Positions 1-64,000 of a stretch of 64,000 nt of DNA are shown here, in pieces (within the stretch, counting starts at the first letter, position 1; the number at the start of each line of letters is the position of its first letter). Location: the NCBI GenBank assembly GCA_012401045.1, contig GCA_012401045.1_4704.1; one strand, 5' to 3'. The translations under genes were made by a program, and so were the position numbers. This stretch comes from a phage. The notes below the pieces were generated by a model that did no database searches, was not told the DNA's origin, and worked only from the letters and a program-made list of their open reading frames with translations.

Positions 1-1674
1 GTAACGCATTGCCCAGCCGGTTTGTTCCCAGCTACCAGACAGAACACGATCGATGATTTCGTGACGAGCGACAACACGCTGAGACATCGTCATATCGGTA
101 CGGTCGAAGCTGTCTTCCCAAGCTTCTACGGTATCCGGGTTAGTGATGTTCATCATGTACAGATCGTCCATATCACGAATATCGTGACGGTGACCATCCT
201 GGTGGTTGTAGTGACCCAGCGGGATACGGTTACCGGTAGCGTAGACCAGCGGTTGGCCGTATTGATATTTCTTGCTGAAGCAACCCAGGGTAACATCATC
301 GAACGCACGGAAGAGGGCTTTGTAACCTTCGGAGATTTCACGGACTTCACCTTCAACTTTGCCCGTATAGATCTTCTCAGCCGCCGGGATCATACGCAGC
401 AGCCAGCTGTACTCACCTTCTTCCGGTACGTCGATAGAAATCAGCAGAGACGGATACAGTACCTGTTGCAGGAACTTGTAAATCTGCTCGTTGGTTTGAG
501 TAGACAGATCCAGCGGTGCGGTAACTTCCGGATCCAGTACCATCGCCAGAGCACCCGGGTTATGCGGACCAATACCACGGGCAGCGTTGCTGATTAAAGA
601 CTGTGCCCACGCCATACCGCTGTTCAGCGTAGCGATGGTGCCAATCAGACCCAACACGAAAGTGTTCGGTGTGAACGCATCCAGCTCCAGCGGGTAAGCG
701 CTGGTCATCACGTAACGCGGCTGGTATTGTACAGTCGGCGGTACCGGATAACCGTTAACCAGAACAGGGCCTTGGTTGAAGGTCGGGTTCTGCGGGCTGT
801 AAGTCAGGTCAATGTAACCGGTGGTGGCGACCAGACGCTGTTGACTATCGTAATCGCTCATCGCTTGACGGATGCGGTTAGAGATAGTTACAGTGATGTC
901 AGAACGCACAGGGTTACCAACAATATCGCTGTCCTGCATACCGCTGGTGTTGTACTGAACGCTGCTGATTGGCTGATCGCTTGCCATCATGCCCAGGTTG
1001 AACTGCGGCAGACCCAGTTTATCACCGAGACGGATTTCGATCGCGGTTTGGATTGCGTTATCTGCAGCAGACAGCAGGGTGGTTGCCAGATGCGCAGATT
1101 CAGCGGTGATTTCATTGGTCACCACAGCCAGACCAGCGATACGAACAGTACCGTTAGACTTACCGCCAATAGCTGAGTACATTGCCGCCATGACTTCGTT
1201 GATGAACGTACCGTTCAGGTTATCAACCCAGGTACGCGGTACCAGAATGTTACCATGCGGACCTTGTTCTTCACGACGCGGCAGCGGAGCCAGACCAGCA
1301 ACCAGCGGAAGCACATAACCAAAGAAGTGGTTATGGTCACCAACTTTTGCACCACTCATAACGACCAGGGTCGGATACGGTACGCTGTACTGGTTCGGGT
1401 CAACCGCAACAAAGATGAAGTCGTTTTTGAACTGGGTATCTTCCAGATATTTCTCCATCAGACGACGGAGATTCAGTACCTGCTCGGAGCCAGTATTACG
1501 GCTAATACGACGGCTCAGTGTACGGTTGATCGTACGCATCGTATGAGTTACTTTAGGCTGGCCAGCAAAATCTGCAGCGGTTTCCAGCGCCTCATCAGCA
1601 CGTTGTGCGGTGCGGGTTTCAGCTGCACGAATTTCTACATTATCGTTACCGTTATTACGTACGTCTAAGCCCAT
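1..1674 (-). CDS. Abundant early protein, truncated at window edge (558 codons in window); candidate phage-nucleus shell protein (chimallin-like) or major capsid protein
   Basis: Open minus-strand frame from ATG 1674..1672 (MGLDVRNNGNDNVEIRAAETRTAQ...) running off position 1; SD AGAGGAA 8 nt upstream; strong high-expression codon bias (CGT/CTG/GGT); early-type promoter motif at 1744-1774. Not in ORF track because no stop in window. Confidence 0.6.
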   Translation of the reverse strand, partial: MGLDVRNNGNDNVEIRAAETRTAQRADEALETAADFAGQPKVTHTMRTINRTLSRRISRNTGSEQVLNLRRLMEKYLEDTQFKNDFIFVAVDPNQYSVPYPTLVVMSGAKVGDHNHFFGYVLPLVAGLAPLPRREEQGPHGNILVPRTWVDNLNGTFINEVMAAMYSAIGGKSNGTVRIAGLAVVTNEITAESAHLATTLLSAADNAIQTAIEIRLGDKLGLPQFNLGMMASDQPISSVQYNTSGMQDSDIVGNPVRSDITVTISNRIRQAMSDYDSQQRLVATTGYIDLTYSPQNPTFNQGPVLVNGYPVPPTVQYQPRYVMTSAYPLELDAFTPNTFVLGLIGTIATLNSGMAWAQSLISNAARGIGPHNPGALAMVLDPEVTAPLDLSTQTNEQIYKFLQQVLYPSLLISIDVPEEGEYSWLLRMIPAAEKIYTGKVEGEVREISEGYKALFRAFDDVTLGCFSKKYQYGQPLVYATGNRIPLGHYNHQDGHRHDIRDMDDLYMMNITNPDTVEAWEDSFDRTDMTMSQRVVARHEIIDRVLSGSWEQTGWAMRY

Positions 1675-1743
1675 TTGGGATTCCTCTTTTCTTAAACTTT
1701 ATTAAATGACGTCATTGAATCAGCTTCTACTCGCTCATTCACC

Positions 1744-1774
1744 TAGGTAATATAACCCTGAAATTTTTTTCAAT
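1744..1774 (-). promoter_or_regulatory. Early-type promoter candidate (minus orientation: TATTG-AAAAAAA-N8-TATATTACCTA) for the 1-1674 gene
   Basis: Plus strand reads TAGGTAATATAACCCTGAAATTTTTTTCAAT; same motif recurs at 30707-30738, 53412-53443 and (variant) 16405-16434; TATATTAC matches the phiKZ early promoter consensus as I recall it. Confidence 0.55.
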
Positions 1775-1928
1775 ATTGGTGTAACCACATTGAACGATAT
1801 AAACCCCTAGGCGAACGCTGCCGAGAAGCAACATTCTTTCTACATATAATCAGGATATGTCTGTAAACTTTTACTTCTCTTATTGAGAGTAAAGTCATAT
1901 CCGTTTACTACCTTCTTACGGAGTTCGT

Positions 1929-3023
1929 ATGTTTCGTGTTTTAAATAACCTCCCGCGAACATCATCGGGTGTGCAGCCCGTCCCTCAGAAAGACTATCTA
2001 ATACGCGAAGTTCAAAGAAACCTACAGACAATCCAGAACCACTATCAAGGTTTTACCTTCGCGGTTCAGAGCGATCACATCCTTGCGTTACTGCTCGCAC
2101 AGCTCCCTATGAGATACGACATCTCAGTACAAACTTACTACGATATGATTCTCGATCTTACTCCAGAATTGGGTAATCGTGTTAAGTTGACAACATCAAG
2201 ATACGCGGGTAAGTTATTCGACGGTGCTTTCTATCCGGGATTGCACGAAGCTATTATCGCAACCGGTGAAAGTCGTCTTATTTCACGTGACGTTCTTGAC
2301 AACTGGCGTAATTGGTCGCCGGTTAGAATCGTGACACACCCATACGCAAATCTTCGTTACATTCCTCTTCACCGAAAGCAGGTTGAAGAAGGACGAGGTT
2401 TTGCGGTCATTATGGTTGATGTACCTTTATTAGCACTACAGTATCGAATGTGGTCTTTGGTCATGGGTCATAACGTCGACGGTAAATGGGTGGTTAAAGA
2501 ACCGGTTACAAGCTTCCTTGCGAGTTTTCCGTTGGTCAACGCATTATATTCACACAACGATGTTGTTATACGCAATCGTTGTTTGTGGGTATCTCCGGCT
2601 AAGAATCCACTCAAATCACCAATTTACGTTAACGACCTTGATAACGTATTCAGCCAAGTCGTTCTGTCCGTACAGCATCATTTATTACGAAGAAGACGAA
2701 GCTACACCGATATGCTTAAACAGATACCGAGTTTATACGGGGATCAGTACCAAGCAACCCGAATGGGTTACACCGTCGATCTTCGACAAACCCGATGGGC
2801 AAGGGATCTGGGCTGTCTGTCGTTATGGCAACAACTCGTCACACTACAAAACGTATCTGAAAGCGTCGGGTTCAGCAGCCAGATCGATAACGACCTGTAC
2901 CGTGCTGCCGACCGTAGTCTAAAAGAAGGTAACTGGGAGTCCTCTCCGTTACCTGGCGATTTAAGACGTGAAGTTATCGCACAGGTTGCCGACCTCTTAA
3001 AAATTCTTCCCGCTGGTGCATAA
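1929..3023 (+). CDS. Hypothetical protein (364 aa)
   Basis: ORF with ATG start and weak SD; convergent with the next gene; terminator hairpin follows. Confidence 0.6.
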   Translation: MFRVLNNLPRTSSGVQPVPQKDYLIREVQRNLQTIQNHYQGFTFAVQSDHILALLLAQLPMRYDISVQTYYDMILDLTPELGNRVKLTTSRYAGKLFDGAFYPGLHEAIIATGESRLISRDVLDNWRNWSPVRIVTHPYANLRYIPLHRKQVEEGRGFAVIMVDVPLLALQYRMWSLVMGHNVDGKWVVKEPVTSFLASFPLVNALYSHNDVVIRNRCLWVSPAKNPLKSPIYVNDLDNVFSQVVLSVQHHLLRRRRSYTDMLKQIPSLYGDQYQATRMGYTVDLRQTRWARDLGCLSLWQQLVTLQNVSESVGFSSQIDNDLYRAADRSLKEGNWESSPLPGDLRREVIAQVADLLKILPAGA

Positions 3024-3030
3024 TAACCTC

Positions 3031-3074
3031 CCTCCTCCCTTGCATCCTCCCAACCCGTAAGGGAAGGGAGGATG
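3031..3074. terminator. CT-rich/GA-rich hairpin between convergent genes (bidirectional terminator candidate)
   Basis: catcctccc...gggaggatg stem within an extended cctccctcctccc / gggaagggagg complementary tract. Confidence 0.5.
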
Positions 3075-3089
3075 GGGTGGTGGGTTATG

Positions 3090-5243
3090 TTACTCTGCGG
3101 TTTCTTGCTTCGGTAAATAACTTGCTGCGATGTCTTGGGCTAACAATGTATTGTTTTTATTCGAGATGAAAATACCATAACTTTCCATTAACGCGTAATA
3201 CGAACGCACGAGCGTAGAGATCAATCGACGAATATCCATACCTTGAATAAAGATATCAGGAAGCCCGGAGGCTTCGATCACCGGTAATGGTATCGTTAAG
3301 TTGCTTATCGTTTTCTTATCGTTACGTACAATCCAATCACGGAAACGTTGTTGTAACCCTTTATCCTCCCAGGAATCAATCCAATCGTTAAGAAGCGTTT
3401 TGTTCTTCGTCGCCAACGGCACACGAACCCCAACATAGGGTGGTTCAGGGCAATGGCCGTACGATTGAGCAAACACCTCTTCCCACATATCGTAAGACTG
3501 TTTCGTTACTGCAACATGCGGTTTCACTTTAACACGCGTTAAGAAATCAGGATCACCACGTTTCATAGACTCAACGATTTCGTTTTCTAACGAGATAATA
3601 TCGTCAAGAACCAATCGAATGCTGATCTTCTCGTTACGTAACAGCTTATCCATGATACCACACATCATGCGTTCAACACGTTTGACGATCATTTTTGGTG
3701 CTGACGCATCACGCATAACCGGACCTTTCAATTCCAGCTTCGGTGGATTGATAGGAACCCCCTCACGCATGGTCATGTAACCGTAATAGTTTTTACCCAT
3801 CGAGGTTAACGACAGAATCAAGAACATATATTCGTTCTTCATTTCCATCACGTACATATGCTCTTTCGCCACACCGATATTACCAGAACACATCGCCATC
3901 AGATGAACCGTAATCTGCGTAACCAGATAGATAAGCGTGTTTGCTAAGCGCGTCGAAACTGGATTGATCTCCATATTTCCAAATCGCCACTGAACCCACT
4001 CCTGGCAGGTAAACACCGTCGAGTCGGTATCAGACAACACACCCACTTCACGGATTGCTGATGGGAAAGCATAAACACCAGCCGGTTGGTTCTCGGTACG
4101 CCAGAACGCCATAATCAAATCAGCATAGCTTTGAATACGCTGTAGCATTAATTTTGTCGTTGCTGCAGTAAGACGATAACCAAGCTCATTTCCTTTTTCT
4201 AGCGCTACGTAAATCGCTTCCCCATTCAAGAACTCCGTACATTGTGCTGTAATCCAAGCGACCGTGTTGTTATCCATGGAAGCAATAATGGCTTTAGCCT
4301 CTTCCATCGTTTCAACAGGTTCGGATGCCAGCTCGCATAACGAATCAAGAAAATCTCGAACAAATTCAGGATTAAGCTCACGTAACGAGTACAGGTTATT
4401 GCTGTACATGTAGCAGGCACGTTCCAACGGTGTTAAACCAGTAATTAACTCCCGGATAGTCAGTTCTTTCTCTGGGTCGAAAGTATATCGATGCAAGCAT
4501 TTCGATACGTTAGCCCAAACCTCTTCCGGCGTAGGGTAATGTAGTTTGTATTTTACCATTACCTGTTCAATGGCTTTACGATCGCTGTTGCGGACAATAC
4601 TCACGATGTTTTCAATTGCGATATCACAATCGTAATAATGGAAATTGCCCGCAAGGAAGCGTTCGTTGTTCGCATTGGCTGAACCTGAAGCACAGCGACA
4701 CGTTGTCGTTAAACTTGGATGCGCAATTGGATTATAAAAAGGGTTAAACTTGGACGCCTGGGTTCCTGACAAACTGTTGTTATCTAACTTGGTGTTGGTT
4801 TGTCGTTTATCGTGTAACTCAGCTTCATCTTTACGTCCGTGTGCTTGCGCTATCGACATTTGTTTCTTTTGTTTCTTACGCAACTTACCGTTTTCAACCG
4901 CAAAGTCGCTTAGCACACTGGAACGTGTTTCACGTGGATAACAGTTAGCCCACACCGGCGTGATAATTAAATTATTTTCTTTAATATCATTGAAGTATTG
5001 GCTGAACTTGATGACTTCTTTTTCTCGATTTCCTTCGGTGCGCTGTGTTAATACAAGGCAGTCGGGATCAACCATCCCGTATTTTCCACCAGGACGAACC
5101 GTATCAAGGACAAACTGCAACGCTTCCTGCTGTGATATCCCACGCATGCGCATTAAGAACAGGGTATAATCCTGTACCGCTTCTTTGGTCATATCCAACG
5201 TACGGCCATATCCGTTTTCATCGTAAAAGAACGGATTTTCCAT
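3090..5243 (-). CDS. Large hypothetical protein (717 aa) with a DTDS acidic motif; function unknown
   Basis: Long ORF; SD GGAGGA upstream of ATG 5243; contains GVLSDTDSTVF and KNYYGY but motif order does not fit family B DNA polymerase. Confidence 0.75.
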   Translation of the reverse strand: MENPFFYDENGYGRTLDMTKEAVQDYTLFLMRMRGISQQEALQFVLDTVRPGGKYGMVDPDCLVLTQRTEGNREKEVIKFSQYFNDIKENNLIITPVWANCYPRETRSSVLSDFAVENGKLRKKQKKQMSIAQAHGRKDEAELHDKRQTNTKLDNNSLSGTQASKFNPFYNPIAHPSLTTTCRCASGSANANNERFLAGNFHYYDCDIAIENIVSIVRNSDRKAIEQVMVKYKLHYPTPEEVWANVSKCLHRYTFDPEKELTIRELITGLTPLERACYMYSNNLYSLRELNPEFVRDFLDSLCELASEPVETMEEAKAIIASMDNNTVAWITAQCTEFLNGEAIYVALEKGNELGYRLTAATTKLMLQRIQSYADLIMAFWRTENQPAGVYAFPSAIREVGVLSDTDSTVFTCQEWVQWRFGNMEINPVSTRLANTLIYLVTQITVHLMAMCSGNIGVAKEHMYVMEMKNEYMFLILSLTSMGKNYYGYMTMREGVPINPPKLELKGPVMRDASAPKMIVKRVERMMCGIMDKLLRNEKISIRLVLDDIISLENEIVESMKRGDPDFLTRVKVKPHVAVTKQSYDMWEEVFAQSYGHCPEPPYVGVRVPLATKNKTLLNDWIDSWEDKGLQQRFRDWIVRNDKKTISNLTIPLPVIEASGLPDIFIQGMDIRRLISTLVRSYYALMESYGIFISNKNNTLLAQDIAASYLPKQETAE

Positions 5244-5304
5244 AAATCCTCCAAAAGTTATTTAGTCTGTCTACATCATCTCGTATATCTGTTAAAAAAG
5301 AAGG

Positions 5305-5346
5305 ACGGCATAAAAAAGAACCGATCCAGCCGAAGCCAGATCGGTT
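5305..5346 (-). promoter_or_regulatory. Hairpin followed (minus orientation) by TTTTTTATGCCGT; late-type promoter and/or terminator candidate upstream of the 717-aa gene
   Basis: Plus strand ACGGCATAAAAAAG + aaccgatc/gatcggtt stem; member of the recurrent ACGGCATAAA family. Confidence 0.5.
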
Positions 5347-5541
5347 AAAAAGGATAATAACTGACAGAAAGATATCGATGATGTTCGTGAAACAAGATCT
5401 TCTCTCGTGTACAATGATGCTAGATCAGAGGGAGGTTGTAACACGAGAGGTGGTCCGCCAAAGAAGGAATAAAAACACGAACCTATCTTATTTCACTGAT
5501 GGCACTAACCACTCAAAATATATAGTACCGTATGTAAAAGT

Positions 5542-5955
5542 TTACTGATTAATCAAGTCGTTAGCAACAATCTTGGTGTAACCTGCCTGATTAAGAATTT
5601 GATTAATTTTCGTCACGTCGGTCGCATCCTCAATAACGATGCTGGGTTTATAGATCAGCGTCTTGGTAACGACGATTGTACTCTCCTTAATCCAAGGAAT
5701 CCCTAGAATCACATACTCACCATCGGCTGTAATGACCTCGACGTAATTGTATTTCGTCGGATCGTTCGGTACACTAGACGGGAGCCGGGAATAAATCTGT
5801 TGGTGAATGGCGTCTACATCACGGCCGTTACGCACAGCCGTACGATAGTTGTACACGGCACTAATTTCTACTCCGTTGAAGTTAACCCCAAGTTCTGGGG
5901 CGTACACATCAAAACTCACAACAGAGCCAATCTTTTCTAAATCAGAAGCTGGCAT
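5542..5955 (-). CDS. Hypothetical protein (137 aa)
   Basis: ORF with SD AAGGA 9 nt upstream of ATG 5955. Confidence 0.6.
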   Translation of the reverse strand: MPASDLEKIGSVVSFDVYAPELGVNFNGVEISAVYNYRTAVRNGRDVDAIHQQIYSRLPSSVPNDPTKYNYVEVITADGEYVILGIPWIKESTIVVTKTLIYKPSIVIEDATDVTKINQILNQAGYTKIVANDLINQ

Positions 5956-5966
5956 AATAGCATCCT

Positions 5967-6365
5967 TTATTTAAAAATGTATTCATATCCGAAAGTCGTC
6001 GCTGACCAGACCCGGATAGATGATAGTGTTCCGCCACGATAAAACGTTTTTGTGAATTCCATATCCTGGACAACACGATAATAAACACGTCCGATAATAC
6101 GCACGATAAGGTTTCGTGATAACGATCTCTCCTCGCAGTATTCATCGATAAAGTCATCGTCGATATCCGATAAGACAACATCCGCAATTTCTTGCAGTAG
6201 ATTCCTCATCAGCATCTGCCTTCCTTCGGTACCCCACCCAGACAAACAGTAATCGTCTTCTGCCTGACTATAGATGTCGTTAACCGCCTGTTCGAGCAGT
6301 TGCTCAAGATAGTAGTCATCGCGTTTTATAACGTGGCGACGGCGCTCAGTGGCGTATTTTTCCAT
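5967..6365 (-). CDS. Hypothetical protein; start uncertain (ATG 6365, 6215 or 6488)
   Basis: ORF 5967..6488 overlaps upstream gene in another frame; internal Met at 6365 gives a 40-nt overlap; Met at 6215 has the best SD (AAGGAAGG). Confidence 0.4.
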   Translation of the reverse strand: MEKYATERRRHVIKRDDYYLEQLLEQAVNDIYSQAEDDYCLSGWGTEGRQMLMRNLLQEIADVVLSDIDDDFIDEYCEERSLSRNLIVRIIGRVYYRVVQDMEFTKTFYRGGTLSSIRVWSATTFGYEYIFK

Positions 6366-6814
6366 CCTGTGTTTCTCTTGTTCGGCGTATGTATTAACGA
6401 CGCCACAGTCTTTTCTGGATCGTCCCACAATGCACGACGAAAACTGGATACTACCATAACGGTAGGATAGATTTGTACAACCTCCCATCCGTAACGATGT
6501 GCGTTAGTCGTACGTCCGACATTGAACAGACATAGCTGATTTAAGAAACAGAGCTGCATCTTCGTAAACAACACCATGTCTTCACGTTTAACGTATCCGA
6601 GGATATATGCATTCTCGAACGCCTCGCGTGACAAGACGGGACGATTAAGATACCGTAACGCTAATACCAACAACGTTGTTATGCGCAACGGATCTTCTGG
6701 GTCATTCATGGTGCTCAGCTCTGCTTGTAACCAGTCAGGGATAGTAACCGTCAGACGATAGGTATCTGTTCCACGATCAACCACATTCAATGTTGAAAAA
6801 GGCAACATATCCAT
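6326..6814 (-). CDS. Hypothetical protein (162 aa)
   Basis: SD GAAGGAA 5 nt upstream of ATG 6814. Confidence 0.55.
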   Translation of the reverse strand: MDMLPFSTLNVVDRGTDTYRLTVTIPDWLQAELSTMNDPEDPLRITTLLVLALRYLNRPVLSREAFENAYILGYVKREDMVLFTKMQLCFLNQLCLFNVGRTTNAHRYGWEVVQIYPTVMVVSSFRRALWDDPEKTVASLIHTPNKRNTGWKNTPLSAVATL

Positions 6815-7271
6815 GAATTCCTTCTAGCTCGAGGTTGTTCTCGCCGGTCTTCGGTAATAACCCACTGGCCGTTAACATCTGTGTCATCGAGTAGTCAAAG
6901 CACGGGAATATCAGGTTAACGGTTTCCTGGATCGCGTCAACATAACTATAAATGGCTTCATAATACTCACCGTCATGATCTACGCTAACCAGTTCCTGAC
7001 ACAGTTCTTCGCTTATCATTTCATATACCGGCGGATACCACGATTGAAATGGTCGCTGCATACGTAACGACCAATACTCGTACGTCGTATACTGAAGCAC
7101 GTCGTAAGCCGATACGTTAATGCGGTCGAAGAAAGCATACTTGTCCATATGCTGATACAACATCGCCAGCACGGTTTCCAAGCACACCGATATCCGCACG
7201 CCGTCATCTTTCCCGTTAAGAAAATTAGGTTTCTGCCGATAACGCACAAATGCCGACGGCTTTGATTGCAT
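6777..7271 (-). CDS. Hypothetical protein (about 164 aa)
   Basis: Start ATG 7271..7269 overlaps upstream stop as TAATG (translational coupling); the longer ORF-track N-terminus is rejected. Confidence 0.55.
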   Translation of the reverse strand: MQSKPSAFVRYRQKPNFLNGKDDGVRISVCLETVLAMLYQHMDKYAFFDRINVSAYDVLQYTTYEYWSLRMQRPFQSWYPPVYEMISEELCQELVSVDHDGEYYEAIYSYVDAIQETVNLIFPCFDYSMTQMLTASGLLPKTGENNLELEGIHGYVAFFNIECG

Positions 7272-7756
7272 TATTCCACCACCAACCATAACGTCATACT
7301 CGTATCTAACGTAAAATTGAAATGCCACCAATCTTCTACACGTGGAATCCACGTACGAAGGATTTGGTTAACTTCGCTTCGCATCACCGATAAACGACAA
7401 CGAAAATCGAACTTCTCATCGTGGCCGTAGTCTTCATGCATGAAAACTTCATCCAAAACGAACTCAAGTTGCATGTCGACATCACGGCCAGAGATATTCC
7501 GTTTGTACAGATACAGTTCAATCGTGTCGTAAAGCAACGTGTGAATATCATAATTTCCGTTCGGTGAGAAATAAGGTAATCGCTCATCGAGCATCGTAAA
7601 CAGATATTCGCTGTAGTTTAATAACGGGATGATGTACCGACGCCCTGTCTGTGGTGTGCGAATATGTATCGAAACCTGACTTGGGCGCGGAATAACCGAC
7701 GGCTTAGAATCGTCTCTCTGAAATTGCTCTAAAGATCGCAACAAAGGTGGCCGCAT
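7271..7756 (-). CDS. Hypothetical protein (about 161 aa)
   Basis: Internal ATG 7756 with SD GGAGAG; upstream part of ORF 7271..7954 is W/R-rich and not protein-like. Confidence 0.5.
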   Translation of the reverse strand: MRPPLLRSLEQFQRDDSKPSVIPRPSQVSIHIRTPQTGRRYIIPLLNYSEYLFTMLDERLPYFSPNGNYDIHTLLYDTIELYLYKRNISGRDVDMQLEFVLDEVFMHEDYGHDEKFDFRCRLSVMRSEVNQILRTWIPRVEDWWHFNFTLDTSMTLWLVVE

Positions 7757-8333
7757 TGTAACTCTCCAACGCCCAATTGTAAGGCCCTTCCAACATGTGT
7801 TCCCATACGTGAATAAACTCACTACCGAAGACAGGCTCCAGCGCCATGGTGAGATTCGTAAGTTCTGACGCAGCCGCATGGTAAGCATCAACATGTCTTT
7901 CCATTGACGGATCGTCTTCATTGAAAATACGTTCTGTGTCGCCAGCCCGCTCAATAAGTTCGGTAATGAGATCTGTCCATGTCTCGTGACACGTCATCAT
8001 TTCCTGTTCTCGACTTAGTATGCCGATGTCTGCGTGGACGCTGGACTCGAACCGGTCTAAAAGGACCCGAAGAACGTGCACCTTGTCGATGTATTTCACC
8101 GTTATCCAGGAAAGCGGTTGCCACCGACTCAGCATCCATCCGGTACTCGGGAACCCCAAACTCATATAGTACGGGTTGCACCGGACCGAAGACGGAGCGA
8201 CGTTGTTTAAATCGCTCCTTAAGGGCAAGGCCTTGTTTAATATAAACGGGTTCATTGGCGAGTTGTTCCGCTTTTCGTTTTGCGTGAGCCAATCGAAGTT
8301 CTTCCAATTGCCCAAGCCATTCAAATTGTTCAT
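7704..8333 (-). CDS. ORF whose C-terminal two-thirds look coding; either a separate overlapping gene or the frameshifted continuation of 7951..8928
   Basis: Frame B protein-like from about 8080 downward (acidic helical sequence) while frame A becomes Arg-rich junk there. Confidence 0.35.
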   Translation of the reverse strand: MNNLNGLGNWKNFDWLTQNEKRNNSPMNPFILNKALPLRSDLNNVAPSSVRCNPYYMSLGFPSTGWMLSRWQPLSWITVKYIDKVHVLRVLLDRFESSVHADIGILSREQEMMTCHETWTDLITELIERAGDTERIFNEDDPSMERHVDAYHAAASELTNLTMALEPVFGSEFIHVWEHMLEGPYNWALESYNAATFVAIFRAISERRF

Positions 8334-8928
8334 CTGTTAGCTCCTGGGGACGTTCAACAATCGCGCCAGACGGGCAGATATTGATCGTAATGTTAATTGA
8401 CGGCATCGCCATCACTCGAGGATTACTATTACGTACGCGGACAACATGTTCGGTTGCTGATTTACGATCGACGCAATACTCTGTTTCTTGGAACTCAAAT
8501 GCTTTTAACGGCGTTGGTTTTGTTTGACGTTTAGGAACGCGGCCAAGATCAACAATATAGGCATAATCGCACACACGTTCTATTCCGTAAATACGGTTAT
8601 CCGACCAGTTCTTACCAAACAGCTTGTTGTGATGATAAGACAAATATTCGGTTACCATACCCTGGACAACATCGAAATCTTCTCGAAATTCAGGTTGGTA
8701 CCAAATCGGGCCGAGAATATCTGCGAACGATTCATGACGATATCGAGGATCATGTCGAGTCCAGGTCATTCTCTGGTTAAGATCGAAATCCACCAACAAC
8801 TCGGTTAATTGCAATTTTTCCTTCGGAGAAAGCTGGCGTTGATGATGCAAACTCAGACAATCGATAAGCGGTAATGAAACCCACGATGCTAATGTGTACA
8901 AATCGATCCTGGCTAATCTCTTGGTCAT
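7951..8928 (-). CDS. Hypothetical protein (325 aa in this frame; last 40 aa doubtful)
   Basis: SD AGGAAAAG upstream of ATG 8928; C-terminal RPRRHRHTKSRTG tract suggests frame exit near 8080. Confidence 0.5.
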   Translation of the reverse strand: MTKRLARIDLYTLASWVSLPLIDCLSLHHQRQLSPKEKLQLTELLVDFDLNQRMTWTRHDPRYRHESFADILGPIWYQPEFREDFDVVQGMVTEYLSYHHNKLFGKNWSDNRIYGIERVCDYAYIVDLGRVPKRQTKPTPLKAFEFQETEYCVDRKSATEHVVRVRNSNPRVMAMPSINITINICPSGAIVERPQELTDEQFEWLGQLEELRLAHAKRKAEQLANEPVYIKQGLALKERFKQRRSVFGPVQPVLYEFGVPEYRMDAESVATAFLDNGEIHRQGARSSGPFRPVRVQRPRRHRHTKSRTGNDDVSRDMDRSHYRTY

Positions 8929-8983
8929 ACTCTTTTCCTAAGTCCCCATTGTTTATACACACGATATCTGGGAATAGTTAAAA

Positions 8984-8999
8984 TATACGGCGTAAAACG
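8984..8999 (-). promoter_or_regulatory. Variant late-type motif (minus orientation TTTTACGCCGTATA) upstream of 7951..8928 gene
   Basis: Plus strand TATACGGCGTAAAACG; one mismatch from ACGGCATAAAA family. Confidence 0.35.
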
Positions 9000-9019
9000 A
9001 AGCAGGAGAGTTTCTGACG

Positions 9020-9340
9020 TCATTTTCTCCCTCTTCGAATACTACCGATACCTCTTTCGTCTAAGACGTCCCAGGCACGCTTTATTTCATCCTCCGTTGC
9101 TCTGGTATCTGGAGGGACAACCATAACACAGTCGTGGAACGGCCAATGTGTAGGTCTGGGGTTAGCGAACAAATCATCCCATTCAAATGTCCATTCTTTC
9201 TTTGAGCGATTGTAGTAGAGTGTAAGGTACGTGTTGGTATACGCCGGATAACCGCGCATAACTTCAATATCCTTACGATCTTGCCGTTCCTGATTCCAAT
9301 CGTTAAACCGCTTTCTTATTTTCTCCCACCACTTTCCCAT
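9020..9340 (-). CDS. Hypothetical protein (106 aa)
   Basis: ORF; SD AGGAGAAAGC immediately upstream of ATG 9340, directly preceded by the TTTTATGCCGT motif. Confidence 0.6.
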   Translation of the reverse strand: MGKWWEKIRKRFNDWNQERQDRKDIEVMRGYPAYTNTYLTLYYNRSKKEWTFEWDDLFANPRPTHWPFHDCVMVVPPDTRATEDEIKRAWDVLDERGIGSIRRGRK

Positions 9341-9352
9341 GCTTTCTCCTAC

Positions 9353-9384
9353 ACGGCATAAAAGCCTGCCCCGAAGGACAGGCT
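9353..9384 (-). promoter_or_regulatory. Hairpin + TTTTATGCCGT late-type promoter/terminator candidate
   Basis: Plus strand ACGGCATAAAAG + agcctg/caggct stem; 12 nt upstream of gene start 9340. Confidence 0.5.
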
Positions 9385-9393
9385 CGATAGAAC

Positions 9394-9594
9394 TTAACGA
9401 CCATCCAATTTCAATGAAGGATGGTTGACGATATGTGCGTGTTTTGCTGGGTCATATAGCTGATATGGAAAATAGCCATGCCATTGACGGCCTTGGCATT
9501 TCGTACACAGGAACTGACCAACACCTTGTCGATTCTCGTAAGCGAGTTCGGTACTATCAACATGACCGCAACGTTCGCAGATAAACAGCGACAT
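9394..9594 (-). CDS. Small zinc-ribbon-like protein (66 aa)
   Basis: CERCGH ... CTKCQG paired Cys motifs; SD GGGGA upstream. Confidence 0.55.
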   Translation of the reverse strand: MSLFICERCGHVDSTELAYENRQGVGQFLCTKCQGRQWHGYFPYQLYDPAKHAHIVNHPSLKLDGR

Positions 9595-9631
9595 AGCGCA
9601 TCCCCATTCACTTGAACCTTTTGGTTCGGCA

Positions 9632-10612
9632 TTAGAAAAGCAAGAAACCGCTATTCTTCGCTTCCGCTACAGTTTCGTCACCAACTTTCGGTGCCTGTTG
9701 ACGCGCGTTACGATGTTCGATGTAACGTTTCGCTTCGTCAGCGATTTGTTTGATAATACCCCCTAAACGATCGGTACTTAAAACAAACGACGTCGCTTCA
9801 CGAATTGGGCTGCTTTCAGGCACAAAACCATCGCAGCTGTAAATAGCGCTAACGCCCATGACTTTTGTCGCGTCTTTCGGATAAAGCGTACAGAAAGCAA
9901 TCGGGCTATCGTTCTCTTTCGTCCAATCGTATCCCATGAACGTATTCAGTTCGGTGATCGTTGGTTCCAAACCGGTAACACGTGGATGGTTTAAGAAGTT
10001 TTCCAGGTCGGCGCTGTCAAGACGACGGTTCTCGCCAGAAAACAGAACACAAAGCTGGCTAATAACAACCTGCACGTCCAGGTTGACATCCTGCTCCGAT
10101 TTCCCATTTTCGCCATTCATGTGATAGCTAACAATCACTGGACGTTTCAACCCTTCTGCAGCCGCCATCAGTCCTTTGAAGGTGCGATCGGCGTTGATCG
10201 TTTGACGCTCATCATCGAACGAGGCAACGATGCAACACACCACACGTTCACCACGTTCCAGCAGGTTAGCAACCAACGCAGGACCTGCAACAGAACCTGA
10301 ACCACCGCTCAGACTAAAGACCACGATATTAAATTTACCTGGCGTATGCTTATTCAGAATACCCGGGATTTGTGAACAGATCAGTTCAGCGTTCTCATCA
10401 CGCTTCTTACCAGAACCGTCTAACTCACGACCGGCTGCATCTTTAAAGATGTAAATATGATCGTCACCCAGTGTGCTATCGCGTAGGTTAGCGCGGCTGG
10501 TATCGACATACGTCATGCTGTGTAATCCTTTCGCGACTTCGCCTTCAAATGCTGAGCCGATTTCGCCACCACAACCACCGACAGCCCAAATATGTACTTG
10601 GTTCTCTTGCAT
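9632..10612 (-). CDS. phuZ: Tubulin/FtsZ-like GTPase, PhuZ homolog (326 aa)
   Basis: N-terminal WAVGGCGGEIG (T1-like) and FNIVVFSLSGGSGSVAGP (tubulin signature loop), aligning by eye with my recollection of 201phi2-1 PhuZ (FYIVCYSLGGGSGSVLGP, QIP motif); SD AGGAG 7 nt upstream. Confidence 0.88.
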   Translation of the reverse strand: MQENQVHIWAVGGCGGEIGSAFEGEVAKGLHSMTYVDTSRANLRDSTLGDDHIYIFKDAAGRELDGSGKKRDENAELICSQIPGILNKHTPGKFNIVVFSLSGGSGSVAGPALVANLLERGERVVCCIVASFDDERQTINADRTFKGLMAAAEGLKRPVIVSYHMNGENGKSEQDVNLDVQVVISQLCVLFSGENRRLDSADLENFLNHPRVTGLEPTITELNTFMGYDWTKENDSPIAFCTLYPKDATKVMGVSAIYSCDGFVPESSPIREATSFVLSTDRLGGIIKQIADEAKRYIEHRNARQQAPKVGDETVAEAKNSGFLLF

Positions 10613-10676
10613 GTGAACTCCTAACTTAATATGTATTTAACGTACAATGAATCTTTCTTTGCTAAAGGGGTGACCC

Positions 10677-11519
10677 ATGGGTGCTATTGACTACAGTGTA
10701 GATCGTATCTGTCGTACAATACCGGCAGATATCCTACAGTATTGCTATATCGATCGTTACGACTGGCGTAATCGCTATCCTCGTTCCGTAGAAGACATCA
10801 TTACCGATTGGGTAATCCGTAAACGGGTTATCGGCGACATCGATATCTACGGGGGACTACAAACCGTTATTCCCCTTGATGATGCAGGTGTCACAATCGA
10901 AGAAGTCACCATTAACTGTTATGTTTTCCACATTCCGTTGGAAGCCACACAGGGACGTTATATCACGTCCGCATTATCCATTATTTCAGGGAGCGTGAAC
11001 AACTACGGAATAAACTATAACGGGCAATGGGGCGCTTTCAACCAAACCCAATTTCAACGTCAGCTTTGTGGGTGGAACCCCGCAAGCAACACGTTACAGC
11101 AAGGGATGAACGCGTTCGGTCCCATGAACGTTCTTAGTACAGCCAACGTTGATATCATCGCCCCTAACACCATCATGGTGAACAACGTCACGCCTGTACA
11201 ATTTCCCCTGAGCCTACGCTGTTTCCTTGCCCACGATCCGGAACTTACCAACCTCAGCATGGAGGTTTGGAACGACTTCTACAAACTCTGTTTATACGCC
11301 ACGCAAAGTGACATCTACAACAGAACCGTTATCCGTCTCGATAGAGGTGTTACAGCACAAGGACAAGAAGTCGGTGCATTCAAGGAATACATCGATCGCT
11401 TTGCTGATGCTGAAAACACATATCAGGAATTCCTGAACGAAACGTGGGCAGGCGTTGCTGCCTGGAACGATCCGCAAACTAAACGTCGCGCCATTCGACT
11501 ACAAACCGGTTACTTCTGA
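10677..11519 (+). CDS. Hypothetical protein (280 aa)
   Basis: ORF divergent from phuZ; SD AAAGGGG. Confidence 0.65.
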   Translation: MGAIDYSVDRICRTIPADILQYCYIDRYDWRNRYPRSVEDIITDWVIRKRVIGDIDIYGGLQTVIPLDDAGVTIEEVTINCYVFHIPLEATQGRYITSALSIISGSVNNYGINYNGQWGAFNQTQFQRQLCGWNPASNTLQQGMNAFGPMNVLSTANVDIIAPNTIMVNNVTPVQFPLSLRCFLAHDPELTNLSMEVWNDFYKLCLYATQSDIYNRTVIRLDRGVTAQGQEVGAFKEYIDRFADAENTYQEFLNETWAGVAAWNDPQTKRRAIRLQTGYF

Positions 11520-12046
11520 TTAACGACAGCTTCCTCCCTCGGTGTTTTCGAGGGAGGTATTTGCCGTTTAAACACTTTCAGCACGTTCGCAAATTCAGCG
11601 GCAATAATACAGGCCGAGGTTGATAGCTTATTACTGAAAATGAGATCGTCCGGTAAACAATCGAACTGAATACCGTATTGCGTCTTTGTCTCATCAACGA
11701 TCAATGACGGTGTCGATCTTGTCTTCGCGATGTCGGTGATATACAAACGTAGAAATAATTCACCGTCTTCGCTATCCATAAAACGATAGGCGTTACCAGA
11801 AAACGCAACACATGGCGTAACGATAAATTGAACACGATCGTCGGTCGGATGGATATTTAACCAACGTTCGATATCATTACTACTCACATTTCGCATATTT
11901 ACTACGGTAAAAGCAAATAGCGTATCGTGATGTTTGGAATAATGCAGCACGTACGCCGCACCTTTCTTTTTGTGAATCCCTTCAATGTATTCTATTGTCG
12001 TATAGCCGGATTTATATAGCTTTACTTGCGGTTTATCACTCATCAT
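11510..12046 (-). CDS. Hypothetical protein (about 178 aa)
   Basis: Start at ATG 12046 overlapping upstream stop (ATGA coupling); ORF-track 5' extension rejected. Confidence 0.55.
   Translation of the reverse strand: MMSDKPQVKLYKSGYTTIEYIEGIHKKKGAAYVLHYSKHHDTLFAFTVVNMRNVSSNDIERWLNIHPTDDRVQFIVTPCVAFSGNAYRFMDSEDGELFLRLYITDIAKTRSTPSLIVDETKTQYGIQFDCLPDDLIFSNKLSTSACIIAAEFANVLKVFKRQIPPSKTPREEAVVNQK
11533..11557 (+). terminator. Hairpin cctccctcg/cgagggagg after the plus-strand gene
   Basis: 9-bp stem, 7-nt loop, followed by TATTTG; overlaps the 3' end of the convergent minus ORF. Confidence 0.5.
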
Positions 12047-12342
12047 AACAACCCTTCCCGTTTCATCGCGGCACGCATACTTGCGTAAAGCGCATTCTTC
12101 ATTGCACCCGGACGCAACGGATAACAAATCTCATATCGACGTCCTTGTTTTACAGCAATTTTCCTTCCATTCAGAAACAACGTGCCATTATCCAGCAACA
12201 ACTCACCTTGTAGTACCATGAGTCCTGCTTTAACATGACGTCCTTCTTCTTTCGTTAAGACCTTATAGCCGTGTTTATCCAATAACCACAATTCGTAGAT
12301 ACCATGCGCAGCCTTCGGCATTACTTTCTTCTTCGTCGTCAT
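12043..12342 (-). CDS. Hypothetical protein (99 aa)
   Basis: SD AAGGAGGA 8 nt upstream. Confidence 0.65.
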   Translation of the reverse strand: MTTKKKVMPKAAHGIYELWLLDKHGYKVLTKEEGRHVKAGLMVLQGELLLDNGTLFLNGRKIAVKQGRRYEICYPLRPGAMKNALYASMRAAMKREGLL

Positions 12343-12354
12343 GGAAGATCCTCC

Positions 12355-12729
12355 TTAAACTCCTTGTCGGATCATCACCAACCGGAGCATGTTGTATTCC
12401 AATGTAGCGCTTTCTAATTCGAATTCATATCGATACCAGAAATTCGGCTCTAATTGACCTACAACACATTTACGAACATCTGTCTGCACCTTCCTCGACA
12501 ACACCTGTAACAGTTGTGTTATCTCCGGCTTGAAGTAATGCGCCAAACCTAACTGATCAGAATAAAACAGGCCACAATCAAAGATGGCCTGTAAAATAAC
12601 ATATTCAACCATCAGGTGACGCGCATCGGGGTCAGGGAATGGCGAACGTAAAGCGAGATCTAACACATCGACGATTGGGCCGACATAAATGGCGGCACGG
12701 TACTCACGAATAACACTGATGTTATCCAT
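12355..12729 (-). CDS. Hypothetical protein (124 aa)
   Basis: ORF in tight minus-strand operon. Confidence 0.6.
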   Translation of the reverse strand: MDNISVIREYRAAIYVGPIVDVLDLALRSPFPDPDARHLMVEYVILQAIFDCGLFYSDQLGLAHYFKPEITQLLQVLSRKVQTDVRKCVVGQLEPNFWYRYEFELESATLEYNMLRLVMIRQGV

Positions 12730-12742
12730 GATAACCTATTCG

Positions 12743-13567
12743 TTAACTGTCGCTTTCTGACGTATCGACGTAGTTGAAAATACGATCCCGTAAACACTCG
12801 TAACGAGGCAACGCGCTAAGAATGATCATCTTCAACTGCATCGCGATCGATACACGTTCTTCATCCGATGCATCGTCTCCCCATTTACCCGGCTTAACCT
12901 GAATGGGTTCGTGCGGATCCTGCGGGAATATAAAGCTTAACAACAGATAATCCGTGCGGAACTCCCACACTTCTCGACCGTCGTTATCGGTTTCCTTACG
13001 CAACGTGAAGAGTTGACGTTCGGTGGTTGGATCCAACATCAGCGGTCGGCCACGAACAATCTCCAGTTTACGTGGGCTGACGAACGTCGTACGTTCAGGA
13101 AGGTATTTTTCAACATCATCCGTATCCAACAAGAACAAAATGATGTCGTCGAAATACTTCGGTGCGTACGTGTGTATCGGTTCACCGTCGCTATACGAAG
13201 AGATCTCTTGAAGTATTGGTGTCTTACACGAAAAGTTCTGGCATGAGCCGCGGGTGATCGGTAAGGTGGTCCATTGATGTTCTGTAGACAATTCAACAGG
13301 CACTAACGGATAGTCATCAATGAAAACCACACACGTTGTACTAATGGGTATTCTTCCATCATTACCGGGTTCAAAAACCAAACGTATCTTACCGGTAATC
13401 AACGCCATCTCATCTGGCATTAAATGGCTTGCTGAACGGGCAAGTCTGAAACCGGCCGCCTGTTTATAAGGTTCGGGTTTATAGCCACGGACAATAAGAG
13501 AGACATCCGCAAGTTCAACGCTCACGAACGCATCTTTGGTGTCTTCATTGTTCGTCGTTAACGTCAT
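12743..13567 (-). CDS. Hypothetical protein (274 aa)
   Basis: ORF; protein-like composition. Confidence 0.65.
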   Translation of the reverse strand: MTLTTNNEDTKDAFVSVELADVSLIVRGYKPEPYKQAAGFRLARSASHLMPDEMALITGKIRLVFEPGNDGRIPISTTCVVFIDDYPLVPVELSTEHQWTTLPITRGSCQNFSCKTPILQEISSYSDGEPIHTYAPKYFDDIILFLLDTDDVEKYLPERTTFVSPRKLEIVRGRPLMLDPTTERQLFTLRKETDNDGREVWEFRTDYLLLSFIFPQDPHEPIQVKPGKWGDDASDEERVSIAMQLKMIILSALPRYECLRDRIFNYVDTSESDS

Positions 13568-14582
13568 TGTTCATTTTCTCCATTGCAACGAATCGTTCAA
13601 GCTCGCGTAATAAACGCTCTTTTAACGCAGGATCAACTTCCGGAGCATGTTTATCGCGATACCATTCGGTCCCGTTGTATTGCAGGCTAACATGCCATGT
13701 TCCTAACGGGCTTTCCTCTGCAGCGGCGATGAAATTCTTAACGCCGGTTTTGGTAGGATACTCCATGATAGGAATAGCCTGCTTCAGATCCATTACGGTA
13801 AGATCCTGGAAGTTATAATCCAGGAGCGTTAATGCACGTTTGTCGCGTAACAGTAACCCGCAATCCAAGATAGTGAAATCGATACCCCAAAATTGTAGCT
13901 TACCGCCCGTACTGATAGGAATATGACCGCGATAAACCGCGAGATAAATCTCACCTTTATCGGTTTCTTTATTGTATCCTGCGATGAATGCTGCGGTAAT
14001 TAACGGCTGATCGCCTTTCGCAAAGAAAACAGGATGCGTACGATAAAGCCAATCATTACGGATTAAATCGGATACCTGACCTAAACGTGCCGTGGGCACC
14101 ATTGTCGATCCTAAGTCACTATTACTAACTTCGAATTGGTAATATTCAAACAGAACACCGTCGACTTCTTCTTTAGCGTATGGTTCACGATCCGGATTAG
14201 CGAGTATATAACGCAACTTATTATCGATTTCGGCTACGCGTTCCTCATGGGTATCCATAAGGCTAGTGACGACGAAAGCAGCCAGATTACGTACGCTAAG
14301 GAACACGTCGTCTTTCTCCTGGTCGCTTAGTCCTTCTTCATCTGCTAGCGTTGTCCAATGCAGTGGTCCCTCCACCATTTTCAACCATTTGTCTTCACGC
14401 TCTGGGTAAACAAAGGGCTTGTGTACAGGAACGCTGGTATGCTGCACACGCAATAGTAACGAACAAGGGGATTGCATTATCGACTCCCATGGCACTATAC
14501 CACTCGTGACAGCGATGACGTGACGATTAAGAACAAGAGAAGCTGAATAAGTAATGTTATCTAATCCTGGTAATTGATCCAT
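13545..14582 (-). CDS. Hypothetical protein (345 aa)
   Basis: ORF; preceded by a 308-bp structured intergenic region. Confidence 0.7.
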   Translation of the reverse strand: MDQLPGLDNITYSASLVLNRHVIAVTSGIVPWESIMQSPCSLLLRVQHTSVPVHKPFVYPEREDKWLKMVEGPLHWTTLADEEGLSDQEKDDVFLSVRNLAAFVVTSLMDTHEERVAEIDNKLRYILANPDREPYAKEEVDGVLFEYYQFEVSNSDLGSTMVPTARLGQVSDLIRNDWLYRTHPVFFAKGDQPLITAAFIAGYNKETDKGEIYLAVYRGHIPISTGGKLQFWGIDFTILDCGLLLRDKRALTLLDYNFQDLTVMDLKQAIPIMEYPTKTGVKNFIAAAEESPLGTWHVSLQYNGTEWYRDKHAPEVDPALKERLLRELERFVAMEKMNNDVNDEQ

Positions 14583-14765
14583 GATAGAAATCCTTAGTAT
14601 GTTTGATATGTTGTTTAATTAACATATTAAGTTTAAAAGAGGTTATGTTTTACGTATTGTTAATAACGTATTCTTATCTCTATTAAGTTATGTTCTATCT
14701 AAAGATAGTAAACAGATATAATGCTCCCCACCTCCCCATTCTCCCAAGTAATACTGGCCTACCGG

Positions 14766-14789
14766 CTCTCTCCTTTTTAAGGGAGAGAG
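14766..14789 (-). terminator. Hairpin ctctctcc/ggagagag
   Basis: 8-9 bp stem with TTTTTAA loop in 308-bp intergenic region. Confidence 0.4.
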
Positions 14790-14837
14790 TAAGCATTCAG
14801 TATTGCTCAAATGAATAAGCAAAACAGTATAAACTTA

Positions 14838-14861
14838 CCGTCTCGAGTTATCTCGAGACGG
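14838..14861 (-). terminator. Perfect 10-bp stem hairpin CCGTCTCGAG-TTAT-CTCGAGACGG; terminator candidate
   Basis: Inverted repeat just downstream (minus orientation) of stop at 14891, followed by T-rich TTTATACTGTTTTGC. Confidence 0.55.
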
Positions 14862-14890
14862 CGTAGTAGTATCTGTTTATCTCTTTTATG

Positions 14891-15244
14891 CTAACAGCCT
14901 ATTTCTGCATGAACCTTTAACGATTCGAATACATCTTGCTTCTTTATCATCGTCTTGTATAAACGTGATTGAGCAATGATCTTTATCCATTGTTGTGGAT
15001 CGCGTAAATTCACATTTTCAAAACGGGGTGGGGTATTATCTCCGTCGAGTCGGATATACCCTAAGAGCAATCCTTCATGGTCTCCTCGACGGATTTCGAT
15101 ATGCGGTTTGAGGAAGACATGATTGTCTGGTGGATACCAGCTTACGGTGTAGTAATGGTTTCCTGAAACAACGAATTCGTGAACGGCTTTTGTCTCATCG
15201 TCAATGACCGCATTTACGCTGGGAATCATTAATTTTTGAAGCAT
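14891..15244 (-). CDS. Hypothetical protein (117 aa)
   Basis: ORF. Confidence 0.55.
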   Translation of the reverse strand: MLQKLMIPSVNAVIDDETKAVHEFVVSGNHYYTVSWYPPDNHVFLKPHIEIRRGDHEGLLLGYIRLDGDNTPPRFENVNLRDPQQWIKIIAQSRLYKTMIKKQDVFESLKVHAEIGC

Positions 15245-15828
15245 GGGACATAAACCTCCATCAACATCGCATAAAGCGCACCAAGCCCATGCAGGACTTG
15301 GTTAGGTGCAAAGGTCGGAGTGTAGCATACTTGTTCGGTTGGTGCTTGTTGACGTAAGTCTAACGGATCTCCGTTGATAAGCATCTGCAGGAGATCAGCA
15401 TCATCTTGCAATGTGTCTTCATCGATATACGCATCAACACAAAGCAGTCGGTGTAACTGTTCTGGTTTAATTGAAATACCTACAACCATGCAGTTGTTGT
15501 AGGTGGCGTTGTCCAGAAAGAAGTGAATGACGCCCGCTTGAGGATCGCCACCGTAGTGGAGCCAACGCGTAAAACCAGCCGACATCATCCATAGCGGGTT
15601 GTGTTGTAACGCACTGACGACGCGGGTCTCGAAATCCAAACCAAACTTCTGGAAGATTGCGCCCATCTGGAAACGATCTTCATCGAGACGGTAACGGAAT
15701 ATACAGGCATCCGATCCCGTTGAGTTATCATACACCGAAAGATACCCACGATGGATTTCCACGGTAACATTGTTGTCGTCAAGCGTGGCGCTCGCAACGC
15801 CGTTAGAAAAGGTTGGAACAAAGCTCAT
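15229..15828 (-). CDS. Hypothetical protein (199 aa)
   Basis: ORF; 16-nt overlap with downstream gene. Confidence 0.6.
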   Translation of the reverse strand: MSFVPTFSNGVASATLDDNNVTVEIHRGYLSVYDNSTGSDACIFRYRLDEDRFQMGAIFQKFGLDFETRVVSALQHNPLWMMSAGFTRWLHYGGDPQAGVIHFFLDNATYNNCMVVGISIKPEQLHRLLCVDAYIDEDTLQDDADLLQMLINGDPLDLRQQAPTEQVCYTPTFAPNQVLHGLGALYAMLMEVYVPCFKN

Positions 15829-16376
15829 CTTGTAATCCTTAATTTACCTGAATGAATTATCGTTGATGGGTCCACGACGCGACCGTATTTCGCGTTACGT
15901 AATACACGATGCCCAAAGAAGTCAGCGGTTTCCAAAACAACCGTGTAACAACCCAGCTGATGTTGATGTCCCCAAAACCGTTCAATGGGAATCCAGCAGG
16001 GCGACATGCCTTTGTGTCGCCAATCCGTAACACAGCCGAATTCAGCAAACTGTTCAGTAAACCACTCGTCAATGTCGGTATCCGTAAAGAGAAACACGTG
16101 GTTTTTAACCAGATAAGCGAACCCAGGATAAAAAAGCTGAGGGTCATCTGGGTCACGGAGATAAACACGAAGTTTGTCTAGCGTACCCTCGACAACGATT
16201 GTATCGGGTAATCCTGGCGGCGTGAACCGAAGTTGGAAGTTATCCTCGTTTGCCGAGGCGTTAACCAAATACCCCAGTTGAAGGGGTCGATGCAATTCGA
16301 AAAGGTTAAACGTTAATGCATATTCGATATACTCTAATCCTATATTCATGTCTGACCTATGTGGTATGGACGGCAT
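15825..16376 (-). CDS. Hypothetical protein (183 aa)
   Basis: SD GGAAGG 7 nt upstream of ATG 16376; early-type motif variant upstream. Confidence 0.65.
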   Translation of the reverse strand: MPSIPHRSDMNIGLEYIEYALTFNLFELHRPLQLGYLVNASANEDNFQLRFTPPGLPDTIVVEGTLDKLRVYLRDPDDPQLFYPGFAYLVKNHVFLFTDTDIDEWFTEQFAEFGCVTDWRHKGMSPCWIPIERFWGHQHQLGCYTVVLETADFFGHRVLRNAKYGRVVDPSTIIHSGKLRITR

Positions 16377-16404
16377 TGCATTGCCTTCCGCGAGTGTAAT
16401 CAGG

Positions 16405-16434
16405 AAGGTAATGTAGGTTTATTTTAATCTCCAT
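16405..16434 (-). promoter_or_regulatory. Early-type promoter variant (minus orientation AAAATAAACCTACATTACCTT)
   Basis: Plus strand AAGGTAATGTAGGTTTATTTTAATCTCCAT; TACATTAC variant of TATATTAC. Confidence 0.4.
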
Positions 16435-16487
16435 TTCGCGATGATATGACAGTCTTTATTACGTTTACCATCTGAGGGAGCATGCTC

Positions 16488-17726
16488 ATGTCTTCTATTT
16501 TACAGGTGTTTAATGCGCATGCGGAAGGCATTGACATCGACGAGTATTTTGTTAATCAGGTTATCCGTTACGCGACACGCTTCCGTACGCAAGACCAAGA
16601 ACACATGCGTTTTTTCGGTGGGGTTCTGTTAGGTGTACAGAAAATCCGATTCACAACAAGACATAACGATACATGGTTTTCAGACGTCTTGATGATGGAT
16701 GAAGAAAGCTTACGACGCGATTTGAGTAAACTACCCTTCTACAATACGCAGACCAACCGTGTTGCCTCAAACGCCTTTAACCTAAGTTGCTGTTGGTTGC
16801 TTTATGCGATCTTCCACAGCAAACAAATCAAAAAAGAAAAGGTTCGTGAAGCCGGGATGCTTGCAGCAATGCAAGTCCTCCATTATAAATTCATTTGCGG
16901 TCTGGTAGCACGACGTTATCCTTATAACGCCGATCCGGCTATCGCCATTAAGGCGTACGATGAGTTAACCCTCAAATCAGGCATCAAGCGCATGAATAGC
17001 TGGAATGAGTACATCGACGAACGCTGTAACGCCATCATTGCGCGCAATAGCACGCATTTCAGTCGCTGGTCAACCCTGGAACCAGATAGTGTCGCCGAAC
17101 GTTTTGTGCGTGATGTGAATACCGGAATCCGTAAGGTTATCAACCGTATCACCGATACGTACTATGCGATGTATGAAGAGGGTAAGAAGATAGGCACGTC
17201 CTCTCAAACTGTAGAATTAGACGACGGCCTCGCTGTTCGCGATATCAAACGCAACGAAACCACTTATCGTCAATATCTGTTCGAAATCGCTTATGACCGA
17301 ACAAGTTTCGTTAAACGTGAACTCATGGTCGTCATCCTCGACGTGCATCATACTACCAATCTTTTATCCCTTGAGCGAGCGTTAAGCTATATCAGCGCTA
17401 ACGTAGAACGACCGACAAGAGACGGAAAACAGGTCTCTCAGATGTTGCGGCTTGTAATGGAGCATGCTATCGAGTATATCATCTTGAATAAGGTCGATAT
17501 GCGCGATCTTACGTTCTTATTCTACATGCGTAACGTGTACACGTCCAACCGTACCAGCAACCCGAAACTGTTAGAACTGCGTAAACTTGGCTCTGAAGTC
17601 ATTAAGAAAGCAACCAACGCGAGAAACGACGCTGAAGCTGCAGCGACACGTACCGGTGTCTTTCTGTATATCCTGCTTCGTGTGTTTAGCCGTAACTATT
17701 ACGTTCGACGTGCGATGTCACGTTAA
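16488..17726 (+). CDS. Hypothetical protein (412 aa)
   Basis: Second ATG (16488) chosen: SD GAGGGAG 7 nt upstream. Confidence 0.7.
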   Translation: MSSILQVFNAHAEGIDIDEYFVNQVIRYATRFRTQDQEHMRFFGGVLLGVQKIRFTTRHNDTWFSDVLMMDEESLRRDLSKLPFYNTQTNRVASNAFNLSCCWLLYAIFHSKQIKKEKVREAGMLAAMQVLHYKFICGLVARRYPYNADPAIAIKAYDELTLKSGIKRMNSWNEYIDERCNAIIARNSTHFSRWSTLEPDSVAERFVRDVNTGIRKVINRITDTYYAMYEEGKKIGTSSQTVELDDGLAVRDIKRNETTYRQYLFEIAYDRTSFVKRELMVVILDVHHTTNLLSLERALSYISANVERPTRDGKQVSQMLRLVMEHAIEYIILNKVDMRDLTFLFYMRNVYTSNRTSNPKLLELRKLGSEVIKKATNARNDAEAAATRTGVFLYILLRVFSRNYYVRRAMSR

Positions 17727-17878
17727 CAATGTAACGGTAAAACTTTACTGACGTTGGTTATTATTTGAAGCATAGGGCTTCACCCAGGAGTACCATCCCT
17801 TTAAGTCGTTTATCCTCTCCTGGTTAACTGTCGTTCTCTCACAGTGCTCGACAGACCAAAAATGCTCAGGCCTCATAG

Positions 17879-17907
17879 CCTCCTCTGGGAATGGAACCCA
17901 GAGGAGG
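17879..17907. terminator. 11-bp stem hairpin cctcctctggg/cccagaggagg between convergent genes
   Basis: Perfect stem, 7-nt loop. Confidence 0.55.
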
Positions 17908-17919
17908 ACTATGTTTGCC

Positions 17920-18228
17920 TTAAAATTCAACGCGACCTTTTGTCGTAAACAATACACCTCTTTGCCAACAGAAAAGATCCTCCGATTGAGCGCAAACACG
18001 AATACCCGCATCGAATAGATGTTTTGTTCTAGCGCTTAAACAATCAGGATCTTCTACATACAACAGAAGACGTTGGCATTTATTTTGAATGCGTTCGACA
18101 AGGATGTTCTTATCGCTTAAAATAAAATGCGCGTTATCTGTTAAGTTATCGTCGGTTTCCAGCTGCTTGACAAGTTTGATTAAAATACGTAATTGCTCAA
18201 GTGTGTCATGATCAAGTGAATCACCCAT
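17920..18228 (-). CDS. Small Cys-containing hypothetical protein (about 102 aa)
   Basis: ATG 18228 with SD TGAGGTA; ORF-track TTG extension rejected. Confidence 0.5.
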   Translation of the reverse strand: MGDSLDHDTLEQLRILIKLVKQLETDDNLTDNAHFILSDKNILVERIQNKCQRLLLYVEDPDCLSARTKHLFDAGIRVCAQSEDLFCWQRGVLFTTKGRVEF

Positions 18229-18275
18229 GGCGTACCTCAACGTTATACGTCGTTTGTATTATAATACGCTATCGT

Positions 18276-18299
18276 CTCCCCGCCAGTATTAACGGGGAG
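18276..18299 (-). terminator. Hairpin ctccccg/cggggag downstream of terminase gene
   Basis: 7-bp stem; followed on minus strand by TATTATAATAC. Confidence 0.4.
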
Positions 18300-18313
18300 T
18301 CTGCAGACTACTC

Positions 18314-20545
18314 TTAGAAAAAACCGCCCGGGCGGTATTGACCCATCGTCATCCACGCATTACGAGAAATATTCCGTTCATTCGAAGAGCGGCTTATTTG
18401 ACGATAAGTATTCGCTCGTTCCTCCCTTGCTTTCGTGATCATCGCATCAATAGAAACAGCCGCTGAATCCTCCCCACGTATTTTTCCTTTATACGTAAGA
18501 AGCTCTGCCTCCAATCGATCCAAGATAAGGCCGTTGGTTTCGGTCTTAAGCAACTCATAGATTTCAGCAACGCGTTGACGTAGCTTCGCCTGCTGTTGGT
18601 TAAGATACGCTTCATACGGATCGATTTCACCCGTTACAGATGCTGGTAAACGACTCATGACTTTAAGTGGATCGATACCGTAATGGATCTGTTTCTTAGC
18701 ACGCTTGATGAACCACATCGCTAACATCCATGCGAACGTCATGTCATCGTGCATTCCATCCTGGTGATCGACACGCCCATCTTTGATAACCAATCCGAGG
18801 ATCTCGGAACACAGCATCTTGTCACGTAACTGCCCGCGGGTTTCTACAATACCTTCCATCAAGATGTCGGAATACAACTCCATACGTTTGCGCGCATCCG
18901 TTGTGAAGCCTAAATGCCGTTTACGTTGAGCATACCAACTTTCATCACGCATGCTCAATGGTAATTTCAGGTCTTCGAACATCGCTGGATTATCAGCATG
19001 CCTGTCTACAATCGTGTTGTATACGCGTTTGAACACGTCGATGCCCGCTTGCCGCAAGAACTCTTCAATTGCGTCTAACAGCATGATTGCACTGCTTTTA
19101 CGTTCAGGAATCAACGTAACGTTCTTAAAACGCATCATGAAGTTGGCCATCCAACGAGCAAAAGAAAGCAGACTCAGTTTATTAAAACGTCCTGTCGCAA
19201 CAACTTCTGCTGTTTCTACATCCACCATCACCAAACCGATAGCGTCACGACCTATTGCATCGCTGGTGTCTAAACCAGCAACCACCTTATTGTTCTGCAT
19301 GTATGTCTCGATTTTACCTCGAGGTATATACCAGTTAATGCAGTAGCCTTCAGGTGAGATCTCGATATGGTCGATTTCACGTTGTCCCGCCATGATCATC
19401 TCAACCATCTCAGCGGTTAACGGGCTTTCTGCTGAACCGTTGGTCCAGATGTTCATGTAGTCGCGGTCTTTCTGAAGTTTATCACCTTCCGTTTCGTTCA
19501 TGGTTTTTGCTAACCATTCATCACTGAAGCCCAGCTGAGCGTGGTTCCATTGTGCCCCGATCCTGACGGTTGCTTTGCTGAGCTCGCACGGCACGTTGTT
19601 CAATACCGTCTGATGCAGATGCTTTTCATTACGGCAGTCAAAGAAACTTTCAGAGAACGGCGCTGAACGCATGAAAACTTCATAAGCCCATTTGCCTTCG
19701 CGTTTATCCAATTCACCTGCTGTTGTCGTATAGATGATACTCGTCAGGTCGCCGTTGCTTAATGCTTCATCGCGTGCCGCACCCATCGCACCGATACCAG
19801 CAGGAACAATGATTTCGATGTATTTCGTAAACGCGGTTTCGTCGCTATGAAATAGCGGGGTTGTTAGACCACGGCCGATGTTTGTTGCTTGTTTCTTATC
19901 CGAACGTGGAATCTTTACCGATAACTTGTTCTTGAAACGTGTGTAGGTTACGTTCTCTTTGTTCGATGAATCACGGCTATCCAGCGTCCAGAGATACGCA
20001 GGCAGCAGATCACGTATACTACGCACATCTTCTACTGTTTTCGTACGGGCATCACCGTCTTTTGTTAACTGAATAACCTCGGTGTTTCGACTACGAACAT
20101 AGGTTAGATAGCAGAACAATCCTAACATGGTCATGGATTTACCCGTCTGACGTATCTGTATCTGATACCAGTTCGTTCGGGTAAATATTCCCCAGAGCAT
20201 CGGAATGTTACCGCGGTTAGCACGGAATGAAATTTTGTTATCACCCGCTTTAGCCGGAACACGCATCACTTCACGGAAGAAGTACCATGGATTAAGATAG
20301 CATTCCGCACTGATCATCTGAATCTGTTCTGACGTCAAATTCGGTGCGTGGGGATCAACACCAATCAATCTTGGGTTTAATAACGCCATGAAAAACGCAG
20401 AGTTCCGGACACCGAATTCACGACGATATAAGATCGCTAAATCACGCCAACTTGTGTTTGTTGTTTCCCAGTGTGGAACAGCCTGAGGAAAATAATCCCA
20501 ATCTTCCTCAAACAAGATGATTTTCTTCGGATCGACAATCGACAT
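18314..20545 (-). CDS. terL: Terminase large subunit (743 aa)
   Basis: Walker A-like IQIRQTGKSMTMLGLF (cf. T4 gp17 SRQLGKT as I recall it), C-terminal acidic HQDGMHDDMTFA nuclease-like motif; SD GGAGGAG upstream. Confidence 0.78.
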   Translation of the reverse strand: MSIVDPKKIILFEEDWDYFPQAVPHWETTNTSWRDLAILYRREFGVRNSAFFMALLNPRLIGVDPHAPNLTSEQIQMISAECYLNPWYFFREVMRVPAKAGDNKISFRANRGNIPMLWGIFTRTNWYQIQIRQTGKSMTMLGLFCYLTYVRSRNTEVIQLTKDGDARTKTVEDVRSIRDLLPAYLWTLDSRDSSNKENVTYTRFKNKLSVKIPRSDKKQATNIGRGLTTPLFHSDETAFTKYIEIIVPAGIGAMGAARDEALSNGDLTSIIYTTTAGELDKREGKWAYEVFMRSAPFSESFFDCRNEKHLHQTVLNNVPCELSKATVRIGAQWNHAQLGFSDEWLAKTMNETEGDKLQKDRDYMNIWTNGSAESPLTAEMVEMIMAGQREIDHIEISPEGYCINWYIPRGKIETYMQNNKVVAGLDTSDAIGRDAIGLVMVDVETAEVVATGRFNKLSLLSFARWMANFMMRFKNVTLIPERKSSAIMLLDAIEEFLRQAGIDVFKRVYNTIVDRHADNPAMFEDLKLPLSMRDESWYAQRKRHLGFTTDARKRMELYSDILMEGIVETRGQLRDKMLCSEILGLVIKDGRVDHQDGMHDDMTFAWMLAMWFIKRAKKQIHYGIDPLKVMSRLPASVTGEIDPYEAYLNQQQAKLRQRVAEIYELLKTETNGLILDRLEAELLTYKGKIRGEDSAAVSIDAMITKAREERANTYRQISRSSNERNISRNAWMTMGQYRPGGFF

Positions 20546-20560
20546 ATAAACTCCTCCGAT

Positions 20561-20581
20561 GGAGGGTGCCGAGCACCCTCC
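20561..20581 (-). promoter_or_regulatory. Tight hairpin ggagggtgc-cga-gcaccctcc immediately upstream of the terL SD
   Basis: 9-bp stem, 3-nt loop, 15 nt 5' of terL start codon on the mRNA. Confidence 0.45.
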
Positions 20582-20595
20582 ATCGTTGTATTACC

Positions 20596-22335
20596 TTATG
20601 CGACTTTACTAATAACGACTGCTGTGATACCGAGATGTAGGTCGACGCCATTCTGTACTTTAATCCAGCGGATATACAGGTTAGCGTTATCCTGTCCCGT
20701 ACCACCTGGGACGTTATTGTTCCTATTCCATTGCGAGATTTCGAAACGTTTCTGCACGTTAGGACCAACCATGATTTCAAAGTGGGTCGGTTCTGGTGCT
20801 TTCGATTCCGTTTTCTCAAGATAGAGCGGATGTGTCGCGTAGTAAAGTTGGTTCAACCATTCACCCAGATCTGAGTGTTTGTTCGTCAAGTCAACATACG
20901 CGTTACCAGCAACATCGTAAGTAAACAACGCTTTCGTGTTACGACCGTACACATCCGTTGTCGTCGGCGTTGTTTGCGAGCTGAACGTTACTGTCCAGTA
21001 ATCACCGGATGTTGCCGAACCTGCTTGCAATAGCGTCATTCGAATAGTCTGCGTATGACGTACGCGTTTGTAAACGGTAGGATCGACTTCATCTAACCAG
21101 ATGTTGTACGCAAATTCCTGAGGTTGTCCGTATTTCTTCGGATTAAACTCAGGGCTGTTCAGTGCCAATTGTACTTTATCGGTTACGTTGTAGTAACGTT
21201 CACGGTCGACGTTGTACAACCAGAACACCAGCTCGTATCCCACAGCATCAGATACCCATTGCGGATAGCAGAACAGTTTAACACTGTAAGCCCCTTTCGC
21301 TTCTTTAGAAACGACGGTATAAGGCACACTGATGTGTTTCACCGCTCCTGGTAACGCGTAGGATGTGTCCTCATCGTCGTCCAGGTAGTAGTGTAACGCC
21401 AGCGGATGTTTGCTGTTGATGACCTGGGACGTGAAGACGTTAAGGCCGTCCAACACAACCTTGTTACCAGTAACCGGCCAATGTTTAATGGAACCATCAC
21501 TGTAAGTGACTTCAGCCTGAAGGTCGACGGAATCCAGGTTGACGTTGATCGGTAACTCAAGCAGTTTGGTATCGCTGCTGCTCAGCCACGTTGATTTCAG
21601 TCGTACCCCGTCTTCCAGAATATATTTAATACCCTGGTCTGGGGTGCGTACATAGTCAGTGATACGAACGATCATGCGTTTCATGGATAGCGGCTGCGGA
21701 CCGTCACCATAACCTACTACCATCACCTGCTCAAAATCTTCGACAGGCTTAATGCAGTAACCTTCACGAGGTGCCCAGATAGCTTTATTCGTTCCGTCTT
21801 TGTAAGCGATAAGCTGACACGGAATGAAATCGCTGATCTTATTCCCGCTGTTGTCATACATCGCACTGATGATTTCGCCTTTGGCGCTGATATCAGAACC
21901 GCGGAACACTGCGATACGTCGAATATCCGAGCCATGCAGATGGAAACGACGATCGATGTTCATTGTAGCAGGGATCGTGTTCGTATTAATCAATACACGC
22001 CATGTATCGTACGACCACGTCGGGTCAATACCTTCAAAGGTTGTCGTCCCATCGCCCTGACCATCGAACGGAGCAGACAGCTGACCGATAAGTTTAAGGG
22101 TACTTAGTTTTGTGCGATCGTCTACGGCGATAACACGGTACACCGCATTCGTATCCCAGTCTTCAACTTTATCGTCCACGTTGGGGACGTAAAGTTTCCA
22201 GTCTTCTTCAACGCCATTATAGATCTCTTTATACGCATAGGTGGTATAGCGTCTGTCGAGATCCTGAATAGCGAGTTTATCCGGATGCTGTTGTGCATAA
22301 AGCACCGGATTGGTAATCTCTCTTCCCATTATCAC
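20596..22335 (-). CDS. Putative virion structural protein (579 aa)
   Basis: Long ORF in operon with terL and two other large ORFs. Confidence 0.7.
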   Translation of the reverse strand: MIMGREITNPVLYAQQHPDKLAIQDLDRRYTTYAYKEIYNGVEEDWKLYVPNVDDKVEDWDTNAVYRVIAVDDRTKLSTLKLIGQLSAPFDGQGDGTTTFEGIDPTWSYDTWRVLINTNTIPATMNIDRRFHLHGSDIRRIAVFRGSDISAKGEIISAMYDNSGNKISDFIPCQLIAYKDGTNKAIWAPREGYCIKPVEDFEQVMVVGYGDGPQPLSMKRMIVRITDYVRTPDQGIKYILEDGVRLKSTWLSSSDTKLLELPINVNLDSVDLQAEVTYSDGSIKHWPVTGNKVVLDGLNVFTSQVINSKHPLALHYYLDDDEDTSYALPGAVKHISVPYTVVSKEAKGAYSVKLFCYPQWVSDAVGYELVFWLYNVDRERYYNVTDKVQLALNSPEFNPKKYGQPQEFAYNIWLDEVDPTVYKRVRHTQTIRMTLLQAGSATSGDYWTVTFSSQTTPTTTDVYGRNTKALFTYDVAGNAYVDLTNKHSDLGEWLNQLYYATHPLYLEKTESKAPEPTHFEIMVGPNVQKRFEISQWNRNNNVPGGTGQDNANLYIRWIKVQNGVDLHLGITAVVISKVA

Positions 22336-24926
22336 TCACCTTTGATTGTGTAAAACTTCGTGAAGTCCACGCGATCTTTCAAGAACTCACGACTGACGCG
22401 TTCTAAGAACCGCAGTTGTTTAACCGTAACTTCAAGCGGCGTCCAACTGTCGTGTGGATGAATAGAGACCATCCGCCAATCGTAATTACGTAACGCAGGA
22501 TCGTAGTCATAGAACCATTTATACGGCTCCATGAAATCCATCAACTTAACGTCCTGCATATCAGGATCGGGATCGATAACACCGTTGATAAGATCGTACG
22601 TTACCGCCATCAGCGTTGGACTGATCAGCTGATATTTGTTTTCGATTGTGACCGGCGTATCGTACTTCACGCGAGGGAAATACAACGACATATAGTCTTC
22701 AACGCGTTTGTCGGTTTCAAGACTCTTATCGCGTAGGTAATACGTGTCTGTATTAACCAGACCACGGATGGGGGCAATAACACGGTAGATCGCATAAGGC
22801 ACCCCATCGTTGACTTTGATGTCGGCAGGGTATTGCGTGTCCTCTGCGGTAACCACTTCGCTACGATCGTAAATACGTCCACCAACCACAATACGAACAA
22901 CATGGTCGTCACGAACATTAAACACGTCGTCGTAAGAAAGCTGATTATGCATCGTCCAACCGGTATCGTAAACGGTTTCACCGGTTAAGTCCGTACGTGG
23001 AAAACCAGTACATCTCACGGTAACCGTGTGCGTGTTCCCTTCACTGAAATACCGTTTCGCGTTGATCATGATCGTTGGCCATTTTACGATATAATCGATA
23101 TCGCGTACCAAGCTGTAGCTTTTGGTTGCTCGCTCGTCACCTAACCATACTTCGATTTGACCAGGTTCGAAAGGCAGCGGATATTCAACATCAATACCCG
23201 TCGTAACATCCAACCATACGGTGTGGTTACGATGTTGTATTGTGGTCTTATACGCTAAGAAGTAGGTGTCGAACAATACTAAACCGGTTTGCTTTCTTCC
23301 ATCCAACGACCATTTTATTACCCCGTTCTCTTCCGTTACCACAGAAGCATCGTCGGTAACATCCTTCCATGTGTTCGCGACAGGTTGTCCGTTACGAAGA
23401 TTTACGCTATAACAGCGGTAACTCGCCCATTCACGGATTGGGACGTCGGCAACACCCATCACGTAATCAAGCGTTCTCCCACCAACACCCGATCGACCCT
23501 CAACATAGGACGTGGTTTCATATTGCGGATAAAAATGTCGGCCTGCCGGATGTTGCGTGATACCCAATAATAGACCGTCACTGTCGTACTCAAAGAACGT
23601 CGCATTTGCACGTAAACCCCATGGTACTTCAGCGGTAGGGGTACCCATATCGTCAGTAACGCGTTGTGGACTATCTGCAACCAGTTTTGCCATCGCGTTA
23701 TACCCGTAAGCGGAGGTCACCATGTCGATCGTGATATTGCTTTCCTTATTACGCATGATGCGTGTATAATCACTGGCTTCAAGCGTGCGTGCAAAGAACT
23801 CGGGTATATTAGCGTTCTGTTCTAACATCGCACCGACGATGATGTCGTCTGGAAGTTTATACAATTCGTGGATGCGGTTATGTTCAAAGGTTAACTGCGT
23901 TTTCAAACCGCTATCACGGACAACCACTTCCAGGGTTAAATCACGAAGCGATTCTGCTCCATCAACCCGTTCAACGAAGTAGCTGACATAATCAACAGGA
24001 ATCCCGTAATCACGATGTGTGAGCATGCGGATACTATTTTCCTGGTTGGTGTGGTAATAACGTCCTTTTCCGTTAGGCCCTTTCACGTAGATATCAACGT
24101 CATCACGATACCGGATTTTAGTATCCGCTTCATCTTTCGGCGGATGAATAAGATACTTCACTTTTTTGTCCAGATCGCTGTTGTACGTTTTAAGATCTTC
24201 TACACGGAAGCTGTACCGATGAACAACGGTACCATCATAGACGACCTGAATGCTATCACCGATCTTAAAACTTGACGGTGGAATGTCTTCAACCGCTTCA
24301 CCATTGATACTGCAGTGCGTCCAGCCGATACCGGTTTCCTGAATCTTTTTACGCCAGGCGTATAGCTGACGCTGCCACTGTAGAACCTGTGTCGAGCTGG
24401 TTACAATCCCCCCAAGGACATGCACTTCACGCCCCGTCGGTTTCGTGTATGACGGATAGCCTTCTGCGAAGTCGGCGTTGAGATAGGTGCGCCAGTAATA
24501 ATCACCAACGCCAAGGTCAGCGATATTCGGTTGGTCGAGCACACAGACCAGCATCGTTTCGTTTTCCAGATTACCCGTCCACGTTAATGTCAACGGGAAT
24601 TCTTTACCGTCCTCGGTATAGATATTGTAATACGATCCCTTCACCTCACAGAACTTGCTGAGTTCTCGCCACCACAACCGACCCGCCCCGACATTAAAAT
24701 CCTCCCCCATATGTCGTCCAATAACAAACACATGGAACGTATTGGTATCATCAGGAAGATTGAATGTACGATGCCAAGCCGTAAAGTTTTTTACTGCGCC
24801 GGTCTTTCCGGTAATACGACGCATCTTGATACGATGCTGGTTGTCCATTAATGGACGGCAGTTCACATTCAGCGCAGCATGATTTATCAAGTATTGCGCT
24901 GTAGGATTAGAAGCGTTCAACACCAC
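22332..24926 (-). CDS. Putative large virion structural protein (864 aa)
   Basis: GTG start with SD GGAGG 6 nt upstream; 20-nt overlap with upstream gene. Confidence 0.72.
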   Translation of the reverse strand: MVLNASNPTAQYLINHAALNVNCRPLMDNQHRIKMRRITGKTGAVKNFTAWHRTFNLPDDTNTFHVFVIGRHMGEDFNVGAGRLWWRELSKFCEVKGSYYNIYTEDGKEFPLTLTWTGNLENETMLVCVLDQPNIADLGVGDYYWRTYLNADFAEGYPSYTKPTGREVHVLGGIVTSSTQVLQWQRQLYAWRKKIQETGIGWTHCSINGEAVEDIPPSSFKIGDSIQVVYDGTVVHRYSFRVEDLKTYNSDLDKKVKYLIHPPKDEADTKIRYRDDVDIYVKGPNGKGRYYHTNQENSIRMLTHRDYGIPVDYVSYFVERVDGAESLRDLTLEVVVRDSGLKTQLTFEHNRIHELYKLPDDIIVGAMLEQNANIPEFFARTLEASDYTRIMRNKESNITIDMVTSAYGYNAMAKLVADSPQRVTDDMGTPTAEVPWGLRANATFFEYDSDGLLLGITQHPAGRHFYPQYETTSYVEGRSGVGGRTLDYVMGVADVPIREWASYRCYSVNLRNGQPVANTWKDVTDDASVVTEENGVIKWSLDGRKQTGLVLFDTYFLAYKTTIQHRNHTVWLDVTTGIDVEYPLPFEPGQIEVWLGDERATKSYSLVRDIDYIVKWPTIMINAKRYFSEGNTHTVTVRCTGFPRTDLTGETVYDTGWTMHNQLSYDDVFNVRDDHVVRIVVGGRIYDRSEVVTAEDTQYPADIKVNDGVPYAIYRVIAPIRGLVNTDTYYLRDKSLETDKRVEDYMSLYFPRVKYDTPVTIENKYQLISPTLMAVTYDLINGVIDPDPDMQDVKLMDFMEPYKWFYDYDPALRNYDWRMVSIHPHDSWTPLEVTVKQLRFLERVSREFLKDRVDFTKFYTIKGE

Positions 24927-25854
24927 GGCATGCCTCCAGGAGGTATTTCATGTTGGCTTGGAAATCATTGACGTCACGCGCCATACGACGCTGATCCGCC
25001 ATGAGACGAGCCAACACGGTATCACGGTAACCACGATCGTGGTCAGCAGCAGAGCATAAAAGAATAAATGTTGGTGGATGCTCTAAAGCAATCCCAGCAA
25101 CTTCTTTACTATAACCCCCAACCCAGCTGTAAGCGGTGATTTCAAACAACAACGCTTGGGTTAACGTGTTCAAACGGGGACTAATATTACTTTCTTTTAA
25201 TGCTGTTACGAAAGCTGCCATGTTAGGGATATAACCCAGGTTTTCGGTTACGATACCGATGCTCGCAAAATCGTAACGAAGCGTTGTCTGGATGGTGCGC
25301 ACCATAGTTAGTCTTTCATTATTTGTAAGGCTATCTTTAAACAGGCAAAGATAATACCATGCTGTTATGATGGCAACATCACGACGTTGTTGAAGGTCCA
25401 GCCCTAAACGTTGTGTGATTTGTCCGCTAATCCAATCACAAAAGACACGCATCGGGATAGGGCCAAGACGTTCAAAAGGACGTGTGCCCAAGGATTCCCA
25501 TCCTACCTGAAGATACGCACGTGATTGAAGAAAGTTATATTCACGTTCGTTAACAACGGTAGTACGCGATCCTGGGCGTGAAGTATCTGTTGGGGTGCGC
25601 GCGTAAGCGCGTTGGTCGATAACAACGCGCTGTCCGTCCATCACTGTTTTAATGACCAACGGATGACCAAAAGAAGGGATATCGTCCAACGTATTTTTGT
25701 TGCCGATGACTTCGAGAACGGGAGTGTTTACGCCACTTTCTTCACCGGGTGCACTTAACAATCCGCCGACGTAAGCAACTTCGATAGCGGTTCGGATACG
25801 GTCAATGCCTTTTAGTTTTGTTCCAACAGTTGTGTCGTAAGGAGAGATGAACAT
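24907..25854 (-). CDS. Putative structural protein (315 aa), first gene of structural/packaging operon
   Basis: SD AAGGAA; late-type motif TATATGCCGT 16 nt upstream. Confidence 0.7.
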   Translation of the reverse strand: MFISPYDTTVGTKLKGIDRIRTAIEVAYVGGLLSAPGEESGVNTPVLEVIGNKNTLDDIPSFGHPLVIKTVMDGQRVVIDQRAYARTPTDTSRPGSRTTVVNEREYNFLQSRAYLQVGWESLGTRPFERLGPIPMRVFCDWISGQITQRLGLDLQQRRDVAIITAWYYLCLFKDSLTNNERLTMVRTIQTTLRYDFASIGIVTENLGYIPNMAAFVTALKESNISPRLNTLTQALLFEITAYSWVGGYSKEVAGIALEHPPTFILLCSAADHDRGYRDTVLARLMADQRRMARDVNDFQANMKYLLEACRGVERF

Positions 25855-25869
25855 ATGTAATTCCTTTAT

Positions 25870-25881
25870 TACGGCATATAA
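25870..25881 (-). promoter_or_regulatory. Late-type promoter candidate (minus orientation CTTATATGCCGT) for operon 25854 to 18314
   Basis: Plus strand ACGGCATATAAG; ATGCCGT core shared with 6 other sites. Confidence 0.45.
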
Positions 25882-25997
25882 GAAAACGGGTTAAGCACAC
25901 AGATTTACGCATAATTGTAATATTTTACGTTATGCCTATGACATTGTGTCACGTGTGCAATTATGTCATACAATTTCCTTAAATTAAGGAGAGTTCC

Positions 25998-28070
25998 ATG
26001 AGGCTTAAGAATAGCACGCCTCGCGCGATTTTTACGGGCTTTAAAGAGGGTCTTACCACGGATCCGGTTACAGCCCCAGAGATCACGCCCATTCACCTCC
26101 CGTATGTTTTCATTCAGGGTGGTCGTGGTAAAGAGGACACCTTGCTGTTAACAGGGGACGCCCTGTCTACAGTCTACGGTGAAGATATGCTGAACTACCG
26201 CAGTAAGTACGCTTCTCCAGCAACACTGATTGCTCGCCAGGCGGCTTCTACAGGTAGCGCGATCTTCACAAAACGTTTGGTTGCGCCGGATGCAACGGCA
26301 GCACGCATCCGTATCGGTGTTGAAGTGGTCGCCGATAAACTGGTCGTTTACCAGCGTAACGCTGACGGGTCCTTTATGAAGGACACCGACGGCAACAAAA
26401 TCCCTGACGGCGATAAAACCGTTGACGGGGTGAAAATGCGTTGGATTGTTAACCACGACAAAGATGCCGTAGCGCCTAACGCCTTCGGTAAAGATGAAGT
26501 GGTTATCGGACAAATGACCGCAGCTGATGGTACCCAGAGCAACTACTATCCTATTCTGGATGGAATGGTGAGCTGGCGTGGTGCCGAAGGGGACAACATC
26601 GGCTTACGTCTGGAAGCACCGACCGCGCTGAGCAGCAACCCTACCCGTACCGATATCATCGAACGTATCGGTGCTTTCCTGTACCGCATTCAGTTCGTGG
26701 AACGTAAGTCTTCACGAACTGCGCCGACGGTCATTCGTACGATCAGCGGTATGGAACAAGAAACCTTCGCGTTGCAGGAAGGTGTTATCCAGCCTGATGA
26801 CGAAACCGATCTGTCCTTCGGTAAAGTGGTCGTTGATGCCTACGAGTATAATGAAACGGGTAACACCCCGATCTTTGCTCCGATGGATCAGATGCATCTT
26901 TATCAGAAGAACATCGATGAAGTCGTCAAGAAGCTGTACGAATCTGAAAGCAAAGTTAACAAAGATCTGTTAACCGACGTTGAATTCGTCGAAGGTCAGA
27001 TGAACATCTTCACCGGTGTCGATTACAACGGCATCCCGTATCAAACCATCGAAGTTCTCGATGCGGATCAGGGCGGCGTCATCTTTGATGGTACCAGCAC
27101 CTTCTACGCAATTGATGGTAGCGACGGTGACGTCGACTGGGATACCTTCGACGCGTTAGCGAAACAGCAGTTCGAATCGTTCGGCAGAATGGGCGAAGAT
27201 CTGGAAGACATGGCTTTCTATCCGTTCTCCATCGTGTATGACATTGGTTACAAAGTCGACACGAAGAAAGCGATGGCAAACGTCTTGTCTCTGCGTCCGG
27301 ATGTCATGATCATTGCGTCAACCCATACCTGGAAGGGTGTGGAACTGAATGTCGATGAAGAAAGCTCCATGGGCGCGATGCTGCGTAACTACTATCGTCT
27401 GCATCCAGAAAGCGTGCTTTACAATACCCCGGCTTGCCGTGCTGCGGTATTCATGCAATACGGTGAAAGCATCGAAGCGCCAAGCCTGGGTAAAGTTCCG
27501 TTGACGCTGGAAGTTGCTAATAAACTTGCAACTTACATGGGTGCTTCGGATGGTGTTATCCGCGGTACCCGCATCGATAACAACCCCGGTAACGTTGTCA
27601 CAACGATGCGTAAAATCAACAAGACGTATCGTAACGCAACGGTCCGCGATCGTGATTGGGAAAACGGCTTGAACTATGTTCAGACCTACAACCGTAATTC
27701 CAACTTCTTCCCGGCTTGGGGCACGATCTACAATAACGACCGTTCGGTATGGCGTTCGTTGATCAACGTGATCATCGGTTGCGATCTGACTCGCGTGTGC
27801 TATCGTCTCTGGGCAGAAACCACCGGTACTACAGGAATGGATGAAACCCTGTTCCTGAAACTGATGGGCGAACGCTTCCTGGAATACACCACGGGCCGTT
27901 ACAACGACCATGTGACTGTTAAGGGACGTTTCTACCTGGATAAAGAAGACGGTTACAACGGCTTCAGCTATCACGGCGATATCAGCCTGATCGGCGATCC
28001 AGGCATGACCGTGGGTACGTTTACCATCACCGGGCTGCGTCGTAACACCGAAGCAGCAGAAGCGGCGTAA
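25998..28070 (+). CDS. Highly expressed structural protein (690 aa); candidate tail sheath protein
   Basis: Strong codon optimisation; SD AAGGAGAG; size and position (sheath-sized gene followed by tube-sized gene) resemble phiKZ gp29/gp30 as I recall them. Confidence 0.5.
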   Translation: MRLKNSTPRAIFTGFKEGLTTDPVTAPEITPIHLPYVFIQGGRGKEDTLLLTGDALSTVYGEDMLNYRSKYASPATLIARQAASTGSAIFTKRLVAPDATAARIRIGVEVVADKLVVYQRNADGSFMKDTDGNKIPDGDKTVDGVKMRWIVNHDKDAVAPNAFGKDEVVIGQMTAADGTQSNYYPILDGMVSWRGAEGDNIGLRLEAPTALSSNPTRTDIIERIGAFLYRIQFVERKSSRTAPTVIRTISGMEQETFALQEGVIQPDDETDLSFGKVVVDAYEYNETGNTPIFAPMDQMHLYQKNIDEVVKKLYESESKVNKDLLTDVEFVEGQMNIFTGVDYNGIPYQTIEVLDADQGGVIFDGTSTFYAIDGSDGDVDWDTFDALAKQQFESFGRMGEDLEDMAFYPFSIVYDIGYKVDTKKAMANVLSLRPDVMIIASTHTWKGVELNVDEESSMGAMLRNYYRLHPESVLYNTPACRAAVFMQYGESIEAPSLGKVPLTLEVANKLATYMGASDGVIRGTRIDNNPGNVVTTMRKINKTYRNATVRDRDWENGLNYVQTYNRNSNFFPAWGTIYNNDRSVWRSLINVIIGCDLTRVCYRLWAETTGTTGMDETLFLKLMGERFLEYTTGRYNDHVTVKGRFYLDKEDGYNGFSYHGDISLIGDPGMTVGTFTITGLRRNTEAAEAA

Positions 28071-28085
28071 TGAGAGGAGTCCATA

Positions 28086-28976
28086 ATGCGTCCTGATAAT
28101 ACCCTACTCGGTGAACAGGGTGTTGGTGCTCTTAGCAACGCGGCTATGGTCGATATTCGTGCAGGTGCCCAAAACGGGTACATCAGCAATATCGGTACGT
28201 ACGTTGCTAACGCCAACTACATTCCGAACCAAATGTTCTGTCTCCTGCTGGAGGCACCACGTGGTTTCAACTATCTACCTAACCCGGATGTACAGATTGG
28301 TTATCTGAAGGCGTTGGTAGAAGAAGTTGCGCATTCGATTACCGGTCTGCAACGCGGATTGGAAGTTGAATTCGTTAGCGTCCCGGTTTCTGGTTCCGGT
28401 GAAATCCAGGAAGAAGTCTCTGACGTTAAACGTCCTCGCTCTAACCCGACTTTCGGGATCTATGAGAAAGAAGGTCGTTCCGTTAGTTACTTCCTGGAAC
28501 AATGGATCACGTATCTGTTGATGGATCCGGATGCCAAATACCCGATGTTGTCGTCTATCGTATCCACTGGTGGTCCAACCGACCTGCTGGCGGATTATCG
28601 TAGCGCAACAATGCTGTTCGTTGAGCCAGACCGCCAACACAAAAAAGTGGTTAACGCCTGGCTGTGCACGAACATGATGCCTCACGGTACCGGTGACTGG
28701 ACATCACGTCGTAACAAGAACGATGCGCCAAACGTGGTAGAATTGAGCATTCAGTTCACAGCGTTAACACAGACCAACTACGGCGTGCGTGCTTTTGCAC
28801 AACGTCTGCTGGATAAGATGAACCTGCTCAAAGTGAACCCGGATTTCCGTCCGGCTTATCTGAGCGACATCGATCCGGCTGTGGCAGCGCAGAAGGTTGG
28901 CTACACCTTCGACTTTGATAACAACGATACCTTTGAGGTACCGAATACTTATCAAAACGTAACACCTCGCGTGTAA
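28086..28976 (+). CDS. Highly expressed structural protein (296 aa); candidate tail tube protein
   Basis: SD GAGGAG 7 nt upstream; codon-optimised; follows the sheath-like gene by 15 nt. Confidence 0.45.
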   Translation: MRPDNTLLGEQGVGALSNAAMVDIRAGAQNGYISNIGTYVANANYIPNQMFCLLLEAPRGFNYLPNPDVQIGYLKALVEEVAHSITGLQRGLEVEFVSVPVSGSGEIQEEVSDVKRPRSNPTFGIYEKEGRSVSYFLEQWITYLLMDPDAKYPMLSSIVSTGGPTDLLADYRSATMLFVEPDRQHKKVVNAWLCTNMMPHGTGDWTSRRNKNDAPNVVELSIQFTALTQTNYGVRAFAQRLLDKMNLLKVNPDFRPAYLSDIDPAVAAQKVGYTFDFDNNDTFEVPNTYQNVTPRV

Positions 28977-29002
28977 CGTAAAAAAAAAAGCATATTAACC
29001 TC

Positions 29003-29039
29003 CCTTCCTTCCCCGGCCTTGACGGCTAGGGAAGGAAGG
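29003..29039. terminator. Bidirectional intrinsic terminator (ccttccttccc/gggaaggaagg) flanked by A9 and TTTATGGTTTATTT
   Basis: 11-bp stem, 15-nt loop, poly-A upstream and T-run downstream. Confidence 0.7.
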
Positions 29040-29051
29040 TTTATGGTTTAT

Positions 29052-29591
29052 TTACTGTTTGTTCGTGGCTTCACGAATGAAAATGACATCAGGATATTCT
29101 TGAGATTCAATGAATTCAGGATTACGATAACGACGAATATGACGCATCGTTGTACAAGCAAGTTTGTAAAGATGTTCCTCCTCACGTTGTGTTAATAACA
29201 TCAGTTGCGCGTCTGGAATCACGAATGGGAGTCTTTCATTCACGTATTCCCGAAGGTCATCGAGATCATCGTGATGAATGCCCTCTGAGAGCTTATATAA
29301 CGCTTCCAGCAATTCTAATCCACCGAACTGGTAACTTCCTATTGTCGTCTTAAACAATGCGCCAGAACGCGTGGTGGATGCTCTATCGGCGACATCGTAT
29401 TGTTCTAACATATATCCGTAGACCATGCTACGTCGATCCAGTGTATCCGTAACGAGATTACGCCACCGTTCCAGTCTTTCGAGCGCTTTGTCGATAGAGT
29501 AAACGATCATGCCATGTTCATCCAACTCTTCCGCAATACCCAATAGTTCATTGTTGTTAGGTTTTGCTGCACCGATAAGAAAAACACTCAT
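29052..29591 (-). CDS. Hypothetical protein (179 aa)
   Basis: ATG overlaps upstream stop (TAATG). Confidence 0.6.
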   Translation of the reverse strand: MSVFLIGAAKPNNNELLGIAEELDEHGMIVYSIDKALERLERWRNLVTDTLDRRSMVYGYMLEQYDVADRASTTRSGALFKTTIGSYQFGGLELLEALYKLSEGIHHDDLDDLREYVNERLPFVIPDAQLMLLTQREEEHLYKLACTTMRHIRRYRNPEFIESQEYPDVIFIREATNKQ

Positions 29592-30004
29592 TACTCAAAC
29601 TCCTTATTCCAAAACTCGATTAATGAATCGAGCTGTTCCTTACTGGTTATCTCACCTCCCCTAACAAAATGAAATCGTTCTTGAATGGCGATCTTTTCAA
29701 GGATATCGGTAAGCAAATGACGGTGACAGAAATTTCCTGCAGGACAATAACACCCTAACACCACAACCGGATGGGAGAATAAAGCCAACCATTCCGGTGT
29801 ATGATCAACAAAGCTTTTGCGCATAAGCGCGTAGTAGCCTGTGGTATATTCATCCTCGGTTAACGTTTTTGATTTGATTCCTGTAACAAGTTCCCATGAA
29901 GGTGCGAAGAGTGGGTTACCTGTTTTCACCGTCGTGTCCAGTAGGAACGCTCGTGTGTCTGAAAGCCAACGATATTTGGCTAATTGAAGGGTGTATAAAA
30001 ACAC
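29591..30004 (-). CDS. Hypothetical protein (137 aa) with GCYCPAGNFCHRH motif
   Basis: GTG start (weak SD); Cys/His cluster suggests metal binding. Confidence 0.45.
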   Translation of the reverse strand: MFLYTLQLAKYRWLSDTRAFLLDTTVKTGNPLFAPSWELVTGIKSKTLTEDEYTTGYYALMRKSFVDHTPEWLALFSHPVVVLGCYCPAGNFCHRHLLTDILEKIAIQERFHFVRGGEITSKEQLDSLIEFWNKEFE

Positions 30005-30046
30005 AGCGCTAACCCCAAAGGATAAAAATAAAACCTTGACATAACC

Positions 30047-30080
30047 ACCACCGCAACCCCATACAGGGCTACGGTGGGGT
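30047..30080 (-). terminator. Terminator candidate after abundant early gene
   Basis: acccca/tggggt or ccaccg/cggtgg stem followed on minus strand by GTTTTATTTTTAT. Confidence 0.45.
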
Positions 30081-30107
30081 CATACAGAGAGACGTGTTAA
30101 GTTACAA

Positions 30108-30587
30108 TCAGTCTTTCAGCAGCTCAGCTGCATACGCACTGATGTTGTCGCGAATATGCTTAACCTGAGTTGTTGGGAAAGATTTCTTATACGCGGTGGT
30201 CAGGCGTCCGTAAACCTGTTTCTTCTCGTTAGAGCCGAAACCAACTTCAGCGCTACGTTGAACCGTTGCGGACACAACGTCTTTGCCCAGCGGCAGGGTT
30301 ACAGAAACAACGTCAACCTGCTTGTTATCCGCCATGAACTGCGCGCCAACGCGACCTACCGCCAGACCATGAGCCAGACCGATATCGGTGGTCAGTTTCT
30401 GTGCTTTTTCCAGGATTTCTTTTTCTTCCGGCGTTACCAGAGTACCCAGGAAATCACTGCCTAACTTCTGGCTACCAGATTCGTCCAGTTTAATACCAGC
30501 GGCGATTTTATCAGAAAGAGCCTGAACTTCCGGACGTACGTTAGAAGTGGTTTCAGTCGCTACGGTGGTTTCTACAGCTTCAGACAT
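30108..30587 (-). CDS. Abundant early protein of unknown function (159 aa)
   Basis: Strong codon optimisation; early-type promoter motif 120 nt upstream; terminator downstream. Confidence 0.75.
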   Translation of the reverse strand: MSEAVETTVATETTSNVRPEVQALSDKIAAGIKLDESGSQKLGSDFLGTLVTPEEKEILEKAQKLTTDIGLAHGLAVGRVGAQFMADNKQVDVVSVTLPLGKDVVSATVQRSAEVGFGSNEKKQVYGRLTTAYKKSFPTTQVKHIRDNISAYAAELLKD

Positions 30588-30706
30588 GTTAATACTCCAA
30601 TTAGTTTTTTCGATCGATCAAAAGGATAAAATCAGAAGATTCTTTCTTCATAGGGAAAACACAAGTCGGTTAAGGTTTACTTCTTAAACTCCTTGCGTTC
30701 TATCAG

Positions 30707-30738
30707 TTAGGTAATATAGACCTCAACTTTTTTCCAAT
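30707..30738 (-). promoter_or_regulatory. Early-type promoter candidate (minus orientation ATTGGAAAAAAGTTGAGGTCTATATTACCTAA)
   Basis: Only a minus-strand gene lies downstream, which fixes motif orientation; overlaps the stop codon of the upstream gene. Confidence 0.55.
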
Positions 30739-31523
30739 AATGCTGCAACGTTCCGCGCGAAACGAATTACCTTGTAATTGCGGGTCTGTTTGATATCTTC
30801 TTCCCCATCACTGTCACCTTCAGACGGATCTTCCCACATGAAGTCTTGTTCGTCCGCTTTCTGTAAGTAGCGGTATAACTGCACCATGCTGCGTGCGGTC
30901 GGAGAGATAGCGCGAAGCTCATCCAATTCTTCATCCGTGAGCAGAACATGCGGTGAACGCAGTGGTTCCATTGTTGTATTACACAACAGACGAATCAGCA
31001 GATCGACGCACGGAATAACCGAACCTGGTGAGGCGATTTCTGGGTGTAATGTATAACCCCAATATACGGTGTTAAAATACGTCAAAACAGCAGGTAGTGA
31101 CGGATGTTCCATCGCACGGCCAATTTGCTGTCTTACGATAGATGCACGATCGTTCAATACATCGAAAGTAATCTGCTGCGGTTCCATAACCGCAAGTGAA
31201 ATACCGTATGCGTCAGCCACACCCAGGATTTCATGAAGGGCCGAACGTTCTTCTTCGGTGGATATTGTCCCGATTGCCTTACGCCCTGCAAGGTCAATCA
31301 GCATCGGTGAAACAGCTTCTTTAACCGCATTAAAAGAAGCCTGGTAAGCGTGTTTGTGAATATACAGTGTCCACGCTAATGCGCGCTCAGCCGCATGAAG
31401 CAGATCGACATAAGACAGTTCTTGATGGCATGGGCCATACACACTCACAGCAAGCTTGGTGGCTTTCTCAGAGGCTTGCATAATAACATCTGGTGATTTA
31501 GGCATATCGCGTTCTTCTTGCAT
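30723..31523 (-). CDS. Hypothetical protein (266 aa)
   Basis: SD AGGAA; two ATGCCGT-type motifs upstream. Confidence 0.65.
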   Translation of the reverse strand: MQEERDMPKSPDVIMQASEKATKLAVSVYGPCHQELSYVDLLHAAERALAWTLYIHKHAYQASFNAVKEAVSPMLIDLAGRKAIGTISTEEERSALHEILGVADAYGISLAVMEPQQITFDVLNDRASIVRQQIGRAMEHPSLPAVLTYFNTVYWGYTLHPEIASPGSVIPCVDLLIRLLCNTTMEPLRSPHVLLTDEELDELRAISPTARSMVQLYRYLQKADEQDFMWEDPSEGDSDGEEDIKQTRNYKVIRFARNVAALLEKS

Positions 31524-31554
31524 CTTTTAAATTCCTACTTAACAATAAAGTTCA

Positions 31555-31567
31555 TATACGGCGTATG
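31555..31567 (-). promoter_or_regulatory. Variant late-type motif (minus orientation CATACGCCGTATATG)
   Basis: Plus strand TATACGGCGTATG about 35 nt upstream of start 31523. Confidence 0.3.
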
Positions 31568-31611
31568 TATCCGTAGAATAATGGGTTCTGGTAAGATCTT
31601 ACATCAAAATG

Positions 31612-31653
31612 ACGGCATAAAAAGTACCTCCTTACCCATGTGGGTAAGGAGGT
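31612..31653 (-). promoter_or_regulatory. 12-bp hairpin + TTTTTATGCCGT late-type promoter/terminator candidate
   Basis: Plus strand ACGGCATAAAAAG + acctccttaccc/gggtaaggaggt perfect stem. Confidence 0.55.
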
Positions 31654-31805
31654 TCGTCCATCACGACGAAAGGACGTTATGTGACGCGGTGTCCATAACG
31701 GCCCTGGTAGCAGGCATCAAAGATAACAAAAAGGATGTAAGTTGAGCTAAACCACCTAAATACGGTAACGATTACTTCCGTACACAATATAACGCAACAT
31801 CTTTT

Positions 31806-32615
31806 TTACCAATGATTAAAGCTGCCCGCTTTAACGACATCACAACGTAGGTGGTTACGTAACTGATCCAGGAAGACAACCGGACTGTCGCCAGACAACA
31901 TAGCCAGCGCGTGTTGGCCACCGGAACGAACAACAAGCTCATCGACCATTGGTGCTGTAATCGGGAGATCATACGCATCCATGATTGCTTTGGCTTCCTG
32001 TTCTACGTCTTTCTGGAACCCTTCCATCGTCGGAGAGTCATATTTGGTTGCAAACTCGATCCCAGGCAAGTTAACGTAATCGTAAGTCATGACACGGGTC
32101 ATAACACGACGGCGCTCACGTTGCCAGATCTGAGGATCGGTTAACGCGCGAACCGAAAAACACACGTTCACCAACGGCGTTTCAAAATCTTTACGTAATG
32201 GATCACCGTACGGCCCGCAAGGAATAACATCCCCCATCACCATCACGACAGGACGACCACGACGATCGCGTCCCGCTTCTTCTAACCAAATCTTAGAAAA
32301 GCAATGGCTTACCTTCGTTTCTTCGATTCGTAACGCTCGCTGCAAAAAGCTGGTTGCATCCTGACCGATCTCTGGTTTAGGGTGACCGTATTCACCTTTC
32401 AACGAACGATTGCGTGCGTTTGTTTGCAGTAAGCTGTTTTCCAGAAACAGCGGTTTCGAACGCTCAAGTTCGTAATATTCTTCGGTATTGTTAAAACAGT
32501 TAAATCCGCCGATAACACAGGTGTAGGCACCGTCAGCATTAGGACGGATAATACCTTTCTTATTCACACCAAGATAACTGGTGCAAACAAGATTACTAAT
32601 TGGTGGTTGCATCAT
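31806..32615 (-). CDS. Hypothetical protein (269 aa)
   Basis: ORF. Confidence 0.65.
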   Translation of the reverse strand: MMQPPISNLVCTSYLGVNKKGIIRPNADGAYTCVIGGFNCFNNTEEYYELERSKPLFLENSLLQTNARNRSLKGEYGHPKPEIGQDATSFLQRALRIEETKVSHCFSKIWLEEAGRDRRGRPVVMVMGDVIPCGPYGDPLRKDFETPLVNVCFSVRALTDPQIWQRERRRVMTRVMTYDYVNLPGIEFATKYDSPTMEGFQKDVEQEAKAIMDAYDLPITAPMVDELVVRSGGQHALAMLSGDSPVVFLDQLRNHLRCDVVKAGSFNHW

Positions 32616-32693
32616 AACCCCTTTATAAGCAACTGAATGAAAAAAGCGTTACATTCCCGCTTTTACGTCAGAAGGTGACGCGTAAGCGTTATA

Positions 32694-33425
32694 TCACCAT
32701 TCATACGATCCGGCGCACTGATGCCCCAACAGTACCAACGCGTCGTCTTTGGCAGCTAGGTATTTCTCTAACGTTATCCGTGAAACAGACACATTAGAGA
32801 AATCCATCACACCTAAGCGATGATCGTAATGGTTAATTTGCATCCGGTAATAACCTTTCTTTACCACCAGAAACTCGCCTTGACGCAACCATAGCGGAAC
32901 GTTATCAACCTCCGCATGGATATAAAACACCGGACATTCTGTCGTAACGGAGTTTTCCTTCCCATCGCTATCTGTAATCTTCCCTTTGGGAACAGCCGCG
33001 ATAAAACATTCTCCGATACGCTCGGTTTGATACCCGTTTGGATAGCGCGGATCGTGAAATAACCAGTGCTCATCGCTAATATCAACATCGGATAATAACG
33101 TACGATGTGGACGTAAGGCGATATCAAACGGAACACGATAAATAACGTACCCGCCTAACCAATGGGCTAAGTGACCGCCAGAAAAATACTGCTTGATTGC
33201 GGTACTGTAACCGTATATACAACCCATCAAACTGCTGGACACACAGATCCTTGGAAACGACCCGTCTTCCATACGCAAGGTACGTTGAGGGATACGTGGC
33301 ATCATCGTTTTCAGTTCGGTATCGGTGCTAATATGCAATAAACCGAAAGGAAGCGTTTTGCTCGGCACCCACGCACAACGTTCCATAATCGCTCTTGGGA
33401 CAATAGTCTCGATAGACGATAACAT
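32694..33425 (-). CDS. Hypothetical protein (243 aa)
   Basis: ORF. Confidence 0.65.
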   Translation of the reverse strand: MLSSIETIVPRAIMERCAWVPSKTLPFGLLHISTDTELKTMMPRIPQRTLRMEDGSFPRICVSSSLMGCIYGYSTAIKQYFSGGHLAHWLGGYVIYRVPFDIALRPHRTLLSDVDISDEHWLFHDPRYPNGYQTERIGECFIAAVPKGKITDSDGKENSVTTECPVFYIHAEVDNVPLWLRQGEFLVVKKGYYRMQINHYDHRLGVMDFSNVSVSRITLEKYLAAKDDALVLLGHQCAGSYEW

Positions 33426-33426
33426 A

Positions 33427-34137
33427 TCACCCCCTCAGAATCGCTTCTGTTTCGCTGATCGTATCCGCAGGATAAACCAAACTACTATCGATTGCGTTAT
33501 TCACGTAACCACCCATTAAGTTGGTGATGGTGTTTGTACCACTATCGATAATGTTTCGTAATCCGATATCGATGGCTTTTAACGTGCTGCGTTCCTCATC
33601 CGAAAGCAAACGCCATGCTCGACGACGATCGTTGGGGTCACGTGTGGTGATAGAAGCCAGAACAGAATAGATGCTGCTATCCGCATTCAGTTTAACGCCT
33701 GCCAATTTCGCTGACGTGTAGAGCAGCTGATATTTTTCTTTCTCAGTGTACCACCATGGCACTTTACCGAGCGTATAGATCTCGTTATACATCAGCCATG
33801 GGAAAGAGTTTCGCATCACGACATCGGTTGACACCAACACCGTGTCACCGGGAAGAAACACAAACTCATAAAACGGCTGGCCATCCATGGTAATTTCACG
33901 GATGTCAGACGGGTCGATATGGAGCTGGGTCAATGCGTGGCTGACACCATACTGACCATCGGGAAGAATAATCGGGCAGCACGCACAAACCCGGTTCTCA
34001 CTCCCGATGATAGATAAACCCAATCCCTCGTAACGGACGGGTGTCAGAATCGAACACCCGCCACGAGTAACAACAGATTTATCTTCTTGTATGTCCCAGT
34101 CCGCAAGCACCGCAGCACCGTTGCGGACAAGCGCCAT
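33427..34137 (-). CDS. Hypothetical protein (236 aa)
   Basis: ORF; 1-nt gap to neighbours. Confidence 0.65.
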   Translation of the reverse strand: MALVRNGAAVLADWDIQEDKSVVTRGGCSILTPVRYEGLGLSIIGSENRVCACCPIILPDGQYGVSHALTQLHIDPSDIREITMDGQPFYEFVFLPGDTVLVSTDVVMRNSFPWLMYNEIYTLGKVPWWYTEKEKYQLLYTSAKLAGVKLNADSSIYSVLASITTRDPNDRRRAWRLLSDEERSTLKAIDIGLRNIIDSGTNTITNLMGGYVNNAIDSSLVYPADTISETEAILRG

Positions 34138-35661
34138 TTACACCTCGCTAATCTGGATAACGTAAAGCTGCTGGGCCACGTAATCGGTGGTCAGATGCAT
34201 CGTTGCGATGGTCGCTGCTTCGAACACCGTGAGTTCAGGACGTTCACGCATAATCAAATCGATCTCATCGATGAGACGGTTAACGCCTTGAGCGTCTTCG
34301 TGATGCATGGTTTTCACGTACAGCGTACGGAAATACTGCTGGAAGTTAGCTACGTCGGTATCGGTAAGGGTAGCAACTTCACCACGTACGATTTCCATAA
34401 CCTTCTTACGGGTATCTTCATCGAGGTCCACTGTAATCAGGTCAGCAAATACGCCCTGCAATGCCAACGCGTATGCACGTAAGCGGTTTGCGGCCTGCTG
34501 ACTGGCTTTCATGTTGATGTAGTTACGGTAATGCTGCATGAAGCCTGCACCGTTAGCCAACAGCTCATCTTTACTGATGAGTTCACGTTCTAACAGGACA
34601 GCTGCGGTCAGTGCTTCCGGCGAACCACCTTCTTGCAGATAACCCATGTAGACATCTGCGTTAACGAAAATCGTCATCGTTGACGCATCTTCAGCACGTT
34701 GAATCTGAGAAGCCGACGGTGCAGAAAGAATCAGCTCACCACGCTCCATACGCAGGATACGATCACGACCGACGCGGGCCATCCCGTTGATCGCCGCAGC
34801 GCGAGCTTGTTGCATTTTAGCGCGGTAGTTTTCAAGCATCATGTCGTTGCCGTCCTGGATATCTTCCAGCAGGTTAACGGCCCACATATAGCAGAGGAAT
34901 GCAGGAGTTGCCGCAGCGCGGGAACCGTGGAATGCAACGTTATCGCTATCCGGATATGTAATCAGATAAGCGGTGTTGTTCGAAGAAGGAGCGGAACCAC
35001 GGAAGAAATAGTTGTAGATGTCTTCCAGTGCCTGATCGCTCATCCCTTCCGTTGCTTGCTGTACAAAACGATCCAGGTTTTCATTACCGGTATACAGCAA
35101 CGTACGCAGCTTATCGCCGGTGATAAACGCAAGCTTTTCGGTTGGGGTGAAATCGTTATTAATCGAAATCAAGCCATTGAGATCGTAATCGCTAACTAAG
35201 GCCTGGTATTCTTCGGAGTTATAAAACTCAGGGTAGTAACTCAGACTTACTGTCGGGATCAGTTTCGGTGCCAGGATGATCGAATCGATGCGTTTTTCCA
35301 GTTCCGGGTACAGTGCACGGCATTTCGGCAGGATGGTATTACGCGCCAACTCTTTGGCATACACCACTTTTTCCACCACGTCTTGAACTGCGGTCTGTAA
35401 AACTTCATCGTGGATATAAACCTCGCGTTCGCTGGCAGGTGCTACAGCGCCATCTTCGGTTTCATCAAGTGTTTCAGCAACAACCATACGTTCAGCACTA
35501 AGCTGCACCAACGCATCTGCGTCTTCCGGTGGCTGGTTCCAATGCATGGTTTCACAAACCGCGGCTAACGGCGTGCCCGGAATGGCTGCGACGATTTGAT
35601 TACGTTTGATAAACCCTTCGACAATGGGCTCAACAGCATAGACGGTTTTATTGGTGATCAT
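34138..35661 (-). CDS. Hypothetical protein (507 aa), possibly structural
   Basis: Long ORF, acidic, moderately codon-optimised. Confidence 0.7.
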   Translation of the reverse strand: MITNKTVYAVEPIVEGFIKRNQIVAAIPGTPLAAVCETMHWNQPPEDADALVQLSAERMVVAETLDETEDGAVAPASEREVYIHDEVLQTAVQDVVEKVVYAKELARNTILPKCRALYPELEKRIDSIILAPKLIPTVSLSYYPEFYNSEEYQALVSDYDLNGLISINNDFTPTEKLAFITGDKLRTLLYTGNENLDRFVQQATEGMSDQALEDIYNYFFRGSAPSSNNTAYLITYPDSDNVAFHGSRAAATPAFLCYMWAVNLLEDIQDGNDMMLENYRAKMQQARAAAINGMARVGRDRILRMERGELILSAPSASQIQRAEDASTMTIFVNADVYMGYLQEGGSPEALTAAVLLERELISKDELLANGAGFMQHYRNYINMKASQQAANRLRAYALALQGVFADLITVDLDEDTRKKVMEIVRGEVATLTDTDVANFQQYFRTLYVKTMHHEDAQGVNRLIDEIDLIMRERPELTVFEAATIATMHLTTDYVAQQLYVIQISEV

Positions 35662-35894
35662 TACTGCGCTCCCTCCAACGCATTACTACCTACGGGTTCT
35701 TTGGTTTCCAGACGGCTGTTTAAGCGCGCAGCAACCGCATCTTCCAATCCCAACGGCATAACCTTTTTGTTCACGTCAGGATCGGCGGCATCATTACCAA
35801 CGGTTTGACGTACGACCTCAGCAACCAACGTTACCGCGTTCGTCAGCGCAACAAAGCTCGCTGCCCGAGCCGTGTTAAGTTGTTCTTGGTTCAT
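35661..35894 (-). CDS. Small hypothetical protein (77 aa)
   Basis: SD AAGGAAAAG; overlaps downstream start. Confidence 0.5.
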   Translation of the reverse strand: MNQEQLNTARAASFVALTNAVTLVAEVVRQTVGNDAADPDVNKKVMPLGLEDAVAARLNSRLETKEPVGSNALEGAQ

Positions 35895-35924
35895 TCACTT
35901 TTCCTTTTAATGTCAGAGCATCGC

Positions 35925-35944
35925 ATTCTTGACGTACGTCAAGA
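35925..35944. promoter_or_regulatory. 20-bp perfect palindrome TTCTTGACGTACGTCAAGAA (candidate operator/protein-binding site)
   Basis: Perfect dyad about 30 nt upstream of start at 35894. Confidence 0.45.
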
Positions 35945-35969
35945 AGGTACTGCGTTCAGCGAAATAAAC

Positions 35970-35995
35970 GAGCAGGGGCATGAAGCCCCCTGCTC
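35970..35995 (-). terminator. Intrinsic terminator after the RNAP beta-like gene
   Basis: gagcaggggc/gccccctgctc stem followed on minus strand by GTTTATTTCG; abuts stop codon. Confidence 0.6.
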
Positions 35996-38900
35996 TTATT
36001 TAGCGTCGTTAAAGTAAATATCAACAGCTCGTTCCGTTGCGTAGAGGAGACCAAGATTCACAGTCCCAACCACTTCCGGTGAACCGATGATACGGTTAGC
36101 GATACTGGTGCCACTGAAGATAGCATCAAGGGTGTGCCCGTCTTCGGTTTTGTTCACACCATGACCCACGGAAGAGACAACGGATTTCGCTTGAGCTGCG
36201 AAGGTACCTTTATCGCCCATCCCCGCACCAAGGTCGTAACGCATGAAAATACGGATTGCGATCTGGTTCTCGCCTAACGGATTACCGTCTATTCTCACGT
36301 TACTGTTATTGATACGCCCCGTAGCTGCTTCGTTGAGTTTCAGTTCCTTAACGCGTTTAGCTCGCGCTTTATCTGCATCACCGACGAGCGCCGCCATGGT
36401 TTCACTCATATCCTCAATCTGAGCGCGGTACAACACATCGATCTGTACAACTTCACCATGAACGTCAGCACGTGGGTTATACTGACTCATACGACGTAAT
36501 GCTTCAACGGCTTCCTGACTCTCATCACTCAGATCGGTCGCAATCGGTTCTTCCAGTGTTGCAAGGATCGTTCGTGGTTCAACATGATCGCCGATTTTCA
36601 CGAGACCACGAATGTTGAGATGGGCGTCAACGATGAGCGTACGGCTCTTAATCGATGGTGTTACGAGACGATCGGCAAGATTGTCGAAGATATACGAACT
36701 GTCCTCGTGAGTCTCTGGAATATCCAGAATACCGACAAGAGACAGAACACCTGCGCGCCAAACAACCTGACCTGGGTTCCACCAATCGCGTTTAAAATAA
36801 AGACGATGGAAGACCACCACATCCTGATCCTTAACGCGATCCCCGACTTTATAATCGGTAATAAGATCGTGAGGATAATACTTACCTGGTCCTTTCCCGA
36901 TTATCGTGCCGAGTTGGAAAACCTCTTCTCCTAACTCTGGATCGTCGTATTGTATCGTAAGCGCAGTTTTGGTGACCTTCTTAACAACACCATCGCCTTG
37001 GGCAGCTGCTGCGAAGAGCTTACCAACACGATGCGCGATAACGGTCTCACCGCCGGTGCGCCACGGTTGTACATCGTAACCCTCAGCGGCAATCATGCGG
37101 TTGTGTTGGATCCCGACGAAGACCAGACGTTTTCCATCATCACGGTCTACGGCTGGAACAGCTAACGCCGACGTACTCATTACCGATGAGATACCGTCTG
37201 TCTTTTCATCGAATGGTCGTGTTTCACCATACACCGACACGATATTAGCATTAGGTGCAAGGTAAGCTGAGATACCCACATCCCCACTATCTTTCGTACC
37301 CTCTGACACAATACCAACATCGGACTTGTCGTATTCACGATCACGTGCGCGTCGAAGCGATGTCTTTGAACGACCCCCGATACCGGTCATCGTTGCTTCT
37401 TCACCCTGCTTGATATCCAGCATCGGGTTGGTTTCATCGATCACGATGGACGCGCTGTCGTCGAGAATTTGGTTCCAGACGCTTACCGGACTGATTGAGA
37501 TTTTCTGGCGATTTCCTTGACTGCTGTTCTCATTCTGACGAATAGCGCCAACCAGATCCTTATACACCAATTCAGCGAACTTATCGTACGTTTTAAAACG
37601 TTGGTAGTTCACATCGTTGGTGTTAGGTGCCCAGTCATCCAGAAGCAGTTCAACAGCACGCAGTAACAACATGGCGAAATCGGTAGGTTCTCCCATGTTC
37701 TGTAGCAACGTACGGCTTACCGGATCAACGAAAAGACGCTCCATGAGTTCAAGTTCGCGTAAATGGCGAACCTTAAGTCCAGCACCATCAACAACGTTAA
37801 AATAGATATCTCGATTGTCGAAAGCACCGCGAGCGTAACCGATGTAGTTACGGTATTCGTTAAACCCACCCAGCAACAACGTCGTCATGCGATCGTCTTT
37901 ACTGAAGATCAAACTTTCGTCATCAAAGCTCACCGCGAATTCATCGGGTGCTAATCCCATACGAGAACCGCGAGGTACCGTACGATAGTTCGCTTTAAGA
38001 TGTTCTAATAACGGGGTAAGTCCACCCAGATAACTTAGAACGACACCAACCGGAATACGTACACCCATGAATTCAAGATCGGCGGCTTCGATCGGCATCT
38101 TAGCCGCATTGATACCGAAGAAATCAGGGAACGTCCCTACAGGTGTTGGTGTTTGTCCTGACTGACAGATATAGAGCTGATTGCGTTTATCGATTGCTAA
38201 GAATTCACCCAGCGTGTTACGCGCAAACGTCAGGAGCCCTTCGGCTAACTGTTCGTTGAACCGATCTTCCCCGATGAACTCCGGCAATGTCTTTGTATCG
38301 AGACGTATATCCCAATCAGCAAATTGGATTTGGGTATAGTTGCGTGCAAGCACAGCGAAGTAATACGGGACTTTGACGGCCGGATCAAAGACGTTACCAC
38401 GTTTTAACGTGGTTAAGGGTGAGGACTTATCGTAATACATCGCTGTAAGTTGGCGTGTTAACCAACGACCGGCGTTATTAACGACACGCTCTGAACGTTT
38501 AACAAACACCTTACCGTAGGCGGTACTCAACGCAACTTCGGATGATGATACCTTTCTAATAGGTTTATCAACACGTTGTTTACGCATCCGGTATTTGATG
38601 CCGTTAACGACATAAATGCCGTCCTTACGAACCTTCGGCAACATCACCGGGAACGTGGTTGGGACACCGCCTACAGGGGCCAGTTTAATCGTGATAACTT
38701 GATAATCCCCCATCACGTCAACAACATCTTCAACTTTATATCCCGTGACAGGGTAACCTGCCTGTTGTACGGCAACAACAGCGGCTGCGATGTCCTTTTG
38801 CATCACGTGTTCAACGTAATGTTTATCCCACACCGCAAGCGTCGATTTACATAGGCTCTTATCGACGATAACATCCGCTTCCGGCATAACCTTTGCTGGC

Positions 38901-40342
38901 GCTAATTTCGCGGCTTTTGGTTTAACTTCAACATACTCAGCAAGTGTTAATCCAGAACCGTCGGGTGCTTCGATTTCATGGATGGCGTCGGCATTACGCA
39001 TCGCTGCTTTATATTGGACACCGCTTAACTGACCCGCATCCGCCAGATCGCTCGCGCGCACCAACACCGCATCCGATAACGACTGAATATATTCACCGTG
39101 TGTTTTTGGTAACGTTGCCGCGTCAAAGACATCAACCTTTTCTTCTTCGGTATCGTCGGTAACGACCTCGAAGAGATCGTCGGTAATGTCCTGATCTTCA
39201 TCGGGTTGGAAATCCGGCTGTACTTCTACCCCGGGTACTTCACGGACATCTTCGAACGAGCGTTCTACAATGGCGTTCCACGCATCAGCGTCATCGTCTT
39301 CATCCGACCCACCAACCAACTCCGCTTCTAACTCATCGGGATCAAGAACAGTGGCCAGATCCTCACCGTTAGGAAGCACGACGTCGCGATCATCGTACTC
39401 TGCATCCGGGCTGTCCGCAAGAATATCTCGCTCTTGACGAAGAACCTGTTCCTCTTCTTGTTTCTGTTCTTCTTCATTCGCGCTCTGCGACCATAGACGT
39501 GTTACCGCCATCATCCAACGACGCTGGAAGGTTTCGAGTGTCGTTTTATCGAGTTCTTCCCCTTCCTTTACAAGCCCGGTACGCCATTCTTCCAACAGGC
39601 CGAGATTCAGCGTAAAGAAGTACACGCCGTCTGTAAATACAACGTTAAGCTTATCCAGCGTGGCTCTGTCTAACGAAGCCATCGTGCTGTTCTCACGATC
39701 GGTTCCCAGCCAGCGGAAGAAGTCAAAGAACGACAGCTCCTCCGGCGTAGCGAAATTCATGAGGTTGTTACGGGTCGGTGCCTGTTGCGTGGTACGCATC
39801 AACGAAATCTTCGGCAATGTTGACGGTATACGGAACAACAGAAAGTGTTGGCGATCGCTTTGCTGCGCGATTTCGTTGGCTTTCGACCAAATTGTTTTAC
39901 GTACGTTGAACCATTCATCATACCAACGGGTGAGCGTTGGACGATAGATGTACATGTGGTTAAGATGTGCGTAGTTAGCAACGATCTGAGCGTTGATGTT
40001 TTTCTCCACCGTACTTAGATCGGTAACCAAACGAAAACGACGATGTGACGCACGATAATCCAATTTCGCTCGTGGGAGCTGGAATCGCTGATCACGTCGA
40101 GGTGCACCCTGTTTGGTTGCGAGATCATCAGCAAACGAAATCCATAGTTGAGCACTTTCTTTACTCAACATGTATTCGTTTTCTGGAGGACCTATCAATG
40201 AAGGATCCGTTGCGGTGTAATGATAGACAGCATAACGTGGCAGCTGCAATAGCTGCACTAAACGTAATCTCGGTGACAATAGCTCTTGGTAGCGTCTGAC
40301 GCCAAACTGTCGGTAGTAATCAAGGTATTTAAGTTTTGCCAT
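35996..40342 (-). CDS. Multisubunit RNA polymerase beta-like subunit (1448 aa)
   Basis: IVSVYGETRPFDEKTDGISSVMSTSALAVP (cf. E. coli beta [32 protein letters not shown]), GMGDKGTFA and EDGHTLDAIFSGTSIANRIIG (cf. beta RHGNKGV / DIVLNPLGVPSRMNIGQ), E. coli comparisons from memory. Confidence 0.65.
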   Translation of the reverse strand: MAKLKYLDYYRQFGVRRYQELLSPRLRLVQLLQLPRYAVYHYTATDPSLIGPPENEYMLSKESAQLWISFADDLATKQGAPRRDQRFQLPRAKLDYRASHRRFRLVTDLSTVEKNINAQIVANYAHLNHMYIYRPTLTRWYDEWFNVRKTIWSKANEIAQQSDRQHFLLFRIPSTLPKISLMRTTQQAPTRNNLMNFATPEELSFFDFFRWLGTDRENSTMASLDRATLDKLNVVFTDGVYFFTLNLGLLEEWRTGLVKEGEELDKTTLETFQRRWMMAVTRLWSQSANEEEQKQEEEQVLRQERDILADSPDAEYDDRDVVLPNGEDLATVLDPDELEAELVGGSDEDDDADAWNAIVERSFEDVREVPGVEVQPDFQPDEDQDITDDLFEVVTDDTEEEKVDVFDAATLPKTHGEYIQSLSDAVLVRASDLADAGQLSGVQYKAAMRNADAIHEIEAPDGSGLTLAEYVEVKPKAAKLAPAKVMPEADVIVDKSLCKSTLAVWDKHYVEHVMQKDIAAAVVAVQQAGYPVTGYKVEDVVDVMGDYQVITIKLAPVGGVPTTFPVMLPKVRKDGIYVVNGIKYRMRKQRVDKPIRKVSSSEVALSTAYGKVFVKRSERVVNNAGRWLTRQLTAMYYDKSSPLTTLKRGNVFDPAVKVPYYFAVLARNYTQIQFADWDIRLDTKTLPEFIGEDRFNEQLAEGLLTFARNTLGEFLAIDKRNQLYICQSGQTPTPVGTFPDFFGINAAKMPIEAADLEFMGVRIPVGVVLSYLGGLTPLLEHLKANYRTVPRGSRMGLAPDEFAVSFDDESLIFSKDDRMTTLLLGGFNEYRNYIGYARGAFDNRDIYFNVVDGAGLKVRHLRELELMERLFVDPVSRTLLQNMGEPTDFAMLLLRAVELLLDDWAPNTNDVNYQRFKTYDKFAELVYKDLVGAIRQNENSSQGNRQKISISPVSVWNQILDDSASIVIDETNPMLDIKQGEEATMTGIGGRSKTSLRRARDREYDKSDVGIVSEGTKDSGDVGISAYLAPNANIVSVYGETRPFDEKTDGISSVMSTSALAVPAVDRDDGKRLVFVGIQHNRMIAAEGYDVQPWRTGGETVIAHRVGKLFAAAAQGDGVVKKVTKTALTIQYDDPELGEEVFQLGTIIGKGPGKYYPHDLITDYKVGDRVKDQDVVVFHRLYFKRDWWNPGQVVWRAGVLSLVGILDIPETHEDSSYIFDNLADRLVTPSIKSRTLIVDAHLNIRGLVKIGDHVEPRTILATLEEPIATDLSDESQEAVEALRRMSQYNPRADVHGEVVQIDVLYRAQIEDMSETMAALVGDADKARAKRVKELKLNEAATGRINNSNVRIDGNPLGENQIAIRIFMRYDLGAGMGDKGTFAAQAKSVVSSVGHGVNKTEDGHTLDAIFSGTSIANRIIGSPEVVGTVNLGLLYATERAVDIYFNDAK

Positions 40343-40345
40343 GGG

Positions 40346-41992
40346 TTAGGCTCCACGAGGTCCCGTTAAGTTGCGTAATAGGAACGCAACCGTATCGTAA
40401 CCAATATCGATGTTGAATTTATTTTTACCACTTACCCAGAAAGCTCGCTTCTTGTGCGAGTTGGTAATTTCGTCAATAGCTTCCATGGAATAAAGAACGT
40501 TAACCGAGACCGTATCACCATCAAAGTCCCCACCAAGTCCGGCGAGGTATGGCGCAGGGACAATAGTCGTTTCTACGAACGAAGCATTAGGTAACCAGTC
40601 GGGGTATTCCCATGCGATAAATCGTTCATCCGTTATTGGTTCCCAGTTACTATCCAGTTCGGTTTTCGGTTTTGCGGCGACGGTTGTACGTGCGTAACAG
40701 GTTAACGGGATAACGGATTGCATACCTGATACCGGATAACGTGTTACCATCGCAGCCAGGTTATTCCAGTACTTATATCCGGCAATATAGATAAGCTCGG
40801 TGTAAGTAATGGGGTGAACATCCGCGCCAGGTTTATTCAACATCTCCGGGGGTAATTCACTCATGCCACGGAATAACCGAAACGAATCGTTGTTCACATA
40901 GACGAGGCAAAGATATCGTCCATTGACCATGATAGGCTCGTTACGCACGCCAGGATCGCTTAAGGTGTTCAGTAAACGTTCTATTCCGTCCCATGTTGTA
41001 AAGTCATCGATGGTGTCTGGATCAAGCGTGACGCGCTCACGTTCCATCGTTTCGGTATCAGTAAGTTCAACTTCTGTAACATCACGGACAAATATTTCCT
41101 GCAAAATACCGGTACGTAACGCATGTTGCGTTACTGGGAGAGCGGCTTTACTCATCTGGTATAACCCTAACTGAACCGCGGTACAGGAAGGCTGGTTAGG
41201 CGACCCTAATACCTCCGTTGTGGGGTTAATTGCCGAAATAACGTTACGGGTTGAGTTCCAAACGCGACGTGAACCAAACTTACCTTGGAAGATCCCTTTC
41301 TTACCCTGGAACATATCCAACAGTAAAGCGTAGATATCGTTGAATGTTCTCTGTAAGCTCCAGCGCTGGCCGTCGTAAACGGGATCGGAATAATCTTTTA
41401 ATCCATCAGGGACGGTGTTAGAAATTGCAAGGAAACGACGATACAACTCCGTGATTTCTTGCTCGCTTTCATACCCACCTTCTTTTACTTCTATTTCACG
41501 TAAGCCTGCAGGCAATACCAGTAAGTGACGGGTCATCGCTTTGAACATGTTCTCTTCGACAACTTTAATTCGTAGCTCTCGTTGAGCTGAACCCGTTGAA
41601 ACGAACTTGATATCCGCGACGTGTTGTGCAAAGAACCCGTATCCTGTTTGTCCTGTTAATGCATCAGACGCAACGAAGTCGCGTTGTTCGGGATCCCACC
41701 GAGCGTACGCCTTCCCCGACATGATATCGCCATAGAGGTGTTTTAATCGAATGAGACGGTCGTAAATGACAGGATGCAGGATTTCAACCTTGCATTCAAT
41801 CACCGCAAATCGACGGTCTCGATCTTCACTACCCGCACTACCAAAGATGGTGTAAGAATAGAAACCATCATCGTGGAAATTACCGGTGCTTGGGTCACGA
41901 ATGCTCATGCTCGTGATCTTGGGGAGAAAACGTAACTGCTGTTTATCGAGGTGTAAAATACTAATATTAAACGGCTCTCTGACTTTAGCCAT
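40346..41992 (-). CDS. Multisubunit RNA polymerase beta-prime N-terminal-half homolog (about 548 aa)
   Basis: C-terminal GGDFDGDTVSVNV (beta-prime NADFDGD catalytic motif), GKKGIFQGKFGSRRVWNSTRNVISAINP (cf. LLGKRVDYSGRSVIVVGP), RRFAVIECKVEILHPVIY; start ATG 41992 with SD AAGAGGAG. Confidence 0.8.
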   Translation of the reverse strand: MAKVREPFNISILHLDKQQLRFLPKITSMSIRDPSTGNFHDDGFYSYTIFGSAGSEDRDRRFAVIECKVEILHPVIYDRLIRLKHLYGDIMSGKAYARWDPEQRDFVASDALTGQTGYGFFAQHVADIKFVSTGSAQRELRIKVVEENMFKAMTRHLLVLPAGLREIEVKEGGYESEQEITELYRRFLAISNTVPDGLKDYSDPVYDGQRWSLQRTFNDIYALLLDMFQGKKGIFQGKFGSRRVWNSTRNVISAINPTTEVLGSPNQPSCTAVQLGLYQMSKAALPVTQHALRTGILQEIFVRDVTEVELTDTETMERERVTLDPDTIDDFTTWDGIERLLNTLSDPGVRNEPIMVNGRYLCLVYVNNDSFRLFRGMSELPPEMLNKPGADVHPITYTELIYIAGYKYWNNLAAMVTRYPVSGMQSVIPLTCYARTTVAAKPKTELDSNWEPITDERFIAWEYPDWLPNASFVETTIVPAPYLAGLGGDFDGDTVSVNVLYSMEAIDEITNSHKKRAFWVSGKNKFNIDIGYDTVAFLLRNLTGPRGA

Positions 41993-42237
41993 GGAGACAC
42001 TCCTCTTTACCACCACCGGCTGCGGCGGTATCATCTGAACACACGAGAGACGTAATGGGTGATGGCGTCACCCATCGCTTCCTTGCTTGAGGCGAGGAAG
42101 TTATTAGGTTACGTACCTGCCTGATTTTATCAGGTGGGCGATGTGTGAAGTTACGCTTCAACATTATCAATGCCGAAGGTAAACTTCGTGCATCACGTTC
42201 CAACGTAACATGGGAACGTATCGAACTGGAGGTATAC

Positions 42238-45200
42238 ATGGTAGATAAAACCCGTGTTGAGGGTGATGATAATTGGGACAACTGGGATGAAGACTTCTCC
42301 CTGGATCTCGATTTTAACGAACCCAAAGACGATCGTAAACCGATAACACGCTTTGCGATAGGAGCGGTTAAAGGTGCTGCTGAGGATCTTACTTCCTACG
42401 AAAGAATGAAGGAGATCGCCAGAAACGCATTGCCTAAGGGCTACAGCGACGGTATGGATCTTATTGATTCCGCCGTCGGATCCACGAAGGAACTATACAA
42501 TGAAGCCGTTCGTGACGTTCTTCCTAAGGTCCAAAGCTCAAAACGGTTAGCCGCACAACTGACCAAGAAATACCGTGCGAGCATGCCCGATTTCTCGAAG
42601 AAAATTCTTGAGCAATGGGAGCGAGAAGCCAAGGAAGAAGACGAACGTAAACAAGCTGAAGAAACCCTTCGTCAACGCATGGCGAGCGCGGGGGACGATG
42701 AGATCGCCCGCAAGGTTGCCGAGGCATTAGGCGAATCAGCAAACCAAAGCGCGGATCAGTTCGCTGAACAGCAAGCGAAAGAGAGTATCCGTGACGATAT
42801 CGCTGACAAACGGTACGCTGTAACCAACAAACAAATGAGTGCGATGCAAGAAGGCGTCGCCAAGATGGTTGGTTTCAACAATGAATTCGCTGCACGCTAC
42901 ATGCGTAAAAGCCTGGAACTGAAATATCGTTCCTTAGCGATTCAACGTGCAAGTTTTGATCAGCATAAAAAGTTAGCCGAAGTCTATATCGGTTTATTAC
43001 AAAACATCCAGAAGAATACGGCTTTACCTGATGCGGCTAAAGCAAAAATGTCGGAAGAATTCCGCCGTAGCGCGTACCAACGTTTCTTTGGTAATGCGTT
43101 AGATGCGATGAGTTCTTTCGAGAACCGTTTCTTTGCCGATGTTAAGAAAAACCTTGCCACCAACGCATTAGGTGCTTTAAAAGGCGTCGTGTCTGGCGCA
43201 AACGATGCGTTATACGGTTTAAACGAAGCACGTGACTCGATATCCATGATGGATGGGATGGGGTCAGATGGCGATATTAAGGAAATGCAAGGAAAGATGT
43301 TGGGTCAGTTCATTGGCTCAACTGTCGCACCATGGATGGCTAATAAAGGCAGGATGGCGTTACGCGATTTAGCAAAACGTCACCCCAATGCTAAATTCGC
43401 TAGCGCGTTAAAAGCCGTGGATCAAGGTGGTGAGGCTGCCGCTTACACAACGCGTAATCTCGGTAAACTGCTCCAGGAAGATATTCGTAAGAACGAATTC
43501 AATCTTAGCGATCCGTTTTACAAGCAATTGTTACGCGGTGCAGGGCGTTGGGCGTTCAACATGGACAGCGGACGTAACTTCCGCGTGATGAACGACACCG
43601 CTGAAACACTGGCAGAGCAAACATCTTTCGACGGTTTAACCTACCGCAGCATCAACGAGGTTATTCCAGGCTTTCTTGCACGCATTCTGAAAAGCAGTGA
43701 AGGCATCCGCACCGGAAACAGCGATCCTGACTACGAGGTCTATGACGGCATCAGCGGGCAATTCGTGTCTCAGCGCACGCGTGAGCAAAGCGTCAACGAC
43801 ACGCTGTTTAACAAACGTTCATTTGGTTATTACGCCAGCCGTTTCAACGAGGTTATCTCGGTCATCGATCCCGATAAGCAATTATCGGAAAAAGCCAGGA
43901 AGGCACTGGCTAAACAGTTGGCACGAGATAGCGACGCGAACATCGCATTCGACCCGGCTCGTTTTACGGATGAAAGCAACTTCGATCGTAGTATCGACCG
44001 TGACGCTATTAAGGAACTTTCCACGTACTTTCGTGACCGTTACGGTATTCGTGACGATATCAACGATAAGGGGGAACGTCATCAGGTCATTGGAAACCGC
44101 GGGCAATATTACACGGAACGTAACCGAGCCGATCTTCGTTACGGTAATCTGAAATCTTTACAACCGGATATCCAGCGTAACCTTAACCTGCTGAAACGTA
44201 CTGGTGACGTCCAATATCTGGAACGGATCGGGATTGTAACGAGAAATAGCGACGGAAGTTACTCGGTTAATCACGATAGGTATTTCTCTGAAATCGATCG
44301 GTACATCGACCGGCCGGAGTACGCTGACCGCGGCGATGTTAATACGCGATTAACCGCTCAGGAAACAAGAGCGCTGGCGCTGGGTTATCGTGACGCAAAA
44401 CCATCAGCTGGTGACGTCCAAAATGTCGGCCTGCCGAACATCGGTCGTAAGGCTGCTGGAACAGTAACCGTTGATGAAAACATCGGCTACGATAAATGGT
44501 GGAACGACACAGGTGTTATCACCACATCGCTTGAAGAACAGAATCGAGCGTGGCAAGAGCTTTATCTCGAGGCGTTGTCCGAAGCATCCGAACAACGTGT
44601 TGAAATGCTTGCGCTGCTGAAAGCCATTTCTGAGAAAGACTGGTCTAATAACGTTTCGCTGGATGGTGAAGATGTACCTGAAGGTACAGCACCCATTTCA
44701 TTTATCGATCGTGCCAAACAAAAACTCGGCGGACGCAACCTGTTTAAAGGCGGCCGCAATCTCCTCTGGAAAGGAATTAAAAATACCGCACGTTTAGGTG
44801 TTAAAGGCGCACGCTGGGGTGCAGAACGCACGTTGGGTAGTTTGGTAAATTCTGGCCGACGCATTATCAATTTCAACCGCTTCGTGTTCGGCGCATTATC
44901 CAAGGTTGATCAGGTTCCGTTTGACATTTACGTTAAAGGGGAATCCCAACCACGCATATTGGTTGCTAAACTTCGTCAGGGGTTATACTTCGATGAAGCG
45001 ACAGGAAAAGCCGTAAAACGGATGAAGGATATCAAAGGCCCACTCGTTGATGCGGATGGAAACATCGTAATCAGCAACGAGGATATCGAGAAAGGGTTGG
45101 TCACTCGCGCTGGTCGTGCCTTTGAGAATTCAGGACTTAAAGCATGGGCACGTGAAGGTCTTAATGGAATAACGACGGCATTAAGTCTCCCACGGATGTT

Positions 45201-48200
45201 AAAACGCGGTGCGGTTGAGATCTACAAACAGCTTGACAAAACACCCGACGTTTACGTCAAGGGAGAATCAACGCCTCGTCTGTTGTCCATGGTGTTAGCA
45301 GCGGGTGGGTATTTCCGTCGCTCGGATGGACAAGTCATCAAAAATCTTGAAGACATCGATGGTGATGTTGTTGATGCACAAGGTAACGTCGTACTTACGC
45401 TTGCCGACATGCAGAAAGGACTTGTCGATAAATACGGTAAAGCGATTCGTCGTTTAAAAGAAAAGCTCATCAACTTCGGTGTAAAAGCTTTTACGTTACC
45501 GTTAACGTTGCTACGTAAGACAAAGGACATCCTTAAAGCCCTTCCAGGTAAAACCGTTAACGGTCTACGGCGGATGGGATTAAATTTCCAATCACCTGAC
45601 GCGTTACTGGTGGGAACAACGTCGAGCATGGTAGATCGCCTCGATGCTATTTACCAGCTTCTTGACCAGCGTATGCCGGGAGGTGATAAGGATTACCGCG
45701 ATTGGAATGGCGATGGTGTTCGAGAAGGATCGTTGGAAGACCTGAAACGTAAGCGTGAAGCCAAGGAAAACGGTAAGGATGACATCGGCAAAGATTCCAA
45801 TAAAGGAGAAGAAAAGGAGAAGAAACGAGGGTTACTCGGAAGCCTTTTCGATATGCTCGGTGATACCGCAATAGGTAAACGTCTCATGGCGAGTCCGCTT
45901 GGAAAAATTCTGGGTGGTCTTGGGGCGGTGTTAAGCGGCGGTGCGTCGTTAACTGGGTTGTTGGGCAAAGGTCTCATTAGAGGAACCGGCGCGCTGGTCA
46001 AGGGAGGACTAAGTGCGGCAGGATGGTTAGGACGTGGTGCGTTAATGGCGGGTGGGGCCGCGTTGAACGCCGTTGGTGGGTTATCGGGATTAGGTGCATT
46101 CCTCATCTCACCTGTTGGGCTTGCTATCGCTGGCGGTGCGTTGGCTGCTTATGCTGGATGGAAGATCTATCAGCATTTCGCCGAGAAGCCTGACCCGATG
46201 CAGAAGCTCCGTCTTATTGCATACGGTGCAAAAGGGGACGATAAAGACTTCAATAAGAAGCTGCTTGCGACAGAAACATACCTCACCGACCATGTGGTTA
46301 TGACCGGGGATACCATCGGATTCGATCCGAAAGCCGACTCGGAAAAGATTCTCGAAATCTGGGAATTGTCTCTGGAAGATTCCGACCGAATGAACGAATG
46401 GAAACGCTGGTATCTGCATCGTTTTATTCCTGTTTTCGCTCGCGCGTACAAACTCTGGAAAGAGCATATGCCGGACGAGAAGAAATACATGGAAATGGAT
46501 AAATATCCGAACGGTGAGAACAAAGTGAAATGGTCGGAAGCGTTTATCTGGCCTTCCGATAGTCCTGATGGTCCGTATTACGTCGAAGCTAACCCGTTGG
46601 GTTCTTCTGGTGCGACGCGTTATATTGCTGGTCAAGACGTCAAAACCTTGATGCTGAAACAACTCGAAGCCATCAAGAAAGAGTACCAGAATCAGATTAA
46701 GCAATACACTCATGATGAGGCTATTGCTGATTGGTCACGGATGTCTGACACACAACGTAAATCCGTTGCGCCTAACGCATTACGTGGTCAGAAAGCGTCA
46801 TTACGTTTTAACGATAAACGTTACAACAGCGCTGGTGCTAAAGGACGACAGAAACTGGATGCAACCGCGGTTATTGAAAGCGTAGACCGCCGTGGTAGGA
46901 AATGGGTTGCCGGTGGATACATCGATGAACTCACCAGTCTTCGTGTTCGTGCGTACGGTATTAAGGTTCCGTTGTTAAGTCAGATAAAAGTGCTGATGGA
47001 ACTTGAAGACGCTGTAGAACCTGGCGTTGTCGCTGAAGGTAAAGGTGTTAAATACGGTGGCGATCTTGTCGCGCTCTACAAGAAATTCGCGACGAAGTTC
47101 GGAAGAGACGTTAACAGCAAGCATGATCAGGATATCTGGTTTGCTTGGATGAACAACCGTTTCCTGCCCGTCTTTTTAACCTATTACCAACAAGTTAGCG
47201 ACATGGGCGGTCAAGGACTTCTGTCCGACGTGGTACAGAACCTGAAAGACAGCCAACGCTGGGAAATCGGTGAAGCACTTGTCGCAACGCAATACCGTGA
47301 TGAGAAAGGTACACTGCAGCCTGTATGGTCCTGGAATAGTTGTGGTTTCTCCGGTACTGAAGCTAACACCACCAGCAGTTCAACAAAGAGCCAACTCGAT
47401 CTGTTAAAAGAATATGCGGATAAAGAGAAGGTTCGTGAGAAGAACGCGGAAGCATCGCAAGAGGATACCGATAAATTATCGAAGATCCAAGAGCTGATGA
47501 TGAAGCAGGCTGGGTACGAGAAGAAAGACGGTGTCTGGCAGAAGAAATCTCGCATTACCGGCGGGATGAGTAACTCCGAAGCGAATTACAACCCCAATAG
47601 GAATAAGGTCGGTGAAAGCAGCTTTACGGCTTCGGCTACTTCCAATGCGGGATTAGGGTCAACCGGCGATCTTACCGGATTGCCTAACATGGGCTTACAG
47701 AAACCTGCAATGGGACCAGGTCCTGAAGCTGGACGTCGTGCGCTTGTTAAATCCGCTGTAAAACGCGGCATTACCGATCCGATGGAAATGGCGATGTTCC
47801 TTGCGAACATCGAACATGAATCGGGGAACTACACTCACGTACGTGAGGGGAACTATAAGACACCAGAGCGTCTTAAACAGGTCTTCCCTTACAAATTCCG
47901 TGATGTGCAGGATGCCGCACAGACGATCAGCATGGGTCCGGAAGTGGTATTCGAACGTGTGTATGGTAATCGTAAAGATCTCGGAAACACACAGAAAGGA
48001 GACGGGGCGAAGTATTTAGGACGTGGCTTCATTCAGGTTACCGGTAAAGCTAACTACGCTCGTCTGTCCAAGACCTTGAATAAGGATCTTGTCAGCGATC
48101 CGACCTACCTGGAAACGCCGGAAGGTGCAGCGGAAGGTAGTGTCGCATGGTGGCTCAACCGAGGTAACGTATTACGCGATCCCGCAAAACGGGGTGACGT

Positions 48201-48903
48201 ACGCCAAGTTCGTTATCTAGTTAACGGTGGCTATAACGGATTACGTGATGTTGAACAACGTTCTGCATATTGGATTCAGGCAGCTAAGAATGGCACCCTG
48301 AAGAAAATGATGGACGAGTTATCAGGGTCAACATCAGACGATCAAGCTGAAGGACCGACCACTGCCGAACAGGTGAAGAACGAAGCAGCACAAGAGGCAA
48401 ACGGAACACCTGCTGTAAGCAACGATCCGCAAGCCCCAGTATCTTCTACCACCCCTGAAGCTAAACCGTCTGCGGCTGCCGGGACGGCCCCAGCACCTGG
48501 GGAAGCATCACCAACGCCTGGAAGTTTCGAAACAGCAAAAGCCGCGGCAGGACAACCGACATCAACTCCAGCACCTAGCGATTTGCCGTCAAACCCAGGC
48601 GCAAATCGAGGGATATCGGTTCCGAATACACCTGCACAGGTTGCGCAGTCTGCGACACAAACGTCGGCTGCAAGTGAGAACTTCTACGGTAGCGCAGGTG
48701 AAATTCTCCGACAGCAGCTGACCACACAGCAGAACATCGAGAAGAACACCGGTAGAACGAATGAACTTATTTCGGAATTAATCCAAGCCGTTAAGGGTTC
48801 TTCTATCGGTAAGGGTTCTGCAAGTCCTTCTCAACAACAGACGATGTCACTACCTAATCGTCCGCAAGGAATCTCTCCAACACGGACAAGGTACGCACAG
48901 TAG
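42238..48903 (+). CDS. Giant virion-associated protein (about 2221 aa) with C-terminal-region GH19/lysozyme-like peptidoglycan hydrolase domain
   Basis: [10 protein letters not shown] ... [32 protein letters not shown] motif (GH19-type); Gly-zipper hydrophobic segment; internal ~109-aa tandem repeat; Pro/Ala/Ser/Thr-rich tail; start ATG 42238 with SD GGAGGT. Confidence 0.8.
   Translation: [2221 protein letters not shown]
44917..45570 (+). repeat. Internal tandem duplication (2 x about 109 codons) inside the giant gene
   Basis: [19 protein letters not shown]...[18 protein letters not shown] versus [18 protein letters not shown]...[18 protein letters not shown]. Confidence 0.6.
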
Positions 48904-48914
48904 TCATTAGTTAA

Positions 48915-48933
48915 GGGCGGGAATCTCCCGCCC
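48915..48933 (+). terminator. Hairpin gggcggga-atc-tcccgccc after the giant gene
   Basis: 8-bp GC stem followed by TCTTCTT, then SD of next gene. Confidence 0.5.
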
Positions 48934-48952
48934 TCTTCTTGAGGAATGTTAC

Positions 48953-51094
48953 ATGGGTATTCTTGTTCAAAACGCCCTAATCACCAAACAAGCGTTTTTA
49001 TTACCAGGCGATAGCAGCACTCTGAGCGCCGACATGATTAAAGCGAGACATACACCGTATTCCTACGATAACGTCGATGATACCACCTTAGGTGGGAACT
49101 GGGTGCTTAACCCGCCGCCGCAATATACAAAATTTGCCGACATCAAAGAACGCCGACGTGCGGTTATGCCGGGATCAACGGGCATGGGTCGAGGCTATAG
49201 TGAAAGCATTAACAGCTTTAAAGAGGTCGTTACATTACGATTCGGTAAACCTCGCTTTACAGGCGCAAGTATCTTCTTTACTGATTTCTACGATGCGGAT
49301 GTTGCCGTAACGGTTAAAACCGGTCGCGATCCCGGTATTCTTTATTACGCAGCCAAAGCGTATACCACCGTTCTTTCTTACCTCACACCTCTACCCTACT
49401 TGTATATGGTTGGACGTATCGGTCGATATTTCCTGGGTAAGCCTACCAGTCAATATTACTATCAAGTACCAACCATGCACGTGTATTGGGCGTCTTTCCA
49501 AACACTGGTAAACCAAACAGCGATAAACATGGGTCTTATCGCCGGTGCCGGTAAAGATAAAGGCTATGTGGAAGAAGGGGGTACCGTACTCCACCAATAT
49601 TCAATCGGTGGTCAGAACGTTGAAGAATTCATCAACTACGCCTCTAAGACGCTACCGGGGATTTATAAGAAAGGTGGTGGGATCGATATCTACCAGATCG
49701 CAACACGACGTCAGCGCATACAGAACGCATGGGTACGTCGTATTCAATCCATGATGGAAAACGATTACTCGTCTTACGAGGAGTTCTGGAACGATCTTGA
49801 TAAACGACTTGATAGCGGAGCATTTCCATCGGATGTAACCGGCCGTACGTTAACGCAGTATCTCGCCGACACGCAGAAGTCTGCTGTTTACAGTGCGACA
49901 GCTGGTGATAATAAACAAACGATGGACGACCTTTTATTCGGAAGGGCCTCATACACCAACAAGGACGCTGATGCCAACTTCAATGTCTCTGCAGTCACCT
50001 CCGACGGCGGTACGTCAACACAAAGTCAGGGTACAACAGCCAATGTCGGTAATTCGACATCAGGGACAACGCAAGCTTCAACAGCAGCATCGACGGCTGG
50101 AGGTGCGAACGTACAGAGCAAAGGAATCGGGCAAACGAACGCAGCCGAAGAAGCTACATTTCTTGATCTGATGGATGCTGAACTGGCTGACGGTGCCCAG
50201 TTTATCAGTTTTCGAGTCGATTCTGTCACCAGTGTAACCGAAACGTTTTCAAACAGCGCTTCAGAAAGTTCTATTGCACAGACGATGAATAGCCGTGCAC
50301 AAGCGAACATCGAACGTCGTTTCACCCTTTCCGGTGGTAATACAGGTTGGGCTGTACTAGACGAAGCAATCAAAGCCGGTTCCGATCTCGTCAACGGTGC
50401 TATTTCCGGGATGGGTCTGGATGGTATTTTTGGGGCCTTCATGGGTTCCGGCTTCGCTGACATTCCGAAATTCTATTCTGGATCGTCAGTAAGTCTACCG
50501 CGCGCCGATCTGACGATGGAATTGCGTTCCTGGAGTGGGGATCGTTGGTCGATCTTTACGAACCTCATGGTGCCTCTTTTAGCTATCCTTGCAGGTGGTT
50601 TACCTCAGGCTACCGGTAAATCGTCCTACGGGATGCCGTTCATGTGTGAATGTTATATCCCTGGTAAAGTCCAGATTAAAATGGGTCTTATCGACAACAT
50701 CACTGTGACGCGTCACGTTGGAAACGTGCCATCAACACGTGAGCGGTTACCGTTGGGTATCGATGTCAGCTTCAGCGTTTATGACCTGTCGTCCATCGTC
50801 GCCATGCCGATCACAACGACGGCCGCATCGATCGCAAAATTGGATCCTCGTGGCTTCTTAAGTGATCTTCTTGCTGACGATACCCCACTCAACAACTATC
50901 TTGCTGTATTATCAGCATTGACGCTTACGGAACAAGTTTACATGATTCCTGATTTAAGTCGTCGCATGCATAAAACCATGGCTGATATCGATAGTTTCTG
51001 GAGCAAAGGTAATTTTGCTAGCTGGTTGTCTGACACCATGCCTGGCAGGATAGCATCAGGGCTGTTATGGAAACGTACAGAACGTCCGTTCTGA
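48953..51094 (+). CDS. Putative virion structural protein (713 aa) with Ser/Thr/Gly-rich low-complexity region
   Basis: SD GAGGAA; immediately downstream of giant virion protein. Confidence 0.7.
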   Translation: MGILVQNALITKQAFLLPGDSSTLSADMIKARHTPYSYDNVDDTTLGGNWVLNPPPQYTKFADIKERRRAVMPGSTGMGRGYSESINSFKEVVTLRFGKPRFTGASIFFTDFYDADVAVTVKTGRDPGILYYAAKAYTTVLSYLTPLPYLYMVGRIGRYFLGKPTSQYYYQVPTMHVYWASFQTLVNQTAINMGLIAGAGKDKGYVEEGGTVLHQYSIGGQNVEEFINYASKTLPGIYKKGGGIDIYQIATRRQRIQNAWVRRIQSMMENDYSSYEEFWNDLDKRLDSGAFPSDVTGRTLTQYLADTQKSAVYSATAGDNKQTMDDLLFGRASYTNKDADANFNVSAVTSDGGTSTQSQGTTANVGNSTSGTTQASTAASTAGGANVQSKGIGQTNAAEEATFLDLMDAELADGAQFISFRVDSVTSVTETFSNSASESSIAQTMNSRAQANIERRFTLSGGNTGWAVLDEAIKAGSDLVNGAISGMGLDGIFGAFMGSGFADIPKFYSGSSVSLPRADLTMELRSWSGDRWSIFTNLMVPLLAILAGGLPQATGKSSYGMPFMCECYIPGKVQIKMGLIDNITVTRHVGNVPSTRERLPLGIDVSFSVYDLSSIVAMPITTTAASIAKLDPRGFLSDLLADDTPLNNYLAVLSALTLTEQVYMIPDLSRRMHKTMADIDSFWSKGNFASWLSDTMPGRIASGLLWKRTERPF

Positions 51095-51109
51095 TATTCA
51101 CCGCATAAA

Positions 51110-51143
51110 CCCCTCTCCCTTCCCTGATGGGTTGGGAGAGGGG
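51110..51143. terminator. Bidirectional terminator hairpin cccctctccc/gggagagggg
   Basis: 10-bp stem; CCGCATAAAC flank on plus strand resembles the ACGGCATAAA family. Confidence 0.55.
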
Positions 51144-51148
51144 TTATG

Positions 51149-52216
51149 TTAACCCAACGTCACCGTCGGTAAATCAGGATAAAGTTTCTTCAAGCCTGCC
51201 ATCGTGGTGGCAGTTGTATAATTCTTACCCATCGCAGCAAGAGATGCGTATTTCCTACTGCGGGAGAAAAGAGAATAGAACCCACTGGATGTTTCCATCC
51301 ACATCGTGAGGAGTTCTGCATCATTACCGTGATAGTTCGTTTTACTCCATCCTGGTTTAAACGCATCAGCAAAATCAATTAAACGCGATGCTTCAGCGTC
51401 GTATTCTTTAAGGGTAATATACGATGGGATACGGTAGTTACGAAACAATAACGTAATGAGTTCAGGGACAACGCTACGGGCACGTTCAGCAGTAATAAGT
51501 TCGGTGATAACGGCAGCTGTACGGAAATCGCCGTTAAGGCCAACGCTGCTTAACGATTCCGCTAAAGTGGTTGCCATCGCCACTTTATCCTCCGCTGATC
51601 CAGAGTCATACAGACTACGTACGTCGATATAGTTGCCCGCTAATGCGGCTTGACGAATCAACGATGTGACAACCGTCCGGTTCGTCTTATAGTCGTTGTA
51701 GCTGAATTCGGTTCGCGTTTTCCCTTGATCGTCGAGATACCGATCAACAATCGTCGACAGTTTATAATACTCGTCGCCAGACATCAGACTATCGAGAAGC
51801 TTAACGTTTCCATCTTTATCAATAAGCTTCCCTAACGCACCATTGGATTGCTGGTTAATGGTACTGTAAATCTGGTCTTTTACTTGCGATAGAATGTTAT
51901 CGGTTGACGATATATTCAGGCCAGTAACATCTTTGATCTTATTCATCAACGCGTTTTCATTCAGGGAGATTTTGCCTCCGCTGATATCGATGAAAGAATT
52001 AAGATCGCTTATGGAAATCAGGTTTCCTGTTAACGCCGATAATGTACTATTGATACTGTTCGTAATACTGCTGCGAAAACTGGTTAACGCATCCGCCGCT
52101 GAAACAGCGGTACCGCTAACCGCTTTAAGGAGCGTATCACGCCCTGTCGAAAAATCGCTGGTGATGGTTTTGATCTTGGACGTATCTATACTCGGCAGTT
52201 TGTCGTAAAGACTCAT
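51149..52216 (-). CDS. Hypothetical Ser/Thr-rich protein (about 356 aa)
   Basis: Start ATG 52216 with SD AGGAGGA; ORF-track N-terminal extension (hydrophobic FFFLF) rejected. Confidence 0.6.
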   Translation of the reverse strand: MSLYDKLPSIDTSKIKTITSDFSTGRDTLLKAVSGTAVSAADALTSFRSSITNSINSTLSALTGNLISISDLNSFIDISGGKISLNENALMNKIKDVTGLNISSTDNILSQVKDQIYSTINQQSNGALGKLIDKDGNVKLLDSLMSGDEYYKLSTIVDRYLDDQGKTRTEFSYNDYKTNRTVVTSLIRQAALAGNYIDVRSLYDSGSAEDKVAMATTLAESLSSVGLNGDFRTAAVITELITAERARSVVPELITLLFRNYRIPSYITLKEYDAEASRLIDFADAFKPGWSKTNYHGNDAELLTMWMETSSGFYSLFSRSRKYASLAAMGKNYTTATTMAGLKKLYPDLPTVTLG

Positions 52217-52245
52217 CACGTCCTCCTGAAAAAGAAAAAAGAAAT

Positions 52246-52282
52246 ACGGCATAAAGCCTACCCACACAATGGTGGGTAGGCT
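52246..52282 (-). promoter_or_regulatory. Hairpin + TTTATGCCGT late-type promoter/terminator candidate
   Basis: Plus strand ACGGCATAAAG + gcctacccac/gtgggtaggc stem, about 30 nt upstream of start 52216. Confidence 0.5.
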
Positions 52283-52298
52283 AAGATCAACATCGATG

Positions 52299-52811
52299 TT
52301 AAACTTCTTCGTTTTCTGAACCTAATGATTCAGCATCTGGATCGTCAACAGGAATGGTTGCATCAAAATACCGTTTCGTATGCGTGGTTGTATATCCTAC
52401 GCTATCTGTGATGGAAATCGTAAACGTGACTTCCCTTGCACGGATTAAGCGTAGTTTATTCATGAAGTTACGGAACGGCATCGATCCCCGATTCAACTCC
52501 TTAATGACGTTTCCCCGAATACTGGAAATGTCTTTATTCGTTTTATCAGGGTGTCGTTTCTTCACATCACGCATATGTCGGGTAATATACGAATTGAGCT
52601 GATTTGCGCCGATCCCTCTCTCCGTATAAATCTGCAACAGGAACTCCGTAAGGAAATCCTGTCTACCCGTAGGCGTCCAGAAATTGTTACCGTGATTGTA
52701 GTTAGTCGCTCGTCCTCGATTGCTTTGAGGATTTTCATCATCGCTTTCATCACGACGCTTAAGCGGATTAATGCGTGCGCGGAAAGAGACTTCATTATAT
52801 TTATTTGTCAT
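52299..52811 (-). CDS. Hypothetical basic protein (about 170 aa)
   Basis: ATG overlapping upstream stop (ATGA coupling). Confidence 0.55.
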   Translation of the reverse strand: MTNKYNEVSFRARINPLKRRDESDDENPQSNRGRATNYNHGNNFWTPTGRQDFLTEFLLQIYTERGIGANQLNSYITRHMRDVKKRHPDKTNKDISSIRGNVIKELNRGSMPFRNFMNKLRLIRAREVTFTISITDSVGYTTTHTKRYFDATIPVDDPDAESLGSENEEV

Positions 52812-53323
52812 AATACACCAGTGTACTGACTGAGTGCGAAGGTTAGGAGTTCGCAACAGTCTCTCGCTAGTTTCCTTGTTTTGCGTAATCCATAAGCCGC
52901 ATCCAAATCGTCACGTTCCGCCAGCGCGTCTAACCACGTCGCAAGTATGCGTCCATACTCGATAACGTCACGCATGAGAACGTCGAACCGGATAACACGA
53001 CCATCGGCATCAGCAAGCCAACGATTGAACGTGATTTGTGGTGCTAGTATTGCATATGTTCTCTCCTCTAATGCGATTATGTTTATGTTGCCTTCGTTAT
53101 CGAACGCTTGATGCCAACGGCGAAGGTCAAGCATCAACGACTCAGCGTCCATATACCACAACGGTAAATACGTTTTACGTGCAACGCGTATATCGTAGAT
53201 GTTGTGAACCCAGGACGTTGTTTTGTAAAGCAACAAGAGTTCGTTTAACCGTTGCCTATCATCTTGAAACGTCTTCCTTTTATAACGTTGGAACGCACGC
53301 CTCAAGAAAAAGCGATGTAACAT
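52808..53323 (-). CDS. Hypothetical early protein (171 aa)
   Basis: SD AGGTGA; early-type promoter motif about 95 nt upstream. Confidence 0.6.
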   Translation of the reverse strand: MLHRFFLRRAFQRYKRKTFQDDRQRLNELLLLYKTTSWVHNIYDIRVARKTYLPLWYMDAESLMLDLRRWHQAFDNEGNINIIALEERTYAILAPQITFNRWLADADGRVIRFDVLMRDVIEYGRILATWLDALAERDDLDAAYGLRKTRKLARDCCELLTFALSQYTGVL

Positions 53324-53411
53324 GGCATCACCTATGTATCATTCTTGCAGGCATCAATGAAGCCATCACAAGAAGGTAACGTTATACGTCGCCTTCATGA
53401 CTGTCATCATG

Positions 53412-53443
53412 AAGGTAATATAGTCCTGTTATTTTTTTCAATA
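53412..53443 (-). promoter_or_regulatory. Early-type promoter candidate (minus orientation ATTGAAAAAAATAACAGGACTATATTACCTT)
   Basis: Third copy of A-tract + TATATTACCT motif; divergent region. Confidence 0.5.
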
Positions 53444-53456
53444 CGGAGAATGTAAA

Positions 53457-54086
53457 ATGAGCGAATATGGTGTTGCCCCCGTAGATGATGAACCGCAAGA
53501 AGCACCTGATAAATTCGAGGTCCGTCTTGACGAAACCCGTAATATCCGCCAACGATTTATTCAACGCCTTGAAATGCTGTTAGATAGCGAATTCAAAGAT
53601 TTCGAGCTTAATCCTGGCGCTGATAACAAAGCCATCGTCGACGTCGAAAACGTCGACCGAATAGGTAAGCTGTTGTTGAAATCGTTGGGCGATAACGACA
53701 AAGTCGACTTAACGTTGAAACGTATCAGTGCCGACCAGGCCATGAATGACAGCGCACTGAAAACAGCACAAGCCCTAACCGAAACCATGCTGCGCCGCTT
53801 AGGTCAGATGGATCAACATCCTCTCGCAGCAGGGGCTGTTTATGAAGGCGAAGTCGTGAAGCCAGTCACGCCTGAAGAACGTGATCGTCGACTTGGTTTT
53901 GCGTCATTGGAAGAGTTCGATAGCAAGGAGTTCTCACCAGGCGTTCTCATCCAGGGACGTGTCGAAGAAACCAGCGATGCTTTCTATGCTAGAATGGCTC
54001 AACTGACGGCGTCGGTTCGTGAGGAGGTATCTCAGAAGATGGCTGCAGATCATCAGTCTTCGGAGGCGTCACACGAGGAGGAATAA
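53457..54086 (+). CDS. Acidic hypothetical protein (209 aa)
   Basis: SD ACGGAGAA; highly acidic composition. Confidence 0.6.
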   Translation: MSEYGVAPVDDEPQEAPDKFEVRLDETRNIRQRFIQRLEMLLDSEFKDFELNPGADNKAIVDVENVDRIGKLLLKSLGDNDKVDLTLKRISADQAMNDSALKTAQALTETMLRRLGQMDQHPLAAGAVYEGEVVKPVTPEERDRRLGFASLEEFDSKEFSPGVLIQGRVEETSDAFYARMAQLTASVREEVSQKMAADHQSSEASHEEE

Positions 54087-54777
54087 AATAACTGAACCAT
54101 TTTATTCCAAAGAACCGCATGAACATCACAGGCGCGTTAGAAAGTTCGATTGCTTCGTAAAGTTTGTCATAAGCCAGATCGGAATCAGGGATGGTTTCAC
54201 TGATTCGTCTGGCTACAACCAATACGTTACAAATCGGATTGTCTTCTAACAGCATCTGATTGGGGAGGTGCCAGCGTTTGAAATCGTAAAAGAACATCGC
54301 ATTATACGTCTTACGGATTTCTGACGGATGCAGTGTGGCCGGATGACGGTAAATAATCTCAACGCTATCTTGCGCGCCGAGGTATTGCTGGATGCCTTCT
54401 TTTAACGCAATTGCAGCATCTCCCACAAATTCAAACGGGTACGTATTCACATGAACCGAAAAATCCGGTGCGGCAATCCCTGTCAAGCGGTCTTTCATGT
54501 AGTCCGCAACCACGTAACATAATCGCCACATCAACTCCGTCGGAATACATTTATCAAGAATGGTTTCATCGATATTTGCCAACGCACCCTTAAACTCTTC
54601 GTAAGTGTAAGTAACACCCGCCTGCTTTTCCGGCTCCAGGTTATAGGGTCGGTAATGCCATTTCTTCCCCCACTTTCTGATAGCCTCAGGATCCAACGTT
54701 GTTGCTACCGCCATTTCGATATCAAGCAGCGCCTCGAGTTCTACGTACACCGTCACTAACGCCGCATTTCCAGTCAT
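53989..54777 (-). CDS. Hypothetical protein (262 aa); 3' end overlaps convergent gene by 98 nt
   Basis: ORF; last ~30 aa Pro-rich and possibly not real. Confidence 0.55.
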   Translation of the reverse strand: MTGNAALVTVYVELEALLDIEMAVATTLDPEAIRKWGKKWHYRPYNLEPEKQAGVTYTYEEFKGALANIDETILDKCIPTELMWRLCYVVADYMKDRLTGIAAPDFSVHVNTYPFEFVGDAAIALKEGIQQYLGAQDSVEIIYRHPATLHPSEIRKTYNAMFFYDFKRWHLPNQMLLEDNPICNVLVVARRISETIPDSDLAYDKLYEAIELSNAPVMFMRFFGIKWFSYFIPPRVTPPKTDDLQPSSEIPPHEPTPSVEPF

Positions 54778-55481
54778 CGTTGCTCTCCAGCTTCACCGGT
54801 TAACATCTGCATATCGGGAGACGTTTTAATTTTCTTCTCGTACTCTTTTGTTTGTTTGAATACCAACTCACCGATTTCTTCCAATTCTTCAACGGTGACG
54901 GTATGCAAATAAAGCAACGGAATAATCCAGGTATTCGCACGAAGCATATCCCGAATATCATCAACGGTGGGTAATTCCGTAAAGAACTGTTCGTCTACCG
55001 CGAATAAATCCCGGGCGATACCATCCACCAGTTTATGATTGCTTTCATGGATCCATGCAAAACTTCCAGCAAGATGATCGATAAGCATATCGATGTCATC
55101 GACCGTTGAGAACACTGTACGCCGAACGTGCGTTGTGAGGTCCATCGTAAAACCCATTAACGAAGGGGTTTCCTCAGAACGGAGTTCACGCCAAAGACGG
55201 ATCATGTTTTCAGGGATAAACAAATCATGGATGAACGTCACACTGAATTTCGTAACCCAGTCACGAATTGTTGCACCTTTGGAATATTGTTGCGGTGGGG
55301 AATACAAATACACCCAACGTTTTGTGTACGCGATAACTTCCTTTCGCATCGCCGCATCTAAAACAAGCACGTAACGATCGGAAGCAAGCTCTTCTAATAA
55401 AAGCTCGAACGCAGTATCACTCTCTGGGGAGAACGATCGTTTTATTTCTGCGATACGTCGTGATAACCGACCACGTAACAT
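54774..55481 (-). CDS. Hypothetical protein (235 aa)
   Basis: ORF. Confidence 0.6.
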   Translation of the reverse strand: MLRGRLSRRIAEIKRSFSPESDTAFELLLEELASDRYVLVLDAAMRKEVIAYTKRWVYLYSPPQQYSKGATIRDWVTKFSVTFIHDLFIPENMIRLWRELRSEETPSLMGFTMDLTTHVRRTVFSTVDDIDMLIDHLAGSFAWIHESNHKLVDGIARDLFAVDEQFFTELPTVDDIRDMLRANTWIIPLLYLHTVTVEELEEIGELVFKQTKEYEKKIKTSPDMQMLTGEAGEQR

Positions 55482-55483
55482 AA

Positions 55484-56158
55484 TTAGCCCTCATCAAGGT
55501 TATTCTGGAGATGCATCGCGGTGAGGATAACGCCAACCGCCGAAACCGATTTTGCCTTGCTGTCTTCAGGGAGCTGCTCCAAGCTTACGGTACCTGTTTC
55601 TAACAGCATGCGGTTCATTGCGTTGAACTTCTTATCGTCACCACCACGAGCCTGCATCAGCTCTCGGTTCACGTTCGGCATCGACCGTCCTAACGTCGCT
55701 TGCATTTCCGGCTGGCTCCAAGTGGAACCTTTACTATCACCCGTCGGCTGATTGGTGAGCTGGTCCTTGGTGTTGTTGTTTTTCGGAATCGAAATTTTAG
55801 CACTCAACGTTTCGGCTTGTCGGCGGTTTGGAATCAGGTACAATCTGGTTGGGCGGTCACGAAGCACCAATTGCCCTGTTTTCTGGTCGGTGAGATAAAT
55901 GCGTTGGAAGAAAGGGAAACCGTATTTCTTACCGACTTCCAACGCACGTTTTATCGTCACCTCGTTTTTGTTCATGTTGGGTACCCAGATGGGTAGAATC
56001 TCTTTCTTATCCCGACATAAACGCATATAGGCATCAAACGTCTCATCATCGATTTCAGCAAAACGTTTTTTGTAAATAGCGTAAGTCGGGCTCGATTCAC
56101 CCACCAGGTCTTTGATATACCCAAGAATGAATTTTTCTGCTGCAGCGCGGTTGGACAT
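55484..56158 (-). CDS. Hypothetical protein (224 aa)
   Basis: ORF. Confidence 0.6.
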   Translation of the reverse strand: MSNRAAAEKFILGYIKDLVGESSPTYAIYKKRFAEIDDETFDAYMRLCRDKKEILPIWVPNMNKNEVTIKRALEVGKKYGFPFFQRIYLTDQKTGQLVLRDRPTRLYLIPNRRQAETLSAKISIPKNNNTKDQLTNQPTGDSKGSTWSQPEMQATLGRSMPNVNRELMQARGGDDKKFNAMNRMLLETGTVSLEQLPEDSKAKSVSAVGVILTAMHLQNNLDEG

Positions 56159-56167
56159 AAACGTCTC

Positions 56168-56509
56168 CTATTGTCGTGTCTGTTGCGGAAATACCCGAAA
56201 CACCTGGACAATGATGTTCTTGTCCTCGCGGTTGGCGATGTCGATCATGTGTTTTGTTCCAGGACTTTTGAAATCCCAGAACGCAATTAAATGCGTAATG
56301 ACATCGCCCATCCACTCATTGCGTCTGAATCCAGCACCTTTACGATAAGGACCATCCCAATCGGCAGGAAACGTGGTGTATTTAAACCCGTAATCCTTCG
56401 CGTAGCGGCGCACATGCAAATCAGCGCCTGAATGCGCACCGCCAGCAATGAGATGAACTTTGTCGTGAGGAAGGTTGTGTAACATCTGGTTCATACGCTT
56501 TTCGAACAA
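56168..56509 (-). CDS. Hypothetical protein (113 aa) with Gly-rich LIAGGAHSGAD nucleotide-binding-like loop
   Basis: ORF; Rossmann-like motif. Confidence 0.5.
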   Translation of the reverse strand: MFEKRMNQMLHNLPHDKVHLIAGGAHSGADLHVRRYAKDYGFKYTTFPADWDGPYRKGAGFRRNEWMGDVITHLIAFWDFKSPGTKHMIDIANREDKNIIVQVFRVFPQQTRQ

Positions 56510-56562
56510 GGGATAATCATCCCAGTAGCGTGATCCCGATACCCCTACACGATAGGGTTCGC

Positions 56563-56883
56563 TTATCTTCCACCGCGCAATGACTTTACGTTGCGTGCGA
56601 TAAAGGGTGCAACGTAATCACGGAAATTATGGATCCATCCTTTAATGGGTTGGTTGTCTAGTAAGCACTCACGTACCGAAAACGTACTTACTTCTAATAC
56701 ACCAAACTGTAGTCGCCAATAGCGATTGATTTCAGCTTGGGTATGTTCTAATGTCATGTACTCAGGAACACGAGCCAATAGGTCGTGTTTAAATTGCTCA
56801 GCAATCGCTGGTTGATGTGACGCAATTGTCTGCGTGATAACATCAATCAGTTCATGTGCATGCTTGATAGCAGGTGCGGTCAT
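56563..56883 (-). CDS. Hypothetical protein (106 aa)
   Basis: SD AAAGG. Confidence 0.55.
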   Translation of the reverse strand: MTAPAIKHAHELIDVITQTIASHQPAIAEQFKHDLLARVPEYMTLEHTQAEINRYWRLQFGVLEVSTFSVRECLLDNQPIKGWIHNFRDYVAPFIARNVKSLRGGR

Positions 56884-56895
56884 TTATTTAGCCTT

Positions 56896-58386
56896 TTATT
56901 TTTTACTCGGACGATTCAATGCGGGTACCGGGTTCTTTGGTTGCTTTGTCTTTTCATCCATCCAGTACGGGAAGTACTCACCAGTACGCATACGCAATAA
57001 GTCCATTGTGGACAGGAACGGCAGCGGGTTAGGATCGTCCAGATACGTCCAGTAACCACGCGTGTTTAACAATACATCCCAATCGAAACCTTTTGCTTTA
57101 AGATCGTCGTACAGTTCCTGTGGGGTGCAATACAGCTGTGGGTTTTCGTAAACCTCTTGACGCCAGAGATTATGCATTTGACACAGCTCCGACGTAATTT
57201 CCAGAGCACGCTGTAAATACTCATCCTCTTCGCAGAGTGAACGAATGGTCGTACGCTGCAACGCAACATCCGGATAAATATCCAAATATACCGTTGAAGC
57301 ACCATCAGCTGACTTACCACCTGACGCATGCATACCCCAACCACGCATCCAATCTTTATCACGCAGGTAGTGGTATTCCGTTAATGATGGTTTAACCCCT
57401 TCGCTCTGACTAACCACAATCGGGAACGGTAAGCCGGTGGGTCCGTTTTTAGCGCGCATGTTAAAGACTTGAATCAACTGCAGATCGGTATCCCCGATAA
57501 GGTTGTCACCAGGCCCACGCGGATAAAGGACGCGTTTATCCGCGTTCTGAAGAATCGTCAGTTTATCGATTTTCCAGAGGTTATTCGTATAAAACGTGAA
57601 GCGTTCCGGGACGTTCTTAAACTTCTCATCGCCCTTAAACCCTTTCAGTTTTCGTACCGGTTGCTGTCCCGGCATACCACCAACGTTTACACCGTCACCA
57701 AGGTGGGCGGTCATGGTAATGTAGATACCCGCCGACGCTGTGAGTACTGGCATCTGTGATAGAATCTGGCTTTTCGCAGCTGCTGAACGCATCGCTTCAG
57801 CATTCAGTTTTGCGCCACCCGCGGTTTCTTTATCGAACAGTGCATCAACGGCATCGATTGGTAATCCAGAGAAACTGTCGATGAGTACAACGGTCGGCAA
57901 CCACCAGGTATAGTTCTCACCATGTTTATTAATAAACGGAACGGCTTTGCGTTGAGATTTATCTTTGACCTTATCGTCACGGAATTTCTTAATCGCATCA
58001 AACCAAATGTTACCGCTCATCTGAACAGCATCGGTGATAAACACACGTTCTTCTTCGAAAAGATCAACACCTGCGATATTAGACATGTTCATCGCAAGCG
58101 TTAAGATACGTGTTGTCGTTAACGACATTTCGGTGTCGTAAACGCTACTATTGCTGTTTGCGTAACGATCGATAACGCGTAACAAGCGAAACATTATGAA
58201 CGTGGTTTTGTTCATGTTGCCGCGAGCGCCTGCGCCCTCAACAAGCATCATGCCGCCGTTACAAATGCTTTCACCGTGTTTACCGATATAGTACCGACCG
58301 CCAGATGTGGGAATATCCATTAAGCAACCAATGTTGAGATTAAAACGCATCTCTTCACCGGGAGAAAGGTACTTATTAAGATTCAT
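56896..58386 (-). CDS. Possible RecA/UvsX-like recombinase-fold ATPase (496 aa), divergent
   Basis: MMLVEGAGARGNMNKTTF (degenerate P-loop, cf. UvsX LLILAGPSKSFKS from memory), TVVLIDSFSGL (Walker B-like), GGMPGQ; SD AAGGAG. Confidence 0.35.
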   Translation of the reverse strand: MNLNKYLSPGEEMRFNLNIGCLMDIPTSGGRYYIGKHGESICNGGMMLVEGAGARGNMNKTTFIMFRLLRVIDRYANSNSSVYDTEMSLTTTRILTLAMNMSNIAGVDLFEEERVFITDAVQMSGNIWFDAIKKFRDDKVKDKSQRKAVPFINKHGENYTWWLPTVVLIDSFSGLPIDAVDALFDKETAGGAKLNAEAMRSAAAKSQILSQMPVLTASAGIYITMTAHLGDGVNVGGMPGQQPVRKLKGFKGDEKFKNVPERFTFYTNNLWKIDKLTILQNADKRVLYPRGPGDNLIGDTDLQLIQVFNMRAKNGPTGLPFPIVVSQSEGVKPSLTEYHYLRDKDWMRGWGMHASGGKSADGASTVYLDIYPDVALQRTTIRSLCEEDEYLQRALEITSELCQMHNLWRQEVYENPQLYCTPQELYDDLKAKGFDWDVLLNTRGYWTYLDDPNPLPFLSTMDLLRMRTGEYFPYWMDEKTKQPKNPVPALNRPSKK

Positions 58387-58484
58387 TGGGTAAAGACTCC
58401 TTCGATTCTTCGACTAATTCTTAGTGTTCAGAGAATAACTATTTTTAGTTAAGACTGACAACCGCTATTTCCACGAGGACAATC

Positions 58485-59327
58485 ATGCATAAATTTACCA
58501 TTCCTGAAGACCCGATTACACTGCAGACCCTTTGGGATTCACATCGTGCTTTATCAATGGAAGGCTTTGCGCAAGACTTCGCTTCACTTACCGCAGTAAC
58601 GAATCTTCGCAGTATGTTTACCAACGGTAAGAAGTTTGTTACCGATTGGCTTAAGAAACGTGATGTGACGGTTTATCCTAAAGTTTTCGATGACCTCGAT
58701 ACGATTTTTAGCAACAACGCTTACAGCGATCTCATTGGGTATCGTGCTTTTATTCCGAATGGTTTAAATGCGCCGATGTCAGATTATGTTGTTGCTTTAA
58801 CTCAGAGCCTGGATAGCGTGATTGGCACCATCCTACCTGATTTGGATAAGTTGACCGTAACGTGCGCTAAAGCCGTCAACGACGTTAACTTCCGTCGTAG
58901 TAGTGGTATGGCTCAAACGCTACCTAAAAACGATCCAGAGAACGTTCTAGAGACGTTACGTGCGATGTTCAAACAAGGGACGGTAACACAGACCACTGTA
59001 GGCCGTGCATATAAGAACGAAGATGATATTCGTCAGATCGGAAAAGATCTGGATGCTTCCCGTATCCGTGCGCTTGACGTTAATCCTAAAGACGTGAAGA
59101 AGGCAATCGAACGTTTCATGGAGGTAGCTGACCGTTTAACCGAAATCCTGGTTCAAGACTACAATGAAGGTGCGGTGAGCAACGCGATGATTCGCGATAT
59201 TAGTGACGCTATCTACCAAACAGCCAAGCAGGCTGAACTGTATGCGTTTCTCGTGAACGCTTTGGCTGAGGCGATCATCGCATATAACGACACTTGGGAC
59301 GCCGTTAAAAAGAACGCGAAAAAATAA
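58485..59327 (+). CDS. Hypothetical protein (280 aa)
   Basis: ORF; terminator follows. Confidence 0.65.
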   Translation: MHKFTIPEDPITLQTLWDSHRALSMEGFAQDFASLTAVTNLRSMFTNGKKFVTDWLKKRDVTVYPKVFDDLDTIFSNNAYSDLIGYRAFIPNGLNAPMSDYVVALTQSLDSVIGTILPDLDKLTVTCAKAVNDVNFRRSSGMAQTLPKNDPENVLETLRAMFKQGTVTQTTVGRAYKNEDDIRQIGKDLDASRIRALDVNPKDVKKAIERFMEVADRLTEILVQDYNEGAVSNAMIRDISDAIYQTAKQAELYAFLVNALAEAIIAYNDTWDAVKKNAKK

Positions 59328-59335
59328 CATAATAA

Positions 59336-59371
59336 CCCACCCTACTACCCCGTTAAGGGCGGTAGGGTGGG
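59336..59371. terminator. Bidirectional terminator hairpin cccaccctac/gtagggtggg
   Basis: 10-bp stem followed by GTTTATTTG; A-rich upstream. Confidence 0.6.
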
Positions 59372-59378
59372 ATAAGGT

Positions 59379-59810
59379 TTATTTGCCGTATAGTTGTACC
59401 ACTCGTTGTGTCGTAGGAACGCAGACTCTTACCAGAAGCTTTTTAATCTCCTGACGAATCGTTGCTTTATCATCATAATAAAGCCATGGTGGAACGCGTT
59501 GCATTATGCACTGCACGGCTTCATCGTAGTTCGTCGTCCCATTAAGTAACGTCTCACTATCCAGATCTTTCCATGCAGTAATACCAAGTCGCGCAGCAAA
59601 CATCAACGCTGAAACCGACTCAGCTATCTCCAATCGCTCATTCATATCCGCAAGACCTTTTAGCATGATGTAATTATCATCATGCTGATGTAAGGTGCCA
59701 TACAAACTTCCGAAGAGAAGTATACGTTTAGCTTTTGCGGTTAAGAGGAACGACAGGAGAGCGTATTTCAACGGTTGTTTCTCACGTTCTACCTGTTCGA
59801 CCATCACCAT
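59379..59810 (-). CDS. Hypothetical protein (143 aa)
   Basis: ATG 3 nt after upstream stop. Confidence 0.55.
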   Translation of the reverse strand: MVMVEQVEREKQPLKYALLSFLLTAKAKRILLFGSLYGTLHQHDDNYIMLKGLADMNERLEIAESVSALMFAARLGITAWKDLDSETLLNGTTNYDEAVQCIMQRVPPWLYYDDKATIRQEIKKLLVRVCVPTTQRVVQLYGK

Positions 59811-59813
59811 TGA

Positions 59814-61340
59814 TTACTCCAACACATAACGTGGGTTACTGTATATGTTAGCCCATATACCAACGTCGTCCCCCGATTCAATAATCACGGCGAAACGAAA
59901 CGCAATATCAGATTCACGATAAGTTACCGCGTACGCTTTCGTTTCTGGCGATGCTAAATAGCTCAAGTTCAGACGTTGAGGTAGGTCTAACCCCAAGGAC
60001 ATGGTACAAGACGTAACGCCCTGCTTATCAGGGTTCAGTCTGTAATTCACATCCACCTTCAGGCTTTTCGTAACCTGCGTAATCTCACTATGCACTTTGG
60101 TCACCGTTTTGCCTTTCTTATCCTTTTCTGTTTCGAAAAGAACATCGGTAATTTCGGTTACAACCAGACGCGGTGTGGATTCGCGGTTAGCATCCAGCCA
60201 TTCATCCAGTAACGTCTTTAAGAAGTTCAAGGAATCAATCGCGCGCCAAGCAAGGTTAGGTGGATTACACGCTTCCATTAGAATGGCTGTGTTGGATCCA
60301 CCTAGCGGAAGATGCACGCTCTTACCGAGGCCCGTAGGACGCATCGTAAGATCGCACTCGCCCTCAAGAATATCGCGATGATATTGGCGATGATGAAGGT
60401 TATCTGTGTATGCGATATACACTGACTCCGTTGTCCCATGCTCTAATACCCGAGATGCATGCGTACGCATAATCTCAACAGCATCATCCGGCTTGCTTAA
60501 ATAGATAACACTGTACGCACTATCGCTAATCCTTTTCCCTAACTCAAGACGTCCCTTGTTGTCTTTATCGGTGTTACCACCGAAATAGATGTAGCGGCCA
60601 TCTTTCGCACGCTCTTGCTGCTGGTTGGTGGTAAAGTAGCAGCGTGAGAACGTAAAGAACGGGCTTATTTCCGGTTCGGGACTCCAATATCCCTTAGCCG
60701 GAAGTTCGCGGCGTATTTGGGTTCTTACAGCCCAGTCCTGGTTTTGTGACAGATATGTTCCACGCGTTGCCAACATATCCGCACGTTCGTTACCAACATT
60801 GCCCTCATGTCCAGGAACGTAGCGCAGCGAAATATCGATAGCGTCGCGCTTCGCATCCCTTATCGCACTATCGAGTTTCCGCCACCGTTCCGCATTCATT
60901 AACGGTTTATTGTCGGATTTAACCCAGTTGTTCTCTCGCCAGTTAGCGAGATGGTTGGTGGCACCTACAACAACATATTGGCTGTCCGACAACAGCTGGA
61001 TCCGTTTTGCCCCCTTTGCTTTTCCAAGTTCAATCGCACGTATTGCAGCATCCAACTCAGCCTGATTGTTCGTTACGTTGAAACCCAAAGCCTCTAACTC
61101 ATCCACGTATTCCTTGGGTTCGACCAGCACAGCGTCTTTAGGAAAGTCGAGTTTAGGGTCAACATAACCGTATTGCGTTGGTTTGGGCTTCCCACTTTTT
61201 GAGGGTTCCAAGGTGCCTTTTATTTCTTTCACCATATCGTAGGTGTAGCCGTGCACGCCGTAGCCACCATACCCACTCGATGTTGGACGGGATCCTCCAT
61301 CGCAGTAGAAAACGGCACCGAGCTCAGTATTTCCTGCCAT
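59814..61340 (-). CDS. RNase H-like nuclease with about 300-aa C-terminal extension (about 508 aa)
   Basis: FYCDGG (Asp), NNQAELDAAI (Glu), LLSDSQYVV (Asp), GHEGNVGNERADMLA (Asp): RNase HI catalytic tetrad order; start likely at second ATG (61340) with SD GAGG. Confidence 0.75.
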   Translation of the reverse strand: MAGNTELGAVFYCDGGSRPTSSGYGGYGVHGYTYDMVKEIKGTLEPSKSGKPKPTQYGYVDPKLDFPKDAVLVEPKEYVDELEALGFNVTNNQAELDAAIRAIELGKAKGAKRIQLLSDSQYVVVGATNHLANWRENNWVKSDNKPLMNAERWRKLDSAIRDAKRDAIDISLRYVPGHEGNVGNERADMLATRGTYLSQNQDWAVRTQIRRELPAKGYWSPEPEISPFFTFSRCYFTTNQQQERAKDGRYIYFGGNTDKDNKGRLELGKRISDSAYSVIYLSKPDDAVEIMRTHASRVLEHGTTESVYIAYTDNLHHRQYHRDILEGECDLTMRPTGLGKSVHLPLGGSNTAILMEACNPPNLAWRAIDSLNFLKTLLDEWLDANRESTPRLVVTEITDVLFETEKDKKGKTVTKVHSEITQVTKSLKVDVNYRLNPDKQGVTSCTMSLGLDLPQRLNLSYLASPETKAYAVTYRESDIAFRFAVIIESGDDVGIWANIYSNPRYVLE

Positions 61341-61390
61341 TGTAAACCTCATTAATCATTGTCCGTATGATAGCCCAAAGTTGTACGGTA

Positions 61391-61942
61391 TTACCGATTA
61401 CCATCGGTTGACGTTGGTTGATCGCGATTGACTTTCATTGACCGCAGTTTTCCGCCGTTAATGACGCATTGATTGCGTTGTTTGGCGGAGGTCAGACTAT
61501 TACAGACGTAATAGGTATCGATAAAACGTTCAACGCGTTCTTGAAACTCCCTCTCGTCAACTTTCTCTTTTTCAAAAGTTCGTAACGCTCGATCAACCTC
61601 ACCCTGGAGAATCCGATTCTGTTCAATCATACTGTCGATTAAACGGCCTCGTACTTCGTTCGATGTGTAGAGTTGATGAATCAGTTCTCGGTTGGTGTCT
61701 CGCGCATAACGCAATGTTGCATTTTCCTGACGTAAACTAGTCACGTCAGCCATCAAGGTAATGATTTTTTCGCCAGCAAATAACGTCACGATACCCAATA
61801 CGATGAAAAAGCCCGTAACCAAGAATATCGAGGACTGTCGAGCTCCATCTCGACGAAAACGTGAAGGCGGTCGCTTACTTCGCCGAAACAACTCGCGAAG
61901 AAAAGGGAAAAGCCAGGGCAACGCCTTGAGTGTAGTAAGCAT
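61391..61942 (-). CDS. Membrane-anchored coiled-coil protein (about 183 aa); i-spanin-like topology
   Basis: Basic N-terminus, single TM helix IFLVTGFFIVLGIVTLFAG, then heptad-rich region; start ATG 61942 with SD AAGGA. Confidence 0.5.
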   Translation of the reverse strand: MLTTLKALPWLFPFLRELFRRSKRPPSRFRRDGARQSSIFLVTGFFIVLGIVTLFAGEKIITLMADVTSLRQENATLRYARDTNRELIHQLYTSNEVRGRLIDSMIEQNRILQGEVDRALRTFEKEKVDEREFQERVERFIDTYYVCNSLTSAKQRNQCVINGGKLRSMKVNRDQPTSTDGNR

Positions 61943-61996
61943 GCGTGTGTCCTTGATAGTATGAAATTTCCAATACAACTTAACCGAGGACGTCGA

Positions 61997-63337
61997 ATGA
62001 TTAGTATTTTTGGTTTTTATACGTACAAAGGGTACGCTAATAACCACCCAAAAACCACGGCGAAATTCGGTGAGTTCAGTCAGCACAGTGCTACGTTCAG
62101 TCGCGAAATCGGCATCTATACCAACACGGCGTACGCACGTACGACCTTATTAGTGTTGAATGCCGAAAACGAAGCTGGTGAAGCACAAACGCTGAATGAC
62201 GACACCGCAGGCCGCATTCTTCAGGTTGGTCAATGGTTGCTGGAAAAAGCCGCATCGGGCGAAATCCAGGACGACAGAGACCAGGTTATCGACTACCTAA
62301 AAGACGACTTCACAACGTATTTGGATTCTATCGACATCCCAACACCCACCACCGATGGCACAGTCTATCTACCGGCGTGGATCAGTTTCAAGATAACAGC
62401 CACCGGCGATGTTGTCAAGATTTGGTTGTCTGATAGCGTATTCCAAAGTCAATATCCAAAATACGAATATGAAGTCGTTCCCCCTGTTCCTAAGGATCAG
62501 TTAGATACCTTCTTCGAAGATCTGGCAACATTGAAGGAACTGGTTGACAGTCGAAGCAGCGAGAAACTGACCGAAGAAATCAACGAGGTGCGCGACCAAT
62601 TCCCAGACACACAATTGTGGACGAAAACCTATAAAGCGTACGATTACACCGACGATTCGAAATACATTAATACCGATTGGACGGTGATTATCTACGGTGC
62701 AGCAGGTAACAATATTGATAATATCAAGGAGTTCCTGCAAAACTGGATTCTTAGCAATAGCACACACGGACGTCCAGACTGGGAAATCGTTCTGCCGGAT
62801 CTTTTTATTCCGACGGAACACATCTTCATCCCGATCTGGAACCGCCACAGTGCTCCAGAAATGACCAATCAGGCACGTATCTATAGTCCTATCTTCGATG
62901 ATTCGTTGATGGATACCTACCTGAAAAACTTTGCTGATGGTTACGGCGAAACCGCCGAAGTCCGTAAGTCGCTTCAAGCGGTGCCGACGTTGTGGCGCTC
63001 GATCGGTTTCTTAAGTGTCGGTAACTCACGTAACCGAGACGGTAAACTTAAGTTCTACGATCGTTGGCCACAATACGCGCTCATCAGCACAACCAGTATC
63101 GACATTAACCGTATCGACGATGCGACACGTGAATTCATCACGTTCACTTACGAAATGCTGAAACTGGCGGAATCGCTCACTGAAGACGACCCAGTACCGT
63201 TGGGTTATAGTCGTGTTACACGTGGTAGCAATAGCTTCTTAGCGAAAAGCCACAACGATGTTCAGTATCTCTTCTTAACAAAAGAAGCGTTCCTGAAGAA
63301 AATGCCGGATGATGCCGACACGCCTGTTGGAGGTTGA
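61997..63337 (+). CDS. Hypothetical protein (about 446 aa)
   Basis: ATG 61997 with SD GAGGA 8 nt upstream. Confidence 0.65.
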   Translation: MISIFGFYTYKGYANNHPKTTAKFGEFSQHSATFSREIGIYTNTAYARTTLLVLNAENEAGEAQTLNDDTAGRILQVGQWLLEKAASGEIQDDRDQVIDYLKDDFTTYLDSIDIPTPTTDGTVYLPAWISFKITATGDVVKIWLSDSVFQSQYPKYEYEVVPPVPKDQLDTFFEDLATLKELVDSRSSEKLTEEINEVRDQFPDTQLWTKTYKAYDYTDDSKYINTDWTVIIYGAAGNNIDNIKEFLQNWILSNSTHGRPDWEIVLPDLFIPTEHIFIPIWNRHSAPEMTNQARIYSPIFDDSLMDTYLKNFADGYGETAEVRKSLQAVPTLWRSIGFLSVGNSRNRDGKLKFYDRWPQYALISTTSIDINRIDDATREFITFTYEMLKLAESLTEDDPVPLGYSRVTRGSNSFLAKSHNDVQYLFLTKEAFLKKMPDDADTPVGG

Positions 63338-63339
63338 TT

Positions 63340-63966
63340 ATGGCTGTAACACGCATGACGCCGAGTCCCGGTGCGGTCGGGGTATTCACAGTATCAGCGC
63401 CGTTTTCCGTTGGTGCGTCAACGCTATATACCGTTACAGCGTTGCGAAGATTCAGCGAAGTCATCGGTAGTGGAATCGATCTATTTACGGAACTGTACGA
63501 ACCGTTATCAATAGACAAATCCACTTTCGAAGCGCATCTCGAAGCGAATGCTTATCTCGTCACGTTGCAACCGGATTACGGTGCACCCGTACTGGTACCT
63601 GATACGTATATCACGTCGTACCCAAAGAACGATTCCTTGCGGTATCGTCGCATTATTCTGGGTATCGATTTCGGGCCTCTTCCTCCCGGTCTTGACCTTT
63701 CGTATTTAACAACGATATTGAAAGGTAAGGCTAGTGATATTCTTGGTGTCGAACCTGAAGTTAAAACGATGGAAATCACTCTCGATGATACCGTTACTCA
63801 GGAACAACATCAGATAAACGAAGCCCGTCGTCAGGCTGCGATAAAAGAGCGAGATACCATATACGCACGTTGTGAAACGCAAGAGAAGCAGATAACGGCT
63901 TTACTTGCAACCCAAAAGCAACTTATCAAATTGCTTCAAGACGCCGGTATCAATCCGACACCTTAA
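63340..63966 (+). CDS. Hypothetical protein (about 208 aa)
   Basis: ATG 63340 with SD GGAGG 7 nt upstream; hairpin begins at window end. Confidence 0.6.
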   Translation: MAVTRMTPSPGAVGVFTVSAPFSVGASTLYTVTALRRFSEVIGSGIDLFTELYEPLSIDKSTFEAHLEANAYLVTLQPDYGAPVLVPDTYITSYPKNDSLRYRRIILGIDFGPLPPGLDLSYLTTILKGKASDILGVEPEVKTMEITLDDTVTQEQHQINEARRQAAIKERDTIYARCETQEKQITALLATQKQLIKLLQDAGINPTP

Positions 63967-64000
63967 CATATTCCCTCCTCCTTCCCCGATGGGTTGGAGG

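Follow-up and report, generated by a model that had tools for sequence, protein, structure and literature searches.

We conclude that the open reading frame (ORF) at 40346..41992 of the window, the whole 64,000-nucleotide stretch of phage DNA analysed here, almost certainly encodes the N-terminal β′ subunit (β′-N) of the virion RNA polymerase (vRNAP) in a chimallivirus of E. coli/Salmonella that resembles Goslar. The homology and fold of this protein, its motif and conserved end, and its synteny and partner subunits were all observed here, and the profile, hhalign and fold comparisons, the conserved tail and the published family agree with a sequence-only reading of the same DNA, which had taken the ORF for part of a split β′ as in phiKZ-type phage RNAPs. 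The finding is an already known one, in that split β/β′ vRNAPs are a published defining feature of the phiKZ-like nucleus-forming jumbo phages; β′-N of the phiKZ-type vRNAP has been described as SPN3US gp240 and phiKZ gp180 (PMC5105663, PMC7598289, PMC10612078). The gene and its signals are as follows.

40346..41992, minus strand: coding sequence (CDS) of vRNAP β′-N, 548 aa, with its stop codon TAA at 40348..40346; orthologues Goslar gp205, phiKZ gp180 and SPN3US gp240.
42000..42006, minus strand: Shine-Dalgarno sequence AGAGGAG, 7 nt upstream of the β′-N ATG at 41992.
40514..40528, minus strand: DFDGD codons GAC TTT GAT GGT GAT, residues 489-493, the Mg2+-binding loop of double-psi β-barrel A.

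The coordinates 40346..41992 of the sequence-only reading are exact, comprising the 548-aa CDS and its stop on the minus strand. The enclosing ORF, at 40346..42034 (minus strand), gives 562 aa from the ORF start at 42034, and the 548-aa start is favoured over it because of the strong AGAGGAG at 42000..42006; ATG 41992 is also the start annotated for Goslar gp205. The sequence GGDFDGDTVSVNV is present as had been reported, with DFDGD at residues 489-493, but the stop does not fall 'about 30' residues after it, since the protein ends 55 residues past the last D of DFDGD and 49 past 'VNV'. A comparison of β′-N with the spliced codons of Goslar gp205 gives 75 synonymous and 2 non-synonymous differences, implying purifying selection, and this ratio, together with 630 database homologues and a match to PHROG 2986 at E=4e-179, places the ORF far beyond chance.

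Three independent tests, with a family profile, hhalign and AlphaFold2 (AF2)/Foldseek, support the identification as an N-terminal fragment of β′. PHROG 2986 ('RNA polymerase beta subunit') matches residues 17-557 of the 562-aa ORF, and a second β′ PHROG (2987) gives a weak match (E=1.5e-5). A tblastn search with β′-N matches 312 phage records, with the phiKZ-like Pseudomonas phages at 38% identity over residues 1-544. Among solved structures, phmmer against the PDB finds the β′-N of the AR9 non-virion RNAP (nvRNAP) and plastid/cyanobacterial RpoC1, and hmmsearch with a family profile built from 66 members finds AR9 chain 7s00_d (E=2e-15), plastid/cyanobacterial rpoC1 (7e-9) and E. coli β′ (1.5e-7), matching in separate collinear stretches that span the 'RNVI' region and DFDGD. 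In hhalign, residues 40-254 correspond to E. coli β′ 52-357 (E=3e-8), and within the C-terminal 109 residues positions 476-545 align without gaps to E. coli β′ 447-516 (E=7.6e-7). The Cys cluster of the N-terminal zinc-binding element (E. coli C70/C72/C85/C88) is absent from β′-N, and a gap of 28 residues in the phage family sits exactly on the zinc ribbon, E. coli β′ 68-95.

The AF2 model of β′-N has a pLDDT of 85.3, and its top Foldseek matches are 7s00_d (E=5e-17), Synechocystis γ and bacterial β′, all with a probability of 1.00; the strong structural matches also include 8gzh_D and 8qma_T (cyanobacterial γ/plastid RpoC1). TM-scores are only 0.30-0.35, because the free multi-domain subunit is posed otherwise than in the complex. 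Identity to cellular β′ is ~12-14%, and a Pfam scan of β′-N finds no RNAP family even at E<=10, the gathering threshold of RNA_pol_Rpb1 being unmet, because the curated models do not reach a sequence this divergent; Pfam scans of the β-N, β-C and gp210-like proteins described below are likewise without RNAP families. We rejected the silence of Pfam as evidence against RNAP identity, given the positive profile, HH and fold comparisons. The search with RNAP profiles proposed in the sequence-only reading thus bears it out, with the family profile matching AR9 β′-N, rpoC1 and E. coli β′, whereas Pfam alone would mislead.

Since the best solved-structure match is AR9 nvRNAP β′-N, and no vRNAP chain occurs among the PDB matches of β′-N, the protein might be supposed to belong to an nvRNAP for middle/late transcription (phiKZ gp55/AR9 gp270 type) rather than to the virion enzyme. 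We regard this as very improbable. The Goslar orthologue, which is 99.6% identical, is found in virions and is listed as a vRNAP subunit, LC-MS/MS of Goslar virions having identified gp78, gp196, gp205, gp207 and gp210 as the five subunits (bioRxiv 10.64898/2026.04.21.720040). The neighbouring gene encodes a 1448-aa β-N with a long non-β N-terminal extension, which is the vRNAP arrangement (SPN3US gp240-gp241), and the homologue in Erwinia phage RAY is annotated 'vRNAP beta' subunit 1'. The E-value for PHROG 2987 is also very far from that for PHROG 2986, AR9 chain d shares 14% identity with β′-N, and Goslar has a separate protein annotated as RNAP β′-like, gp247, just outside the window.

Why does the polypeptide end so soon after the catalytic loop? 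About 200 relatives, comprising 120 proteins and 80 loci, were examined for the position of the end. Roughly 100 of the 120 best homologues, which are ~40% identical, have a tail of 50-65 aa after D[FY]DGD, and across the 80 IMG/VR loci, likewise about 40% identical, this tail mostly measures 50-59 aa; about 10% of database homologues are truncated at 'GAD/' (here and below, a slash within a motif or codon string marks the boundary). The end of the family profile coincides with that of AR9 chain 7s00_d, with 22 positions left on both sides, and the end of β′-N maps to E. coli β′ ~519. The conservation of the end in most of these relatives and its mapping to E. coli ~519 imply that the split is natural. 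The β′ of the vRNAP and that of the nvRNAP are described as sharing a common split after double-psi β-barrel A, said to 'coincide' with the cyanobacterial split. Plastid RpoC1, however, runs ~187 residues beyond DFDGD, compared with 55 for the window protein, so that the phage split lies ~130 residues earlier; the region is alike and the residue different, and by this linear mapping the phage piece does not end at the equivalent of the RpoC1/RpoC2 junction.

The gene that follows β′-N, and the element that follows that gene, are the following.

35996..40342, minus strand: CDS of vRNAP β-N, 1448 aa; Goslar gp207, phiKZ gp178, SPN3US gp241.
35970..35995, minus strand: intrinsic-terminator-like hairpin of 9 bp, 7 of them GC, then a T-rich run; directly past the β-N stop.

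The β-N family profile matches T. thermophilus β (E=3e-9), and hhalign pairs residues 967-1417 with E. coli β 514-1106, including DRDD (aligned with EHDD) and GDK. The family profile was required for this, as phmmer of the 1448-aa β-N against the PDB gives no matches. Homologue searches with β-N, in which an acidic low-complexity insert probably saturated the word candidates, and with the gp210-like protein gave 3 matches each, and homologues of both were gathered from the 80 IMG/VR loci instead.

The identity of this neighbour bears directly on whether the short reading frame is artefactual, or that of a pseudogene, owing to a frameshift, a nonsense mutation or an error of assembly, with the true gene fused to a β′ C-terminal half. 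The next ORF does lie in frame beyond TAA CCC, and a single base change would fuse both. The downstream ORF is homologous to β, however, and not to β′, so that a frame continuing into a fused C-terminal half, which the sequence-only reading had named as the outcome that would count against it, is not supported. The stop position is kept in most of the ~200 relatives, even at 37-44% identity, with the next gene in all three frames; the exact 548-aa protein represents 235 member sequences on independent contigs; and SPN3US mass spectrometry shows separate polypeptides. We therefore give an artefactual stop next to no credence.

The junction of β′-N and β-N reads TAA CCC ATG, the two genes lying 3 nt apart and in frame, with GGAG at 40351..40354. 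In the 80 IMG/VR loci, where the synteny g204 (minus strand), β′-N, β-N, g209, g210 was found, the gene next to β′-N is a β-like ORF, mostly -4 to +48 nt away; its frame relative to β′-N is variously 0, 1 and 2, often with an ATGA overlap. As the frame relation is not conserved, we read the junction as translational coupling and not as readthrough. Readthrough of the stop would yield a minor β′-N/β-N fusion that might nucleate assembly without α subunits, and these RNAPs do lack an α-like assembly platform; the shared frame, single stop and one-codon spacer of the window would permit it, and the tblastn coordinates imply that Goslar and its close relatives, the loci L004 and L006, keep the 3-nt spacer. 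Besides the variable frame and the many ATGA overlaps among relatives, this proposal has against it the good GGAG Shine-Dalgarno sequence, suited to independent or coupled initiation, and the fact that no stop codon terminates more efficiently than TAA. The reported virion proteomics of Goslar and SPN3US contain no such fusion, and we judge readthrough to be highly unlikely, retaining coupled translation as the preferred reading. The hairpin at 35970..35995 is annotated as a terminator in Goslar, there is no terminator hairpin between β′-N and β-N, and the hairpin closes the two-gene β′-N/β-N unit. A scan for σ70 promoters is at background level (7 sites, with 8.7 expected), as expected because the phage uses its own RNAPs.

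The window is collinear with 171.2-237.3 kb of Escherichia phage Goslar at ~97% nucleotide identity. Goslar is a jumbo phage of the Chimalliviridae (phiKZ-like, nucleus-forming). A megablast search with 35996..42034 gives Escherichia phage vB_EcoM_Goslar as its sole match (96% identity, 100% query coverage), yet the span is 8083 bases in Goslar compared with 6039 in the window, and the only large indel between the two lies inside the β′-N gene. The Goslar orthologue gp205 (HOV27_gp205, YP_009820914.1) has a like start, stop and neighbours, with a gene ~95% identical (80 of 1647 positions differ) and a spliced protein identical at 546 of 548 residues. It differs in carrying a 2044-nt group I intron after codon 489 (GAT/TTC, between the D and F of DFDGD), where the window has none. 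Exon 1 of Goslar ends ...GGC GGT GAT and exon 2 opens TTC GAC GGT GAT; the last letter is U in the 5′ exon and G in the intron. The insertion comprises a group I intron recognised by Rfam (67.7 bits) and gp206, an HNH_3+NUMOD1 endonuclease, and its excision restores the 548-aa protein. The deposited CDS of gp205 (502 aa) reads into the intron, so that FDGD and the final 59 residues are missing from it. The corresponding site in the window is as follows.

Boundary 40526/40525, minus strand: empty group I intron homing site, occupied in Goslar and other relatives.

These genes often carry group I introns, as in β′-N of Goslar and β-N of L004 and L006, and the end of the ORF could accordingly be imagined as an exon boundary, followed by an unrecognised intron and a further, spliced β′ exon. 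An Rfam search finds no group I intron in the whole window, the stop is only 3 nt from the β-N start, and the C-terminal 59 residues correspond to exon 2 of Goslar with the same stop, all of which makes such an exon extremely improbable and favours the natural end of β′-N.

The D489/F490 boundary is occupied in the near-identical locus L006 by a 510-nt group I intron that lacks an endonuclease, and group I introns are found there also in the distant loci L058, L065, L070, L073 and L076; matches to the phiKZ-like phages fMGyn-Pae01 and U5 cover residues 1-489 only, with the truncation at the codon of the Goslar intron. The intron-free alleles of the window and L004 read GGT GGG GAC/TTT GAT, whereas intron-containing alleles read ...GAT/TTC GA[CT], with GGC GGT GAT/TTC GAC in Goslar. 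The longer site sequence is GGTGGGGAC/TTTGATGGT in the window and, with the intron deleted, GGCGGTGAT/TTCGACGGT in Goslar. The five consecutive synonymous third-position changes in codons 487-491 are the longest differing run in the gene (permutation P=0.023). A second site, at 'DRDD' (D1068-D1069) in β-N, is empty in both the window and Goslar, whereas L004 and L006 have introns there; the PhiPA3 gp210 intron, a mediator of interference competition (Birkholz et al. 2024, PMC11620839), homes to this site. It is conceivable, if on balance unlikely, that the DFDGD site of the window phage is a recoded allele that resists Goslar gp206, and that near-identical chimalliviruses of E. coli/Salmonella contest the catalytic-loop codons through intron-mediated interference competition. 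Alternatively, the five-codon cluster may be a co-conversion tract carried in with the intron, in which case the window allele would be fully susceptible. An empty, synonymously recoded homing site within the DFDGD codons is in any case the only mildly novel angle.

The window contains four of the five vRNAP genes; besides β′-N and β-N, these are the following.

55484..56158, minus strand: CDS of vRNAP β-C, 224 aa; Goslar gp196, SPN3US gp218.
33427..34137, minus strand: putative C-terminal-most β′ piece, 236 aa; Goslar gp210, phiKZ gp176, SPN3US gp244.

The β-C protein matches PHROG 3233 (E=1e-65) and aligns in hhalign with E. coli β 1160-1311 (E=9.8e-5), with a weak profile match in the PDB (E=0.04). 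The sequence-only reading had overlooked the window's β-N and β-C. At 33427..34137 the encoded protein does not differ from Goslar gp210 (100% identity), its tblastn homologues occur in 275 phage records including SPN3US-like phages and PhiPA3, and its gene is syntenic in 65 of the 80 loci. Its homologue SPN3US gp244 has been nominated as the C-terminal-most part of β′ by genetics and proteomics, with weak HMM support (E=0.05), and the gp210-type protein is a virion protein counted as the fifth vRNAP subunit. Here the gp210-like family profile finds no matches in the PDB, hhalign against E. coli β′ is not significant (E=0.51), and an AF2 model from a 3-sequence alignment has a pLDDT of 42; membership of the gp244/gp176 family is thus supported and homology to β′ not reproduced, so that we refer to it as a putative β′-C.

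The earlier claim that the window holds no C-terminal half of β′ is right for the main part and overlooked this putative small piece. Sought elsewhere, as had been proposed, the C-terminal half is seen in the Goslar reference, where a match to β′ 758-824, the bridge-helix region, and to AR9 β′-C is given by gp78, which has 433 aa and is encoded at 88 kb of the record; gp78 would be the middle piece, β′-M. No homologue of gp78 is found in the 64-kb window by tblastn, the β′-M gene of this genome being unseen because it lies outside. The β′ of the vRNAP would be in three pieces, not two. The sizes of the five pieces, with those of their SPN3US counterparts in brackets, are β′-N 548 (519), β-N 1448 (1401), β-C 224 (222), β′-M ~433 (431) and the putative β′-C 236 (240) aa.

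These observations suggest how the enzyme may be put together. The 548-aa polypeptide corresponds to E. coli β′ ~52-519, supplying the clamp/lid and double-psi β-barrel A, whose DFDGD holds the catalytic Mg2+, and ends at an ancient natural split directly after the helix behind barrel A. The rest of β′ would be provided in trans by a distant ~433-aa middle subunit with the bridge helix, of the Goslar gp78 type, probably together with a ~236-aa C-terminal piece. β′-N would share a transcript with the downstream β-N, to whose translation its own is probably coupled, and β-N would give barrel B with its GDK motif. The five pieces are then expected to assemble in the cytoplasm, enter the capsid, be injected with the DNA and transcribe the early genes without the host RNAP. 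For the window phage, we infer virion packaging, assembly and early-gene transcription by analogy with phiKZ, SPN3US and Goslar.

The window provides an uninterrupted and correct 548-aa Goslar-type β′-N that is useful for annotation, and it fixes the split position at E. coli β′ ~519. The intron-plus and intron-minus DFDGD alleles, in phages that are ~95-97% identical, could also provide a natural setting, with E. coli as host, in which to study how homing endonucleases compete.

Among the known systems close to the window protein is the family of phiKZ gp180, SPN3US gp240 and the Erwinia phage RAY 'vRNAP beta' subunit 1', with 34-41% identity over residues 1-544. Its members have 519-550 aa, carry DFDGD near the C-terminus and adjoin a ~1400-aa β-N gene, differing from the window protein only in sequence divergence and host; phiKZ gp180 has been found in virions and is injected, and SPN3US gp240 has been found in heads. 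The AR9 nvRNAP β′-N (PDB 7S00/7S01 chain d), the best match of solved structure, ends equivalently after D[FY]DGD, but it is part of the nvRNAP of a remotely related Bacillus phage with uracil DNA, is ~14% identical and is ~100 residues shorter. Cyanobacterial γ and plastid RpoC1 resemble the phage protein in being naturally split downstream of double-psi barrel A, with DFDGD on the N-terminal piece, whereas the phage β′ is cut again, into β′-M and the putative β′-C, and lacks the N-terminal zinc ribbon. Finally, the PhiPA3 gp210 element, an HNH group I intron at codons of the vRNAP catalytic region, is analogous to the Goslar DFDGD intron; the PhiPA3 element is in β-N and the Goslar element in β′-N, and the window has both sites empty.

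The catalytic DFDGD loop of beta-prime-N, the 548-residue N-terminal piece of the virion RNA polymerase beta-prime subunit, carries a recurrent group I intron site at the D|F boundary. This site is occupied in Goslar, in the close relative L006 and in five distant loci (L058, L065, L070, L073 and L076). In the window it contains no intron, and five consecutive synonymous changes across it distinguish this allele from the intron-bearing ones.

Window 40525/40526, D489|F490 codon boundary: empty homing site for a group I intron
L001 10531..12574: Goslar intron, 2044 nt, with the HNH_3+NUMOD1 endonuclease gp206
L006 11468..11977: L006 intron, 510 nt, endonuclease-less

The Goslar ortholog, gp205, is affected in its annotation. 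The deposited CDS continues into the intron, ending ...GGDQGKANKMPVFWQI and a stop, and lacks FDGD and the final 59 residues of the protein; splicing to exon 2 would give a product of 548 aa.

NC_048170.1 213756..215264: gp205 CDS as deposited, 502 aa
NC_048170.1 211574..211753: gp205 exon 2, unannotated

Interruptions of this kind extend to beta-N, the 1448-residue subunit encoded next to beta-prime-N. Its 'DRDD' site is homologous to the intron site of PhiPA3 gp210 (phiKZ gp178 D1072). Neither the window nor Goslar has an intron at this position, yet group I introns occupy it in L004 and L006, relatives that are 99-100% identical, and in several distant loci. The presence of introns is thus mosaic among near-identical phages.

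Window ~37135..37140: beta-N 'DRDD' site, residues D1068-D1069, empty
L004 14858..16443: group I intron at the 'DRDD' site
L006 15368..15831: group I intron at the 'DRDD' site

A second recurrent interruption of beta-N falls near residue 594 (window ~38560), around the invariant P594/K597, in seven distant loci (L012, L020, L043, L053, L054, L069 and L070), and is presumably a further intron or endonuclease site.

The two genes meet closely, in a single reading frame, with GGAG located 8 nt upstream of the beta-N ATG. This frame relationship varies among the relatives, many of which have an ATGA overlap. On the other side of beta-prime-N lies a divergently transcribed gene, conserved in all 80 related loci, whose product has a GH19/endolysin-like domain at residues ~1866-2094 and matches PHROG 181 (E=6e-53) and PHROG 3201 ('tail fiber protein'). 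This protein is probably a virion-associated cell-wall hydrolase.

Window 40340..40348: beta-prime-N stop and beta-N start, TAA CCC ATG
Window 42145..48903, + strand: 2252-aa protein

For beta-N (window 35996..40342), similarity to bacterial beta is detectable only from residue ~964-967 onwards; the N-terminal two thirds, residues 1 to ~960, include an acidic low-complexity stretch at ~290-400 (EEEQKQEEEQ...DEDDDAD). In some metagenomic sequences (P0190, P0242, P0214, P0194 and P0266), homologs of beta-C, the separate 224-residue subunit, make up the C-terminal ~220 residues of proteins 1100-1430 aa long. This arrangement suggests that some lineages have beta-N fused to beta-C, or an unsplit beta.

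Beta-prime-N itself differs from its bacterial counterpart at its N-terminus: the whole phage family lacks the zinc ribbon that spans residues ~68-95 in E. coli.

Window 41830..41870, beta-prime-N residues ~42-55: zinc-ribbon deletion, FG-SAGSEDRDRRF

As to where beta-prime is divided, a review states that the jumbo-phage split 'coincides' with that of cyanobacteria. This description is only approximately true: the phage protein ends at a position equivalent to E. coli beta-prime ~519 and has 55 aa beyond DFDGD, compared with ~187 aa beyond this motif in plastid RpoC1.

Follow-up and report, generated by a model that had tools for sequence, protein, structure and literature searches.

Several tape measure proteins with built-in lysins are known, including T5 pb2 and those of mycobacteriophage TM4 and the staphylococcal phage phiIPLA35, and in the T5 pb2-type model one protein serves as ruler, bears a muralytic domain and enters the envelope of the host with a fusogenic, hydrophobic segment. 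A similar working model is applied here to the giant tail protein of a Goslar-like chimallivirus, whose described relatives are found in phages Goslar, phiKZ and SPN3US. In phiKZ, gp181 (2237 aa) carries a muralytic SLT lytic transglycosylase domain (PF01464, aa 1885-1978), its essential gene (orf181) had 0 transposon insertions in 6714 bp, and the protein is labelled a tail protein in the phiKZ records and has been called the 'likely tape measure'. SPN3US gp239 (2372 aa, with an SLT-type domain) was missing or reduced in both of two mutants without tails and was named tape measure. In Goslar, gp204 was detected in purified virions, where its copy number is about 3-8, roughly six, and its LFQ fraction exceeds those of gp62 and gp203, both known hexamers, by a factor of 1.3-1.5. 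Goslar Table S4 lists it as 'Tail protein' with 34 peptides, which come from both ends and span aa 393 to 2102. The Goslar structure preprint never discusses the giant protein and leaves open the manner of cell penetration and the shaping of the EPI vesicle bilayer, and gp181 is unmentioned in the EPI-vesicle preprint. The giant protein is an obvious candidate for the step at which nucleus-forming jumbo phages cross the envelope.

The gene considered here lies in a 64,000-nucleotide stretch of phage DNA (the window; GenBank assembly GCA_012401045.1, contig GCA_012401045.1_4704.1), in the following setting.

42238..48903, plus strand: giant protein, coding sequence for 2221 aa with stop codon
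42228..42232, plus strand: Shine-Dalgarno GGAGG, read from the sequence, five bases before the ATG at 42238
40346..42034, minus strand: upstream divergent gene, 562 aa, virion RNA polymerase (vRNAP) beta-type subunit, a synteny marker outside the tail protein
48953..51094, plus strand: next gene downstream (713 aa), by annotation and synteny the orthologue of Goslar gp203 / phiKZ gp182

The giant open reading frame that an earlier note had read at 42238-48903 stands, and 2221 aa is a better call than the 2252 aa of the GenBank record, which begins at an alternative GTG at 42145 (plus strand), since GGAGG precedes the ATG at 42238 and the Met encoded there aligns with a first Met that is invariant among 13 homologues. 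Alignments of homologues were sets of 14 sequences and the AlphaFold (AF2) models are thus based on shallow alignments. Scans for sigma-70 promoters and intrinsic terminators gave nothing above background, and neither Rfam nor tRNA scans, run over the whole window, had any hits.

The giant gene is not new, as it encodes the already known Goslar-type tail-internal protein, the counterpart of phiKZ gp181. Its product aligns with the Goslar protein (Goslar_00232 / HOV27_gp204, YP_009820915.1) over 2221 residues with 32 substitutions and 0 indels (98.6% aa and 96.7% nt identity), and the gene neighbourhood is that of Goslar. The phage of the window is a close relative of Escherichia phage Goslar but not Goslar itself. 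It is about 96% identical to it in nucleotides and lacks the 2,045-bp intron block in Goslar's neighbouring vRNAP gene. The conserved N-terminal region of ~1150 aa is present (PHROG 3201, E 9.5e-292 over aa 11-1170). BLASTP against phiKZ gp181 gave E values of 5e-45 and 2e-36 with 24-25% identity over aa 35-1730 (overall identity ~24%), repeats and mid domains included. Similarity to SPN3US gp239 is limited in BLAST to aa 29-551, at the N-terminal end, and the two also have the C-terminal module in common. The order of genes is alike in Goslar, phiKZ and SPN3US, namely the vRNAP genes, the giant gene and the gp182/gp203 gene, and in the window too the giant gene has divergent genes for vRNAP beta subunits on one side and the gp182-like gene of the tube initiator on the other. 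The gene is therefore both a sequence and a positional orthologue of those for phiKZ gp181 and SPN3US gp239, and the likeness to the giant virion lysin of phiKZ that had been drawn in the earlier note is borne out, with the difference that the phiKZ lysin is of the SLT type. The N-terminal region, tandem repeats, Gly-rich segment, paired mid domains, lysin slot and C-terminal module come in the same order in phiKZ gp181. The parts of the protein are as follows.

42340..43557, plus strand: aa 35-440, long predicted helices, a tape-measure-like rod region (AF2), aligning with phiKZ gp181 aa 46-440
43657..44322, plus strand: aa 474-695, the family's most conserved motif (..IRTG) and an alpha/beta domain with a confidently predicted fold, function unassigned
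44902..45543, plus strand: aa 889-1102, a small alpha/beta module (~105 aa) duplicated in tandem (self-BLAST)
45823..46167, plus strand: aa 1196-1310, Gly/Ala-rich hydrophobic segment, candidate for membrane insertion
46183..47442, plus strand: aa 1316-1735, a domain specific to the family, mainly helical and present twice (internal repeat)
47740..48300, plus strand: aa 1835-2021, GH19 endolysin-subfamily domain, predicted N-acetylmuramidase (profile and sequence matches)
48340..48687, plus strand: aa ~2035-2150, Pro/Ala/Ser/Thr-rich, probably disordered linker (composition)
48688..48900, plus strand: aa 2151-2221, conserved C-terminal module, candidate baseplate-hub anchor

We consider it likely that this is a tape-measure-like protein of the tail-tube lumen, which would exit from the tail during infection, cleave peptidoglycan and become inserted in the inner membrane. 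The neighbouring genes bear on this. The giant gene is separated by a gap of 49 nt, in which a terminator-like site is absent, from the 713-aa gene. The gene order of T4 is comparable, with genes 48 and 54 coming after gene 29 for the tape measure. The products of the downstream orthologues, Goslar gp203 and phiKZ gp182, form the ring between tail tube and hub according to cryo-EM (phiKZ atlas, Goslar preprint), and a structural parallel to T4 for this tube-initiator ring has been drawn in the cryo-EM literature. Upstream, a chaperone pair of the G/GT type was not found, only the divergently transcribed vRNAP genes, and this counts against a tape measure.

The same vRNAP genes raise the question of a location in the head. 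T7 gp16 combines a lytic transglycosylase domain with segments that span the membrane. An ejection protein of this kind, which would be packaged inside the capsid and leave it along with the DNA and the virion RNA polymerase, would account for the combination of a lysin with a hydrophobic segment and for a gene adjoining those of the head-packaged vRNAP. This is quite improbable, however, because tailless, head-only particles of SPN3US lack gp239, the Goslar and phiKZ records both read 'tail protein', and the gene is transcribed along with one for the baseplate, the vRNAP genes being divergent.

Within the N-terminal half, 87% of aa 35-440 is predicted as helix by AF2 at a pLDDT of <50-65, and the figure for aa 1-1200 is 62% helix at low confidence, which counts against a tape measure. 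The 'long coiled regions' of the earlier note therefore correspond to a helix-rich N-terminal half predicted at low confidence, where coiling is judged from helix prediction alone. The region at aa 474-695 has invariant P477, G478, L480, I483, R491, T492 and G493 in the alignment of 14 sequences and pLDDT values of 80-92 at aa ~510-690. The tandem copies further along (896-999 and 1004-1102) are 39% identical in self-BLAST (E 5e-20) with pLDDT of 70-80, and phiKZ gp181 also has both of them. The paired mid domains form a second internal repeat (1319-1405 against 1563-1651, E 2.5e-4; AF2 pLDDT 70-95), which is matched in 519 representative proteins, nearly all of 2000-3200 aa and with its relative position unchanged. 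A Foldseek search of the PDB with the N-terminal half and the mid region returned nothing at E below 0.4, and a BFVD search returned orthologues only.

Protein and tube lengths do not follow the rule of 1.5 Å per residue. As a helix, 2221 aa would extend to 3330 Å and the Goslar tube is 1801 Å, while in phiKZ a slightly longer protein (3355 Å as helix) goes with a shorter tube (1622 Å), and since the helix length exceeds the tube length at most a sub-region could act as the ruler. The N-terminal 1195 aa fit as such a ruler in Goslar, where 1201 aa are needed, but not in phiKZ (~1290 aa versus 1082 needed), and the Goslar fit is taken as coincidence. The T5 pb2-type proteins differ in that they belong to siphophages and are only ~1000-1200 aa long, with no sequence or profile relationship detected in Pfam and NCBIfam scans, whereas the present phage has a contractile tail and a protein almost two times longer than the tube would require. 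It is conceivable that this is a tail protein but not a ruler, such as a lysin-carrying plug or a baseplate-internal protein, tail length being set in some other way. The failure of protein and tube length to scale between Goslar and phiKZ points in this direction, as do the folded domains, rather than rod, that make up much of the AF2 models, the large peripheral-baseplate parts that are unmodelled in both phages, and the Pfam and NCBIfam scans, which found no tape-measure family and gave a sub-threshold GH19 match as the sole named-domain signal. We regard this as unlikely, given that the gene adjoins the tube-initiator gene and encodes ~400 aa of near-continuous helix, that the structural papers on phiKZ and Goslar name no other tape-measure candidate, and that the SPN3US and phiKZ authors treat the protein as the tape measure.

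The domain at aa 1835-2021 matches the PHROG 181 endolysins (E 5.5e-53) and the solved GH19 endolysins 9EOI, 7R6S and 4OK7 (E 1e-23 to 3e-19), in agreement with the GH19-type hydrolase motif that had been noticed at about 47760-48200. The Glyco_hydro_19 profile named at the time as a check (Pfam PF00182, chitinase-centred) scored 18.2 bits, below its cut-off of 25.5. All nine active-site positions of PaGH19Lys are accounted for by H1860, E1861, E1870, Y1909, Q1933, T1935, V1995, N1996 and R2008, where V1995 is Ile in 9EOI, with the catalytic glutamates E1861 and E1870 nine residues apart and the conserved residues of the cleft in place. Judged from these residues, the active site is intact and the domain would be a muramidase, as PaGH19Lys (9EOI) is a proven muramidase without chitinase activity. 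PaGH19Lys and the SPN1S endolysin (4OK7) have a similar catalytic domain with all active-site residues, but they are free proteins of ~200 aa working from inside the cell at lysis, whereas the domain here is embedded in a giant virion-type protein.

These results bear on the database names, which are the sole basis for regarding the protein as a tail fiber (RefSeq, PHROG 3201 label) or as a chitinase or lysis endolysin (GenBank label). There is hardly any chance that either is right. Fibers are other proteins (gp131-135 in phiKZ), and there are ~six copies of this one and no fiber-like domains in it. Among solved GH19 structures the nearest relative belongs to a muramidase that lacks chitinase activity, and a 245-kDa structural protein of the virion is not the endolysin of a lysis cassette. 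For annotation we propose tail tape-measure-like protein with GH19 muramidase domain, and not 'tail fiber' or 'chitinase'.

The Pro/Ala/Ser/Thr-rich stretch described earlier as the tail of the protein was found at aa ~2035-2150, and one Goslar virion peptide (23 residues) maps into it, but it is not the true tail, being followed by a module of ~70 aa that is not of this composition. This C-terminal module consists of a helix (LxxQLxxQ..) and a terminal P-[VI]-x-x-[RK] motif. It is common to phiKZ gp181, SPN3US gp239 and members with SLT, M23 or CHAP domains, whatever the type of lysin, and it may be the anchor to the baseplate hub. The slot for the lysin lies before the module at ~80-90% of the length and holds GH19 here and SLT in 60 of the 107 family sequences examined. 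The family thus swaps its lysin domain, with SLT in most members and GH19 in this one, and is a clear example of a giant scaffold that stays fixed while its wall-cutting cassette is exchanged (SLT, GH19, M23, CHAP and others).

The giant protein was never modelled in the cryo-EM work on phiKZ and Goslar, where it has zero assigned density. This is expected for a symmetry-mismatched protein of the lumen and at the same time counts against the putative lumen location. Traits of a tape measure are thus seen in the long helical region, the tube-initiator neighbour, the few copies in Goslar and the lack of resolved density in symmetrised maps, and by calculation six copies would fill ~27% of a lumen that is 68 Å wide and 1800 Å long. 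Reviews list phiKZ gp181 instead as a needle-like, putatively trimeric puncturing device, an older view that would make the protein the central cell-puncturing analogue of T4 gp5. The likelihood of this is very small, as cryo-EM assigns the spike, tip and hub to other proteins (phiKZ gp164, gp163.1 and gp101, with gp164/gp163.1 as the spike; Goslar gp13 and gp48 as spike and cap). A spike of the T4 gp5 type is a trimer with OB-fold, lysozyme and beta-helix, and a beta-helix-like run of strands is absent from the predicted models of aa 1-1200 and 1196-1830, the C-terminal 390 aa being judged by sequence matches and composition.

In the tape-measure-like reading that we favor, about six copies would lie inside the lumen of the tail tube. 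Their C-terminal module would be docked where the tube initiator and hub are, and from there the helical N-terminal half would extend up the tube. Contraction of the sheath and loss of the spike would allow the C-terminal end to exit first, whereupon the GH19 domain, on its disordered linker of ~115 residues, could cut MurNAc-GlcNAc bonds of the peptidoglycan locally. The Gly/Ala-rich segment would then insert into the inner membrane and help to form a conduit for DNA and protein. The protein would in that case be ejected and envelope-penetrating, as was proposed in the earlier note.

The hydrophobic segment is preceded by a Lys/Glu-rich linker, has GWKIYQ at its end, and contains 26% Gly compared to 9% in the whole protein, with Kyte-Doolittle maxima over 19 residues of 1.6 and 1.91. 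It had been likened to membrane-inserting glycine zippers at about 45870-46170. The Gly-rich hydrophobic composition holds at 45823-46167 but the periodicity of a zipper does not, as the [GAS]xxxGxxx[GAS] motif occurs 4 times versus 6.5 ± 2.3 expected in shuffles of aa 1196-1310, which is no enrichment, and 'glycine zipper' thus describes composition and not periodicity. A further idea, which we hold to be doubtful, is that the segments of the ~six ejected copies do more than form a transient pore and that the paired mid domains act on the membrane or periplasmic side. An equivalent segment is present in ~100 of the 107 family members, which speaks for the tape-measure-like reading with membrane insertion, and is weaker in phiKZ, which speaks against it, as does the missing zipper enrichment.

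The giant gene is a single unbroken frame on the plus strand that begins at either GTG 42145 or ATG 42238 and ends at 48903. The ATG, which gives a protein of 2221 aa, is judged from the sequence to be the better gene model because GGAGG can be read five bases 5' of it and because its Met lines up with the first Met in 13 of 13 aligned homologues, and this bears out the ORF originally proposed at 42238-48903. The gene is 96.7% identical at the nucleotide level to that of Escherichia phage vB_EcoM_Goslar, a phiKZ-type jumbo phage that forms a nucleus, and the two proteins are separated by 32 substitutions over 2221 positions and no indels. The Goslar gene is annotated in GenBank and RefSeq from the upstream GTG (2252 aa), a start that is probably 31 codons too early, and is labeled 'putative chitinase' (GenBank) and 'tail fiber protein' (RefSeq). 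The earlier note, which had read the gene as a giant virion protein with a lysozyme-like domain, was essentially right, and the finding is real but already known, since the gene is nearly identical to an annotated one in Goslar and its family has a phiKZ member that has been under study since 2008. A protein cluster at 90% identity (P0001), 98% identical to the giant protein, holds 615 member sequences, all of them from Logan assemblies, which derive from public sequencing runs. Phages like Goslar thus seem to be frequent in public read data.

Profile search assigns the N-terminal 1170 aa to PHROG 3201 (E 1e-291), and tblastn places the same gene in 281 phage records, nearly all of phages with genomes >200 kb, among them phiKZ-like phages that infect Pseudomonas, Erwinia, Salmonella, Serratia, Vibrio, Aeromonas and Ralstonia. 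The matches in phiKZ and SPN3US are gp181 (2237 aa) and gp239 (2372 aa), respectively. Divergent virion RNA polymerase (vRNAP) subunit genes lie on one flank of the giant gene in all three of Goslar, phiKZ and SPN3US, with the gp182/gp203 gene on the opposite flank. The pairwise alignment with gp181 extends from the helical N-terminus across the tandem repeats and the Gly-rich segment into the paired mid domains and, together with the shared synteny, it confirms the likeness to the giant virion lysin protein of phiKZ that the earlier note had suggested. Some full-length homologues (P0019, P0048, P0049 and P0058) carry bacterial names (Caballeronia, Paraburkholderia) in the databases and sit on contigs of 140-490 kb, and one bacterial-named full-length member of the family is titled 'cell pole-organizing protein PopZ'. 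The Caballeronia and Paraburkholderia entries are probably jumbo-phage contigs, or phages carried in bacterial assemblies, with misleading names.

The organization of the protein was derived from its sequence and from AlphaFold2 prediction on a 14-sequence alignment. Every compositional feature listed in the earlier note is found, close to the position given there.

Features of the giant protein (window 42238-48903, plus strand; aa numbered from the ATG at 42238)
aa 35-440: near-continuous helices (87% helix, low confidence, AlphaFold2)
aa ~500-695: alpha/beta domain with a confident fold (AlphaFold2), adjoining the motif [11 protein letters not shown]..IRTG
aa 889-1102: two tandem copies of a ~105-aa module (39% identity, E 5e-20), with further helices before them
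aa 1196-1310 (nt 45823-46167): Gly/Ala-rich hydrophobic segment (26% Gly), ending in GWKIYQ
aa 1316-1505 and 1535-1735: two copies of a mainly helical domain (pLDDT 70-95)
aa 1835-2021 (nt 47740-48300): GH19-type domain
aa ~2035-2150: Pro/Ala/Ser/Thr-rich (PAST) linker, by composition
aa 2151-2221, after the PAST linker: C-terminal module of ~70 aa, a helix and a terminal P-[VI]-x-x-[RK]

Conservation within the family is highest in the motif and its adjoining folded domain (window 43657-44322, aa 474-695), for which profile and structure searches gave no profile match and no structural neighbor. The hydrophobic segment, with hydropathy maxima of 1.6 and 1.91, is preceded by a Lys/Glu-rich linker. 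It had been described as a glycine zipper, and its Gly-rich hydrophobic composition holds, but the zipper motif is no more frequent in aa 1196-1310 than in the shuffled segment. No similar solved structure was found for the paired helical mid domains (aa 1316-1735), which are present in 519 representative proteins, and these domains are specific to the giant tail protein family, as their carriers are almost all of 2000-3200 aa and have them at the same relative position. A Ser/Thr/Lys-rich linker connects them to the GH19 domain, and the Pro/Ala/Ser/Thr-rich stretch noted earlier is evident beyond it. The C-terminal module is kept in phiKZ gp181, in SPN3US gp239 and in members with quite different lysins.

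The GH19-type motif claimed from the sequence was recovered by domain search, where its best solved relatives are the GH19 endolysins 9EOI, 7R6S, 9MS6/7 and 4OK7 (E 1e-23 to 3e-19). The first of these, PaGH19Lys, is a muramidase without activity on chitin whose active site comprises H50, E51, E60, Y103, Q127, T129, I187, N188 and R197 (PMC12329726). The aligned residues of the giant protein are H1860, E1861, E1870, Y1909, Q1933, T1935, V1995, N1996 and R2008, and the site is kept throughout save one conservative Ile to Val exchange (I187 to V1995). Because this active site is shared with PaGH19Lys and the chitinase-centered Pfam GH19 model scores the protein below threshold, 'chitinase' is by sequence criteria a misnomer for the gene and the activity to be expected is that of a muramidase.

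The hydrolase domain lies in a slot between the mid domains and the C-terminal module, the content of which was surveyed in 105 database homologues, phiKZ gp181, SPN3US gp239 and the window protein. A lytic transglycosylase domain (SLT) is found in 60 of this set, GH19 in 10, and PF21277, M23, CHAP, PF18013 or VanY/S74 domains in others. phiKZ gp181 has SLT where the window protein has GH19. The GH19 carriers are spread over at least four N-terminal lineages, and their nearest relatives have SLT or other domains, a distribution that suggests repeated exchange of the cassette while the scaffold stayed conserved.

Evidence on the location of the protein comes from its relatives. An older view has gp181 as a needle-like puncturing device (PMC5380687). 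In the 2026 atlas of phiKZ the spike is instead gp164, the tip gp163.1, the hub gp101 and the spacer ring gp182; the atlas describes a tube with a lumen of 68 Å and 43 rings of 37.73 Å, and leaves gp181 unmentioned (PMC13250141). In the 2026 Goslar preprint the spike is gp13, the cap is gp48, the tube has 46 layers of 39.2 Å, and the two-layer tube initiator is gp62 plus gp203, for which the authors draw a parallel to T4 gp48/gp54 (10.64898/2026.04.21.720040). The gp203 gene is the next gene directly downstream of the giant gene. In Goslar the wild-type sheath has 47 layers, and gp217 is the tube protein. The Goslar counterpart of the giant protein, gp204, is absent from the main text of the preprint. 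Table S4 of the preprint gives YP_009820915.1 the label 'Tail protein' and reports 34 peptides for it, with a coverage of 24.5% and a copy-number estimate of 3.4-8.0 (10.64898/2026.04.21.720040). The known hexamers gp62 and gp203 come out 1.3-1.5 times lower on this measure, and about six copies of gp204 per virion is therefore the simplest reading. The virion peptides map to aa 393, 739, 771, 969 and 2102, hence both ends of gp204 are in the virion. Two kinds of tailless particle lack SPN3US gp239, which was named the tail tape measure. In phiKZ, transposon insertions in orf181 are not tolerated, and orf181 is termed a 'likely' tape measure (PMC12676376).

The best reading is that the giant protein is tape-measure-like, lies inside the tube lumen, and carries its own lysin along with a candidate membrane segment. 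The conserved C-terminal module would dock at the hub/initiator end, the GH19 domain, tethered by the PAST linker, would exit first once the spike has left, and the hydrophobic segment would afterwards enter the inner membrane. The giant protein would work on the same principle as T5 pb2 and further tape measures with a lysin, to which it shows no detectable sequence relationship. A location in the lumen is physically possible, since six copies are calculated to fill only about 27% of its volume. Several points speak against a simple tape-measure version: at 1.5 Å per residue the length of the protein exceeds what the tube requires about 1.85 times, the phiKZ protein is slightly longer than that of Goslar while its tube is shorter, Pfam and NCBIfam searches gave no tape-measure profile match, and the test for a zipper motif was negative.

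The giant gene and the tube-initiator gene are probably co-transcribed, as the gap between them is only 49 nt (window 48904-48952) and no terminator-like site was found within it. On the other side, the vRNAP beta-type subunit gene (40346-42034, minus strand) reads through uninterrupted (562 aa) at 40525/40527, where the window is missing a 2,045-bp block of Goslar (211754-213798) that contains an annotated group I intron and the CDS Goslar_00230, described as phiKZ ORF179-like. It is thus an intron-less allele; no Rfam family, group I introns included, reached threshold across the whole window. This allele may bear on intron/homing-endonuclease competition between related jumbo phages.

Follow-up and report, generated by a model that had tools for sequence, protein, structure and literature searches.

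A divergent UvsX/RecA-like ATPase with a UvsX-type P-loop in a Goslar-type nucleus-forming jumbo phage

Results

A UvsX/RecA-like gene at a conserved position in a Goslar-type phage

We analysed a 64,000-nucleotide stretch of phage DNA (NCBI GenBank assembly GCA_012401045.1, contig GCA_012401045.1_4704.1), referred to here in its entirety as the window. A complete open reading frame of 496 codons plus a stop codon lies at positions 56896–58386 on the minus strand and encodes a UvsX/RecA-like protein, referred to below as the recombinase. The gene starts with ATG, and a Shine-Dalgarno sequence, AAGGAG (58397–58402, minus strand), is visible in the sequence, 10 nt before the start codon. A scan for promoters and terminators around the gene revealed no excess over shuffled sequences, and the whole 64-kb window (1–64000) contains no tRNA genes and no Rfam families at the gathering threshold. 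By megablast, the window matches Escherichia phage vB_EcoM_Goslar with 97–98% identity. Goslar is a 237-kb chimallivirus, i.e. a nucleus-forming jumbo phage, and a gene for chimallin ('nuclear shell protein') is found within the first 25 kb of the same window.

The recombinase and Goslar gp193 share 99.8% identity; the latter is labelled 'hypothetical protein' in both GenBank and RefSeq. It aligns with PhiKZ gp152 (Nlp1) at 38% identity over 480 residues (E 1e-104) and with PhiPA3 gp175, annotated 'RecA', at 37.7% identity (E 5e-88). Homologs with as little as ~25% identity were detected by tblastn in 288 phage records, every one of them a jumbo phage; the hosts of these phages include Pseudomonas, Erwinia, Salmonella, Vibrio and Serratia, among others, and many of the homologs are labelled 'putative UvsX'. 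The order of genes in Goslar, gp196-195-194-193-192(+)-191-190, corresponds to gp149-150-151-152-153(+)-154-155 in PhiKZ, with a common slot consisting of an RNAP-beta fragment, two small ORFs, UvsX, a divergent structural gene, a small ORF and an RNase H gene. Based on homology and synteny, we conclude that the recombinase is the ortholog of Goslar gp193, PhiKZ gp152 (Nlp1) and PhiPA3 gp175.

The gene, its UvsX/RecA assignment, its nuclear localisation and the phenotypes of its orthologs have all been published already, and it is a core gene of nucleus-forming jumbo phages. Goslar gp193 was published as a putative UvsX, with fluorescent fusions found with the phage nucleus in 100/100 infected cells. 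PhiKZ gp152, described as Nlp1, a 'UvsX/RecA homolog', is imported into the phage nucleus via Imp1 and Imp2. PhiKZ deleted for nlp1 replicated slowly, formed small plaques, had a competitive index of 0.05 and was sensitive to the CBASS nuclease NucC. The authors of that work read this as a loss of recombinational repair. PhiPA3 gp175 ('RecA') and PCH45 gp72 ('UvsX') are nuclear, the latter being non-essential as judged by Tn-seq, and chimallivirus UvsX already serves as a nuclear marker and import tag. We found no biochemical assay (ATPase, filament formation or strand exchange) of any chimallivirus UvsX in the searchable literature.

Neighbouring genes and other features of the window

Two genes downstream of the recombinase, at 56168–56509 on the minus strand, lies the equivalent of Goslar gp195, a 113-aa protein that matches the Pfam family PF10686 YAcAr (YspA/cpYpsA-related SLOG family) above the gathering score (E 2e-8). 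DprA, which loads RecA, belongs to the SLOG superfamily, and gp195 might thus act as a recombination mediator. BLASTP revealed no counterpart of gp195 among PhiKZ gp150 and gp151, leaving a conserved mediator role unsupported. On the other side of the recombinase, at 59814–61352 on the minus strand, is a gene for a 512-aa protein with an RNase H domain confined to residues 91–198, followed by ~300 aa with no Pfam match. This protein is the ortholog of PhiKZ gp155 (Nlp2, an imported nuclear protein; 26% identity, E 6e-48).

Elsewhere in the window, two convergent genes, at 53457–54086 (plus strand) and 53989–54777 (minus strand), share 98 nt at their 3' ends (53989–54086); their Goslar counterparts, gp199 and gp198, are annotated with this overlap. 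The window lacks 2,051 bp of the Goslar genome (211,748–213,798) that comprise an annotated group I intron and an adjacent 490-aa ORF similar to PhiKZ ORF179, and no group I intron was detected by Rfam anywhere in the window. The junction of the missing stretch is at 40519–40527, within an ORF at 40346–42034 (minus strand) that is continuous over 562 aa and reads ...GGDFDGDTV..., the catalytic Mg-binding motif of the RNA polymerase beta' subunit. The continuity of this ORF across the junction indicates that a virion-RNAP subunit gene, which is interrupted in Goslar, is present here as an intron-less allele.

The predicted structure has a RecA-type core that is missed by curated profiles

None of the Pfam and NCBIfam models for RecA, UvsX and Rad51 matched the recombinase, PhiKZ gp152 or 54 relatives, even at E ≤ 10. 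Similarly, searching PDB sequences with phmmer, or with hmmsearch using the family profile, returned only noise, with no RecA or UvsX. A full HMMER scan of 1.84 billion cluster representatives identified 863 family members, each being a cluster at 50% identity, with 507 of them at E ≤ 1e-30. This is far too few members to include canonical RecA or UvsX. No Pfam or NCBIfam model covers the 863-cluster chimallivirus UvsX family.

Some members of the family carry additional N-terminal sequence. P0166 has 716 aa, the first 236 of which have no Pfam match. P0143 (L011:82-2403, contig ERZ15185956 NODE_22493) is a single ORF of 773 aa in which an N-terminal ATP-dependent DNA ligase (adenylation + OB) is fused to a UvsX-like module. 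A fusion of this kind fits a role in DNA repair, and is also possibly an artefact of assembly or of a frameshift; because the contig is 2.5 kb long with 1.8x coverage, we treat it as weak evidence only.

Profile-profile comparison connects the family to UvsX. Using hhalign, we compared the family profile with eight true UvsX proteins, the T4 UvsX sequence being the T4 record at 100% identity. The profiles matched with 87% probability (E 4e-6), with residues 18–96 of the recombinase aligned to residues 19–102 of T4 UvsX, K60 placed on K66, and E86 placed on E92. An extended, permissive alignment added D170-S171 on D143-S144 and H228 on H195, with low confidence beyond residue ~96; the motifs described below that lie past this residue are mapped using the permissive alignment together with the structure. 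The match between the family profile and a single sequence of E. coli RecA had a probability of 0.1%, and global-mode hhalign failed to align the family profile with UvsX, indicating that the sequence link is to the UvsX profile only, and is confident only over residues 18–96.

An AF2 model of the recombinase, built with 54 sequences, has a mean pLDDT of 88.8 and a pTM of 0.90. In Foldseek searches, RecA filaments matched this model with E values of ~1e-10 and TM scores, normalised to RecA, of up to 0.74. The model has a RecA-type alpha/beta ATPase core, and recombinases match it better than do other RecA-fold ATPases, such that the predicted structure settles the RecA/UvsX-like nature of the protein. 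The first-pass annotation had proposed a divergent RecA/UvsX-like ATPase from pattern resemblance, and this proposal is borne out by a match to PHROG_97, 'UvsX-like recombinase' (E 1.8e-32), by the UvsX profile match, and by the AF2 model and Foldseek. The same PHROG_97 match, and retention of the segment in 262/262 aligned relatives, indicate that the UvsX/RecA motif order is real rather than a chance pattern. A best structural match outside the RecA fold had been named as the outcome that would speak against the proposal; the best Foldseek match is within the RecA fold, so the proposal stands.

The ranking of structural matches also bears on the possibility that the protein is a ring helicase or translocase of the DnaB, T7 gp4 or RadA/Sms type, which would act in replication or branch migration instead of strand exchange. 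The combination expected of a DnaB or T7 gp4-type enzyme, a helicase core as best structural match together with a helicase-specific N-terminal domain, was not found. A ring helicase was rejected on the basis of conservation and fold ranking, and we consider this assignment highly improbable.

The P-loop is of the UvsX type

Residues 51–62 of the recombinase are GAGARGNMNKTT (nt 58201–58236). Within this segment, the Walker A motif or P-loop, ARGNMNKT (residues 54–61; 58204–58227, minus strand), lies between a strand at 49–54 and a helix at 60–74, and is modelled with a pLDDT of ~92. Counting backwards from the lysine, the P-loop reads A54(-6)-R-G-N-M-N59(-1)-K60-T61, and hence has the normal length of a Walker A motif and the canonical strand-loop-helix arrangement. 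The classical pattern [AG]xxxxGK[ST] permits Ala at -6; the strict pattern is missed because Asn replaces glycine at -1. Thus, the first-pass annotation was correct that GAGARGNMNKTT departs from the strict pattern; however, its description of the P-loop as non-canonical has to be qualified, since the length, the -6 residue, the Lys and the Thr are all normal, and only the -1 Gly differs.

The P-loop of T4 UvsX, which hhalign superposes on that of the recombinase, is G60-P-S-K-S-F65-K66-S67 (GPSKSFKS). This sequence also lacks the last glycine and fails the strict pattern. T4 UvsX is a well-characterised active recombinase, and the strict Walker A pattern therefore does not decide membership of the superfamily. 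Among 262 relatives of the recombinase, K60 and S/T61 are each conserved in 262/262 and N57 in 258/262. Position -6 is G in 233, A in 25 and S in 4, and position -1 is F in 155, Y in 61, G in 27, N in 9 and H in 4. The P-loop is a fully canonical GxxxxGK[ST] in 27/262 relatives, indicating that position -1 is simply tolerant of change. The P-loop signature of the family is [G/A/S]-R-G-N-x-[F/Y/N/G]-K-[S/T], with canonical length. We conclude that the odd P-loop, in which the lysine is preceded by an aromatic residue (by Asn in the Goslar clade), is a trait of the lineage that T4 UvsX shares, and that it is not a sign of inactivation.

The remaining catalytic residues are conserved

The YDTE motif (58129–58140, minus strand) aligns by hhalign with YDSE of T4 UvsX and contains the predicted catalytic glutamate, E86, conserved in 260/262 relatives and equivalent to E92 of T4 UvsX and E96 of RecA. 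In the extended hhalign alignment, the putative Walker B strand, TVVLIDS (57874–57894, minus strand; model strand 165–170), matches VVVFIDS of T4 UvsX (D143-S144), with D170 conserved in 261/262 relatives and S171 in 257/262. The motif TAHLGD (57694–57711, minus strand) includes H228 at the position of the allosteric switch, which corresponds with low confidence in hhalign to H195 of T4 UvsX and Q194 of RecA. This residue is His in 246 of the 262 relatives (94%) and Gln in 13, and hence His or Gln in 259/262. R311-A-K313 (57448–57456, minus strand) supplies a basic pair that may act in trans across the subunit interface, each of R311 and K313 being conserved in 261/262 relatives. K313 falls on K246 of UvsX in the low-confidence region of the hhalign alignment, and the pair are candidate equivalents of K248/K250 in RecA and K246/R248 in T4 UvsX. 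The roles of E92, H195 and K246/R248 in T4 UvsX are taken from a review of T4 recombination (PMC3016280). Arg93 (58108–58110, minus strand), found in 248/262 relatives, aligns with the adenine-stacking Tyr99 of T4 UvsX, and this substitution suggests a different mode of adenine contact.

One alternative is a RecA-fold paralog that has lost catalysis, i.e. a pseudo-ATPase retained as a scaffold, or as an adaptor or cargo of nuclear import, with a P-loop that neither binds nor hydrolyses ATP. Such a paralog would be consistent with the Asn at the last glycine position and the mismatch to strict Walker A, with the inability of curated RecA models to detect the protein, and with its wide use as an import tag, which makes import its best-documented property. 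By contrast, conservation across the 262 relatives reaches 99–100% at the Lys and Ser/Thr of the P-loop, at the predicted catalytic Glu, at the Asp of Walker B and at the candidate interface Arg/Lys. A dead site would have drifted, and conservation of at least 99% down to ~25% identity excludes a decayed one. Moreover, active T4 UvsX has Phe at the P-loop position in question, 27 relatives retain the canonical GxxxxGK[ST], and the repair and replication defect caused by deletion of PhiKZ nlp1 is like that of T4 uvsX mutants. With regard to paralogy, no other gene annotated as a recombinase was seen in the 64-kb window or its Goslar equivalent. We therefore regard a dead paralog as extremely improbable. 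Of the alternatives offered by the first-pass annotation, a divergent recombinase or an inactive paralog, catalytic conservation in 262 relatives and PhiKZ nlp1 genetics favour the former and argue against the latter.

Family-specific loops and a conserved C-terminal extension

In total, ~190 residues of the recombinase have no RecA counterpart. Insertions are located around residues 96–115, 141–165 and 279–301, with 141–165 forming a beta-hairpin that contains the invariant residues P150 and P164. The AF2 model does not include a long N-terminal helix. Following the switch strand, at the position of L2 in RecA, the recombinase has an enlarged L2-like loop (residues 232–268; 57583–57693, minus strand) of ~37 aa, as compared to ~15 aa in RecA/UvsX, in which L247 and K257 are conserved. 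The loop is predicted to be flexible, with a pLDDT of ~59 for residues 231–250. Such low pLDDT is as expected of a flexible DNA-binding loop, and by analogy with RecA the loop may bind DNA.

The C-terminal domain spans residues 331–496 (56899–57396, minus strand). Residues 331–413 roughly follow the layout of the RecA/UvsX C-terminal domain, with a beta-hairpin and helices at 365–413 in that layout. Residues 414–480 form a family-specific extension with no structural counterpart. The extension has a higher mean conservation than the ATPase core (0.66 vs 0.52), and includes the near-invariant residues G433, YDW 434–436, L440, T442, R443, S459, D462, Y471, P473 and W475.

Sak4-type proteins consist of the core only and lack a RecA-like C-terminal domain. 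The recombinase, by contrast, has a C-terminal domain and a loop of the L2 type, and its ATPase site is complete and conserved, including candidate trans-acting residues. These features argue against a single-strand annealing protein with a RecA fold, such as Sak4 of phage HK620, which would pair complementary single strands without ATP-driven strand invasion. Phage proteins that are remote homologs of RecA and have annealing activity do exist (PMC5928155). Taking these points together, we consider a protein dedicated to annealing very unlikely; like the inactive paralog, it was rejected on conservation and fold ranking.

Discussion

We consider it probable, at roughly 85%, that the gene at 56896–58386 encodes the ATPase that carries out strand exchange in homologous recombination in a Goslar-type chimallivirus, and that this protein has a core of the RecA fold whose ATP site is intact. 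This reading builds on the fold, orthology, synteny and residue conservation described above. The ATP site would consist of Lys60-Thr61 of the P-loop, the catalytic Glu86, Asp170 of Walker B, His228 as a switch of the T4 UvsX kind, and interface residues Arg311/Lys313. The protein would be synthesised in the cytoplasm and then imported into the chimallin-bounded phage nucleus, as expected from published work on the 99.8%-identical Goslar gp193 and on the orthologs of PhiKZ, PhiPA3 and PCH45. By analogy with RecA and UvsX, it would polymerise with ATP on single-stranded phage DNA, search for homology and catalyse strand invasion, and in this way it would support recombination-dependent replication and the mending of broken phage genomes. 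We propose filament formation, an ATPase activity that depends on ssDNA, and strand exchange by this analogy, and all three fit the phenotype reported for deletion of PhiKZ nlp1.

To what is already published, our analysis adds a reading of the P-loop as a UvsX-type Walker A motif, the finding that a curated profile is missing, and a conserved C-terminal module without a structural match. A P-loop of the form [G/A/S]xxxx[F/Y/N/G]K[S/T] is not grounds for calling such proteins inactive. The C-terminal extension is a defined candidate for a determinant of import or partner binding; it could be a recognition surface for Imp1/Imp2 (PicA), the place where a mediator or nuclease partner docks, or a different filament interface. 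That the extension (~414–480), the doubled L2 loop and the helix-less N-terminus together represent an adaptation to the phage nucleus is a speculative idea that we think unlikely.

Between the recombinase and T4 UvsX (PDB 3IO5) there is no BLAST-level similarity, and the link is by profile only (E 4e-6 over 79 columns). The recombinase is ~105 aa longer than T4 UvsX, with the three insertions (around 96–115, 141–165 and 279–301), has an L2 loop about twice as long, and carries a C-terminal extension that UvsX lacks. It also has Arg93 in place of Tyr99, and belongs to a family whose members are taken up into a proteinaceous phage nucleus. Bacterial RecA (PDB 3CMU, 8AMD) is 11–15% identical to the recombinase and gives no sequence-profile match. 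RecA has Gln at the switch position, whereas 94% of the recombinase family have His; the recombinase also lacks a predicted long N-terminal polymerisation helix, and a RecA-type role in LexA cleavage is not expected of it. For Rad51, RadA, DMC1 and the Rad51 paralogs, matches extend over 209–231 residues, shorter than those to RecA, and the recombinase lacks the helix-hairpin-helix N-terminal domain of Rad51/RadA.

By contrast, homology to the UvsX/RecA-like nuclear proteins of other chimalliviruses, namely Goslar gp193, PhiKZ gp152, PhiPA3 gp175, RAY gp150 and PCH45 gp72, is full-length. These proteins and the recombinase have in common the P-loop signature xRGNx[F/Y/N]K[S/T], the C-terminal extension, and a gene position between a virion-RNAP beta fragment and RNase H. 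Positions -6 and -1 of Walker A are occupied by Ala and Asn in the Goslar clade, by Gly and Phe/Tyr in most relatives, and by Ser and Phe in PhiKZ. The recombinase also has a few additional residues, at 28–30 and 414–416, and a basic C-terminal tail. The differences between the recombinase and its chimallivirus orthologs are clade-level details only.
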